NCBI RefSeq assembly: GCF_963853765.1
Contig: NC_088854.1
Span: 41,912,001-41,976,000 of the forward strand
Direction of reading: 5' to 3'
DNA from: Magallana gigas
Lineage: Eukaryota
DNA: 64,000 nucleotides
Shown here: positions 1-64,000 of the stretch, one piece after another
How positions within the stretch are numbered: position 1 is the stretch's first letter
Layout of the letters: each line of letters opens with the position of its first letter
Notes under the pieces: model-generated
The model's database searches: none
What the model was told of the DNA's origin: nothing
The model's input: the letters and a program-made list of their open reading frames with translations, nothing else
Program-made: the position numbers and the translations under genes

Positions 1-138
1 ATTAAGTTAGGTAGGGAGAAGTGAACATAGCATTTATTTGTAGGAAAGAGCATGTACGAATGATCTTTATTTAGAACAGTTTGATGTTGCTAGGATACAG
101 GTTTCAGATCCATGATTTGATTGGTTAATTTAGATATT

Positions 139-205
139 GAATCTCGAATTTCGAATCTCGAATCTCGTATCTCGAATCTCGTATTTCGAATCTCGAATCT
201 CGAAT
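139..205. repeat. 7-bp tandem repeat (GAATCTC)n, ~9 units, probably the subterminal array of a DNA transposon end
   Basis: gaatctc/gaatttc/gtatctc units read directly, followed by a non-repetitive end ...ggctttcgtag. Confidence 0.8.
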
Positions 206-458
206 GATCCTTCTCGGCTTTCGTAGAAACCTGTACGTAGCCTTTCGAGGTTATAGACATTTAAATCCCAATTGATTCGTGTCGATGATTCCTGAAAACT
301 TACAATCTTGTGCGCTCACTTTCTTTAGCATGTGGGATACTGGTAGCTGTGATGTTGTAAATGTTGACATTACGCTGCCCCCCCCCCCCTCCCCCCATTG
401 TTGACTTCCTAAAGTTCCTTACTGACGAGGTTTCATTTAATAATATAACAATTGAACT

Positions 459-1440
459 TTAAAGAAATATATCGCATAAGGTCGAAAATGGTGGTCAAAA
501 TGTTACATGGCATTTGATCTTTGATTAACGTGCCTTGCATGCATGGCTCAATGCATCAATTTGGCATAAAGAATTCGGCTGGTTCGTCCTATTTTGTAGT
601 TTTAGGGTTTTTGTGTTTGTTAATAAAATCTTACTAGCTAAAGATGGCAATTTTGCTTTCGCATGTTTTCATTATGTTAATGTTTTAAAGCAATCGATTT
701 AAATAAATCTCTAAAAACTTAAAATTAGATTTTGCGATCATAACCAACAGACTGCCCATTTTTACTTCTTCTTACTATGGAATTTAGTTTTTGTACGTTA
801 GTGCATTTATAACAAAGGTTTGGGAATAAACGGCATTGTGTGCATGATTGCGTAATTTTATTCACAATTTAATGTAAATATGGAAAGTTTTCGAAATCTG
901 TGATAAAAAAAAATGGTATATTATTCTATATAAAGTTAGAAACTTTCTGCAAACTATACAATTTAATTCAAACGCATTTAGATGTTTAAATATAATTTCC
1001 AATAATTTTTTTTTTACATACTGGCCCAGTCTGTAAATGCCTCTGTTTGAAATATGTCATGCAGTCGTTGGGTTATAAGTGAGTTACAGAGCTGGCAATT
1101 TTTACATTTAAATTTAAGTGAAAATTCCTGTCTTAGTCCTAAAATGAATGAGTTAAACATTATGTACTATTTATTTATGCTTAAAACGAGTTAGGAGATA
1201 GACAAACCAGCTTGAAAACGATTTTTTATTGGTATTTTGAACCTACGTAAACAAAATCAGGGCACAGTCCTTGTTTACCTGACAAAGACTTGTTAGCTCT
1301 GTATATTGCTAAAGTTTATAACTCTAGCACTGACTCTCAATTTTCATTTTATCATTAGAAATGTATTCCTAAAGCATTGTATATAATAAAAACAGAAAAA
1401 TAGAATTTGACCAAAATCGTGACCTGATAATGCCCTTTAA
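459..1440. mobile_element. Putative TTAA-flanked non-autonomous DNA transposon (Kolobok-like)
   Basis: TTAA at 459-462 and 1437-1440. Left end ttaaag...ggtc...ggtcaaa loosely matches the reverse complement of the right end (ttaaagggcattatcaggtcacgattttggtcaaa). Termini are AG...CT. TIRs are degenerate. Confidence 0.45.
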
Positions 1441-1663
1441 ATGCGGATTAAAGTACATTATAATTAAAATACTTTTCACCGGTTTAGAACTTTCAAATTT
1501 TGCAAATTTAACCAATAATAACCGTCGGAAACCTAAGGTTAATTACGCTTCGTTCCTCTCTCCATTACCGGGAACGACGCGTTATCAACCGACGGTTTCC
1601 GACGATGACCAAAAAGACGTTAAAAATAATTGGAAAGGTAAAAATGTTAAAATCTCCAACGAG

Positions 1664-1731
1664 TGACGAATTCATGACTTACAGATTCGAGGTGAAACCA
1701 CTGCTCTACGCTGTTATGTGAATTTGTTTGG
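1664..1731 (-). mobile_element. Degenerate tRNA-derived SINE head
   Basis: Minus strand reads ataacagcgtagagcagtgg...ctgtaagtcatgaattcg, with A-box-like and B-box-like segments. No complete cloverleaf. Confidence 0.35.
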
Positions 1732-2026
1732 AAAATACACTATTTATAAATTTGCAATGTGCACAGGCGATGTGTACATCATGTCACGCTTGATTATACA
1801 GTTTAATTTATTGCTTGACGTCAAGACGTCAGGCATATTTAAGGTTTAAAATTAAGTTGCATTCTCCGAAACGACAAGCAATATCATGATATTTCACAAA
1901 AAGATTAACCGATGCATGTTTAAGATGTCAGCATTTACATGCACAATTGATGAAAATGTTATATGGCATGTAATAACAACAGCGAGCAAGAGGGACGTTT
2001 CACCATGCAGTGCACGTGTGTAATCC

Positions 2027-2156
2027 ACAGGGGCTCGTCACGAAGTTTTTTCAACCTTTTATATATACCACCTCTATACTATAAAATACACGTGTATTTT
2101 ATAGTATAGAGGTGGTATATATAAAAGGTTGAAAAAACTTCGTGACGAGCCCCTGT
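2027..2156. mobile_element. 130-bp perfect palindrome (foldback MITE) with 9-bp TSD
   Basis: Perfect spacer-less inverted repeat centred on cac|gtg (2091/2092). Direct repeat GTGTAATCC at 2018-2026 and 2157-2165. Confidence 0.85.
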
Positions 2157-3421
2157 GTGTAATCCTGATTTAAAAATAAATCAGCATTCCTCATCGCAAC
2201 AACAAGTTGCCTATTGTCTATTACGATTGGTGTTGGATTATCTTTCTTACAAGAGAGTCATCAGTTTGGATTAAAACAAATATATTTTTATACAGCTGGA
2301 ATGTTTACTGGAGGAACTAAATCGCCGAAGCGGGGTTAATTGGCCCGATTTTCGTTCAGTTTGGCGATTTCATTAATATTGAAAAGGGATCAGAATTTGA
2401 CTCGCGTGTCTTACTAAATGTACATTACTACATTTAACAATTACTAATCAAGTGTGTTTCTTAATTCGTTAGATTTCTTCCAAAGCATCCGATCCAAAGT
2501 AAATATACATGTCTGTAGCTGTTACAAAACAAATGTCAAAAAATTCATCTGACCCCCTCCCCACGGATCTTCTGCCAGTTGATGAGTTCATTCGTTGCGT
2601 GAACGGTAATAGCAGGATTTCGCGCCATAATGTCTCATTCATAGTTTTTGCGCACCGATTAGTTGACGAGTCCGTTATGATCATGCGAATACCCCAAAGC
2701 ACACCATGCGTTTACATTACAGCATCGGGGTTGCGATGAGGGGGGCTGCCTCCCCCTCCCCATTTTTTGGCAGCTGGCACTTTTCTTAACTTTATATGAT
2801 AAATGGAAATATCATGGATTTGCCCCCCCCCCTCCACTTTTGTATGCAATAAATGAACCTGCAAATAAGGAATTCTAATTGAATTGAAGTTACAGATAGG
2901 GTTTTTTTCCCATGAATTTGAGAATTCACCCTTTTTTAATTGCTTGTCAAGATGATTTTGATGAAGCTGCCCACACACATTCATAAACAATACGTGTATG
3001 TATAACCTTTCATATTTCATATAGTTGGAATTTTTTAAAAATGCCTTTCAGTTGATTTTGCATCTTAATATAACAAATACAATTTTAAAAAACCCATTAT
3101 TTACTCTACAGCTTTCAAGCTTACATGCTCTTATGTGATATGTGTATATTCCTAAAGAAATTGAATTAATAAAATAAATGAATTTCAAGTGATATGTACA
3201 TGTACATGTTCTAGATCGAAGAAAAGACTGACATTTCGTCTTAAATTTGCACGTTCCGTTTATAAATTTATGATCAGCAGCGAAAATTAAAATTCATTTC
3301 TAATAAGATAGCCTAATTGAAATACATGTATGCATGCTTCCATTGAATAATTTTGATTAGCCAGGCAAGCTTTTTGGAAAACTATTACTTGTTTTGATAA
3401 ATAGTTCGTCGCAACATGGAG

Positions 3422-3506
3422 CATCTTCGCAAGCCAAGGGTTTACGATCCACTCTATTCGTTGAAGAGGACAAGGGTAGATCGTAAACCCTTGGCTTGCG
3501 AAGATG
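3422..3506. mobile_element. Mini foldback element, perfect 28-bp arms
   Basis: catcttcgcaagccaagggtttacgatc (3422-3449) and its exact reverse complement at 3479-3506. Confidence 0.7.
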
Positions 3507-5320
3507 AACAGTGAGGTGTCCCATACCACCTTAAGTGGACGCGAAAGCGTGATAGGATGCCGGTAAGTTAAAAAGAGTATAGTGCCTTTTCCCATTATTT
3601 AGCCTACACCCGTGTTTGAACGGAAAGTACATGTTACTAAAAACAGATACAGGTACCTATCGTTATATGATTTTTCGAAACCCTAGAGTGTAGGTACTGA
3701 TTTTATAATGGTGTTTATATAACCAGTGATATGTTATCAATTCAGGAAACCTGCATCGAGAATGAATACATAGAACTTTGTGTGTAAATTTAAGTCATCT
3801 GATAGTCTGAACCGTGATAACTTCCAGCAAAATGCAATGAATGGATGTGGATAAGTGGATATAAAGTTGTTTTTGTTTTTTTGTACGAACATATTTTATT
3901 GTTAAGATGGTATATACTATTAATAGGATCGGACATAAATTCTGTAAACTTAAAACGCCCTCTCCTGTATAGTATAGAATATAAAAAGTATAAAGTATAT
4001 TAGGGTCTTTGAAGAGATCTGTTTATACTGGGTGTACTCTTATTCAGAATTAAACAAGAGAATTTGAAACAAAATCCAGCAGATTAGATACGTGTAATCT
4101 TGTCATGCTTTAAGTGAAAAAGAAATAAAATACTACTGGATGAAATCGATCAAGCAACCCAAAACCAAAAAGACCTATACGCGTTACCACTAGGCCACGC
4201 ATATACATATAACACTTTCATTGGATGTCTTTTCAATATGTGCGGCTATATACATAATTGTTTTAAAAAGCCACAAATTCAAATGTCTAATTTTCAGTAC
4301 GAGGACCACGTTAAAACAGAATAATTTCAATGTAAACGTGTAATTACAATACCCGTTGAACATACTTTTAACCGGATTTCTTTGGTTTGAAGTGGTTCAA
4401 ATAGTCAAATATCAAACTTTTTATTGCATACTAACTATTTTACAATACGTAAAATTTTAATGATTTCGTGTACGATTATTAGGACTCTTTTAACATGCCA
4501 ATTGTGTGATTTGCATTTCTTTGAATATATTTTAACTAAATATTGTATAATATTGAAAACATCTGATGTTTGCAAAAGGGCTATATTGTGGGCGAAATTG
4601 TATACGAAGTGCGCTACCTCTTTTGGTTGACCAATAGAAATGCATTGCTAAAGCGTTTAAAAAAACAAAAATGAAAAAAAGAAGAAGAAATTTCTATAAT
4701 CTTTGCGAGATTCGTCGAGATTGAAAATATTTCCCTGACGTCTACAGTCAAAATTGCAGCGTTGATGAATCTTGATTATTTCAAAAGATTTTTTTTGCTT
4801 AAAACTACCTCCCTGTTAAAATTGAACCTTAAAAATAATTAAATAAAATTTATTTAATTTTATTTTTCAAAGGGATTTGAAAATTAATTTTCATTCAAAA
4901 ATTAACTGCACTGGGCCTAAAGCAAAAATAAAATTTGACAGACAGAATGACAGTGCAAATACAGTATGCCCCTGATATTTGATATTTTGTGACATAACAA
5001 TAGACAATTGTGAAATTATTATAACGGGATGTAAATGAATTTATATATATATAGAGGGAGGGTAAAATAGCATAATCATGCTATATTATAAAATTGTACC
5101 TCATGATGTGACGATGGTAAATGCTAATAAGCACTCTTAAACGGATCGTAGAGTGTCACTGACTCAATCTGACATCCAATGAACAGTGATGACCAAAGCA
5201 AAATCCTGTGCATCAAACTTGATTACATATACCTTTACTTAGTATGCTATGATCTATCTATATCATACGACAACCGTGTCAATATGATTTTATCTGCTGT
5301 CAATATATAAGTATGAATTA

Positions 5321-5572
5321 GAACCATTTTAAAAAGACCTTGGACTTTGGGTAGTTGTGTCAAACAGCAATGTGACGTATGCCTGTCTATTTCATTGCTA
5401 GCCACTCTGCAGTCATGGCTCTTTGAAATCAACAAGATTTGTCTGGCTTTTGAGCTAAGACTATGCAATTGATGCATATTTCGCTTGAAACCGCGTCATT
5501 TTTAATTTGTTTTGACGCAAAGAAGAGATAGCTACGCTCTACTGAAAGTCCAAGGTCTTGTTAAAATGGTTC
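5321..5572. mobile_element. TA-flanked MITE (Tc1/mariner-type), ~35-bp TIRs
   Basis: gaaccattttaaaaagaccttggacttt... versus ...aaagtccaaggtcttgttaaaatggttc. TA at 5319-5320 and 5573-5574. Confidence 0.75.
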
Positions 5573-5671
5573 TATCATATGCAGAAGATGCATCTCAGAA
5601 GGCAAACAAGTATTTGCAGAAGTATATGTCACAGAGAAGATAAAACGCTTTCTCATAATGTTTTTACATAC

Positions 5672-5969
5672 CTTTTTGCATATTTGGAATTTTTTTGGAT
5701 TTATCGTCATGAAGACCTTTTGGGAATTGCGAGGAAGCATATCTTGTTACTTGATCTGTTAGGTTTGTGCTTAATATTTTCGGTCTCCTAGCACAATATC
5801 GCAGATAAAATTTTTTCTTTTCTATGTTCATTTCGACAAAACAAAATCTGCGTGGGTTCTGGTGTTGAGATGAGACTTTGCAATTTTGTTTGAGTGATGT
5901 CAACATGACAGGCGCAAACACATTAAGGAAAGGGTTAAGAATTTGGCAAGACTTCTTCAAAGAATCCAT
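5672..5969 (-). CDS. Probable first coding exon of an unidentified gene divergent from CDK7 (99 codons + 1 nt)
   Basis: ATG in a good context (aaccatcATGg) with a 298-nt open frame ending at the canonical donor AAG|GTATGT. The product is basic and Arg/Lys/Ser-rich. I could not find downstream exons. Confidence 0.45.
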
Positions 5970-6275
5970 GATGGTTTGTTGACATCGTCACGCCTGAGTG
6001 ATCTCTTCGTACAGTACCCAAAACTGTATATATATTGACCTTCATACAATGAAGGGGTTCAATTTTATTAAAATGTATTAAAATAAGATGAAAACTTTGT
6101 GATTTTATTGGTTATAAACATTTAACTTGTGAAGGGAATATATAAATTATACATATCGAAAACTATTAGAACGACATAACTAAGTACTCATTCCATCTAG
6201 GTTTGATGTGCGTTTATAATTACGATATTTTTAATTTCTTATTAACGTTGCGTTTCAACATTGATTTTTTTCAAA

Positions 6276-15558
<9,283 letters not shown>

Positions 15559-17600
15559 AATGACATATTGACAAATGTGATATCAAGGATATAAAAAAAA
15601 AACTACACCTATCAAAGAAATTCATGCATATAAAGAACCAGTGCTCTTGAATGGTTTATCTACATGCAGGAATTTCAAACAATGGAATTCATTCTGGACA
15701 GAAAATCTTGGAATACCGTATTTATTGTCATATTTTTCTGTGAACACTGTAGTGCCATTTTAAAAATTATAGTTGAACAATGATCTGAAACTCAGGAACG
15801 AGGGGTAATAAATGGATTACAATAGAACATGTGTAAAAATTGTTGAAAGTTAAAGGTGCTTTTTAACTTCGCTGCAATTTCAAGTTTATGAGAATATATG
15901 TATGAAAAAAAAGAAAAGAAAGATTTTGGTCACTGATGTGTGATGTGTGAATGTTGAGTGCTTCACAGAGTTTTTGCAATTTCAGAGTGAAAGTTTGCTA
16001 AATTGGTGTGAAAAATATGTGGTGCACTTAAAAATCAGTTGTTTTTGTTATTGAGTTCACAAGTATGTGGTTATGATTTACAATGCTGTGATGTGTTTTG
16101 TCTGCCAAGCAGATTGTTGTTTAATAGTTGTTATGAATGTGTGTTTGTACAGCGCGACAGGATTATAAACATACCTCTGTAAGATTTTCTATTTTGAAAG
16201 CAAGTCTTTGCATTACATATACATGTATCAGCTACGGATGCTGAGGTATTAGTGTTTGGATAAATTATTCAAAGGGAAAGTTATTTTCTTAGGAAAAAAT
16301 CTCTAGCTCTACTTTAAAACTCTATTGTACATGTACCTTAAAATGTATGTTTCTTCTCAAGGCATCATAGAGTATTTATTGACCAAAGTTGAAATACATG
16401 TAGATGAACACTTGATAATTAGTATGTAATAGTAACATGAACTAACTTGTTATGACTGTATATGCATCAGTTAAAATAACATTAAAAAATTCAAACACTT
16501 ATAACCATGTCAAGTTATTTTGTACTCAGGAGTGAAACAATGAAAGAATGAAAATCAAATCAGATCAAACTGCTATAATCTTTGAACCTGTGTACTTAGT
16601 AAAAAGGAAGTGTACATAGTTAAAAAGAAATTAATCACAGTTTTGGGGAGAAATATGCTTTTCAAAAATCCAATTATTTTTTTACAAATCCCCAGGAATT
16701 CAACCTCATAGTCCTCTGGAGAATAGTCTAGTGCCTGGTGCACTAAAAAACAAATTTTGTTTTACATGTACTGAAAGATAATTTGACAATCATACCAAAG
16801 ATTGAATCCATGTCTTTTAAGCTTAAAAGAAGTAAATTATTTGTGTTTTGTGAATTGCCAGATATATAATTTCTGTAGTCATTTACATATAAACTTTAAA
16901 GGACCCCCACAACATGAAGCCTAACGGTAATTGGTCTGTCTGTCAATACACATGTTCAATATATTTTCTTTTCCTTTGTCCTGTTTAGGTTAAACTTCAT
17001 CCACAGAGTGCCTATGGTTACAGGGTGTTTATAAGTAAATTTGGACCTATTTTAAAGTCTGAAATCAAGGTCAACAGATGTCTGGGTGGAATCTTTGTAT
17101 AGTTATTACTTTCTCACCTTTGACCTATTGGATCATATTTCACCTAAATAGAGTCCTTTCTGGCAGAGCTTGGAAAAACATCTCAAATAAAGTAACATCA
17201 ATGGATTTAACACTTTATAAAGTTGCCAATCCCGTCAAATAAACTTTAAGCAAGAAGCCTTGAATGTCTCTGGTGTAACTTAGGGTATACCTTAACTATG
17301 ATAATCTTAGCACTCTTTTCATTACTCTATATTTACATCTACCAAGTATTATTCCCTCTATATCATACGGAAACTTATAGTAAATTCATAGCTATATAAA
17401 AACAGCCAGACTGAAATTTACATGCCCTGTTCATCGATTGGTCGAAATCTAAAACGGCTGAAACTGACAGGACTGAAATTGACACGCCCTGTTGATTTGG
17501 CTGTTTCTTTTAACTAATGTACCTATGTACATTAACAGTAATTAAGTGAATTTTACTTACTTTTCATAGTCAATTTATTAATTAGTTAAAAAAAAGATGT

Positions 17601-17757
17601 TAATATAAACAATAAAATGCTTTCTTTAATGATTCATGCGGGTTATGAAGGTAGCGATCATTGCAGAAAAAATTTACATAACTGTTTTTTCTGCAATGTT
17701 GCTACCTTCACCTCCCGAATGAATTATCAAACAAAGCATTTTATTGTTTAAATATTT
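17601..17757. mobile_element. Palindromic (foldback) MITE
   Basis: aatataaacaataaaatgcttt...gaaggtagc...ttgcagaaaaa mirrored by tttttctgcaa...gctaccttc...aaagcattttattgtttaaatatt. Confidence 0.65.
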
Positions 17758-18049
17758 ACATCAATGTTTATGAAAAGGGGGCCTGTCATGGATGCCTTAT
17801 GTGTGCAGAAAATCTTGGAACTTAGCATTTTTCTGTCTTCATGGTTGAATCTGGCCAAGAATGTCTTTTGATTAAATTGAATGTCAAAAGAAGTCAATGT
17901 AGTGCTAGGTAAATCCCTACAAAATTTCTCCTTGTATTGTTTAATATGGTTGATACTTCACCAAAGACTGTCAATGTGTGTGCAGTCACCCTAAACTCAG
18001 TAATTGTAAGTAAAAAATAATAAGTACAATGTACATGTATCATGTATAT

Positions 18050-18782
18050 ATAAATTTTTATTAGAAATCAAATCATATACAAATGTATAAATATTTTATG
18101 ATACATTTTGAATGCATTTTTCAAAAACAGAAAGTAAGATAAGAAAAGTTTATAGAATACACTGCTTATGAAATATACGAATATAAAGATTAGACAATTT
18201 ACTCAACTCATATTGCATAGAGGTAGATATGAACTTGTAAGAAATAATACTGGTCAAGCAATTCCTTTAGAAAGAAACAAAAGGACATGTATATTATTTA
18301 ACCAAAATTGTGAAGAAGATGAATGTCACTTTTGTACCGACTGTTCATTATATAAAGAAGAAAGAAATTCATTTTTTCATTATGTCTCAATACTTACCGG
18401 TAACACAAATTTTATACCATTTACGAAGAAAGGAACATTTATCTGGTTAATGTCCAATGAAGACAAATCAATACTTACACAAAGTTAAGTGAGTTTCTAA
18501 TTAATGCTCTCAAAAAAAAAAGACAAAATACTTGAGATCTAAGTGAACGAGTGAGATACTTATACAGATCATGATACCATCTTTGTATTTGTATCAGCTA
18601 CTTTTCTGACTACATAGATATATATATTAATAATATGATATGACATACTGATGTACATTTGCCCAGCTGTTACATGTTCATGTATGTGTATGGACTATTT
18701 GGTAGGTTAAATTTCTCTCTAATAATTGTAATCTTGTATGGCCTCTTGGCCCAAAATTGGAAATAAAACTGTTATTATTATA
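18050..18782 (+). mobile_element. 5'-truncated, degenerate non-LTR retrotransposon (LINE) 3' end
   Basis: ORF 18168-18488 carries the ORF2 C-terminal Cys/His motif (GRY...IPLERNKRTC...EEDECHF..DCSLY.EER). It is followed by a 3' UTR ending aataaaactgttattattata. The 5' boundary is approximate. Confidence 0.72.
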
Positions 18783-19115
18783 TACAAGTATGTATTAAGT
18801 AACAGATTTAAAAATAGATAAATTCATATTTTCAGTTTTTCTGCTCTTTTCTTTAAATACAAAATTGAAATTATAATCATAAACTGCCAATACCATATGA
18901 CTGTTACAAACAAAAACATTACTTACAAAACACTGACCATAAATGCAAGGATTGTTCTTTTACTGAAAAATATTAAAAAGTCATCAAAAAATGCATACCG
19001 ATAATTGCCCCCAGGAAACCTTTTTCATTTCCGATAGACACATGTACATTGAGCGTTGCAATTTAATTGATAGCACTATATAATTAAGTGGACTTCCAGA
19101 AGAATGACAATTCAC

Positions 19116-22050
19116 TTAGATGTTGGACTGGGCTTTGAGTAGAGAGGCGGCAGCTTTGTCCAAAATCCAGATCAGTTCTCCTTGGGTGGGTTTGACTCTG
19201 GCGGCAGGCAGTGGCTCCCCTCCGTCCGACTCCAGCACCCTCTGAATACACATTGATTAATTATAGCAATTAATAATTGTGATGTTATTTAGCATTAGTC
19301 ATGTCCTTATCTGTTGCTAATTTATCAAATTGAGAAATACATGTGTACTTTTATTAATAGACAAATTATAACACTGTTACAGCTATCACGGTTACAGTGA
19401 ATTCATACTATCAATGAAGTAAACTTAATTACCCAAAAACATTATGGGTCTTTGAATTACATTTATAGTTATAACATTTCAAAGTTTTTCATCCAACACA
19501 CATTGCTATAAGTTGTTATACTGTATATGTATATTAAAAACACTTGTGATTTGAAGTGCAACCAACCTCTGTTTAACTGCATAAATTTTGATGGTCATAG
19601 ATCAAGTTCATGATGATAAAAAATGGACCTTGTGGGGCAAAGTTCAACAATAAAAGGAATTCTTGTATTTTTCTCCGCTCAGAGTTATCTCCCTTTCATC
19701 TCTATTACATTGTGCCTCAAAAGAAAACATACCTTTACAATCTCCGCCTTGCCTCCACCACAAGAGGCAAATATGGCACATTCACAGTTATTGATCATTG
19801 GAAAGGTCATGGTCACTCTTTTAGGAGGAGGTTTTGGGGAATCACTGATGGGAGCAATTATATCCTTCGTCATCTGTAATTAAAAACATTAACTAGGTAT
19901 GCAAGGCTGCATGAACATTTGATATTGGTACAGCTTACATTTGATATATTTGAGAAAGGTATAGCTGTCATTTGAAATAGGTATAGCTGAACTTCTTGAC
20001 CTTTTGACAAGAAATTCCTAAAAACATGTAGTATATTACAAACTTGCAGGAGAATGCTGGCAATTCAACATCTCTAAACATGAATAAAAAATTATGTGAT
20101 AGCTCAATATTTTGAGATTTAGAGGTTTAAAATGATAAGAAACGTTGACGCTCCCTGAGTGGGACATATGTTTGTAGAAGGTTCACTCCAAACAGAAGCA
20201 GGAAACCATTGCAGCCAGTCAATTAAGAGCATGCTGAAAAAGTGCCTTATCTAAGGACATAACACTGACAAAACAACAAGTGACCACAGCAGTGACCTTC
20301 TGGCTAATGGCAAAACACCAGCAACCAATGAGTCAATACCTGGATGTGGTCCACTACATTACATATAAATACATGTCAGTTATGGTACTTGAACAGCATT
20401 TTATCTTGCTGACCTTAAGAAGAGGGTGCTCAGGGAACAAGGAGCAGGTGTGTCCATCTGGTCCCATTCCTAGCAACAGTAGATGGAATTTTGGGAGGTC
20501 CACTCCTCCAAACACCTCGAGGATCTTCTCCTTGTAAGCCTGGGCTGCATCCTCCACTGTAAAATAAGGAAGGGGCAAGTACAATGTTGAATTTTCAACA
20601 CAAGATTGATAATACATATAATTTGTCAATGAATTGCTTCAAGGAGAGGAAGTGTGCTTGTGATGTACTAGTACAAAAATTAGCTTGCTGCTATTTTTTT
20701 GGCAGATAACTTGAAACCGCTGAATTAAGAATAAATGACTACATGTTATAGGAAATCGTAAAAATCTACGCCATTTTACTTCTCCCCATCACGTATTAAC
20801 ATATACACCTGTATTCTAGGTTGCAAGTATAAAAAGTTACCAGAGAGATCAGGGTTGATTGGGAAGATGTTTTCCCCTGGAAGTGGTCCTCCATTGTCCA
20901 CTAACTTTGATTTGTAGATGGTGTATGTACATTCTGGATCTGTGAATGGTACATGTCTCTCATCACAGAAAAACACTCTCCATTTACTCCAGTCTGTTGT
21001 CCTGCTGGGTAAACCATTGCACAGAAACTTGGCCATGCTCCCTCCTTCATATAGAAAATAATGAAAATTTAGAAGGTCTTCTTTATTATCTTAAACATGT
21101 TGCTTAGTCATAAGTTTCATTGTAAACAAAATGGGAAAAACATGTGCCGTAAGCAATGAACTTGTCCAACTTATTAGTTATATGTCAGCTGGACAACGTA
21201 GATAGGGACCATCTTTAAGGGCTCCGCTTAAATAATGGTCGAAAGGATAAAAAGCATTTTAGAGAATTTAGCTTTGACCTTGATCTATGGTTAACTTAGA
21301 AATTTTTCAGCTGGCATGGAATATCTACTACAATCCTATTACCCCTTACAAAAATTACAGGCATTTTTGTGAGACATCTTTCAAACATTTCTGAGAAATG
21401 ATTAAGCAAATGGGAAATAATCTACGGCCTAAAACTAATTAAAAAGATATCTGTTATGACCTTCACATTGACTTGGTTCAATATAGTCATTGCACAATGC
21501 ACACCAATCGCCCAAAAGATCTGTTGATGTGAAGTATAAGCCANNNNNNNNNNNNNNNNNNNNNNNNNNNNNNNNNNNNNNNNNNNNNNNNNNNNNNNNN
21601 NNNNNNNNNNNNNNNNNNNNNNNNNNNNNNNNNNNNNNNNNNNNNNNNNNNNNNNNNNNNNNNNNNNNNNNNNNNNNNNNNNNNNNNNNNNNNNNNNNNN
21701 NNNNNNNNNACCTACAAAATTTATTCAAGATCACTGCACACCCTTTGACAATAGGCACAAGTTGAACTTATGTGAAAAGTAAGTTTAAATTAAGTTACAT
21801 TTCAAGGAATATTGCAGCTTATGGTGTAATAAACATCGGGCTCGGGAGACAAGCATCAGAACTCTTCCCATTTTCAAAAAGCAAGTGCTTCTATGTTTAT
21901 TTATGCTTAAATTTCCAAATTACCCGATAATCCAACCGTAAATTTTCCATCTCTTTCAATAGCTGAGTTTGCTTTCTCAATAACAAGGTCACAAAGCTTA
22001 GATGATACGTCGGCTTCTGACTCTAACACCAATATTGTGGGCGCAGCCAT
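19116..22050 (-). CDS. PGLS: 6-phosphogluconolactonase, 5 exons, 246 aa
   Basis: Exons (minus) 22050-21924, 21044-20841, 20556-20414, 19873-19733, 19241-19116. Motifs: [55 protein letters not shown]. Confidence 0.96.
21544..21709. other. Assembly gap (N run) in PGLS intron 1
   Basis: 166 N. Confidence 0.99.
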
Positions 22051-22242
22051 CTTGATTTATAATCTCAAGAGACGTTTTACATTTATATCAAATTTATGCA
22101 TTGAGCTCGGCACAAAAAGTAAGTCATTTTTTCATCTTTCTAAATCATCGGATTTAAAAAGAAACGAAGAAGATGGAATATTAGGAAGTAAACATTTGAT
22201 CAATGTAGAGACTATAAAATCACTTCCGGTTAAACATAAAAT
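22051..22242. promoter_or_regulatory. Bidirectional promoter/5' UTR region shared by PGLS and CDC73
   Basis: Only 192 bp separate the two divergent ATGs. ETS-type motif CACTTCCGGT at 22221-22230. YY1-like AAGATGGCTG overlaps the PGLS start codon. Confidence 0.7.
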
Positions 22243-25200
22243 ATGGCTGATGTTTTGAGCAATTTGAGACAGTACAACATCAACAAAAAAGAAATAAAAG
22301 AAGAAGATGATCAGGTCATATTTGGAGAACTTGCTTGGCCAAAGACTGTTAAGACGAACTACGTCATATATGGGTAAGAAAAGGTTGACAATGTGTTACG
22401 GAGCTGAATGTTTATTTGGAATACATGCATCGCATTTTTTTCTAGTAAAACAGAAAGCATGTTTGGGGGAAAAATGTGCTGTAGGCCTAATTAAATGTAA
22501 TTCAACCTAAAACGTATCGTCATTCTTTGTATTGATCAGGCTTATTTTTATTTCATAAGAACGGGTAAAGATGGAATTCCCAAAGAGTACTACACACTCG
22601 ATTGCATTCTGTTCCTGTTGAAAAATGTGCAACTTCAGCATGCCCTATACGTCAGAGAAGCTGCGGTAAGTGAAATGGTTAAGAATAATTAGTTGTGACA
22701 GAATATGCTGTTGAAATACATTAATTACACATTTTCTTTTGTACTCCTATTTGTCTGCAGATCTGTAGCACTATGGATTAATCCATGCTGACATGCCGCA
22801 GAGCTACAGTTTCACACATACAAACAGAATTGCAATTTACCTTGTGCTAAAACCAGCACTAGTTTTGGTTGTTTTGATCTTATTTACTTATGCAGATTTT
22901 ATTGAATGTTGATTAAACCAAAAAATTCTTCAGATATTTCCAATTACTTTACTTGCCTCTGACTTTTTAAAAATAGGTTCATTGAACACAGAAAATGAAG
23001 CATGTGTAGATCAAGAGTCGCTATTTTTACATGTGAACAAACCACATTATATCAATTATTGGGTGGGTTAGGAACAAGTTTAAAAGAATACCAAAGGCAT
23101 ATAAAGTGAAGACGAAATATCACTAATAACTTAAAAAATTGAATCTTTTAAATTTCTCTCTCAATCAAAAGTTTGTTTTGATGAAAATTGAAAATTCCAA
23201 TGTAAATATAAAGGAATAATGTTTTATAGAAATAACTGGAAAACGGCTTTCAGTTGTAGTCTGTGTTAAAACATTTGCAATGACTAGGGAGTATTCATTC
23301 AAAATTTTGTTTTTGCAGGCTAAAGGCGTACCAGTTGTTCGTCGTCCAGACAGAAAAGATTTACTGTCCTACCTTAATGGGGAAACAACTTCTTCAACCA
23401 ACATTGACAAAAGTGCTCCTCTTGAAATCCCCTTACAAAAGCCTCCACAAGGTAAAACATTGTAATAGAAAAAAGAGGAAAACTTTTTTCATAAAAGAGG
23501 ATCTATGACTTGATTTTAAAAGTCATCTTATGCTCTTTTAAAAGCCAAGAGAGGAGCAACAGATACACATGAAGGCGACAAAAAGAAACCCAGATTAGAG
23601 GTAATTTTGCAGTAATAAAATTTTGTTTAGTAAAAAAGACATTGTATATGTATTTCGGATGTTCTTTTGATTTACAATGTTGACATTTTGTGCACCATGA
23701 AATAGCTAATTTTTATACCCCCGCTCCGAAGAAGAGGGGGTATACTGTTTTACCCTTGTGTGTCTGTCTGTCTGTCTGTCCGTCTGTCTGTCCGTCCGTA
23801 ACAAAAATTTCTGTCGCATTTATCTCAGCAGCTATTTATCGCAGATGCTTGAAATTTTAACACAGTGTTTGGTAAGGCATGCCATATCGTGGGATATATT
23901 TTTGTACCAATCGGACGTCAACTTCCTGTTATATGACGACTTTGCTTATTTTTTAACCAAAATTTTCAAACAAATTTTCGTCAAAGAATTCTCAGCAACT
24001 GTGTATCGGAGATGCTTGAAATTTTTACACAGTATTTGTATAGGCATGCCATATCGTAGGATATATTTTTGTACCAATCAGACATCAACTTCCTGTTATA
24101 TGACGACTTTGTTTATTTTTAGCAAAACTTTTCAAACAAATTTTCGTCAAAGATTTTTCAGCAACTATTTATTGCAGATGCTTGAAATTTTTACACAATA
24201 TTTGTATAGGCATGCCATATCGTTTGATATATTTCTGTGCCAATTAGATATCAACTTCCTGTTAAATGACGACTTTGTTTATTTTTAGCCAAAATTTTCG
24301 AACAAATTTTCGTCAAAGATTTCTCAGCACCTATTTATCGCAGATGCTTGAAATTTTAACACACTATTTGTTTTGGCATGCCATATTGTGGGATATATTT
24401 TTGTATCAATCGGAGGTCAACTTCCTGTTAAATAATGACTTTGTTTATTTTTTCCCAACATTTTCATTCAAATTTTCGTCAAAGATTTCTCAGCAGCTAT
24501 TTATTGGAGATGCTTGAAATTTTTACACAGTGTTTGTTAAGGCATGCCATATCGTGGGATATATTTTTGTACCAATCGAACATCATCTTCCTGTTAAATG
24601 AGTATTTTGTTTATTTTAGCCAAAATTTTCAAACAAATTTTCCTCAAAGATTTCTTAGCAGCTATTTATCGCAGATGCTTGAAATTTTAACACACTATTT
24701 GTTTAGGCATGCCATATTGTGGGATATATTTCTGTACCAATCGGATGCCAGCTTTCTGTTAAATGTAGACTTTGCTTATTTTGCATATTCACATCAGAGC
24801 GGGGGTATCACTAGTGAGCATTGGCTCACAGATATCTTGTTGTTTCTTCCTAAATGTTAGTCTTTGTGATAAATACTAAATTGACAGAATAGACCTGAAA
24901 AAATGGTTAAGTAAAATCACATCTCATTTGATAAGGAAAAACAAGTACAAGAAGCAAGGTTGAACTGGATCAACAAAATCGATGCACCAAGGGAAACCGC
25001 AGTCCTTCAAGCAGCTTTAGCGTAAGGAACAAATTTATGTCTTATTCATAAATAAGTTATGTCAATTATATTAAAAAGATATTTGGACAGATTTTATTTA
25101 TAGGAAATTTTGAATAACCATGATGGATTTAAACTTTCATTGTATGAATAAAGTATTCTTGCATCATATTACATGTATGAATAAAGTATTGTTGCATCAT

Positions 25201-28200
25201 TTTACAGGTCTTCATCTCTACCAGAGGCCATGCCTCTTGAAAAGATTGCAGCCATCAAAGCTAAAAGGTTGGCCAAAAAGCGAACAATGATCAAAGTGGA
25301 TGAGAATGACATACAGACAGGGGCCCTAGAGCAGAGGAGCTTTGTCGACGCTGAAGTAGATGTAACCAGAGACATCGTCAGCAGAGAACGGTTATGGCGA
25401 ACAAGAACCACAATTTTACAGAGTCAAGGAAAAGTATGTATTAATAAGATTTTCCTTTCGTAACAGGAGTTACATAAAATTTTTGTAATTTAACTATTTA
25501 TTTTTGAAAAGGTAAAGTGGAAATACTAGTACACATTTTGCCTCTAGATATTGATGGTACTCAACCACTATACAATGTAAATGTATATCGTTATTAAACT
25601 AATTCACAAGCTTAAAATCTATATGTATACATTGTGTCTTCAGTCTATTTGAAGTTTCTTCATCTATGTTGTGTTTATTCCAATGGATTTTGTAAAGAAA
25701 CATGATTTTTCCAGCAATTTGCAAAGAACATCTTTGGAATTCTACAGTCAATAAAAGCCCGAGAGGAAGGCACCCAGAAACATCATCCTGCTCCCCATAC
25801 TCCCTCAGTGGTAGGTTCATGTTGTGTAGTCATAGTGTAGGTACCACCTGGTTTTGTTGGTTTCATACACTATAAAGGCCATTCAATAAGAAAGTTGTTT
25901 TACATTTATTGAAGGGTAAACAACATGTTAATGAATCAGTGTTTAAAGACAGTTTAAAGATTTAAAAGAAATGATAGAAATATTTTTAGAGTGTTGATTT
26001 TGATAGGAAATTATGGCATGGGATAAATAAAATTTGCATCAATATGTTTATCTGTAAATTTAATTTTGGATAAAATAGTTGGTATTGTGGGCTTTTGTTT
26101 TGTATGGTTGTAATATAAGGTAGTTCAGAAAAAACCCCAAAAACATGATGGGTTTGTAAATAGACAATTGATTATTGGTTGAAATCCCCAACCTCCACCC
26201 ACCCTAGAAAAGTAATGTTATATAGTTTCTTCTTATATGCATTGCTGTATGTGACCACTTTCTTGCCTATGTTGTAGGCTCCAGCTAAACCTCCCCAGCC
26301 AGTCGCTGGATACAACAGATACAACCAAGAGTCTTTCAAAAGCAAAGAAGGTATCTATTTTTTCATGCTAAAGCAAACAAAGAAGTTATCTATATGTATG
26401 TGCAGTGGGTGGAAAATGCTCTAGAGTTTAGAGTGTGCATTTACTACATTTTAAAGTGTTATAAGATTAAGCATGTGGGGAAAAAATGGAATTGCACAAA
26501 TCAAGATTAACATGTATGAAAATCAGGTTTTGAAAGTATCACATGAGGATGTTTTTACTTTAAGCATGAACTGCATGTGTTTGATAGTTTAATTAAGATG
26601 GCTAATGTTGAAATTCTAATTGCAGACACTGGAGAATTCCAGATTGATACCAACAGATCTTACCACAAGATGACCCTCAAGTTTGTGACGGAGGGTGGAC
26701 CCTCACAGAAGAAACGCCCCGAACCTCAAAGACCGCAACCCCAGCCAATGTCAAGGCCAGTCTCACAGGCCCGGCCGCCACCCAATCAGAAAAAAGGTAT
26801 GATCTTAAACTACCCAATTAGAAAAAAGCATGGCATTTTGTAACGTACGTTTACTTTTGGTTTTGATAATTTTAAATAGTCAGATTATTTTTTTTTTCAA
26901 AATTGCCTCTTACATGTACAGGGATGTAAAATTTATTTTCACTATCGGACATTTTGATCGTGAATGAATTTAATTATGGTGTATTTTTAGCTTGGTTAAG
27001 ACAGAACCAAAGGCAATATGATAAGATAATATTCTTTATCATCTGTATCCTCAAAAAACACAACCTAATGCCAGAAAAATGCCAAATTAAAATGTTCATG
27101 TATTTATAGTTTGCTGGTGTATGTAAATTACAAAATCAAAGGCCGGAACGGCCACAAAGGCGTCGAGCTGACATTTTTTTCTTTTATATAGAATGATACC
27201 AATAATTTGAATTTCTGTACTAATAGTCATATCAAATAATATTAGACTTAGAATAGAAAGTAAATGAATTATGTTTTCTGCTGCTTTAAAAACAAAAATC
27301 AGTATATTTTCTTATAAAATAGGTAGTGGTGCTTTTTTAATACAATAACTCATCATAATTGCAAAAATCGAAGAAATTTCAAAGTTTAAAAATAATTTGT
27401 TTCTTTCTGCTTCAAACAGTCTTTGAACAACTTTCACAGGTTCATAATTTGAATACATGAACAGTGTGTCCCTAATAATAATAATAAAACATACATTTAT
27501 TTACTTCAATTCCCGTTTGAAACAAGATTTCCTATGGTATGGTTGTTTACAAACAAATCCACAACACGTGCTATCTAAAATGCTCGACCAAACTAACTGC
27601 ATTATCGAGTTTATTTTTTGCAACGAAATTACTAGATACGTTTATCGCTTACATTTATTTTGGAGACCGTGCCCGATAACAAATAAATTTACATCTAAAA
27701 TGTTATTTCTATCGGGCACGGTCTCCAATTAAAATGTAAGCGATAAACTAAAATAATATCTAGTGAATCTTTACACTTAGGCCTGATTGTATTCATCCGC
27801 CATTTCTTGATTAAGCAAATTTATTATTATGCAATGAGTTGTCAATCACCAGGGAGGCAAAGTTGGGTTTTTTGTACACAATTTAGTCGAATAAATGGAA
27901 AAAAAATCTTGTAATACGTTTAATACTTTTAGAAACATATTTCTTATGCGCATTTAAAAGGCGGTGCAGCGCGTGAATTTTTGGACGATTGCCAATCCAG
28001 ACGATCGCTAGAAGGCTGCCGAGCATTAGCTCGACGCCTTAAAAAATCATGAACAAAAGTGTTTGATGTGTCACACTGGAGTAATACATTGTAATTGTGT
28101 TCAACAATTACATGTATGTCCCTTAGAAAATGAGCATGAGAGAAGAGAGTTTTTACCCAACATAAGTTTAGTATGGTTTTTCCCATCGTCGGAAACCCAT

Positions 28201-29862
28201 GGTCGGTCTCGCTTCTCTTAAGAGAAGCGAGACCGACCGTGGGTTTCCAACGATGGGTTTTTCCATGCTTTCTATTGATTATTTACAGGCTCCAGAACAC
28301 CTATTATTATCATCCCAGCAGCAACTACATCACTTATCACCATGTTCAATGCAAAAGACGTACTTCAAGATCTAAGGTACATGAGAATTTCACTAACAAA
28401 TTTTTTGTAGTATTTAACACCTCACATGAAATTTTACTTATATGATAAAGTTTTTAAGTATTTATATTGATACATTATTATCTGAATATTTGTTTGTACA
28501 TGTATTAAGAGTTTTCTGTAATTTCCTTGAACAGATTTGTGAGCACGGACGAGAAGAAGGCACAGGGCACCAAACGAGACAATGAAGTCTTGATCCAGAG
28601 AAGAAAGTCAGGGGGACTAACTGTGCCATACCGTGTCATTGATAATCCCCTCAAACTCTCTCAAGACGACTGGTAATGCTTCAAAACAGTCAACATTTTA
28701 TTCGATTAGCTTTTACTGGATTGATGCATTTTTTACAATCTGCTCTTTTGATACTTTTCAGGGAAAGGGTTGTAGCAGTTTTTGTACAGGGTCCAGCTTG
28801 GCAGTTTAAAAACTGGCCTTGGAATGGTAACCCAGTGGAAATATTCTCAAAAGGTAAAATCTTATGCTGGTTAATGGTATTATAAACAGTGTCAATGAAT
28901 TTTATTCTGATGGACCTCTGTATGTTTGTGTACATGTATGTCTTCGTGTGGCGGAGATATGAAAATAATAGTTGTTTGTCTCTGTTTGAAATTTTAGTCC
29001 TTGCTTGGAACTCTCTTTTTAATATCGGTACTCTGTCCTATTTTGTAAATGTTATGTGTTGCTAGTTTATTTCTTTTCACAATAGTACACAAAATTAAAC
29101 TTCATTAGTTACCATGAAATGTGGAAAAACCATGTAAAATCCTCTTTCTCTACATGTATACATGTATACTATCAGTTATTTGATGAAATTTTATCAGAAA
29201 ATATGAAAGGCAAAAGTATTGCTTATCAACATTTAAAAATGAAAAAATTATTTTGCAGTCAAAGCATTTCATTTGAAGTGGGCAGAACTTCCTTTGGAAG
29301 CCAACGTATCCAAGTGGGCAGTTACAGTGTTAAATCTGGACCGCATGAGGCGCCATCTTGACAGAGCCACACTCAACATGTTTTGGGAAGTGTTGGACAA
29401 GTATGTATTTACTGGTCGGCCATTGTCGTTCATTCACTGCTGTATCAATGCTGCATCTACACACTTCCTTGAAATTTTTACTTACTGTTGATTGGCAAAT
29501 AATCACGATGGTTTTAATTTCACTATGTTCGCAATGTAATATTTTCCCGCGAAATTAAACCATTAGTTTTCAAAAACGTTTCAATGCTTATATTCTGATC
29601 AATTGATTTATAAGCAGCGTGAAATTAAAACCATCGCGATTGGTACTTTAATAGAAATCGCGAAATTTTAACACCGTGGAATTAAAACGACTTACAGTAA
29701 ATAAACACACTGTGCTGTGTATACAATCCAAATCAAATAATGCCTTGACACTGTGACAAGCTGTAATTTTACTTTCACAGATACTAATAACCACTGATGA
29801 TGATTTCTTGTTAAAACTCTTTCAGGTACATGGCAAAAGAGAAGCCTCATTTGCGATATTGA
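22243..29862 (+). CDS. CDC73: Parafibromin (PAF1 complex subunit), 14 coding exons, 524 aa
   Basis: Exons 22243-22373, 22560-22665, 23319-23451, 23545-23600, 24936-25021, 25208-25433, 25715-25810, 26278-26350, 26626-26796, 28289-28376, 28535-28672, 28762-28853, 29259-29400, 29826-29862. Motifs: N-terminal [50 protein letters not shown]. Confidence 0.96.
23712..24842 (+). mobile_element. Helentron-associated non-autonomous element (HINE-type) with ~5.7 copies of a ~166-bp Cg170-like satellite
   Basis: 5' ttatacccccgctc subTIR plus inverted repeat, (GTCT/GTCC)n microsatellite, tandem units starting at 23824, 23991, 24157, 24323, 24489 and 24654, 3' subTIR gagcgggggtatc, and terminal hairpin gtgagc-attg-gctcac. 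Confidence 0.85.
27641..27747. repeat. Inverted repeat (hairpin) in CDC73 intron 9
   Basis: tttatcgcttacattt...ggagaccgtgcccgata ... tatcgggcacggtctcc...aaatgtaagcgataaa. Confidence 0.7.
28182..28257. repeat. 76-bp near-perfect GC-rich palindrome just upstream of CDC73 exon 10
   Basis: cccatcgtcggaaacccatggtcggtctcgcttctct|taa|gagaagcgagaccgaccgtgggtttccaacgatggg, with two mismatches (one a G-U wobble in RNA). Confidence 0.85.
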
Positions 29863-30218
29863 TAGGAGACTGTGGATGTATTCTATTGACTGTAAATATC
29901 TACTGAGGATAACAAACCCTGCTTGTGCTGTCCCTTTGCAATATGTGACTTGATGACTGGGTGTAAAAACAAGAGACGGAAAAATATGTATATGGGGGAA
30001 GAAACCATTCTGTCATATGCTATAATTGTGTACATACAAATTGAAAAATGAAATAAAATCAAAAATGGAATTGATTTTTTTAAAGGTTTTGTTGTATAAA
30101 CTCTCCAGATATCAGGATGAAAAAGGTTCTGTTGTTGAATAAAAAATCATAGAAATACATGTAAAGGATTTTGTTCCATGAAATTTCTCTACATTGCACA
30201 TGAGTGCAATTCCATTTT

Positions 30219-30422
30219 CTGTGGTTTCATTAATATTCGTGGGCATCAATTTTCGGGTATAAAGTGAAAATCACAGTTTCAAGGACACATAAATTTGTAG
30301 TCAATGATCCTATCAATACAAAATGTTAATAGAAATTGTACTTCAATGAACATTAAATTTCGTGGATTAACATAACGAGATCCACGAAAATTGGTGTTCA
30401 ACGAATATTGATGAAACCACAG
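30219..30422. mobile_element. Tc1/mariner-type MITE
   Basis: ctgtggtttcattaatattcgt ... acgaatattgatgaaaccacag, followed by TA. Confidence 0.75.
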
Positions 30423-31054
30423 TATGTAATTATTAGAAACCACAATCATACCTGCTAGTCCTAACTTCACTAAACTTGCACAGAGGGTACATCTGGGCAT
30501 ACTTAAGGACTGGTCAAAGAATTTCATTTTGAAACTTTTTTTGTAACTTGTAACGTTTAGTAATTTGCACTATTTACAGTTGCAAAAATATTTTCTTTGA
30601 TGAACCTATAGAAAAGCAAGAGTGTTCAATTTTGCACGAGCTTTTTAATGATGTCACAATGACTACCCAGTACCCCACACACTTATAGTATGACAGCTAT
30701 GTAAATAATTTGGTTCATTTGGTAAGTAATAATCAGCAAGTTAAATGCTCAAAATCTTCAGACAAGCCTTTCGGGCTTCACAGGATTTGATCACTTGATC
30801 ATTGACCAACCAAGTTCAAATCCAAGTGAACTTTTCAACTTGCTGTTTATTTCTTAAATAAATGGAAGTACTGTAACATTAAGTACTGGTTTATAATGGT
30901 AGATCAAAATAAAAAATGTAGAAATTATTTTTATTTTACAGTAGTTCCCCATTGAAAAAAGCAAAGGTAATTTCAAATCATCAGATCAATGCATTGTCTT
31001 TTTTAAAAATATCCCCCCCCCCCCCCAAAAAAAAGGTGGCACAATCCTTAAATT

Positions 31055-31495
31055 AACAAGAATAGAATTCCTGGGTCCCCCGCCAGTCAAGCAGTATACT
31101 AGTATCGAGTCAATCGACCAATGCTGATTTTCGAACTTGACCAAGGTAATAGGTGTATAAACATTTGGTATAAATGTAATGAAAATCTGTCAAAATTTGT
31201 AGGCATGAGAGCGCTAATTTTTGGATAAAACAGAGTCATTATTGTGGTCAGAGTCCCATAACTCCAACAAAAAGTATCGACCAATGCTGATTTTCGAACT
31301 TGACCAAGGTAATAGGTGTATAAACATTTGGTATAAATGTAATGAAAATCTGTCAAAATTTGTAGGCATGAGAGCGCTTACAAAAAAGTGTGACGGACGG
31401 ACGCACGGACACAAAGACACACGGACACACAGACCCACGGACGGACGCCCGGCATTTCTATGTCCCCGCTCCGCGTTGCGGCAGGGGACAAAAAA
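31055..31495 (-). mobile_element. HINE-type element with ~163-bp internal tandem repeat
   Basis: Minus strand: ttttgtcccctgccgcaacgcggagcggggac (subTIR+IR), (GTCC/GTGT)n tract, repeats at 31113 and 31276, 3' gcggggac...cttgtt. Confidence 0.75.
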
Positions 31496-31659
31496 TAACA
31501 AGATAGCCTCAGTACATGTACCTGGTACATATGTAGAATTGTACATATATGTTCAAACAATTTTCATTTTTACAAGACAAGTGTTCCTTTCTGCATGTAG
31601 TTCAACATGCCTTTCATTATCAAACAAATAGAAGAAGAAAGAAAAATCAAAAATTCATT

Positions 31660-32124
31660 TCACTTTATTCCAGTATTAGAAATAAGTTTTGCAATTATTC
31701 TTTGAGCTTTTTCATCAATCATACATTCATCTGCGTCTCGAGCTAGAAAGCTCTTTTCACGTGGAGACACTTTTTCCGACAAATTAATTGGGTCTTTTTC
31801 TGTCACCAAAATGTTTTCTTCTAATCTCACAGCTATTCCTTTGAATAAAGAAAGATTTTCTGGGATGTACTCTGGTCGCAAATATAAACCTAAAATAAAC
31901 AGAACAATTTTTATTCAGAATAAGACACAATAAATTGATGAAAATGGTATAAATCAAATTAATTGACACAATACACTGTGATAAAGTAAAATCATTTACA
32001 TGTTTGTGTTGGGGATAGCATCCAAAGAGTATATTCCCACAGAAAATTGATGAGTTTGACATTTCTTTTTCCTTTTGGTTGATTTTAAATGTAACATATA
32101 CATGTGTATATAAATATCTGCTAC

Positions 32125-32161
<37 letters not shown>

Positions 32162-35100
32162 ATTATATTTTACTATACAATTAGTAAGTGTATAAAATGA
32201 TGTTTGATTTCCACAAGAGCTTGTAACCACCTCACCTGGTTCTATGGTTAACACAGTGCCTGGCTGTAACTTTTTTTCCTTCGATACTAATGGTGTATCA
32301 TGAAGATCCATTCCAAGATAATGGCCTACATGATGAGGACAGAACCTGTCAGCCCCCTACAAAAAATGATAAAACTCTCCATAAACATATTTCCAAAATA
32401 TTAATATTTTGAAAGATAACACAATGTCAATAGAGCCACAGGCTTTCGATAAAAAAAATGCTAATTTATTCATTTGAAACCTGGTTAAAGGGATACACAA
32501 CATACCCGGTATATTTGAATGAAAAAAATCAAAATATGATAAACATATATCCAGCATACCGGTATATTAATGTTAATGTTGTTCAAATATGAACATTTGC
32601 ATGTTATAAAAAAATGCCAAGGGAAAAAAAAAAAATAGCCCATATTAACCCTATCAAACTGCTTCCCCTCAAGTTTTAAGTCCAAGAACCCCATGACTTG
32701 GAGGTATTCCCCGATGATTGTTATCATCCTCCTGTATATGTCATTCAGGCTGTATTGTGGTGTACACATCTGAATACATGCCTCCTGTACGAGTTGTACA
32801 AGTCCAATGATGACCTTCTGCTCATAGGTCAAATCTGTGGAGATATTAGGAAACTCAAAAATTACTCAGCAATGACATGGTGGTCTTTGACATATGCTTT
32901 ATCTTATTTACTACAAAATTTTCCCCCCAAAAAAACAAGAAATGCTTTTGATACATACAATGTTTATGCTGACTTGTGGCAAATATGAAATAAGTCAACC
33001 TTTTTCCAAGAATTTTGTAACTTTTTTTTATGACAATACCGGTATATATTTTACATCCAAAATAGTTTAACCCTTGACCTATTAACATTTGACCTCAAAA
33101 TCAATAGGGGTACCAGTGTGTCAAGTTTGATGTCCTTTCAAAGATTCTCAAGAAATTGAGTAGGCAACACTTAATCAAACTGTTTGACCTAATGAAATGA
33201 AAATGAAGAGGGGTCTTCTACTCCCTAAGTGGCACCAATGTTTCAAGTTTTGCACCAATTTTTGACATCTATATTTCTTGCAAAGAGTTCCAAGAGATAC
33301 AGGTCAGGAAACTTGGTCTATTGACCAAGAGATGTAAAACAATACGCCCTCTTTATTTTTGCCACACTTTATAAATGCTCTACCACAGTACTTGAAAAAT
33401 TGAGGACCCTCGTGATATCCGTGGTATATCCCTTGTATTCACAGCCAGCATCTATCAGCAGAAGCTCTCTTGGGTCTATCTTGTAGTTGTTTTGTACATA
33501 GTGTATTGTGGTTCCTCTGTTGCCTCCTACAATTAAACAAAAAATTACCGGTACATGTAATTTCTTTATTAAAAAGAAATTTAGAAGCTGTAATAAAATT
33601 AAAGGCAGTTAAGGACAATAGTTTTGGGCTCAGAGTGTTAAGATGGATTTTTGTGTAATAAGAACTAGAAGAAGTAATACCATATGCATCCAATATATTG
33701 ATAATGCCCTATTGGAATAGAGGGGTAGTTAGGCATACAAAAATGAGTTTTGTTTGTTGTGCCAAAAATTTCAAAAAAATTAAAAATGCAATCGGCAGGT
33801 TTTTCTATAATTTAATTTTTTGGGCAAGGTTTGCAAAGGGGAATACCGGTAGATTTTATCTTAAAATTGAAAAATGAGTTATTCCCCTTTTTAAAATGGC
33901 AATAATATAATGTTGAAGCCTTTGACCTGAGGAGCAAAAGAATGAATACATTACCAGTATTTTTTTTTTTTGGCCTTATAAAAGATTTGGCCTCACTAAA
34001 AATTACCTGCAATAACAGGAATATACGCTAGTCGCCCTCCATTCAACTGACAGACATATTCCATTACTGCTTGAATTTCATACTCAAACAAAGGACTGTT
34101 CTGAAAAAAGATTAATTTACCAGGAGATGTATATATATTCTCAGTATTTGATACAAAGTTCAAAACAACTCTGTCTAACAATTGAGACAGATGCTTGGAA
34201 GCTGAAAAAGGATGGACGGTCATTTCCATTTAAAGACTTTTTTTAACTCTCAGGAAAAGAAGAGATATGTTTAATTAATGTATCAAAATATGTATAAATT
34301 AGTTCAAATAATAAGCTACAAAAATCTAGAAACTTCCTTTACAAAATGATACCAGTATATAATACCGGTAGTCAGAAAAATCACATTTAATATTTTTCCG
34401 TGCGAGACCAAACTGCTGACCTTTGACCTCTTTGACTGCCATTCATCAATCATGTGATCAACAGCAGCAAACGCTGCCTCGGTTATCTCCATACTTTTCC
34501 TTATGAGAGCGATTTCACCTGGCGATTTTACTACTCGAAGCGACTGAACGAAGAGATCACAGCTCTCAAGTTTCTTGTACTTTCCCTGCCGCAAAAAATC
34601 GGCCATCACTGATTTATGAAAATCTGGATTTACAGCCTTTTGGTAGTTATACCACAGAGAAAATTTACTATTATCTGTCACAAAAGTAGACAGGAAACTA
34701 GCAATGTCTTTTGTGAACTTCACTTCATCAACTCCTGTTGATCTTGCTATACTGTCTTCACCCTCAAATTCACCGTCCCAGATTCTCTGATGCTCAAAAG
34801 GTTGAGGAACAAACAAAATCGATTTGAAATTCTCTTCTTTTCCTGATTCAGTGAACAAGATTAAAACACAGTTTGGCTTTGGATAGCCACAGAGATAGTT
34901 GAAGTCTGTATTCTGTCGGAAGGGGTAGAGAATTTGGTCGCTATAGTATGCCGGGGGCGCAGCTGGGACACAGAGGAGGAGGTTACGAGAAGTTCTCCAA
35001 GGTTCACTATCCAAACACAGCTTTATCAAATTCTTCCTTCTAGTTTTGTATTCTTCTACTGTAATATCTGATGGATCCTTTGAAAGCCCTTCGAGTTTTG

Positions 35101-35527
35101 GTGAAAGATAGCTGGTGGAAATCCTTCTAAAGTGATTCTTGAAAATGGAAAGGGAACGGAATCCTTCTATTCAAAGGAAAAAAGGAGTAATGAGAAAAAA
35201 CTATCAACATTCACTCATTTGTAAGTTTATTAATCTGAAATTAATAGACTTTTTTTTCAAATTGTATTAGTATTATGAATGTTCATTATTAATGTAACTT
35301 TGATAGAAAAAAACATTTCAAAATAATCCCAAAATATTATGAAAAATCTAAGGGGAATAACTCTGTGGTATTTAAAATACAAAAGAAATTCTGAAATATT
35401 TCTGAAGAGGGAAAACTGAAACAGAGAATTCATTACAGGGATTTGGAAAAATAACAATCAATAAAATCAAACAAACAGAATCAAACCTACATGAAACTTC
35501 AACAAACTTACTTTGTAAAGCCATCAT
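31660..35527 (-). CDS. XPNPEP3: Xaa-Pro aminopeptidase 3 (mitochondrial intermediate cleaving peptidase, M24B), 7 coding exons, ~508 aa
   Basis: Exons (minus) 35527-35512, 35166-34421, 34100-34007, 33526-33392, 32834-32650, 32356-32236, 31889-31660. Presequence-like N-terminus [20 protein letters not shown]. Motifs [24 protein letters not shown], and metal ligands in [31 protein letters not shown]. The donor at 33392 is weak and is the least certain boundary. Confidence 0.9.
32127..32158. repeat. (CT)16 microsatellite
   Basis: Read directly. Confidence 0.95.
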
Positions 35528-35844
35528 GAAAAGAGTTACTTAAACCTAATTCAAATCAACATCCTGTCGTAAGCTTCCATGGTTGACATGTCTTGTTTTT
35601 TAGTCTTGGCCTGTAAAAAAAAATTAACATAGAACATTTTTACATTTTAGTAACAACAATAACATATGTGTATTTTCAATTACCTTAGTGTAGAAGTGCT
35701 TATTATTGCATTGTTTAGCCTTTATGGAACATACATTGTAAGATACATACCGGTATATATACATTGATAAGACTTCATGACAATAGAATCATGGGGCAAA
35801 TTTTTGTGTAGCCCACTATTTTTCCCTCTCATTGACAATAAGTT

Positions 35845-36330
35845 ATCTTGGGATTGTCATTAATATTATAATCAGCATTGGAGCTGAGGTTGAAATCAAC
35901 ATATGATTTGGGATTGACTTTAAAATTTGAATGAGCACTGACATTGAGATTAACACTGTGACTGGGATCAGCATTGAGAGTGGGATTAACACTTCAATAT
36001 GGATAAGCATTAACATTGGGATTGACACTGGGATTTGAATGAGAATTGACATTGGGATTAACACAATGACTATGATTAGCATTGAGAGCAGGATTTACCC
36101 TACTTTATGGACCAGCATAAGCATTAGGATTGACAATAAGATTTGAATGAGAATTGACATTGAGATATAACATTATGACTTGAATCAGCATTGAAAGCAA
36201 TATTCACACTAAGATTGGGATTAACATTGAGAGTAGGATTGATATTAAGATTGGAATTAACATTGACACTATAATATATATTGACAGTGGGGTTTACACT
36301 ACATTATGAATTAGCATTGCCATTGAGACT
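35845..36330. repeat. Degenerate hexamer-based tandem array (ATTNNN) with ~108-bp higher-order repeat
   Basis: attgac/attaac/attggg/attgag periodicity. The block ...ctctcaatgctgat...gtcaattctcattcaaat...gtcaatcc (minus strand) recurs about three times. Confidence 0.7.
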
Positions 36331-36965
36331 AGAACCAAAATTTGTACTAACATCGATAATGATACAAACAATGGAAATACTAATAAAAGTATTCAGGTGG
36401 ACTGAAAGAAAAAGTGAGCATGCTCAAAAAATACTTTCTTCAAAAACAACAGGTTCTATATTTATAAGGGCCAATTTTTTTTTTTAAATTCCAAGCAAAA
36501 TAAGAGAACTGGAAATGCACATCCATCTACACATTATGTCCAAAAGGTCTACAAAGATTCATGATATTCTGTGCAGTGAATATATTCTGAATATTCTGTG
36601 CTGTGCAGTGGCGACGGGTGGGTCAAAACCATTAAACCACCAGCAACTTGTTTCATGGGGGCATATACATGTATATACATGTAACTATATAAATAACTGT
36701 CAGAGCAAAGTTTATGAAGGGAGAACTATGGTTGGATGACAACGTCAAGTTGTAACTGTCCTCTGAAATATAACGTTACACGTAATATCCATGTAATATT
36801 TTACTTAAGGAGAAATAATCCCCTGGAACTGACAGGTTATCTCGTGCCATGAAAAGAAATTTGGATGTATCTTTGAGGGCGAAGATAATTTAATTATGGA
36901 AAGGGGGGAATGTGACGGTCAGAATGGTTCGAATATTTAAGCACCTTGCGAGATGGTACTTAACT

Positions 36966-37048
36966 GATAGCTTAGGTATTTGGTTGAGCACCTGAGTCTG
37001 ACTATAGTGATTCAGGGGGGCTGGGTTCAATCTCCGGCTGGTCCGTCA
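36966..37048 (+). mobile_element. tRNA-derived SINE head
   Basis: A-box-like gatagcttaggtatttgg and B-box-like gggttcaatctcc, followed by ggctggtccgt. No complete tRNA fold. Confidence 0.55.
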
Positions 37049-38001
37049 GTAGGTCTATCTAACTTGTTTGTATGGAATGCAAAAACAACTAACACGCAAT
37101 GAAGTAATGAAGACAACCCCCATCGGCCCATGCTACCAATGTGACTACTCGTTCGAATTTCCTCTATTGTATACAAATATACCCTATTGAAGAGCATAAT
37201 TTATTCAATGTTCAATATTCTCCATGCAATTCATTTTAACTGGTATGTTTATTTGGTGAAAAGATTTCATGAATCAATTGCAATCGATGACAATATATAA
37301 TTTAATATATATCAAGGAGTAAGTCATACCTGTACTTTTGGCAAAAGAGAGTTTTACGAACAAGTTAATATTTATGAAAAAAAAAATCTACGGTGGAGTG
37401 TTCGGTGCAATCTTGTCAACAAAATGGTGATGTTTAAAAGTGTGTTTGTAGACATATTTATTACATGATTTATTAATTGTTATCTTAAACCACAGGAAAA
37501 ACCAATTCATTATATTTTAAGTGAGAATATTGTATGAATGGAGAACTAGCTGTTAGAAATAGAAACAAATATCGTTCCACGTGTAATTTTCCCGAATAAG
37601 CTTCCATATTATCTGGAAATTTCTGCAAAGGAAACGCGTGCCTGCACTTAAAAAAGGACGCTGTTGTTGTTTTATTAGAACAGCACTGTCATAATTAATT
37701 TTTGTGAGTTTTTGAGATACTGTACAGTCCAACTTTTCTTTGCAGATGCAACATTCGATGACGTCTATTGTTAAATTTTTTACCTTAATCAGTAAATGTC
37801 GAGGGCATGCACATAAGTTACTTTCAGTTTCCAGCATGCTGCACAATCACTTTTTGCGTTTTGTTTCAAACAGAGGTTTCTTATAAGGAAAGGGGGTAGG
37901 GGAATTCATCAATCAGTTCGACACACCCACCATTTAGTGGGTGATGGTCAAACGCCTGTATAAATGTAGTACCTCTGTTTTAATTAATCTACCAAATGGT
38001 C

Positions 38002-38174
38002 AATATAATTAAGAAATAAACAACGTTATTTAGTGAACATGGCGTTATGAATAGCAATTGCTCTGTTGGCATATTCCATGATGCGCGCTAGCGCATCATG
38101 GAAAATATGCCAGCACAGCAGTTGCTATTCATAACGCCATGTTCACTAAATAATCATTGTTTATTACTTATATT
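38002..38174. mobile_element. Palindromic foldback MITE
   Basis: ttatttagtgaacatggcgttatgaatagcaa...ccatgatgcgc|gctagcgcatcatgg...ttgctattcataacgccatgttcactaaataa. Confidence 0.8.
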
Positions 38175-38772
38175 TGCATCATTTTACCACTCGCAAATAC
38201 CTTGTATTAGCCTAGACCTTGACATTTAGCTATTACATCTAAAGTAAACATTCACCTTTATGACGTCATAGTATAAAGACAGAGCAATTGCAATTATAGA
38301 AAAATAATTGCAGCTCCCCCGTATTGGCTTACAGTGGGAAAGAACAATGGAAATGCAAATATTTTCAAATGACTCCTTTCTATAGAAAACACAGATGCAT
38401 ATCCAGGAATTTTCCCCAAGTGTGAGGGATAATTTGTTTACAGAGAGGGTTCAAATGCCCACTTTTGCTGACATTACTATGTGTATATAATTAAATGTGA
38501 ATAGTTGACATTATTTTTTGACAGGGGAGGGAGGGGGATGTCCTGACCGTCTTAATGACCTGCGTAGGTTCATCAATTGGACACTGTTGGAATGTATTCT
38601 GACATAACCATGTACTTTTTAACTTGGCATTCTATTTTCAAACTCCATGATCTCTTCATATTTTGCTACAGTTTTGGTCATGCAAGTTACAGCAGCCTAT
38701 GAGCCTTTTCTATTTACTTCTAATTTGAGATTTGATTTTTGATTTAATTTTTCAGTCTAACCCACAGTCAAA

Positions 38773-41700
38773 ATGAGTCAAATGATGCAACAGCTCCAGC
38801 TGTTGAAGGACTTTGTTGCTTTATGCCAGAAAGACCCTGATGTGTTACATGAGAAGGAACTCAAGTTCTTCAAAGATTGGCTTGAGAGGTAGGTGGCACC
38901 TTACCGGAGTAGAGAAGAAAGGTTTTATAACTACTCGGCACAAACCTCTTGTTTAAAAACTGTAATGACACAAAGATACAGCTAAAATTTCATTCTTGAT
39001 ACTCTTTAAGAAATATTTACCTCTTGTAGTTAGCAACATATGATAATAAAAATATTCGGTATTGTTGGTATCTAGATAAAGACTTGAAAACTGACCAATT
39101 TTTTTAATGATTTGTTCACTATAAATCTGTGTTATCTTTTCAGTATGGGTGCCACAGTCCCACCTCCCAATGAACCAGAAGAACCAAAGGTATGAGATAT
39201 AGCACATATCCTTTTGTTTTCTCTAGTAAAATTTGATTAGATAGAAATATTAAATATGGACTTGAATTGAAATAAAATTTCAGCCAACAATGTAATACAA
39301 AATTTTACATGAATTGAAGGAATGGAAGTGAGTTATCTCTCTTAGAAGAGAGTTGGTGTTCCTTTATGATGTACGTGTCTGCATACAGTCATAACATTTT
39401 TAAACTTTATCTTTTTTGGCTGATAACTATATTTTAAAAAATCAAAATAACTTGATAAATGAGAAGATATCTTTAACTTTGATATTTGTAGATCCAAATA
39501 AATTAAAAATGCTTGAATGTATTGATTCAAGAGTTACATTACATCACAATCTGCTTTTGAACTATTTGTTATTGTCAATTAATATGCATGTATGTCTATA
39601 GTCTAGAACTAATACAAGATAATATCTGAAGTTGCTTCCATTATTTCAGGAACCACAACCAGAGGAAAAAGCTGAAAAGAAACCAGAACCAAAACCAGAA
39701 CCGGAGCCAGAACCAGAGAGTGAGGAGAGTGACCTAGGTAAACAAAACAATACCAGAGGACGGATCAAAGATATTTTTGTCAATTTAAATCATATTTTCA
39801 AAACTTGTTGCTTATTAGATTCAGATAATTTAACAATTGTACAATGCAAATACCTTGCCTTTACAGAATAGATAGAAACTTTCAGTAAAAATTAAATAAA
39901 TTTACTCAGCCTTTTCTTCACCTGTCTTGAAAAGTAAAGTCAAGAACCTACTGAATGTTAACAATTTCAAAAAAAGTTATGTTTGTATTGACCTATACAA
40001 CCTTTTTTGTTATTTTTTTTTTTTTTTTGCATGGACATTTTTCATTCTATCAAGTCAGATATAGAGAAAAATTGAAGTTTTTGTTGCTTATGATTTCAGA
40101 GCTGGATAATACAGGTGTGATAGAAGACAATGACAAAGACCTGCCTGAGGACGGGGATGAGTCAAAGGAGGTCACGGAGGAGATGATGGACTCAGCTGAT
40201 GAAAAGAGGTCAGCTGCCATGGCTGCTTTCTCAGAAGGTAGGTCAGTGGGGGGGGGGGGGGGGGGTTTAGAAAACAAGTTGGTTTTTTTCTTCTATAATT
40301 TTTTTTTACACAGACCCTGAAATGCACTTCATGTACTACACCAGATATATGATTCTCACAAACGATACAGTTAACAAGATATGTTTGTTGCACAGAACGG
40401 TACACTTCTCACATGATACAATACAGTTTCAGTGAGATTTTTTGCTCTTTGCACAATACGAAAATCACGCGTTATCCACTGTAGGACATACTTGCCAACT
40501 GACCCGATTTCGTCGGGTCACACCCGATTTTTCAACCCTTCACCCGATTATTTTTTATGACCCGGCGGGTCATGCTTTTCACCCGATTTTTGTCGAGCAA
40601 CCCGAAAATCTCCCGATTTCCGGATTTGGTTCGTAAATTACGTTGCGCGTTTGACTTCCAGTTATGAACCCAAGCTGAGCTTGGATTTACGTAACGCGGA
40701 AACAATGCCGATGGCTATAACAGACACATTATGTGTAATTATTATCTTGAGTTCTTTTGACTAAGCGAAGGTTTAAATCATTAGGTGTGATGGCTTCCAA
40801 GAAGAAAAGGTCTTCATCGGGGCCAGCGGAATCAAAACCAACAAAAAGAAAACGATATTTTTGTACCTATCAACATATCTGGGAAAATGAATTCCCATAA
40901 GTAAAACAAAGTAATCGAGTACAAAACGAGGCTTTTGTGTTCTATATAACGCACATTTGAAAATTGGATTTTGTGCCCAAAATGATCTGACTAAACATTC
41001 AAAAACGCTAAGTCATGTATAGGATGCTTTTTAATACACATAACTCTTCCAAATCACTTACAACTTTCATGCCATCATTTACAGAGTTCAAAAGCAAGGT
41101 TAATGTAGCAGAAACTCTTTTTGCATTTTTTTTAGCTGAACACAACCTACCATTTTCTGTGTCAGATCACTTTACAAAATTCAAAATCAGCAACTGTTAG
41201 TTAAAATGCTTCTTTGCAATAAAGCATTATACATAAGTTTTTAACACATATTTCTATTGTATATACCTATGAAATGCATGGTAAATATGTCGTGAATGTC
41301 GTTACGCGCTATGACCAGATTTTTTACTTTCCAAATCTGGTCATGACCAGATTTTCACATGTTGGAGGTTGGCAAGTATGCTGTAGGAGTGTTCAGGGTC
41401 TGTTAATCATTTGCGTATGATTTGATTTACAAAGTAAAGTCCATTCTGTAAGACCAGAAGATTTTATCTTAAGTTAACTGTGAATTTTATTTTGTAGGTA
41501 ATTTTGACGAAGCAATGAAACTGTTCACTGAGGCCATCAAGATCAATCCCCACTCTGCTCTACTCTACGCAAAACGAGCCAGGTAGGCTTTCAGATAACC
41601 TTAATTTTGGATACTGTAGATTCCTATTTAAATGCGAAGAATTAATATGCGCATAAAATTGTGAGAAGCATATCTTGCAGTTTTCGAAATCTCGCCTTTT

Positions 41701-44700
41701 TTGGGGGGGGGGACAAATGTTACTAAATGAGGCTATGATAAGAATTTAGATTTCGCGATTTTATATTCTAGTGATTTGATGTAAAACGGATGAATTGCAA
41801 AAATAATAACTCACGTTAAACAAGGAATCAACTGTAACCATATTTATTTTTCTTTAAATACACTATAAACAATTGATTTTGAAATTATGGTAACTTAATT
41901 CTTTGTCTCCATTGTAGCATTTTTATCAAACAGAAGAAACCAAACAAAGCTATTCACGATTGTTCAAAAGCTATTCAACTCAACCCTGACTCCGCCCAAC
42001 CTTACAAGTGGAGGGGGAGAGCCCAGCAGTAAGCATATTTCTGTACTAGTTCTTCTGATGTAGCAGATTTTGAACATGCATATATTTAGAGGTTGCAAAT
42101 AGTTGTCGGTTATCATGATCAGACAGCCGCAAAACTCCACATTAACTGAAAAAGATGCAGAAAATATAAGAGCAAAAAAGGTCCTGATAGTTACATAACG
42201 TTATTGAAAATGGTTGCATTATTCTATCAAGATTCATGTAGTGAGTAGGTGATGTATGATTTAAAAATGAATAATTTTACTTTTGAACTACATGTAAGTC
42301 TATCTCTCTGTGCAGATTGCTTGGAAAGTGGGAGGAAGCTTACCATGACTTGACTATGGCATGCAAGTTAGATTTCGATGACTTGGCCAATGAATGGCTG
42401 CATGAAGTTTCTCCTAATGTGAGTGTCTGATATTTGAATGGGTTAATGTGTCTTGAAAATTGTTTTACAATTACATATAATTCATGCATGCATTTCAACT
42501 GAAAATAAATGATCGGGGGCAGCAGAATTGACTAGAAAATGTCAATATCAGTCTGTAAAATAAGTGTTGATTGAAACTGATTAAATGCAGGCGAAGAAAA
42601 TAATGGAGCATAACAGGAAATATGAAAGGAAAAGGGAAGAAAAGGAAATAAAGGCCAGGAAGGAGAGGATGAGAAAAGCAAAGGAGGAATATGAAAGAGC
42701 GAAAGCAGTAAGAACTATTCTTTATTCCCAAAGTTTTCTATGGTTTCTCTTTCATCATCTGTATTGAAAGTTTTAGTTTGTTGATATGTAATCTTACATA
42801 TTACATACCTGTCTGTCAGCAGGAGAGTACAAGCAGTGGCGGTGGGGGATTTGGAGGTTTTCCAGGAGGATTCCCAGGGGGATTCCCAGGAGGCATGGGT
42901 GGAATGCCTGGAGGCATGGGTGGTATGCCAGGGGGCATGGGTGGTATGCCAGGGGGCATGGGTGGTATGCCAGGAGGCATGGGCGGAATGCCAGGAGGCA
43001 TGGGTGGTATGCCAGGAGGCATGGGTGGAATGCCAGGAGGCATGGGCGGAATGCCAGGTGGAATGGGCGGAATGCCAGGAGGCATGGGAGGTAAATCAAC
43101 TTGGAGATTTCTTCTAGTATTAACTTGATAATCAAACTATTGAACAAACTGAGCAAAATTCAGAACACACAATGATAGCTAGTTTTAGGTTATGATAAAC
43201 TAAGATGGTTAAAACAAAGCTTTCTAAACTCTTCAGCAACTTTTAAACTTGCATTTCATAACTGAATACTGCAAATTGCCTGATAAAATGATATGTTCAT
43301 GATGTATCTTGACCATAAAGAATGCTCTTACATTTTTATCCTGTATATTTTTTGAATTTTCTATATTGTACACTTGATTATATTGATATCAACCAATATT
43401 CTCTCAACTTGAATTGAGATTAATTGGTTTGCAGTAAGCAATGTCAGTAATAATTTTTAATGTTTATTTTGCCCAAAACTCAAAATCTTTTTCTTAATAT
43501 CAACAGGAATGCCAAACTTGGGAAATATATTGAATGATCCAGAAATTGTGCAAGCTTTTGGAGTAAGCAGTCATTTTCTTTTTTCTGCTCTTTTATGGCT
43601 TTTTTTAGAATGGCAAGATCAAAATGAATTATTGCTCAAGTTAGTGCACTGTATATGGACCACAGTTTAATGTGGAAGTTATGTTAATGTGTTAAGTTAA
43701 TGTGTAAGTTATTGGTCATAAACCTAGTGTTTGATGAAACGACAGTTCATGTGCAATATACTGTTGATGTTAAACCACAGCATGTGACTGTTAATGTTAT
43801 CGGGAAACTAAGTAGGCTAAGCAAAGACCTGGTAATGTTAAACTACAGTATGTGGAGCATAGACTGTTAATTTTAGACTACAGTATGTGGAGCATAGACT
43901 GTTAATTTTAGACTACAGTATGTGGAGCATAGACTGTAATGTTAATGCTGTGGTTAGATGCTTCTACAGTATAACATCAAGTACTGTAGATTCGTATTAC
44001 CGTAAACACCTGGAATTAACATCTGTGTAAAATCGCAAAAAGCACATCTCATAGATTTTAAAATGCCACTTGTATTCTTCGGAAAGATGTAAACTAAATG
44101 AAACTGTGATAAAAATTTGGCGCTTATGATTTTATATACTTGCAATTTGATGCAAAACAGTTGAATTGCAGAATTAAATACTCGTAAAATAAGGAATATA
44201 CAGAAAAGACATTTGATGTTAATGCTGTCATATGATTGGACAGGACCCTGAGGTGGCTGCAGCATTCCAGGACATCAGCCAGAACCCTCAGAACATGATG
44301 AAGTACCAGGACAACCCCAAGGTTCAGGCCCTCATCAACAAGATGGCCACCAAGTTCGGGGGCAAACCACCGGGAGGAGAAGGGGGACCCACGGTAGGTT
44401 CATAACTCAATAACTGTAACTTTTAATGACCTCACAATGGATCGTGCTAAATATTTGTATCAATTCACAAGAGCTCACATTTTATTTTTGTATGAATTAT
44501 TGTTATTATTGAGTACATGTACTATTATTCCTTATTTCTGTACATGATGAGTAGAATTAGGGGCACCAATGGTGAGTTAAAAATCAGTCAATGTTTACAG
44601 TAACTTTGAATAAATTAATATATTTATATATATTTTTTAATTCCTTTAAAAATGGTAGACAAGAGGTTGACTAAACCCTAATATATTTAATTTTTAACAG

Positions 44701-44820
44701 TAATTATGAAATACCTTTTAAGAAAAATAATGTTGATTTGTTTAGAATGCACAGCATTTGAATAAAGTTTTAACATGTGAAATCAATACACTATATCTTT
44801 TTAAATTTTTGCAGGTTTAA
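38773..44820 (+). CDS. ST13: Hsc70-interacting protein (Hip), 12 coding exons, ~428 aa
   Basis: Exons 38773-38888, 39144-39189, 39650-39737, 40100-40237, 41498-41582, 41918-42028, 42316-42418, 42591-42707, 42820-43090 (NAGNAG, alternative start 42823), 43507-43562, 44244-44393, 44815-44820. Domains: dimerisation domain ([16 protein letters not shown]), TPRs ([21 protein letters not shown]), charged region, GGMP repeats, STI1/DP domain ([22 protein letters not shown]). Confidence 0.96.
40487..41380 (+). mobile_element. Internally deleted hAT transposon with degenerate transposase 5' remnant (ST13 intron 4)
   Basis: TIR catacttgccaac...gttggcaagtatg. Exact 8-bp TSD CTGTAGGA at 40479-40486 and 41381-41388. 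ACCCGA subterminal repeats. From 40790, MASKKKR...[13 protein letters not shown] (zinc-finger-like), then [22 protein letters not shown]. Confidence 0.88.
41612..41836. mobile_element. TA-flanked MITE (degenerate)
   Basis: tactgtagattcct ... aggaatcaactgta. Confidence 0.5.
42889..43090 (+). repeat. 21-bp coding tandem repeat encoding (GGMGGMP)x9 in ST13
   Basis: ggaggcatgggtggaatgcca-type units, with synonymous variation. Confidence 0.95.
43841..43938. repeat. 35-bp tandem repeat, 3 copies
   Basis: gactacagtatgtggagcatagactgttaatttta at 43841, 43876 and 43911. Confidence 0.92.
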
Positions 44821-45902
44821 AGTCATGGAATTATTCAGAACTCAAGATGATCGAAACATGCATTATGAACATAAGTGTGAGCTGCATTATTCTGAAATAT
44901 TTGTATTCTCATACTGACAGTGTATCATCTCTTTCTATATATGATAATATACTGGTATATAAAGTACTTGTAGTTGGTATTTTACATCAAATTTGGATCT
45001 TCATCACGATGTATGGAATTCTTGAATTGTTGTTACAGTAGATGTGTTTTTTTAAATAATAAACTGCATACATTAATAACGTTTGAAAATTCCCATAGTT
45101 GCTAGGTATTCTTACTAATTTTTTGTAATGTTTACTTTGGCACATACCACGTATAGCATAATACACAAAGTCCTTAGATGTTTTTTTGTAAACTGCCTTT
45201 ACCTACTTGAAATGTTGAACAATGCTTTTATCCTTACATTTTTTTTTTTAAATCTTGTGAGTTTTCATTTCCAATTCATTTACATTTCTAACCAACCCTT
45301 TGAGACTTTTTAAATTGTACTGATTTAACCTCGTTATGGTTGTAAATAAGCCATCATAAAGTTCAAGTGTTTATGATTTCATTTTTGATTGTTCAGTGAT
45401 ATTTTTTATTAAAAGCTTAAAATGTTTAGTATGTTAATCTTGCATACGATTCAAAGTGGAACATTTTGGTAGCTTGTATCATTTATTATTGGTATTTGAT
45501 GGTTGATTTGTTTTCAATAAAGATATATTACCAAATCAAACTACAGATTATTTGCTTTAACATTGTGATGAAAATTACATTGGGGCAATTGTACCCATAC
45601 ATGTACATGTAGTATGTTTGTTGTGTATATGAGGATTGTGCAATGCAAGCTTGCTCATTCATATGACTATCAATTGATTCAAACCATTTAATTTTAAGTA
45701 CAAACTACACATAATTATACTTGACATGGATGAATCCCAAACTTTGAATTTATAGGAGTGGGTGTAGTGATTTGTAATACTAGTGTATTTTGATATCAAA
45801 ATAATACAGATTACTTATAGTTATATCATTACCACTATTGCATATTTTACAGTGTACACAGGAATGTGGATTTCATTGATAAAACATAGTAATGATAATG
45901 GG

Positions 45903-47680
45903 TTTTTTTATACCCCCTGCAAACAAAGTTTGGGAGGATTTATATGAATCACCTTGTCCATTGGTTGATGCAGTTGTGTACAGTTCATATCTTTATTATG
46001 GAGTTACACTTTACACAAAGATTGTATATAACCTGATGGTGTTTCAAGATTTTGACCCAAGATCATTTAAGCAAGTTCATGGTCACACGGAAGTAAAAGT
46101 GCATTATTTGTGTCTGGCTTATACCTGTCTTATGGAGAAACATTAGAAATTTCCACTTCACACAAACATAAGGATGTGCCATGGTTTTGAACCAAGGTCA
46201 TTCACGCAAGTTCAAGGTCGATGGAAGTAAAAGTGCATAATTCTTGTCTGCTCTATACCTTTCTTATGGGAACCCACTGTAAGTTTCTACTTCACACAAA
46301 GATTGCTTATGGCCTGATGGCGTGCCATGACCAGGCATGGGGTAATCGTAATTGAGTAATCGTAATCGATTGTAATGATTATTCTTTTTCAAGTAATCGA
46401 CAGTAATCTGTAATCGAAGAGATTTTTGATTACTTGTAATCGTAATTTAATCGATTACAGCTAAAGAGTTCAGTGTAATTATAATTACTTTTTCGATTAC
46501 TTTCAATTACTCTTGACATAATCATATTGCAACGTGATGCACTTATTGTATGAAAAAATACTCTTCAAGTGTTGTTTATTTTACAATTCATAGAATAAAA
46601 TTGTTTATATTCATTTTTTTTATGATTTTCCACTTTCACTTAAAATATAAATATTGGTTCACATGTCATTGAGTATATAATCAGTTTACCGGTACTCCGT
46701 GTTTCACAATTCTTTGCAGAATGTTTTAATTATTTAACATAGAGATTTTGTGTCTATTTTGCCAGAGAAAAAAGCAAAAGGGTAAATGTCACTAAGTGTG
46801 TTTGTCCTTGTCAGGTAATGAATCCACAAAGCAGTTAATGAGGTGTGACCACTCTAATCATGTTTAGATAACAATTAAAATACTCCCAACAAGGATCTAT
46901 TTTAAAAATCAAAACAATTACAAGCTCTAAACACAATTCATTCAAATTATGAAGCAAGGCTGCCTAAAAGTTCTTTGCATATTTCCAATGATATTTTTAA
47001 AAATTATGAAATTTCAATCAAATTCCAATTCTCGAGATATAACCAATAACAACTGATTAATTAAATATGATGGCAAAAGGTGCAAGGTCAAGATTTCATC
47101 TAAACTCGTTAACCTCCAAGAAAAAAAAACTTGTTTACATGACAGAGCTTTATATATTTGCTTATAATTTGACATTTGAATAAGTAGTAGAAGTTTGAAG
47201 ATTGAAATAGGAAGTTTCAAATTTTCATATCATTCATAATGAAAATACCCCTTTAACTCTAAAACCAAATTCTCTAAGAGTTTTTATATGATATGTTCAG
47301 AACAGGTACCATGCACATTCTAATGAAATTATTTCTAAAGTATTCGATTATTAATCGATTACATGTTATAAAGTAATTGATTACAATCGATTACTGGACA
47401 AAAATGAGTGTAATCGATTAATAATCGATTACACAAAATTCCCCTATGTAATCGATTATTAATCGATTACATTTTTGAGTAATCGTGCCCATGCCTGGCC
47501 ATGACCTTGTTTAAGGTCATTTGAGCCAGTGCAAGAATACTAAAAAATGCATAATTCTTGTCTAGGCCATATATTGTAATGAAAAATGATTAGAACCTAA
47601 AACTTTACACAAAGATTTTCTGTGGCCTGAAAGTATGTCCTGACCTTGAGCTTTGATCATTTGAGCAAGTTCAAGGTCAC
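45903..47680 (+). mobile_element. HINE-like element with ~150-bp internal repeats, interrupted by a hAT insertion
   Basis: 5' ttttttataccccctgcaaacaaagtttgggagg. Recurring blocks (ttgacc...aaggtcat...agcaagttcaaggtc, cttcacacaaa) lie on both sides of the insertion. The 3' end is approximate. Confidence 0.55.
46332..47497. mobile_element. Non-autonomous hAT element (1166 bp) with (TAATCGAT)-rich subterminal arrays
   Basis: TIR CAGGCATGGG...CCCATGCCTG. Exact 8-bp TSD GCCATGAC at 46324-46331 and 47498-47505. Confidence 0.88.
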
Positions 47681-48288
47681 TGGAAGACAAATGGTGTATT
47701 TATTACTTTCCAATAGAGATCGAAATATTTGAATAATTGTTTTCTACAATTTTTCACTTTATATTATTATATTTGTGACACATTTAATCTTCAAGTGAAA
47801 TTATATATTTCAAAGTGATTAATAATAATAAAACATTTCAAAATCATAGCGATCAATTCAATTTATCTATTCATGGAAATTCTCAAGGTTGTAAAAAGTA
47901 TTAGCTTTAAATTTGTGTTGTAAAACTGTATAAAATAAAAGGTTCAGATCACTAAAATTCTGGATTGTTTGTTTGTTCAATTTTCAAATTTGCCACAAAT
48001 ACATATATAGGAACCGTTGTCAAACTGGTAAAGTCCGTTTTTCTTCATGCTCAAAACTCATCACTGTTGATAACCATGTCTGTATTTCTTTCTAAAACTG
48101 CATCATTAAAATTGACCAAGACTAGTAAATTCTTTATTAGGCTTTTAATGAAAAAAATCTCATTTACAACCCCACAACTTTTGTTAATTATATTTATCAA
48201 GGTGCGTCGATAGTAATACATGTACCAAGATCGCATGATGTAAACTGTAATGCACTTGCAAATTGGATTGGGGGATCCCCTCTCAATT

Positions 48289-48930
48289 CGCGAAAATTCC
48301 AACTTTTTATTAAAGTCTTATTGTGAAATTAAAAATATGCATCAGACCATCGCGAAAATTCCAACTTTTTATTAAAGTCTTATTGTGAAATTTAAGATAT
48401 GCATCAGACCAACTCTTGCAAACAAATATATCCCTGTGACCCCCCTAAAAAATTTATAGGATCCATGCACGCAATGTAAAAGGAATACTACTTGCAGAAG
48501 AAAGTTAAAAAGGAGTGAAGTCATAAAAATTAATCTCTGTTGCTACATAAATGAGGGGACCCCTTTATGAGGAATATATCGTGTAAAGATACTTTCTTAA
48601 TATTTCATAGCCAATTTGTTTCTTGCGTTTCTTTTCGCGAAAATTCCAACTTTTTATTAAAGTCATATTGTGAAATTTAAGATATGCATCAGACCAATTC
48701 TTGCAAACAAATATATCCCTCTGACCCCCCTAAAAAATGAATAGGATCCATTCACGCAATGTAGAAAGGAATACTACATTTTGTTCTTACAGAAGAAAGT
48801 TAAAAAAGGAGTGAAGGCTTAAAAATTAATCTCTGTTGCTACATCAATGAGGGGACCCCTTAATGAGGAATATATCGTGTAACGATACTTTCTTAATATT
48901 TCATAGCCAATTTGTTTCTTGCGTTTATTT
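48289..48930. repeat. Local tandem duplications (62-bp doublet plus ~285-bp doublet)
   Basis: tcgcgaaaattccaactttttattaaagtc starts at ~48289, ~48351 and ~48635. Block 48351-48634 repeats from 48635 with a short insertion. Confidence 0.85.
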
Positions 48931-49791
48931 TCATGTAATCTGAGTATTCGCGCATTTTACGCGAATTTTTCTCCCATGAAAAGAGCAATCGCATGTATTT
49001 TACGAGAAATATTTTTTGCGTTAATTTTTGTGAGAAAATTTTTTGTGACGTTCTCGCTAGTGATCTTTCCATATAAATATTTTTGGCGTGAAAAGGTTAA
49101 TCGCATGTATTTCACGTGGAATTTTCTTGCACGAATTTTTGTTATATATATTGCTACGCGAAGTTCATGTGACCGATATCTTTCCATGTTTACCATAACC
49201 ATGCCATTTCCACATGAGACAAAATTGTTGTGCAAGTGATTTGTATATTTATCACATTCTGAATGCGGGGAATTTAACAGGCTTTGTACGCTCCCGTTCT
49301 TTGCTTCCATGGGACTTTGTTTTCTTGGGACCTGGGCCCTTTTTTTTTTTCAAAACACATCCTGTTTTGCCTTAGATTTTGATATTTGACAATCAATCAG
49401 TGCTATTTATTGATTTATAGGGACTTGTTTTCAACGTATTTCCTTCTTTTAGACAAGATTGTTATCTTGACATTTAATTTACCAAAACGCTTTGATAATT
49501 TCTGGATATACTTCATTAATTGAGAGTTGAAATAAATTCAGACTTTCTAGTAATACAAAATCAAAGAGACGACTTCGTAGAATCTATTATATTTATTTTT
49601 AAACATGAAACGTGAATTTAGTTCTGTTGAGATCAGTCAGGTTAATATATTTTTTATTCGATGTATTCAAGTGTGACTGTGTAAAATACGCGATGCATTG
49701 AGAAAAAAAAATCCACATCATTGAACAACTTAACATTTATATACAAAGGAGATGTACTTTGAAATACAATACATTGTTTTGTGCAGTCATC

Positions 49792-52700
49792 TCAAGGATA
49801 GGCATCTACCCTGATTTCTGGAATCGATGGCGGAGCTTTCACCTCCATTTCGTAGTCGGGTGGTAACATGGAGGCTGATTGAAGACTTTCCGCAGAGCCG
49901 TAGATCTGCCACGGTATAGAAGTATCAGCCACACTAAGGTCAATAAAAAGATCAACAAAATTGTCATCCACAACGGATAATCGACGAGAAGCTTCTTCCA
50001 CACTTAAATTGTTTTCAGTATTTTCCTTTACGATGCCGTTTAGTCCTTTTTGCCGTTTTTCCGTGTAGAGCTTCTTCTCGCGTCCCTCTTTCATGTATTT
50101 TTCTAGTTTGTCGTTAACTTTTCCTTTGTCGTCTGCGGGATTTGCCTTTTCACCTTCTGGGTCGTCAACTAAATTTCCTAAACTTTGTTTTCTTTCTTTA
50201 CCCCCTATATCGTCTTCCTCTTCGGGCTCAGATTCGACCTCATCCTCTCTCTTGAAAACAAAGTCATAAATAGGCCAATTTTGTTTAAAGTCGCAGATTA
50301 TTTCATCAATCTGCCCTTTGAAACTTAGCGTCTTTAAGTTGAGTTTCACGGATTTTCTTGGAAGAACATTTTTCAAGAGCATCGGCACAAATCCTCCAGC
50401 TAGGGTCGCTAAAGTCTGATTGGTCGACGAAACTTGGTGGACATTACCGAATGCCATGACAACGATCATAACAAAGAAAAGAAAAACAACAATAATGAGG
50501 AATTTTCCGGTTGCGCTTAGGAGATTTATATATACTGGTCCTGGCGCACCATGGACTCGGATTTCACAAACTTTCTGGAATAACCGGAGAGGAATTCTGG
50601 GAGTGTCGCAAGAATCCAGAAACAATAACAAATGACCGATCTTCCATGAAGGATCCTTCTTTTCAAATGTCAGAGTAGTTGGGATTTCATCCACCGCTTC
50701 AACCGGTTTCACCTGAAACGCCACATTTTCTTGCATGTTGGAGGGTAAACTAGCGACCGTCTTCAGATCTTCCACTCTGTCCATGATGTCTTCCACGACG
50801 CTCTTGTCAAAGGTGAGATAACTCTCGTACACATTATTGTAACAGTCGTGCATGTATACGATCACTAGAAGCGCCATTGAAACGTAACGAAGGGTACTTC
50901 CAGCGTTGATGATAATCCCCATCATCGTGAAAGCCATAACCTCTACAATCAAACCCACCGCTTCCACGATGATCAGGATGATGGCGTAAAGGACTGCTAG
51001 ACAGAACAGACCCACGATCCACTGAATCAAGAAGCGACGGACTGCGTTGAACTTCCCTTGACCCCACGCAGCGGCGTTGTTGTTTGTTTCATTCATGTGA
51101 GCTAGGCGGTTATGCATGCTTTTATCAATTTTAGACAACTTTTTCTGGACCTTTTTAAGTTTTTCTTTTTTCTTGCTTAAAGGTTTTTCGGGTTCTGATT
51201 CATAATTACATGTATCGTCATCAAACTTTTTTCGGGCATGAAATATAAGTCTATATGATAGATACAAAGTGGGAATGCAATAAAGAACAAAGATCACTGC
51301 ACACACAGGAAAAGCGATGAATGAATACAAAGGTGCAACGATTATAGCAATAAGTCCACATTTCTTGAAAGGCCACAAACCAATGCGCAACAAAACTTGC
51401 AAAACACTTGTTCGCGACACGTTGGCCATATCCTGCAAAGCGTCTCTCGCTATTGCTTTCAGTTTTTCCCTGACAGATTCGTCGGAAAATCCCAGGATTA
51501 CCCCAGAGAGAAAATAGAACACATAGGTGGCAATAAAAACGCCGTGTGTGGGAGAAAAATACTGGATAACGTTTCCTTTGTAGAAGTCAAACTCTTTCTT
51601 CAGTCCCAAGTTATCTATCACACGTTTCCGAAACATCACTTCGTCTTCTTCAAAGAAGTAATAGATGATAACGCGTACGTAGAATGGAAGTGGAATAAGT
51701 AACAGGAGTAGCACCTTAACAAGGGTTTGTACACACATGTGCCACGTGCACTTGGCTTTGATCATGGGTTCAAGGGATGCATACACGCTCAAGTCGCAAC
51801 ATTCCGTGAAAGGGTCCAGTCGTTTGATTTTACAACGGATAAGGTTGTCGTACAAGGTCCTGAAGATCCCGGTCGGTGGGTCGTTGTCAGGGATGATCCT
51901 CTTTCCTTTTACTGTGACTCTTAGCTCGGGTACACTGATAGGAACGATTTCATCCATCGGGCATTCCTCTAATTTCTCACGGAACCGCCTCCAATCGGCT
52001 ATGTCTTCCAGCGTCAGCCTCTTTTTGTATCTGACGGAAGTCTGAGTACTCTCAGTCACAAACATTTTGAGCTTGAGCTCTTTGGAAAGCTTCACGGCAT
52101 ACTCCGCGGCTACATAGGAGGCGTTGTACATCTGGGCCGGCATAATCAGCGGTGCAAAGAAAAACACCATCACCTTAACCAACGTAATGCACATGTGCAG
52201 CAGTAGTATCCAGCCCTGTTGAACTTCGTCGCTGCATGTGATGCTATTGTCGGGGTTTTGATTACAGCAGCGGTTGATAAACTCCGCATAGCCATCGTTG
52301 TCCTTCACGACCTCGTTACAGACGTACACTGTCCTTTCTGTTCGTGTCTCAAATTGTATTTTGGTGCCGGACTTTTCTTCTAGGCGGAAGTTGTCTAAAA
52401 TTAGGTCACGGATCAGTTGGATTCTCCCGGAAGCAGTGAGATTGTAAAAGCATCCAAACGGACGGTCAATTAACACAACATTATGGTGTTCTACACCAAT
52501 GGTCAAAATAGACATGGACAGAACGTCATAATGAAAAGAGAGCATTAACAACGTGCGGCCATGTTGCGTGCGTGTTCGATGCCACCGCCATGGTTTGTAG
52601 TTGTAGGTCTGATCCGTTCTTAAAGGGTCATTGGAATAATTAAACAGCTGAAAATTGAACTCCGCGAGAACAACTTTAGGATCGTCCAGAAATTTGGCGA

Positions 52701-52845
52701 AAGTTTCGTCTTGCAGAGTTATGACGCATCGATTTGGTGGTGCGATGGGGGGCGCCTGCTGCCCAGGGGTCAGTGTTGTCGTGGGGGTGCTACTGGTTAA
52801 CCCGGAAATGACGAACAAGAACCATGTCAACACGCATGTCTTCAT
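49792..52845 (-). CDS. Uncharacterised 1017-aa multipass membrane protein (signal peptide, Cys-containing ectodomain, ~9-11 hydrophobic segments, acidic tail); single coding exon
   Basis: Uninterrupted 3054-nt ORF with visibly higher GC than its flanks. Hydrophobic N-terminus MKTCVLTWFLFVISGLTSS. Splice acceptor tttgtag 5 nt before the ATG. No family recognised. Confidence 0.9.
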   Translation of the reverse strand: MKTCVLTWFLFVISGLTSSTPTTTLTPGQQAPPIAPPNRCVITLQDETFAKFLDDPKVVLAEFNFQLFNYSNDPLRTDQTYNYKPWRWHRTRTQHGRTLLMLSFHYDVLSMSILTIGVEHHNVVLIDRPFGCFYNLTASGRIQLIRDLILDNFRLEEKSGTKIQFETRTERTVYVCNEVVKDNDGYAEFINRCCNQNPDNSITCSDEVQQGWILLLHMCITLVKVMVFFFAPLIMPAQMYNASYVAAEYAVKLSKELKLKMFVTESTQTSVRYKKRLTLEDIADWRRFREKLEECPMDEIVPISVPELRVTVKGKRIIPDNDPPTGIFRTLYDNLIRCKIKRLDPFTECCDLSVYASLEPMIKAKCTWHMCVQTLVKVLLLLLIPLPFYVRVIIYYFFEEDEVMFRKRVIDNLGLKKEFDFYKGNVIQYFSPTHGVFIATYVFYFLSGVILGFSDESVREKLKAIARDALQDMANVSRTSVLQVLLRIGLWPFKKCGLIAIIVAPLYSFIAFPVCAVIFVLYCIPTLYLSYRLIFHARKKFDDDTCNYESEPEKPLSKKKEKLKKVQKKLSKIDKSMHNRLAHMNETNNNAAAWGQGKFNAVRRFLIQWIVGLFCLAVLYAIILIIVEAVGLIVEVMAFTMMGIIINAGSTLRYVSMALLVIVYMHDCYNNVYESYLTFDKSVVEDIMDRVEDLKTVASLPSNMQENVAFQVKPVEAVDEIPTTLTFEKKDPSWKIGHLLLFLDSCDTPRIPLRLFQKVCEIRVHGAPGPVYINLLSATGKFLIIVVFLFFVMIVVMAFGNVHQVSSTNQTLATLAGGFVPMLLKNVLPRKSVKLNLKTLSFKGQIDEIICDFKQNWPIYDFVFKREDEVESEPEEEDDIGGKERKQSLGNLVDDPEGEKANPADDKGKVNDKLEKYMKEGREKKLYTEKRQKGLNGIVKENTENNLSVEEASRRLSVVDDNFVDLFIDLSVADTSIPWQIYGSAESLQSASMLPPDYEMEVKAPPSIPEIRVDAYP

Positions 52846-53182
52846 GATTTCTACAAAGACACGTGTTGCAGTTATTTTACTTTTAAACGAAAACTTGTTT
52901 ACTACTCATAAAATTCAGTAGCATGATGACATTACAGAAAAAGAGCGGAAACTGTTTTATTATACCGGTATTTTAAAAATAAGTTCGTAATTATAAAATT
53001 AATTTTAAACACACTTTCTCCATTATTATTGTAAACAAAATGAATAAGATATTTTTGCTAAAAAAAAAGTCATTTATTTAACCACATCATACTACTTTAA
53101 AAATCTAGAAATCATTCAATTTGTTTTCATCTACTGCGATGCGTTTTATTTAGTTTAATTGAGAATTATCTGCATACATTAC

Positions 53183-53233
53183 CTCGACTGGTCTCTAGTG
53201 TCGTTCCAAACTAATACCCAAGTCGGCGATGAC
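53183..53233 (-). other. Probable non-coding 5' UTR exon of the 1017-aa gene
   Basis: ttttctcag|51 nt with no ATG|gtaatg. Confidence 0.55.
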
Positions 53234-53843
53234 CTGAGAAAATGAATGACAGGTATTTAAATCCGGTTTTATAAAGCTACGTGGGTTAACACTTTATTAT
53301 GTCATCTGCACAACCTGAAGCCACCTCAGTATTATCCCATATCCAATAGAAGAAATCTTTTTGTGCAATTTCATTGTCTATTTTATAAACCAGATTTGAA
53401 AATATTTCTTTTCACCCATCAATCAGCTACGTCGCACGAGTTTTATTTTGGAAAAAAAAAATCTTTTTCGATGATCCATCAACTACACAGGATTTTTTCG
53501 ATTAGCATTATTATTATTAATGGTAATACCTGAGTTTTTAATCAGACAAATATGTCGCTCCCTGCCTACGCTTATCCTAATCTATAGCTATATTTGTACA
53601 TGCGTTTGGGATACGAGGCAACCTTAATTTAACGAACGCGATGGTCCATTGGTTTTTAGGTGAATTTCATTATACATAATGGAGTCATTATTATAAATCA
53701 GTTTCTGTACCATTACAGATCAAAAGTAAGTTCTCTAACAGACAAAATCCTATTCGCATTCTTCTGCTAATTTGATGATAAACTAGAACTTCAATTTGGT
53801 GTTTGAACTGATCAAGTTGAATTAAACAAATCTTCATATAGTG

Positions 53844-53983
53844 GCTCATCCAGCTAAATAAAAAAAAACCTGTGGATACAATTCTAATCCAGTCTCATCC
53901 AGCTAAATAAATTACTGTGGACACAATTCTAATTCAGGCTCATCCAGCTAAAAAAATTACTGCGAACACAATTCTAATTTCAG
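53844..53983. repeat. ~45-49-bp tandem repeat, 3 copies
   Basis: ctcatccagctaaa...ctgtggacacaattctaat units at 53845, 53894 and 53939. Confidence 0.85.
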
Positions 53984-55617
53984 GTAAGATTTCTACCTGG
54001 TTTCATATCTCATAACAGGTAAAACTGTCTACCTGTTTCTTTAAACACTGTGAGCATATCGGCGAAGATTTCGTTGTGATAAATTAGTCGATACTTTTCC
54101 ATTACCTGCATGAAGCTAGAAAATACTCCAGATATCGTTTTAAATTAACATTAAATCCGTTTGTGCTTGGAGATTTAGGAATGATTCGAACTTTTTGACA
54201 ATGACCTTTTTCATATTTTGTTAACATGTATTTCTTTTTCAGTCTGTGGAAAGCAAGGCGTTATAAATCGCTGAAAGATTCGTGCAGCCAATGCACAGCG
54301 ATTCGTCATTTTCGGAACCTCGGCGTTGTTAAGTCTTTCTGCACCTGTACTTTGAGCGAATCTGATGATTTATTTAGATTGATCTTAGCAATAGTCATCT
54401 GTTGACAGAAATCTCCCCCATTTCTTTATGTGTCCCTACTCAAGGCAACCTTTTTAAACATTCTTTTGAGCAGAGGCGTGAAATTTTTTACTCTAAAATT
54501 GTGAACTTAATTCAATCTGCGGTAAAATAAACCCGAAAAATCGCTCAGTAAGAGTGCTTCAATTAACCTGAATAAAAATAGATTACATTCTAAGTGGGAC
54601 ACGGGTGCTTAGTGAGTTTTTGATACGGACCCCCCCCCCCCATATCCCATATTTATCTACATCCACTAGTCAATGTATGACTACGAACAACTATAAAATT
54701 TGTGAAGAATTCAGGTATGAGTCAAATGATCTACATGTACGCGTAAGAAACATAAAATGACGAGCTAGTATTAGAATAAATATGCTTTACATCCACACTC
54801 GAATGATTTTTTATAGCGACAAACGGCAATTCATTTTTTTTTTCAATTCAAATGGTCCTGAACATGTACAGAATTCCAGTTATAATAAATGAACGTAAAT
54901 CTCACAACAAATCCATCATTTATCATAGTCTATACAACTTTTATAACCCTCGCGCTTGTTTACTTATTATGATTTATCTTTTGAACTCGGAAACATAAAC
55001 ATTAAATTTTCCTCTCTCTTTGCCTAGCATAAAAAGATAGCAGAAGTTTGAGGACTGAAAACTTTAATTTACAATGTCCTCTTTCATTGATTAAAAGGTT
55101 ACGACTCTCGTATAAGCCTATCATCTCAGTTCAAAATGGCCCCCTTATAGAAGATCTCAGTAGACCATTGCCGTTGTACTGTCGAATGCAGAGGAAAGTT
55201 TTGGCGACAATCCATATTCTGAATATCACTTTTAAAAATTCAGATATAAAATGAGTAAAAATAATTTTTAAAAAAGTTATTATGTCATAATTCTAACAGA
55301 TTGTAAGTAAAATTCAAATCAAATGGATGGGGTCTTGTAAGAAAAAAATTATATACACTCTGTGTATGCTCACTTTAAAAAAAAAACGATATCATTTTTT
55401 TTGTGAATTGTATATATTCATTCATACATTTTCACACCATTCAACTTTTAAGTAGAGGGGAAATACAACACCCATTTAATAGGGTTTTTTCTCTCAAACA
55501 TAAGATTAGCATTGTAGTAATATGCATCACCCAATATCAATTCTCCCCTCTACTGAACCACAAAGTCGCTTGGACCCGCCGTCTCCAACACCTTGAAGTC
55601 ATTCACTTCATCTCTGC

Positions 55618-55618
<1 letters not shown>

Positions 55619-55700
<82 letters not shown>
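55619..55700. repeat. Compound (TA)n(GA)33 microsatellite
   Basis: Read directly. Confidence 0.95.
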
Positions 55701-55704
<4 letters not shown>

Positions 55705-56210
55705 CATCCATGTGCATAAATTTGAGATAAAATCTCAGATTTCCTTTATAAAAATGGAATAAAATCAAATTTAGGTAAAAATTTAGATGATTTTGTGGTA
55801 AAATCTCGAATTTGAGGATGAGAGTTTTGATAAGGAAAGTTGATAATGGTGGTGTTCTACGCCGTTTTAAAAGTTACATGTACAATGTCATGCAAATACC
55901 AAGCGTTAATCATTTCATGTAGTTTAGTAAACCTCCGCTTAAGTTCGTTATCCACATTAACCCAAACTTAATCATCTCTAAAGATATGGACCCACTGCAT
56001 TACTTAGAATCGTGTCCCAATATTAAGACACCCTGCATACAATTGTATACCCAAATCACTAAATGCAGAGACCGCAAAACAAAACCCGTGGCTACAAATC
56101 TTAGTTTCTATTGATTTAACTCTCAAAATGCATTCCACGGTTTGTCGCGATTTATTTTCTTTTTAAAAAGAGGACTGGGTTTTTTTTTTAAATGTTTATG
56201 CCCAAGATCA

Positions 56211-56340
56211 GGCCCCGGGGCCATAAAACTTAGACGAGCTCACTTTTGATCTAAGTCTTACTTTTTCACTATAAGTTCCTTTCGTAATAGTGAGACTTAG
56301 ATCAAAAGTAAGCTCGTCTAAGTTTTATGGCCCCAGGGCC
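56211..56340. mobile_element. Foldback MITE
   Basis: ggggccataaaacttagacgagct..cttttgatctaagtct ... agacttagatcaaaag..agctcgtctaagttttatggcccc. Confidence 0.75.
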
Positions 56341-57800
56341 AGTAGATGTAAGCAACTGTAACAATTTAAAAAAAAAACATTTTCTGAATAATGGCATTAA
56401 CATCCATTCGTCAGTCGAGTAAGGCTGGGAAGGTAGGGCCCGCTGGGGCTATCAAAGAAACAGCATCTAGAGCTATCTGATTTAAAAATGTAAATTTATT
56501 TCATGTAAATTTCCCCCGTTTCCTTATTTTCATTGAGACACAGAATAAATGATATGGTCATAAAACTGAAACATTTTTGGCTTCGTTCGTACTGTCAATA
56601 CGTATATTAACCATCTTAAAAATTTAGAGTATTTTAAATATTTTTATTACATTTTTTTTATCAGATAAGTTTTGCCAACTAATATTATTCCCTTACTTTA
56701 AATTCCATTCACATTTTTAATCTTTATGTACTATTTCAAGACTAACAAATGTAAAAAATAAAAGAGTTCAAAGTCCATGCATTATTATTATTATTGTGTA
56801 AAAATAAATTCTCCATGGCATTTTAAAAAAAAAAATATGTTAAGACAGATTTTACCTTGATGAGAGAAAAAGTAACGTTCGGTTCCAATAAAAGGCAACA
56901 AATTATAAACTCATCTTCGGAAGAGTAATTTCGGAATCTCCTCTCCACCTTTCCTTGGTACAGACAACCCACCCAAGATCCTCACGGCAACGCACCCACA
57001 TGTCTCCAGAGCGAATCACGGACTGACTCTACAAGCAAAAACACCTGTTTTTATCAGCATGTGCTTGTAGAATATACCCGGCCTTGTTGACACAACATCG
57101 CTAACTTTCTCTAAAACTCTCAAGTGATAGGGGGAGTTGGACGATATTTTTAAGTTGAGGTACATGTATTAAGTGATCAATGTTCTGAAGAGTTTGGAGT
57201 AAGTTAAACAATGATGTCATTTTGATTTCTTATTTAAATATCATGTACATTGTGATGTAAAAATTGTTTGAGCATTTTAAAAGTTAGATCATTAGAGTGC
57301 TGATCTAAGTAAACATGAAGTTAGTTTATGTGAAATAGATCTTCAGATTTCATGTTTGTCGTAAATTATGGCTGATTTCCGCAAGGTGTAATTCACCCAT
57401 AGATTGACATTTAAAAAATACATTTACGGGGATGTTTGAGGTATTCCGAATTACTCGGCGATTCTTGACAGTTGCTGCATATTGCATATATATCCAAGAA
57501 TGAAATTATCCAATTATTATTTAGAAGAATCACGTCTAAACAAATATTTATCGAATCATCAGAAAAAAAGATACCTCGTAATAGCGCGAGAGAATAATGT
57601 CGCTTTCACGAGAAAAAGCCTCGAAAATACAAAGTATACATATATATTTACATTTTCCAGTGTCTTTGCCTGTGATAACACTGCGTATCGATTTTGTACT
57701 ATATAACCCATAATACCAATGACGCCAAATTAAGGCACCAGCGGGGTTTGCCTATTTATATTTAAATCGTACGATGGCTTAAAATGATATAAATATAAGT

Positions 57801-57953
57801 AATAAGGAATCATTTTTTGAATATTATAAGGTGATAATTTCGGTCGGGGCGAGATCAAATCTATGATAAAGCTCTTCGGGCTTTATTGGATTTGATCACG
57901 CCCCGGCCAAAATTATCACCTCATAATATTCAAAGAATGATTTCTTATTCCTT
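57801..57953. mobile_element. Palindromic foldback MITE with cttcgg loop
   Basis: aataaggaatcatt..ttgaatattat.aggtgataattt...taaagc-tcttcgg-gcttta...aaattatcacctcataatattcaaagaatgatt..ttatt. Confidence 0.75.
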
Positions 57954-58916
57954 ATGTACTCCGAGTAACCGTTTTAGGAATTTCACGATAAAAGTGCGCT
58001 AACATAATATAAGTGTTAATCTTAGAACCGGTATCCTTAATTAAATTATTATTCATATTATTTTGTACCCAAAGCTTCGTGTCAAAATCGAGACTTTGTC
58101 CCTAAAATCGGGAAAATATATATATATCTATAAAAATATAGTTTGTACAAGTGTGTTAACCAGTAAAAGTCAAACTAATTTTAAATTTTCTGTGCTTGTT
58201 TGGTAGTATAAGGGGTGGGATGGGGGCTTAACTTAGGGATTAGATAAAAATCAAATTTAATAGCTCGATCAGATTCCAACTCATGACCATCTGACATTAT
58301 TAACAAGAATTACACATGATTTATGCATGCAAAGCACACTATTTAATTTAATAGATGTAAAGTTACTAATGTTTTAATATACAATAAGTAGTATTGTTTA
58401 CTCAAAGTTTCAACAAATAAATAATTAGTTCAATTTCCATTTTTAAACAAAACACATAATAGTATAAACATGGACCAGGGCAGTGTAACATTTCTTCACT
58501 TTTAGATATTGGAGGTGTGGAATATCAATCTGAACTAAATATTTAATCTAGCAGCTGTACATGTGCGTAAAATATATTATCATATTATCTAGAAGTGAAG
58601 GCAATTCGCTGTAAAGTCGCTGTTGGAATGGAATGAATCTTTTTTTTATCCTCAGATCTGTTCTAGATAATTCAAACATTACTTTCTGTTAACATTAAAA
58701 AACAACAACAATTAACCAAAACTTGTTATTTTCAGATTTTGTAAGGAATACATGTATGTGTGTACAGGAGCGCGTCGTAATTAACATTTTGCATGGTCTC
58801 TTGATCAAAGTAACGTTCCTTCTGATAACTTACATATCGTCTCAGTTCTTTTCAGGCATTACTTTAAAGATGCAGGTTGCTGGTTATTTTATATGTACTG
58901 GTAAAATACATATCCT

Positions 58917-59052
58917 NNNNNNNNNNNNNNNNNNNNNNNNNNNNNNNNNNNNNNNNNNNNNNNNNNNNNNNNNNNNNNNNNNNNNNNNNNNNNNNNNNNN
59001 NNNNNNNNNNNNNNNNNNNNNNNNNNNNNNNNNNNNNNNNNNNNNNNNNNNN
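58917..59052. other. Assembly gap (N run)
   Basis: 136 N. Confidence 0.99.
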
Positions 59053-60377
59053 TTCATTTCCTGGCTATGATACTTTTTCGTGATCAATAAACAGTGACAA
59101 CAATCAAACTGCTAAGCGGACACCTACTTTTCATTCCTATTTTGTCAAATCAAGATAATTATAAAAAAAAATATGCATACATTTTTCGCTCTAAAAATTA
59201 TGTACTGGTATGACTTTGCTTTTTTAAAAATCCGTTTTTCCTTTTTCAAAATGTAAAGAAATGTATTTATCTATGTCACTTTTCATGCATTGCATTTGCA
59301 AAAGTTGCTTCAAGGGTAGATGATTATCAAAAACATTACAGCACGTCATTTCAACAGATGACTTTTCTTCTAAACATTTAAACTGTATTTTGAGGTCCTA
59401 TTAAATAAAAAAAAAATTGAAAAAAGGCGAAAAAGAATATACCTACTTAGCATTAAATATTGTCACTGCTTTTTACCTACTATAATACAGAAAAGGGAGC
59501 CTATCGGCTATGTAACATTAGTTGAATGAGTAATCTTCTCTTCGGTATATATATGTATGAATTAAGATATAGGGTAACATCATTTCATTTAAGTTCATAA
59601 TAGACACAGGTAATTGATCCCGATGCTAAAATTCATGACGATGCCAACATGTATATTGCTCAAATTACACGTGCATGTCATTTTGCGAACCTGAAGGTAT
59701 AAGACGACAAAGAATATACCTACTTTTAAAACACTGTATAATGTCACTGCTTAAAAAAACCCAGGTTCTTTAGAAAGTGGATATCCTATTTGGAGGACAG
59801 TAAGACCGAGTGTCATATTTTTTAACGCAGCTGATTAAATGCATATCAATTTGCTGAATTTTAATATTGCATAAAAAAAAGTATGACCCGCGTTAGCAGG
59901 GTATGTAGATATTTTCTGCAACCATAATTATGATCATTCTGACATCATTATGATTGTGTCATGCAGTCCGTGATTTTTCTTAGGTTGCTGAAGGTTTCGA
60001 CCAAATCGATAAACTGGTTAGAACTGGATCGTGTAGGCTTTCATAGTTTAAAACTGCTATACAACCTGAATAAATGCTGCGTAATATTTAGAACAACGGG
60101 CATTAAATATATTCTCCACTGTCTCCCTCCAGAAGAATTAATGACACTGGAATAGCACTCTTTTCAATGAAATATCAATAATGTTTGGTGAGTCATCAAC
60201 CTATAAGACAAGCGCCTCACTTTTTCTCTCATTTTTTTTCACTAAAAGACAGGTTTTAGACCTTGGACTTTGCAAAACTAGTTTTGAAATGCGGACACTG
60301 TCTGAGGTTTTAAATTTTTTATCTGTTGAAATAAAAACTCTAAAATTTAATTAAATAGGTAAGAAAAGAAAAAAAGA

Positions 60378-63085
60378 CTAACAAGTAACATATTTATTAT
60401 CTCTTTTAACAAACAGCGAAGGTTCTATAGAATCTTGTAACAATAGAGACTGCTTTAACGAATGCGGAAGTTCCTGCTTCTCCACAAACTCCTGTATGTC
60501 ATGTCTTTGCATGCGTCTTAGGTAATTCCTACATAGAACCCCTAAACTACGAGGTGTTTGCATGTGATCTAGCAACTGTCTCCGAATACTCTCACTTTTC
60601 GTATGTTTAATGATGAATTTAACGCTCTCGGGGTCTTCCTCAGCAATATCGTTTCCCGCCTCCAACAGGAAGTGAGCAATGGTGACGAAGTTCCGGCACA
60701 CTGCGTCACATAGCGACGAACGATGACGTGGCATAATTTTAGGGTCCGCAATCCAGTCCGTATAGTAAGTGTCTGACCCCCATAAAACAAGAACGGGACG
60801 GTCAACCTCCATCTTGACGTTTAAACTGAGCAGCATCTTCACGAGATTTAGGTTACCTTTGATGATGGCTATGTGTAGCGGGGTCATATATCCGGGCTCG
60901 GCGCTCTGTCTGTTAGGATCCGCCCCACACTGCAACAGGTGCTTTACCATTGCCTCGTCTTCGCGGTTTATGGACTCGTGCAATGGGTTGAACCCATGAC
61001 CTGCAGTATCGTTGATGTCAAGTCCTTTCAAAACAAGCTTGGATATGAATTCCTTCTTATTCACTCCTGCCAGGGTTAAAATCGTCATGAAGGGGCTAGA
61101 ATCAGTCTGCAGTTCTGCTTTCACAAGTAGATGCTTTCTCTCTAGTTCGTTTTTCAAGATGACACAAACATCTTTTAAATCTAAAATTCTCGCCAGATCG
61201 TACGAGGTCGTGCCGTATATTTTTCTGCTAATATCAGCTTTATGATCTAACAAAACGCGAACCATATCAGGGTTATTTTGCAGAGTGGCGTGGAATAATG
61301 GATCCTCCTCCACGGGACATAGATACTCAGGGCGATGATTGAGTTGAAAGCCATGTTTTAAAAGTAGCTTCAAAGAATTCACTTTGCCTAAAAGGACAAA
61401 AATGATTTTAATGAATATTTATCAATCAAATAGTGGAAGTCTAGGCTTTCCAATAGTCCGAAATAATTAATGTTTACGACTTTGATATTTGACAATTCTG
61501 GCATGCCAAGTATCAAAATCGCTAGCTGCAGGTCTGTAGCTCCCGGTCTGAAAAAATTCGGATGGACGACCTGGGAGCTACAGTGCCTCCCATAGTAAAA
61601 AAAACTGCAATTTACGGCTCACAAAAAATTGCGCTAGTTTTGGACTGATTAAATTATTTTCACACAAATTCTGTGAAAACAATTAGTACCATTAAATTCT
61701 TCAGACAATTTACTACTGATATTGTTACTTTACTTGCCTCAGACTTTCTCTGAAACATGCTAACCGACCTCCGAAAATAAAGTGTATTAATTTACGTCAT
61801 GTAAACAAACTGCACCACTTCATTTTACGGGGCTGGTGATGGTGTTTAAAAGAATATCAGAGGCAAGTAAAGTGACGATATCTGTAGTAAATTGTCCGAG
61901 GAAATTTTTGGAATCAAATATTTGTACAGAATGTGTTCGGAATTGAGTTTAATCAGTCCAAAACTAGCGCAATTTTTTGTGCGCCGTAAATTGCAGCTTT
62001 TTACTATGGGAGGCACTGTAGCTCCCAAGTCGTCCATCCGAATTTTTTCAGACCGGGGGCTACAGTCCTGCAGCTACAAAATCGCTAAAAAAAGCCAAGC
62101 TGATTCCGAAATCTCTGTCGTTTAACAGATGTTTCGGACTTGGCTTTACTTATATTATAGGTGTACTTACCTTTAACAACAGCTGAGTAAATCAGGGTAT
62201 GTTGCTGTTGTGGGGTATAAAAATCAGCATCACGTGTCTGGAGCACGCGCCCAGTGATGTAATCATCACCATAGATATCGGCCCGATACAGAGTTCCTGG
62301 AGTTGCCATGACGCCATTGTCTGTTAGAAGTTGGACCATTCTCTTGTTGTTCATTTCTACTGCGCAACACAATGCGCCCTTTTGGTACGAGTTTACAAAA
62401 TTCTTTTGCAGACTTTCCATTTTCAACAACATCTTAACGATTTCATCAGCATTTTCCAAAACTGCCAACATTAGAGCTGAATATCTTTCTTCTCCTCTGC
62501 AGCAGACGTTAACATTAATTTTCTTTGAGATCAAAAAATTAAATAATTTTATATCTTTGTTGTAGATTGCAAAATGGATCGGAGCAAATAATGTCGCTTT
62601 CGTTGTTTCGTTAAGAGAGCAGTCATGTTCATGAACTAGAAATTTGATGACTCTTAACTTCCCTAGAGCACATGCGCAGTGCAAAAACGTAGTTGCTGCA
62701 TGTTGCGGAACGTTGTCTGTTGTATGCTCCACGTGCGGACACCGTCCTTCCAATACCCATCCCGATAACTTTTCGATGTGAAATATGTGATTATTGTGGC
62801 GTAGTTTCTCGAACATTTGTCCACAAATGCACATTCGATTACGACTTTCGTACTCTGTAAAAGATCAAACACAATATTTGCATTGATGCAGAACAATTTC
62901 TTTTCATTCATAGAAATGCAAATATATGGAATATATGATGTCAGGTATTTACCGAATCCTAATTCCTTTTTCATAATGTCTTTGTTCATGGATAGCGTCC
63001 ATATGATTTCGTCCTCGTCCTTTGCAACCATACATTGTAAGATGGTGACCTGACGATGTCGGGTGGCAACATCGATCTCCGTCAT
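60378..63085 (-). CDS. Ankyrin-repeat and SOCS-box protein (ASB-like), 3 coding exons, ~608 aa
   Basis: Exons (minus) 63085-62953, 62854-62171, 61387-60378, all GT-AG and in frame. About 10-12 ankyrin-like repeats (TFLHCACALG, APIHFAIYN, NPLHESINRE, TPLHIAIIKGNLNLVKMLL). C-terminal SOCS box PRSLGVLCRNYLR...LPHSLKQSL. Confidence 0.88.
61523..62076. mobile_element. Mutator-like foldback element (~230-bp TIRs) in intron 2 of the ASB-like gene
   Basis: tagctgcagg...cctgcagcta with long mirrored arms. Exact 9-bp TSD CAAAATCGC at 61514-61522 and 62077-62085. Confidence 0.88.
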
Positions 63086-63625
63086 TATCCCGCCCGAATT
63101 TTCTCATTCCTCTGTGCCTCTGTCATGCAGAACACAGCGGAGCATGTAACCTTTCGAAATAAATATTTCTGACTTAATGTAATTTACTGTATTCAATTGT
63201 TAAGACATATATTTTAAATGTTTCCTTTAGACTATAGATTATGGAGTCACGGTATCTTTACAACTAATAGTATGTACAGAATCTAGATCAGGAATATTTC
63301 AATTTACTTTATCAAAATTAGTTTTACAAACTAGGCACTTTTAACTTCTTTTAACAAGATTAATTTTCTCAAGATATCATTAAAAGAGTTGAATGCTACA
63401 CTGAACAAAATAGCTATGAAGTCCGGTACGAGTGATTCCAAAATATGCTTACCTTAACTCGTTTCCTATAGTTTCTTTACATAATTTAAAATGCATACCT
63501 GTCTTGTTAGGTTCGGATCAATAATATCGATCAAGCTCAACGTAATCCTGTAAAGGTTTTTATTCTAAAGGTAAACAAGAGCCAAATTCATACCCAAACA
63601 ATTTAAAGGTCTACACCATTATTAC

Positions 63626-63659
63626 CTGGGATGTGTTTCGCGCTCAAATCCGCCGCCAT
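63626..63659 (-). promoter_or_regulatory. Probable first exon/TSS region of the ASB-like gene, with YY1-like ATGGCGGCG and an upstream ATG
   Basis: taATGGCGGCGGAT...CCCAG|GTAATA donor. Candidate 13-nt micro-exon at 63453-63465. Acceptor at 63150. Confidence 0.45.
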
Positions 63660-64000
63660 TAACTTCAGGAAAAAACGAACAATAGACGTTGGACCCTTTG
63701 TATTGTTTCTGGAAACTTTATTAACTGAATACTGACTGTTTTAAAGTGACGACACTACGATATCGGCCCGTCTTTCGGTCGTTCTGCATATTCATTGAGA
63801 TTAGGCTTAGGCTATCTAACATTGATTGGTTAGTGCTTAATAATTGTTTTTTCGATATTGATTATTGTAGGAAAAATTATGCATGTGCACATTAATTAAC
63901 TCTCGCAGCACATGTGATTGTATGGTAGGACATATGGAGTCTGGGGTGGGGTTGTTGGGTTAGCGATTGTATCTCGATTTCTTACGTAAATTGTTAAAAT

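What the first reader, a model, noticed from the sequence alone, without database searches (positions are those of the whole stretch)
49792..53233. Orphan 1017-aa multipass membrane protein encoded by one coding exon
Seen: a signal peptide, a Thr/Pro linker, and a ~190-aa ectodomain with several Cys (VCNEVV...INRCC...ITC) and a KPWRWHR...GRTLLMLSFHYDVLS block. Then a first TM, a ~140-aa loop, clusters of long hydrophobic segments, a Lys-rich loop, an amphipathic GGFVP-containing segment, and an acidic tail with basic-Ser motifs (RKQS, RRLS). The CDS has no introns while the neighbouring genes have 3-14 coding exons, yet the 5' UTR is spliced. I recognise no GPCR, SLC, TRP, TMC or Cys-loop signature. 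Inference: a member of an uncharacterised invertebrate membrane family whose layout (ectodomain, many TMs, phosphorylatable tail) would suit a ligand-regulated channel, transporter or receptor. This is the best candidate here for an undescribed system.
Basis: partly seen in the sequence, partly recalled or inferred. Interest (0 to 1): 0.72.

Follow-up and report, generated by a model that had tools for sequence, protein, structure and literature searches.

The report
Conserved mollusc-annelid nine-helix membrane protein
This oyster gene is real, transcribed and strongly conserved. It is not an orphan but the orthologue of a large mollusc-and-annelid family of about-1000-residue multipass membrane proteins (Pfam DUF8415), whose function is unknown and whose confident predicted structure matches no solved structure.

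Summary
The 1017-aa ORF (window 49792-52845, minus strand) exists as described. PolyA RNA reads and RNA contigs cover the whole CDS in sense. They confirm two GT..AG introns in the 5'UTR only and end 27 nt after an AATAAA.

"Orphan" is wrong. A profile search finds 973 cluster representatives (373 at E<=1e-30), tagged Pfam PF28478 = DUF8415. Every named member is a mollusc or an annelid. The window gene sits in an orthologue clade that mirrors mollusc phylogeny. The single coding exon is also seen in scallop, Capitella and a Haliotis paralogue, and nearly so in octopus.

Constraint is strong: dN/dS about 0.025 against an 85% orthologue, and 21 synonymous versus 8 non-synonymous polymorphisms.

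No characterised family matches by Pfam, NCBIfam or PDB sequence. An AlphaFold2 model (pLDDT 88.3, pTM 0.83) shows an N-out, C-in nine-helix protein. It has a disulfide-rich alpha/beta ectodomain, a cytosolic part built from three segments, two very long helices and a disordered tail. It matches nothing in PDB or BFVD above background, but single domains could not be searched.

A conserved intramembrane polar stripe (E628, E635, T640, G643, N647; SxTNQ..GGxxP) makes an ion channel or ion-coupled transporter the likeliest role (about 0.4, inferred). No paper mentions the family.

The parts
56856..56969 (-). 5'UTR exon 1. Its 3' end at 56856 is defined by a GT donor. Its 5' end is at least 56969, and the true transcription start is not determined.
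   Evidence: RNA contigs X5 and X11 run on past exon 2 for 24 and 112 nt. The first 30 nt of the overhang match uniquely at 56858-56887 with 3 mismatches, and a gtaaaa donor follows on the minus strand.
53234..56855 (-). 5'UTR intron 1 (3622 nt, GT..AG). It holds a 45-nt tandem repeat and a MITE-like inverted repeat.
   Evidence: Overhang of the RNA contigs at 53235, the exon-1 match, and canonical splice dinucleotides read from the sequence.
53183..53233 (-). 5'UTR exon 2 (51 nt, no ATG).
   Evidence: Pieces of the RNA contigs lie at 53183-53235. An AG acceptor lies upstream and a GTAATG donor downstream.
52851..53182 (-). 5'UTR intron 2 (332 nt, GT..AG). It ends 5 nt before the ATG.
   Evidence: Joint 52850->53183 in 5 polyA raw reads (X20, X21) and 2 RNA contigs.
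49626..52850 (-). Exon 3: 5 nt of UTR, the whole CDS and a 166-nt 3'UTR.
   Evidence: Single uninterrupted pieces of the RNA contigs at 49626/7-52850. Sense-strand read cover runs along the whole CDS.
49792..52845 (-). CDS, 1017 codons plus stop. A at -3, and an in-frame stop upstream in the spliced UTR.
52792..52845 (-). Signal-peptide-like N-terminal hydrophobic helix (residues 1-18).
   Evidence: Sequence and model helix 2-17. Hydrophobic N-termini are present in most relatives. Cleavage is inferred, not tested.
52735..52791 (-). Thr/Pro-rich disordered linker (residues 19-37).
   Evidence: pLDDT below 50 at residues 20-37; composition.
52216..52734 (-). Extracellular alpha/beta domain (residues 38-210). 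It has six conserved Cys (40, 132, 176, 193, 194, 204) and N-x-S/T sites at 69 and 135.
   Evidence: pLDDT about 88-96. Cys conserved at 87-98% over 142 sequences. No Pfam hit on the isolated domain.
52144..52215 (-). TM1 (residues 211-234).
   Evidence: Hydropathy 2.39 and model helix 211-234.
51745..52143 (-). Cytosolic segment 1 (residues 235-367). It has two long beta strands (247-262, 300-312), helices, and conserved C338, C349 and C350.
   Evidence: No PLAT or other Pfam hit at E<=10.
51220..51744 (-). TM2-TM5 with a cytosolic helical insert (residues 368-542). Conserved R391, E399, P432, H434, P525.
51055..51219 (-). Lys-rich, poorly conserved cytosolic loop (residues 543-597).
   Evidence: K+R 13 in residues 543-600. 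Conservation 0.55 bits, the lowest of the regions measured within residues 38-866; the tail was not measured.
50776..51054 (-). Hairpin of two very long helices (residues 598-646 and 648-690). It carries the conserved polar stripe E628, E635, T640, G643, N647 and Y654, Y664, Y676.
   Evidence: Model helices of 49 and 43 residues at pLDDT 87-96. Conservation 90-99% on one helical face. dN 0.013.
50536..50775 (-). Cytosolic segment 2 (residues 691-770). Five short strands plus a helix, with the motif D-x-P-R-I-P..G-x-P-G-P.
   Evidence: dN 0.015.
50365..50535 (-). TM8 and kinked TM9 (residues 771-827) with the near-invariant S806-x-T-N-Q..T814..G817-G818-x-x-P821. This is the most conserved part of the protein.
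   Evidence: 2.47 bits mean conservation; P768 and P821 100%, G818 97%.
50248..50364 (-). Cytosolic segment 3 (residues 828-866): a helix plus a long strand, with conserved W857 and D861.
49795..50247 (-). Disordered acidic/Lys-rich tail (residues 867-1017). It has RKQS and RRLS sites and a conserved terminal V-D-L-F-I-D-L motif.
   Evidence: pLDDT mostly below 50 in model 1. The motif is conserved in alignments A1-A3. Most non-synonymous polymorphisms fall here.
49653..49658 (-). AATAAA polyadenylation signal, 27 nt upstream of the ends of the RNA contigs.

Best explanation
SHOWN. The locus is a genuine, transcribed, three-exon oyster gene whose last exon holds the entire CDS. Its product is the orthologue of a conserved family (Pfam DUF8415) found in molluscs and annelids. 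The family evolves under strong purifying selection.

PREDICTED with high model confidence. The protein is N-out, C-in, with nine membrane helices:
- a cleavable signal sequence and a flexible Thr/Pro linker;
- a disulfide-bonded, probably glycosylated alpha/beta ectodomain;
- a cytosolic part built from three separate segments (after TM1, after TM7 and after TM9);
- an unusual hairpin of 49- and 43-residue helices;
- a long disordered tail with basic-Ser sites.

INFERRED. The protein most likely moves ions or a small polar solute across a membrane, as a cation channel or an ion-coupled transporter. The family's best-conserved residues form a polar stripe buried in the membrane. That stripe comprises two glutamates seven residues apart on the conserved face of the long helix, followed by T640, G643 and N647. 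The adjacent last helix carries S-x-T-N-Q..T..G-G-x-x-P with a Gly-Gly/Pro kink. Such residues are costly in a bilayer unless they bind or conduct something. The ectodomain and the phosphorylatable tail would then act as the regulatory inputs.

Confidence that it is a real, functional DUF8415 orthologue is about 0.95. The confidence given below is for the channel/transporter mechanism.
For: Real gene:
- ORF.
- Sense polyA RNA cover, two UTR splice joints, and a contig end after AATAAA.

Family:
- 62 word-search hits, 59 of them tagged PF28478, which is named DUF8415.
- 973 representatives at E<=1e-3.
- Named members are only molluscs and annelids.
- The orthologue clade mirrors mollusc phylogeny.

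Constraint:
- dN/dS 0.025, with dN about 0.01 in helices 598-668, loop 3 and TM8-9.
- 21 synonymous versus 8 non-synonymous polymorphisms, with only 2 non-synonymous in the core.

Architecture:
- AF2 pLDDT 88.3, pTM 0.83.
- Hydropathy.
- Lys-rich cytosolic loops.

Polar stripe:
- E628 97%, E635 90% acidic, G643 99%, N647 91%, S806 96%, G818 97% and P821 100% over 142 sequences of 22-70% identity.
- Conservation has helical periodicity, and E628 and E635 lie on the conserved face.
Against: - No sequence or structural similarity to any known channel or transporter.
- No internal repeat of the kind common in transporters.
- No oligomer model, so no pore has been seen.
- Model coordinates could not be inspected, so whether the conserved polar residues face each other is not known.
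- Buried acidic residues can instead pair with conserved basic residues (R391, R532, K825) for folding or subunit assembly.
- The subcellular location is unknown.
Confidence: 0.4

Rival explanations
1. A cell-surface receptor or sensor with no transport function. The ectodomain binds a ligand or a partner. The helical bundle relays the change to the composite cytosolic domain and the phosphorylatable tail, which recruit signalling or trafficking proteins.
For: - A conserved disulfide-rich ectodomain of about 170 residues sits behind a signal sequence.
- The cytosolic part is sizeable and conserved (loop 1, loop 3, post-TM9), with conserved C338/C349/C350 and W857/D861.
- The disordered tail carries RKQS and RRLS sites and a conserved terminal V-D-L-F-I-D-L motif.
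Against: - The most conserved parts are the membrane helices TM8-9 and the long hairpin (2.47 and 1.93 bits). The ectodomain is less conserved (1.47 bits). That is the reverse of what is usual when the ligand-binding domain is the functional core.
- No 7TM, kinase, TIR, death or other signalling domain is detected.
Confidence: 0.25
2. A resident protein of an internal membrane (ER, Golgi or lysosome) with a housekeeping role, such as a lipid scramblase or transporter, a membrane-embedded enzyme, or a cargo/assembly factor. The 'ectodomain' would then face the lumen.
For: - The orthologue is essentially single-copy per mollusc species and extremely constrained, as is usual for housekeeping machinery.
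- Conserved R391, E399 and H434 lie at the lumenal/extracellular membrane interface and could form a catalytic or lipid-head-group site.
- Long tilted helices are also seen in lipid-handling proteins (general knowledge, not tested here).
Against: - A housekeeping function restricted to two phyla, with no detectable counterpart elsewhere, is unusual.
- No match to MBOAT, DHHC, TMEM16/OSCA, glycosyltransferase or other membrane-enzyme families.
- There is a second large mollusc paralogue clade. That fits diversified peripheral functions better than core machinery.
Confidence: 0.2
3. A divergent polycystin-1-like protein: an ectodomain, TM1, a PLAT domain in the first cytosolic loop, then a channel-like helical bundle. 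This was suggested by the UniRef name 'PLAT domain-containing protein' for two gastropod members.
For: - UniRef names of P0031 (Elysia) and P0034 (Arion).
- The position of a beta-containing loop directly after TM1 resembles the place of PLAT in polycystin-1 (general knowledge).
Against: - Pfam PLAT does not hit any of 24 members at E<=0.1.
- It does not hit the isolated loop of the window protein, P0031 or P0034 at E<=10.
- The loop is modelled as two long strands plus helices, not an eight-stranded sandwich.
- No polycystin or TRP chain scores above background against either model.
- The protein has nine helices, not eleven.
Confidence: 0.03
4. A non-functional retrocopy, captured mobile-element or viral gene, or a chance ORF.
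For: An intronless 3-kb CDS among multi-exon neighbours.
Against: - The single coding exon is an old, family-wide trait, seen in scallop, Capitella and a Haliotis paralogue, nearly so in octopus, and with only about 440 nt of extra span in Owenia.
- The gene has its own spliced 5'UTR and polyA signal.
- dN/dS is 0.025.
- No repeats bracket it.
- No viral structural match.
Confidence: 0.01

Closest known systems
Pfam PF28478 (DUF8415), a domain of unknown function
   Same: The 99.5%-identical protein P0001 and 59 of the 62 relatives found, all full-length orthologues among them, carry this precomputed Pfam tag. The window protein is the oyster orthologue within this family.
   Different: Nothing is known about the family: no name beyond DUF, no paper and no solved structure. 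The local Pfam copy lacks the model, so membership rests on the precomputed tag of near-identical and orthologous proteins rather than on a scan of the window protein itself.
Polycystin-1 family (PKD1/PKD1L/PKDREJ): ectodomain, TM1, cytosolic PLAT, channel-like bundle
   Same: The overall order is alike: a signal sequence, an extracellular domain, one helix, a cytosolic loop of about 130 residues with beta strands, then a multi-helix bundle. Two members carry a UniRef 'PLAT' name.
   Different: No PLAT, GPS/GAIN, PKD or ion-transport Pfam signal. Nine helices rather than eleven. No structural match to polycystin or TRP chains above background.
TMEM16 / OSCA-TMEM63 / TMC superfamily of channels and scramblases
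   Same: Similar size (about 800-1000 residues), about ten helices including unusually long tilted ones, a cytosolic domain inserted between helices, and conserved acidic/Asn residues inside the membrane. This is a resemblance from general knowledge.
Type IV ABC exporter transmembrane domains (MsbA, TAP, PCAT1)
   Same: The weakest of leads. The profile aligns residues 511-632 to MsbA TM helices at E about 0.09, and Foldseek/VIA list these chains against residues 380-628.
   Different: E-values and Z (at most 4.1, rmsd 7-13 A) are at background. There is no nucleotide-binding domain. The resemblance is that of any pair of long helices.
Spiralian-restricted genes lophotrochin and trochin (Wu et al. 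2020, PMC7441323)
   Same: These are also lineage-restricted genes conserved for about 500 My in spiralians, showing that such genes can have specific roles.
   Different: Lophotrochin carries DUF4476 and is not this family. The paper's text mentions no transmembrane protein. The Capitella member of DUF8415 is not found in the held supplements.

Membership tests
Pfam DUF8415 (PF28478) | Significant match to the family HMM over most of the protein | tested here: met
   This is indirect, because the local Pfam copy lacks the model. P0001 (1012 of 1017 residues identical) and 59 of the 62 relatives found carry the precomputed tag PF28478, named DUF8415. A profile of the orthologues retrieves 973 relatives.
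Pfam DUF8415 (PF28478) | Orthology: placement inside the family tree with species-tree-like branching | tested here: met
   FastTree of 142 members: the window protein lies in a 32-row clade (support 99) ordered chiton, cephalopods, gastropods, bivalves. It is a FastTree topology only, with a midpoint root.
Polycystin-1-like | PLAT domain in the first cytosolic loop | tested here: not met
   No PF01477 hit in 24 members at E<=0.1, nor in the isolated loops of the window protein, P0031 and P0034 at E<=10. The modelled loop is not a beta sandwich.
Polycystin-1-like | GAIN/GPS site before TM1 and an 11-helix core with a TRP-like channel domain | tested here: not met
GPCR / 7TM receptors | Seven-helix bundle with a 7tm family signature | tested here: not met
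TMEM16 / OSCA / TMC | Pfam Anoctamin, RSN1_7TM/PHM7_cyt or TMC signature; ten-helix fold | tested here: not met
SID1 / ABC exporter TMD / MFS and other transporters | Family HMM or fold match; internal structural repeat | tested here: not met
Any family with a solved structure, at single-domain level (ectodomain, cytosolic part) | Domain-level fold match | not testable with these tools
The fold searches report that residues outside 378-651 and 646-834 were 'barely tested'.

The most novel reading that the evidence does not exclude
DUF8415 is a new structural class of ion channel or ion-coupled transporter that arose in the lophotrochozoan stem lineage. In this reading the pore or binding site is formed by the E628/E635/N647 stripe of an exceptionally long helix and by the G-G-x-x-P kink of the last helix. 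The disulfide-rich ectodomain and the phosphorylatable tail would regulate it. The membrane fold would be one not yet represented in the Protein Data Bank.
Probability: 0.3. Interest if true: 0.8.

Novelty: new member of a known kind. Interest (0 to 1): 0.5.

Why it matters
Molluscs and annelids hold a large share of animal diversity, yet their lineage-specific membrane proteins are almost unstudied. This family has several unusual properties:
- It is about 1000 residues long and has been kept since the mollusc-annelid ancestor, hundreds of millions of years ago.
- It is among the most constrained genes one can measure (dN about 0.01 in its core).
- It has expanded into several paralogue clades.
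- It is predicted with high confidence to adopt a nine-helix architecture that finds no counterpart among solved structures.

If it is a channel or transporter, it would add a new class to a short list. It could underlie physiology particular to these animals, such as shell or chaetal secretion, ciliary-band control, osmoregulation or chemosensation.

If it is not, it remains a well-defined target for structure determination. The practical gain here is that the 'orphan' is now placed in a family, with a gene model, a taxonomic range, a topology and a short list of residues to mutate.

Tried and rejected
1. Pfam, NCBIfam and PDB-sequence searches gave only noise. This covers the single protein, profiles of 24 and 142 sequences, and the isolated ectodomain, loop 1 and loop 3. 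Examples of the noise are Pex24p E 0.036, gamma carbonic anhydrase E 0.03, MsbA E 0.09 and phospholamban E 0.1.
2. The PLAT/polycystin lead from two UniRef names is rejected.
3. The first AF2 model from 24 sequences was too weak (pLDDT 55.7) and found nothing with Foldseek. The model from 76 sequences is good. It still matches nothing in PDB by Foldseek, by an exhaustive VIA alignment or by a second look. It matches nothing in BFVD either. Running the weaker model through the exhaustive search to probe other regions gave only generic helices.
4. P0001's 15 extra N-terminal residues were checked as possible evidence of splicing. They are the unspliced genomic sequence read upstream, so they are uninformative.
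5. Internal-repeat search by hhalign: none.
The AF2 input was reduced to 76 sequences. The larger Pfam scan was dropped.
7. The third word-indexed search, with the diverse alignment, returned only mollusc orthologues and did not widen the taxonomic range.
8. Literature: no paper holds PF28478, DUF8415 or twelve locus or accession identifiers of family members. Lophotrochin and trochin are not this family, and the held supplements did not list the Capitella member.
9. Retrocopy, mobile-element or viral origin is rejected.
10. The bacterial-type promoter scan at exon 1 is irrelevant to a eukaryote and is ignored.
Full report
OBSERVATION

The ORF listing finds a single 1017-aa ORF at window 49792..52845 on the minus strand. 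G+C rises to 0.43 over the ORF against about 0.33 around it.
- a hydrophobic N-terminus;
- a Thr/Pro stretch at residues 19-37;
- a Cys-containing domain up to residue 210, with the quoted motifs;
- a first hydrophobic helix at 211-234, followed by a 133-residue loop;
- clusters of long hydrophobic segments;
- a Lys-rich loop;
- the G-G-F-V-P segment;
- an acidic tail with RKQS and RRLS.

TRANSCRIPT

One read-laying run used two polyA raw-read runs and two RNA-contig runs of the same species label.
- Cover is continuous along the CDS, with first mates almost all on the plus strand. That is the pattern expected of a minus-strand RNA in common stranded libraries.
- No joint lies inside the CDS.
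- A joint 52850->53183 skips 332 nt with GT..AG ends on the minus strand. It is seen in 5 raw reads and both contigs.
- The contigs end at 49626/7, which is 27 nt past an AATAAA at 49653-49658.
- Both contigs run on beyond 53235 with letters that do not lie on the stretch.

The first 30 overhanging letters match the window uniquely at 56858-56887, with three polymorphic differences and a gtaaaa donor beside them.

The gene therefore has at least three exons:
- UTR exon 1, at least 56856-56969;
- UTR exon 2, 53183-53233;
- exon 3, 49626-52850, which holds the whole CDS.

The spliced UTR has an in-frame stop and no ATG in exon 2, and the start codon has A at -3. In one search I joined the 51-nt UTR exon to the first bases of exon 3 inside a script, only to read the frames. 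All protein searches used the single-exon CDS by reference.

NOT AN ORPHAN

The word-indexed search returned 62 relatives. They are full-length, at 40-85% identity, in bivalves, gastropods, cephalopods and a chiton. Two Ostrea paralogues score 28-29%. Of the 62, 59 carry the precomputed Pfam tag PF28478, which the locus tables name DUF8415. The local Pfam copy does not hold this model, which explains why the direct scan was blank.

An exhaustive profile search of 1.84 billion cluster representatives found 973 proteins at E<=0.001 and 373 at E<=1e-30. I looked up names for 30 representatives spread over the tree, and searched once more from an annelid member. Every name was a mollusc or an annelid (Owenia three times, Capitella, Paralvinella).

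A FastTree of 142 non-redundant full-length members shows four groups:
- The window protein sits in a 32-row clade (support 99). Its order follows mollusc phylogeny: chiton, cephalopods, gastropods, bivalves.
- The sister groups are two clades that contain the annelids.
- A separate 52-row clade holds mollusc paralogues, including one from Crassostrea gigas.

The tree uses a fast method and a midpoint root, so I draw no order of events from it.

I cannot exclude members in other phyla. Only 150 of the 973 hits were listed, and about three quarters of them have no name.

GENE STRUCTURE ACROSS THE FAMILY

- The scallop orthologue, the Capitella member and a Haliotis paralogue are each one uninterrupted ORF of exactly protein length.
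- In octopus a single 959-aa ORF holds nearly all of the 964-aa product.
- The Owenia model has about 440 nt of extra span.

The single coding exon is therefore old and family-wide, not a recent retrocopy. No repeats bracket the oyster gene.

CONSTRAINT

Against the 85%-identical orthologue, dN is 0.087 and dS is saturated at about 3.5. The ratio of 0.025 is only a rough figure, but it is far below 1. In helices 601-668, loop 3 and TM8-9, dN is about 0.01.

Of the 29 CDS polymorphisms visible in the RNA data, 21 are synonymous. Of the 8 non-synonymous ones, 6 lie in the signal sequence or at the C-terminal end (codons 865-949), and only 2 lie in the structured core.

RELATION TO CHARACTERISED FAMILIES

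There is nothing significant in any of these searches:
- Pfam or NCBIfam for the protein;
- Pfam for 24 members scanned singly;
- Pfam for the isolated ectodomain, loop 1 and loop 3;
- PDB sequences, with the protein or with profiles of 24 and 142 sequences.

Two UniRef entries call their member a 'PLAT domain-containing protein'. This suggested a polycystin-1-like layout, because PLAT follows TM1 in polycystin-1. The Pfam PLAT model does not hit any member or the isolated loops even at E<=10, and the loop is not modelled as a sandwich. I reject that reading.

STRUCTURE

With 24 sequences AlphaFold2 gave a weak model (pLDDT 55.7). With 76 sequences spanning 20-66% identity, residues 1-872 gave pLDDT 88.3 and pTM 0.83, with 574 residues at 90 or more. 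The secondary structure reads as follows:
- signal helix at 2-17, then a disordered linker;
- an alpha/beta domain at 41-206;
- TM1 at 211-234;
- a segment with two long strands (247-262, 300-312) and short helices;
- helices 368-412, 435-453, 456-489, 491-523 and 525-542;
- the Lys-rich loop;
- one continuous 49-residue helix (598-646), a turn at N647, and a 43-residue helix (648-690);
- a segment with five short strands and a helix (708-760);
- helix 771-803 and the kinked helix 807-818/820-827;
- a helix and a long strand (840-866).

Read together with hydropathy, this gives nine membrane passes, N-terminus outside and C-terminus inside. Loop 1, the Lys-rich loop, loop 3 and the tail are then all cytosolic. 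This fits the six conserved cysteines and the sequons of the N-terminal domain, and the basic loops. The topology is inferred. I had no topology predictor and no access to the coordinates.

FOLD SEARCHES

- Foldseek against PDB: no match at E<=0.001 for either model.
- BFVD viral structures: nothing.

My conclusion is limited accordingly. No solved chain resembles the protein as a whole or its membrane core above background.

CONSERVED RESIDUES

These figures are over 142 sequences.
- Ectodomain: C40, C132, C176, C193, C194 and C204 (87-98%).
- Loop 1: C338, C349 and C350 (94%). C760 in loop 3 is at 75%.
- Outer ends of TM2 and TM3: R391, E399, P432 and H434.
- Long helix: E628 (97%), E635 (90% acidic), T640, G643 (99%) and N647 (91%).
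- Its partner helix: Y654, Y664 and Y676.
- Before TM8: P768 and G769.
- Last helix: S806, T808, N809, Q810, T814, G817, G818 (97%), P821 (100%) and K825.

Conservation along eight of the nine helices peaks at 90-105 degrees per residue, as expected of helices with one buried face. E628 and E635 lie on that face. TM8-9 is the most conserved region (2.47 bits) and the Lys-rich loop the least among the regions measured within residues 38-866 (0.55). hhalign finds no internal repeat.

HOW IT MOST LIKELY WORKS

Shown: a real, expressed, constrained membrane protein of a lophotrochozoan family.

Inferred: the best-kept residues are polar or helix-breaking and sit inside the membrane. They comprise two glutamates one heptad apart, an Asn at the hairpin turn, and a Ser/Thr/Asn/Gln cluster with a Gly-Gly..Pro kink. 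The most economical reading is therefore a site that binds or conducts ions or a small polar solute, meaning a cation channel or an ion-coupled transporter. The ectodomain and the phosphorylatable tail would be its regulators.

I put this at about 0.4. The rivals are:
- a non-transporting receptor or sensor (0.25);
- a resident protein of internal membranes with a lipid-handling, enzymatic or assembly role (0.2);
- the polycystin-like reading (0.03);
- a non-functional copy (0.01).

The balance is left for roles not thought of.

NOVELTY

The protein and its family already sit in public databases as 'uncharacterized protein' and DUF8415. The window gene is thus a member of a catalogued kind, and I file it so. 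The kind itself is uncharacterised. No paper mentions it, there is no solved relative, and there is no detectable link to any characterised family. The interest lies in the family rather than in this locus.

OPERATORS' NOTES

- No N stretches were touched.
- Read laying was given 5,901 letters.

Noticed in passing
window 60378-61382 and 62085-62834, minus strand: Two large ORFs upstream of the gene encode ankyrin repeats (Ank_2 E 1.5e-26 and 3.2e-17). They are probably exons of one ankyrin-repeat gene on the same strand, ending just upstream of UTR exon 1. A DUF8415 relative in the sea slug Plakobranchus (P0038) is named 'ankyrin repeat and SOCS box protein 2'. This may reflect a conserved neighbourhood or a fused or mis-transferred annotation.
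   Followed up: no
window 53234-54021: In run X21, same-strand polyA reads lie inside UTR intron 1 at depth 1.2-2.6, comparable to the exons. They carry several variants and a 3-nt insertion. This could be a retained intron, an alternative longer first exon or promoter, or another haplotype.
   Followed up: no
window 50673-51066: A minority of read pairs in both polyA runs lie in the opposite orientation over this part of the CDS (depth 0.4-2.4). This could be a short antisense transcript or library noise.
   Followed up: no
window 53859-53993; 56211-56340; 57795-57955; 48288-48932: A 45-nt tandem repeat (3 copies) and a 55-nt inverted repeat (93% complementary, MITE-like) lie in UTR intron 1. 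A 67-nt inverted repeat lies upstream of exon 1, and tandem repeats of about 130 nt lie just downstream of the gene.
   Followed up: no
window 34319-35029, minus strand: This ORF has an aminopeptidase P N-terminal domain (AMP_N, E 1.4e-24).
   Followed up: partly
window 55403-55762, plus strand (inside UTR intron 1): A 119-aa ORF with low-complexity, Atrophin-like composition (E 6e-7, below the Pfam cut-off). It is most likely a chance ORF in repetitive DNA.
   Followed up: partly
P0013 and P0015 (Sinanodonta woodiana, same 166.7-Mb contig, consecutive locus tags 033060/033061): The freshwater mussel has two adjacent orthologues that are sisters in the tree, which indicates a recent tandem duplication of an otherwise mostly single-copy orthologue.
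   Followed up: no
P0039-P0052 (about 700-760 aa, ENA and Logan): A set of relatives at 51-55% identity covers only about profile positions 51-724 and stops before TM8-9. In those species the gene probably has an intron there, or the ORF call is truncated.
   Followed up: no
Crassostrea gigas has DUF8415 paralogues (P0063), so it might be one of them. I could not compare sequences.
   Followed up: no
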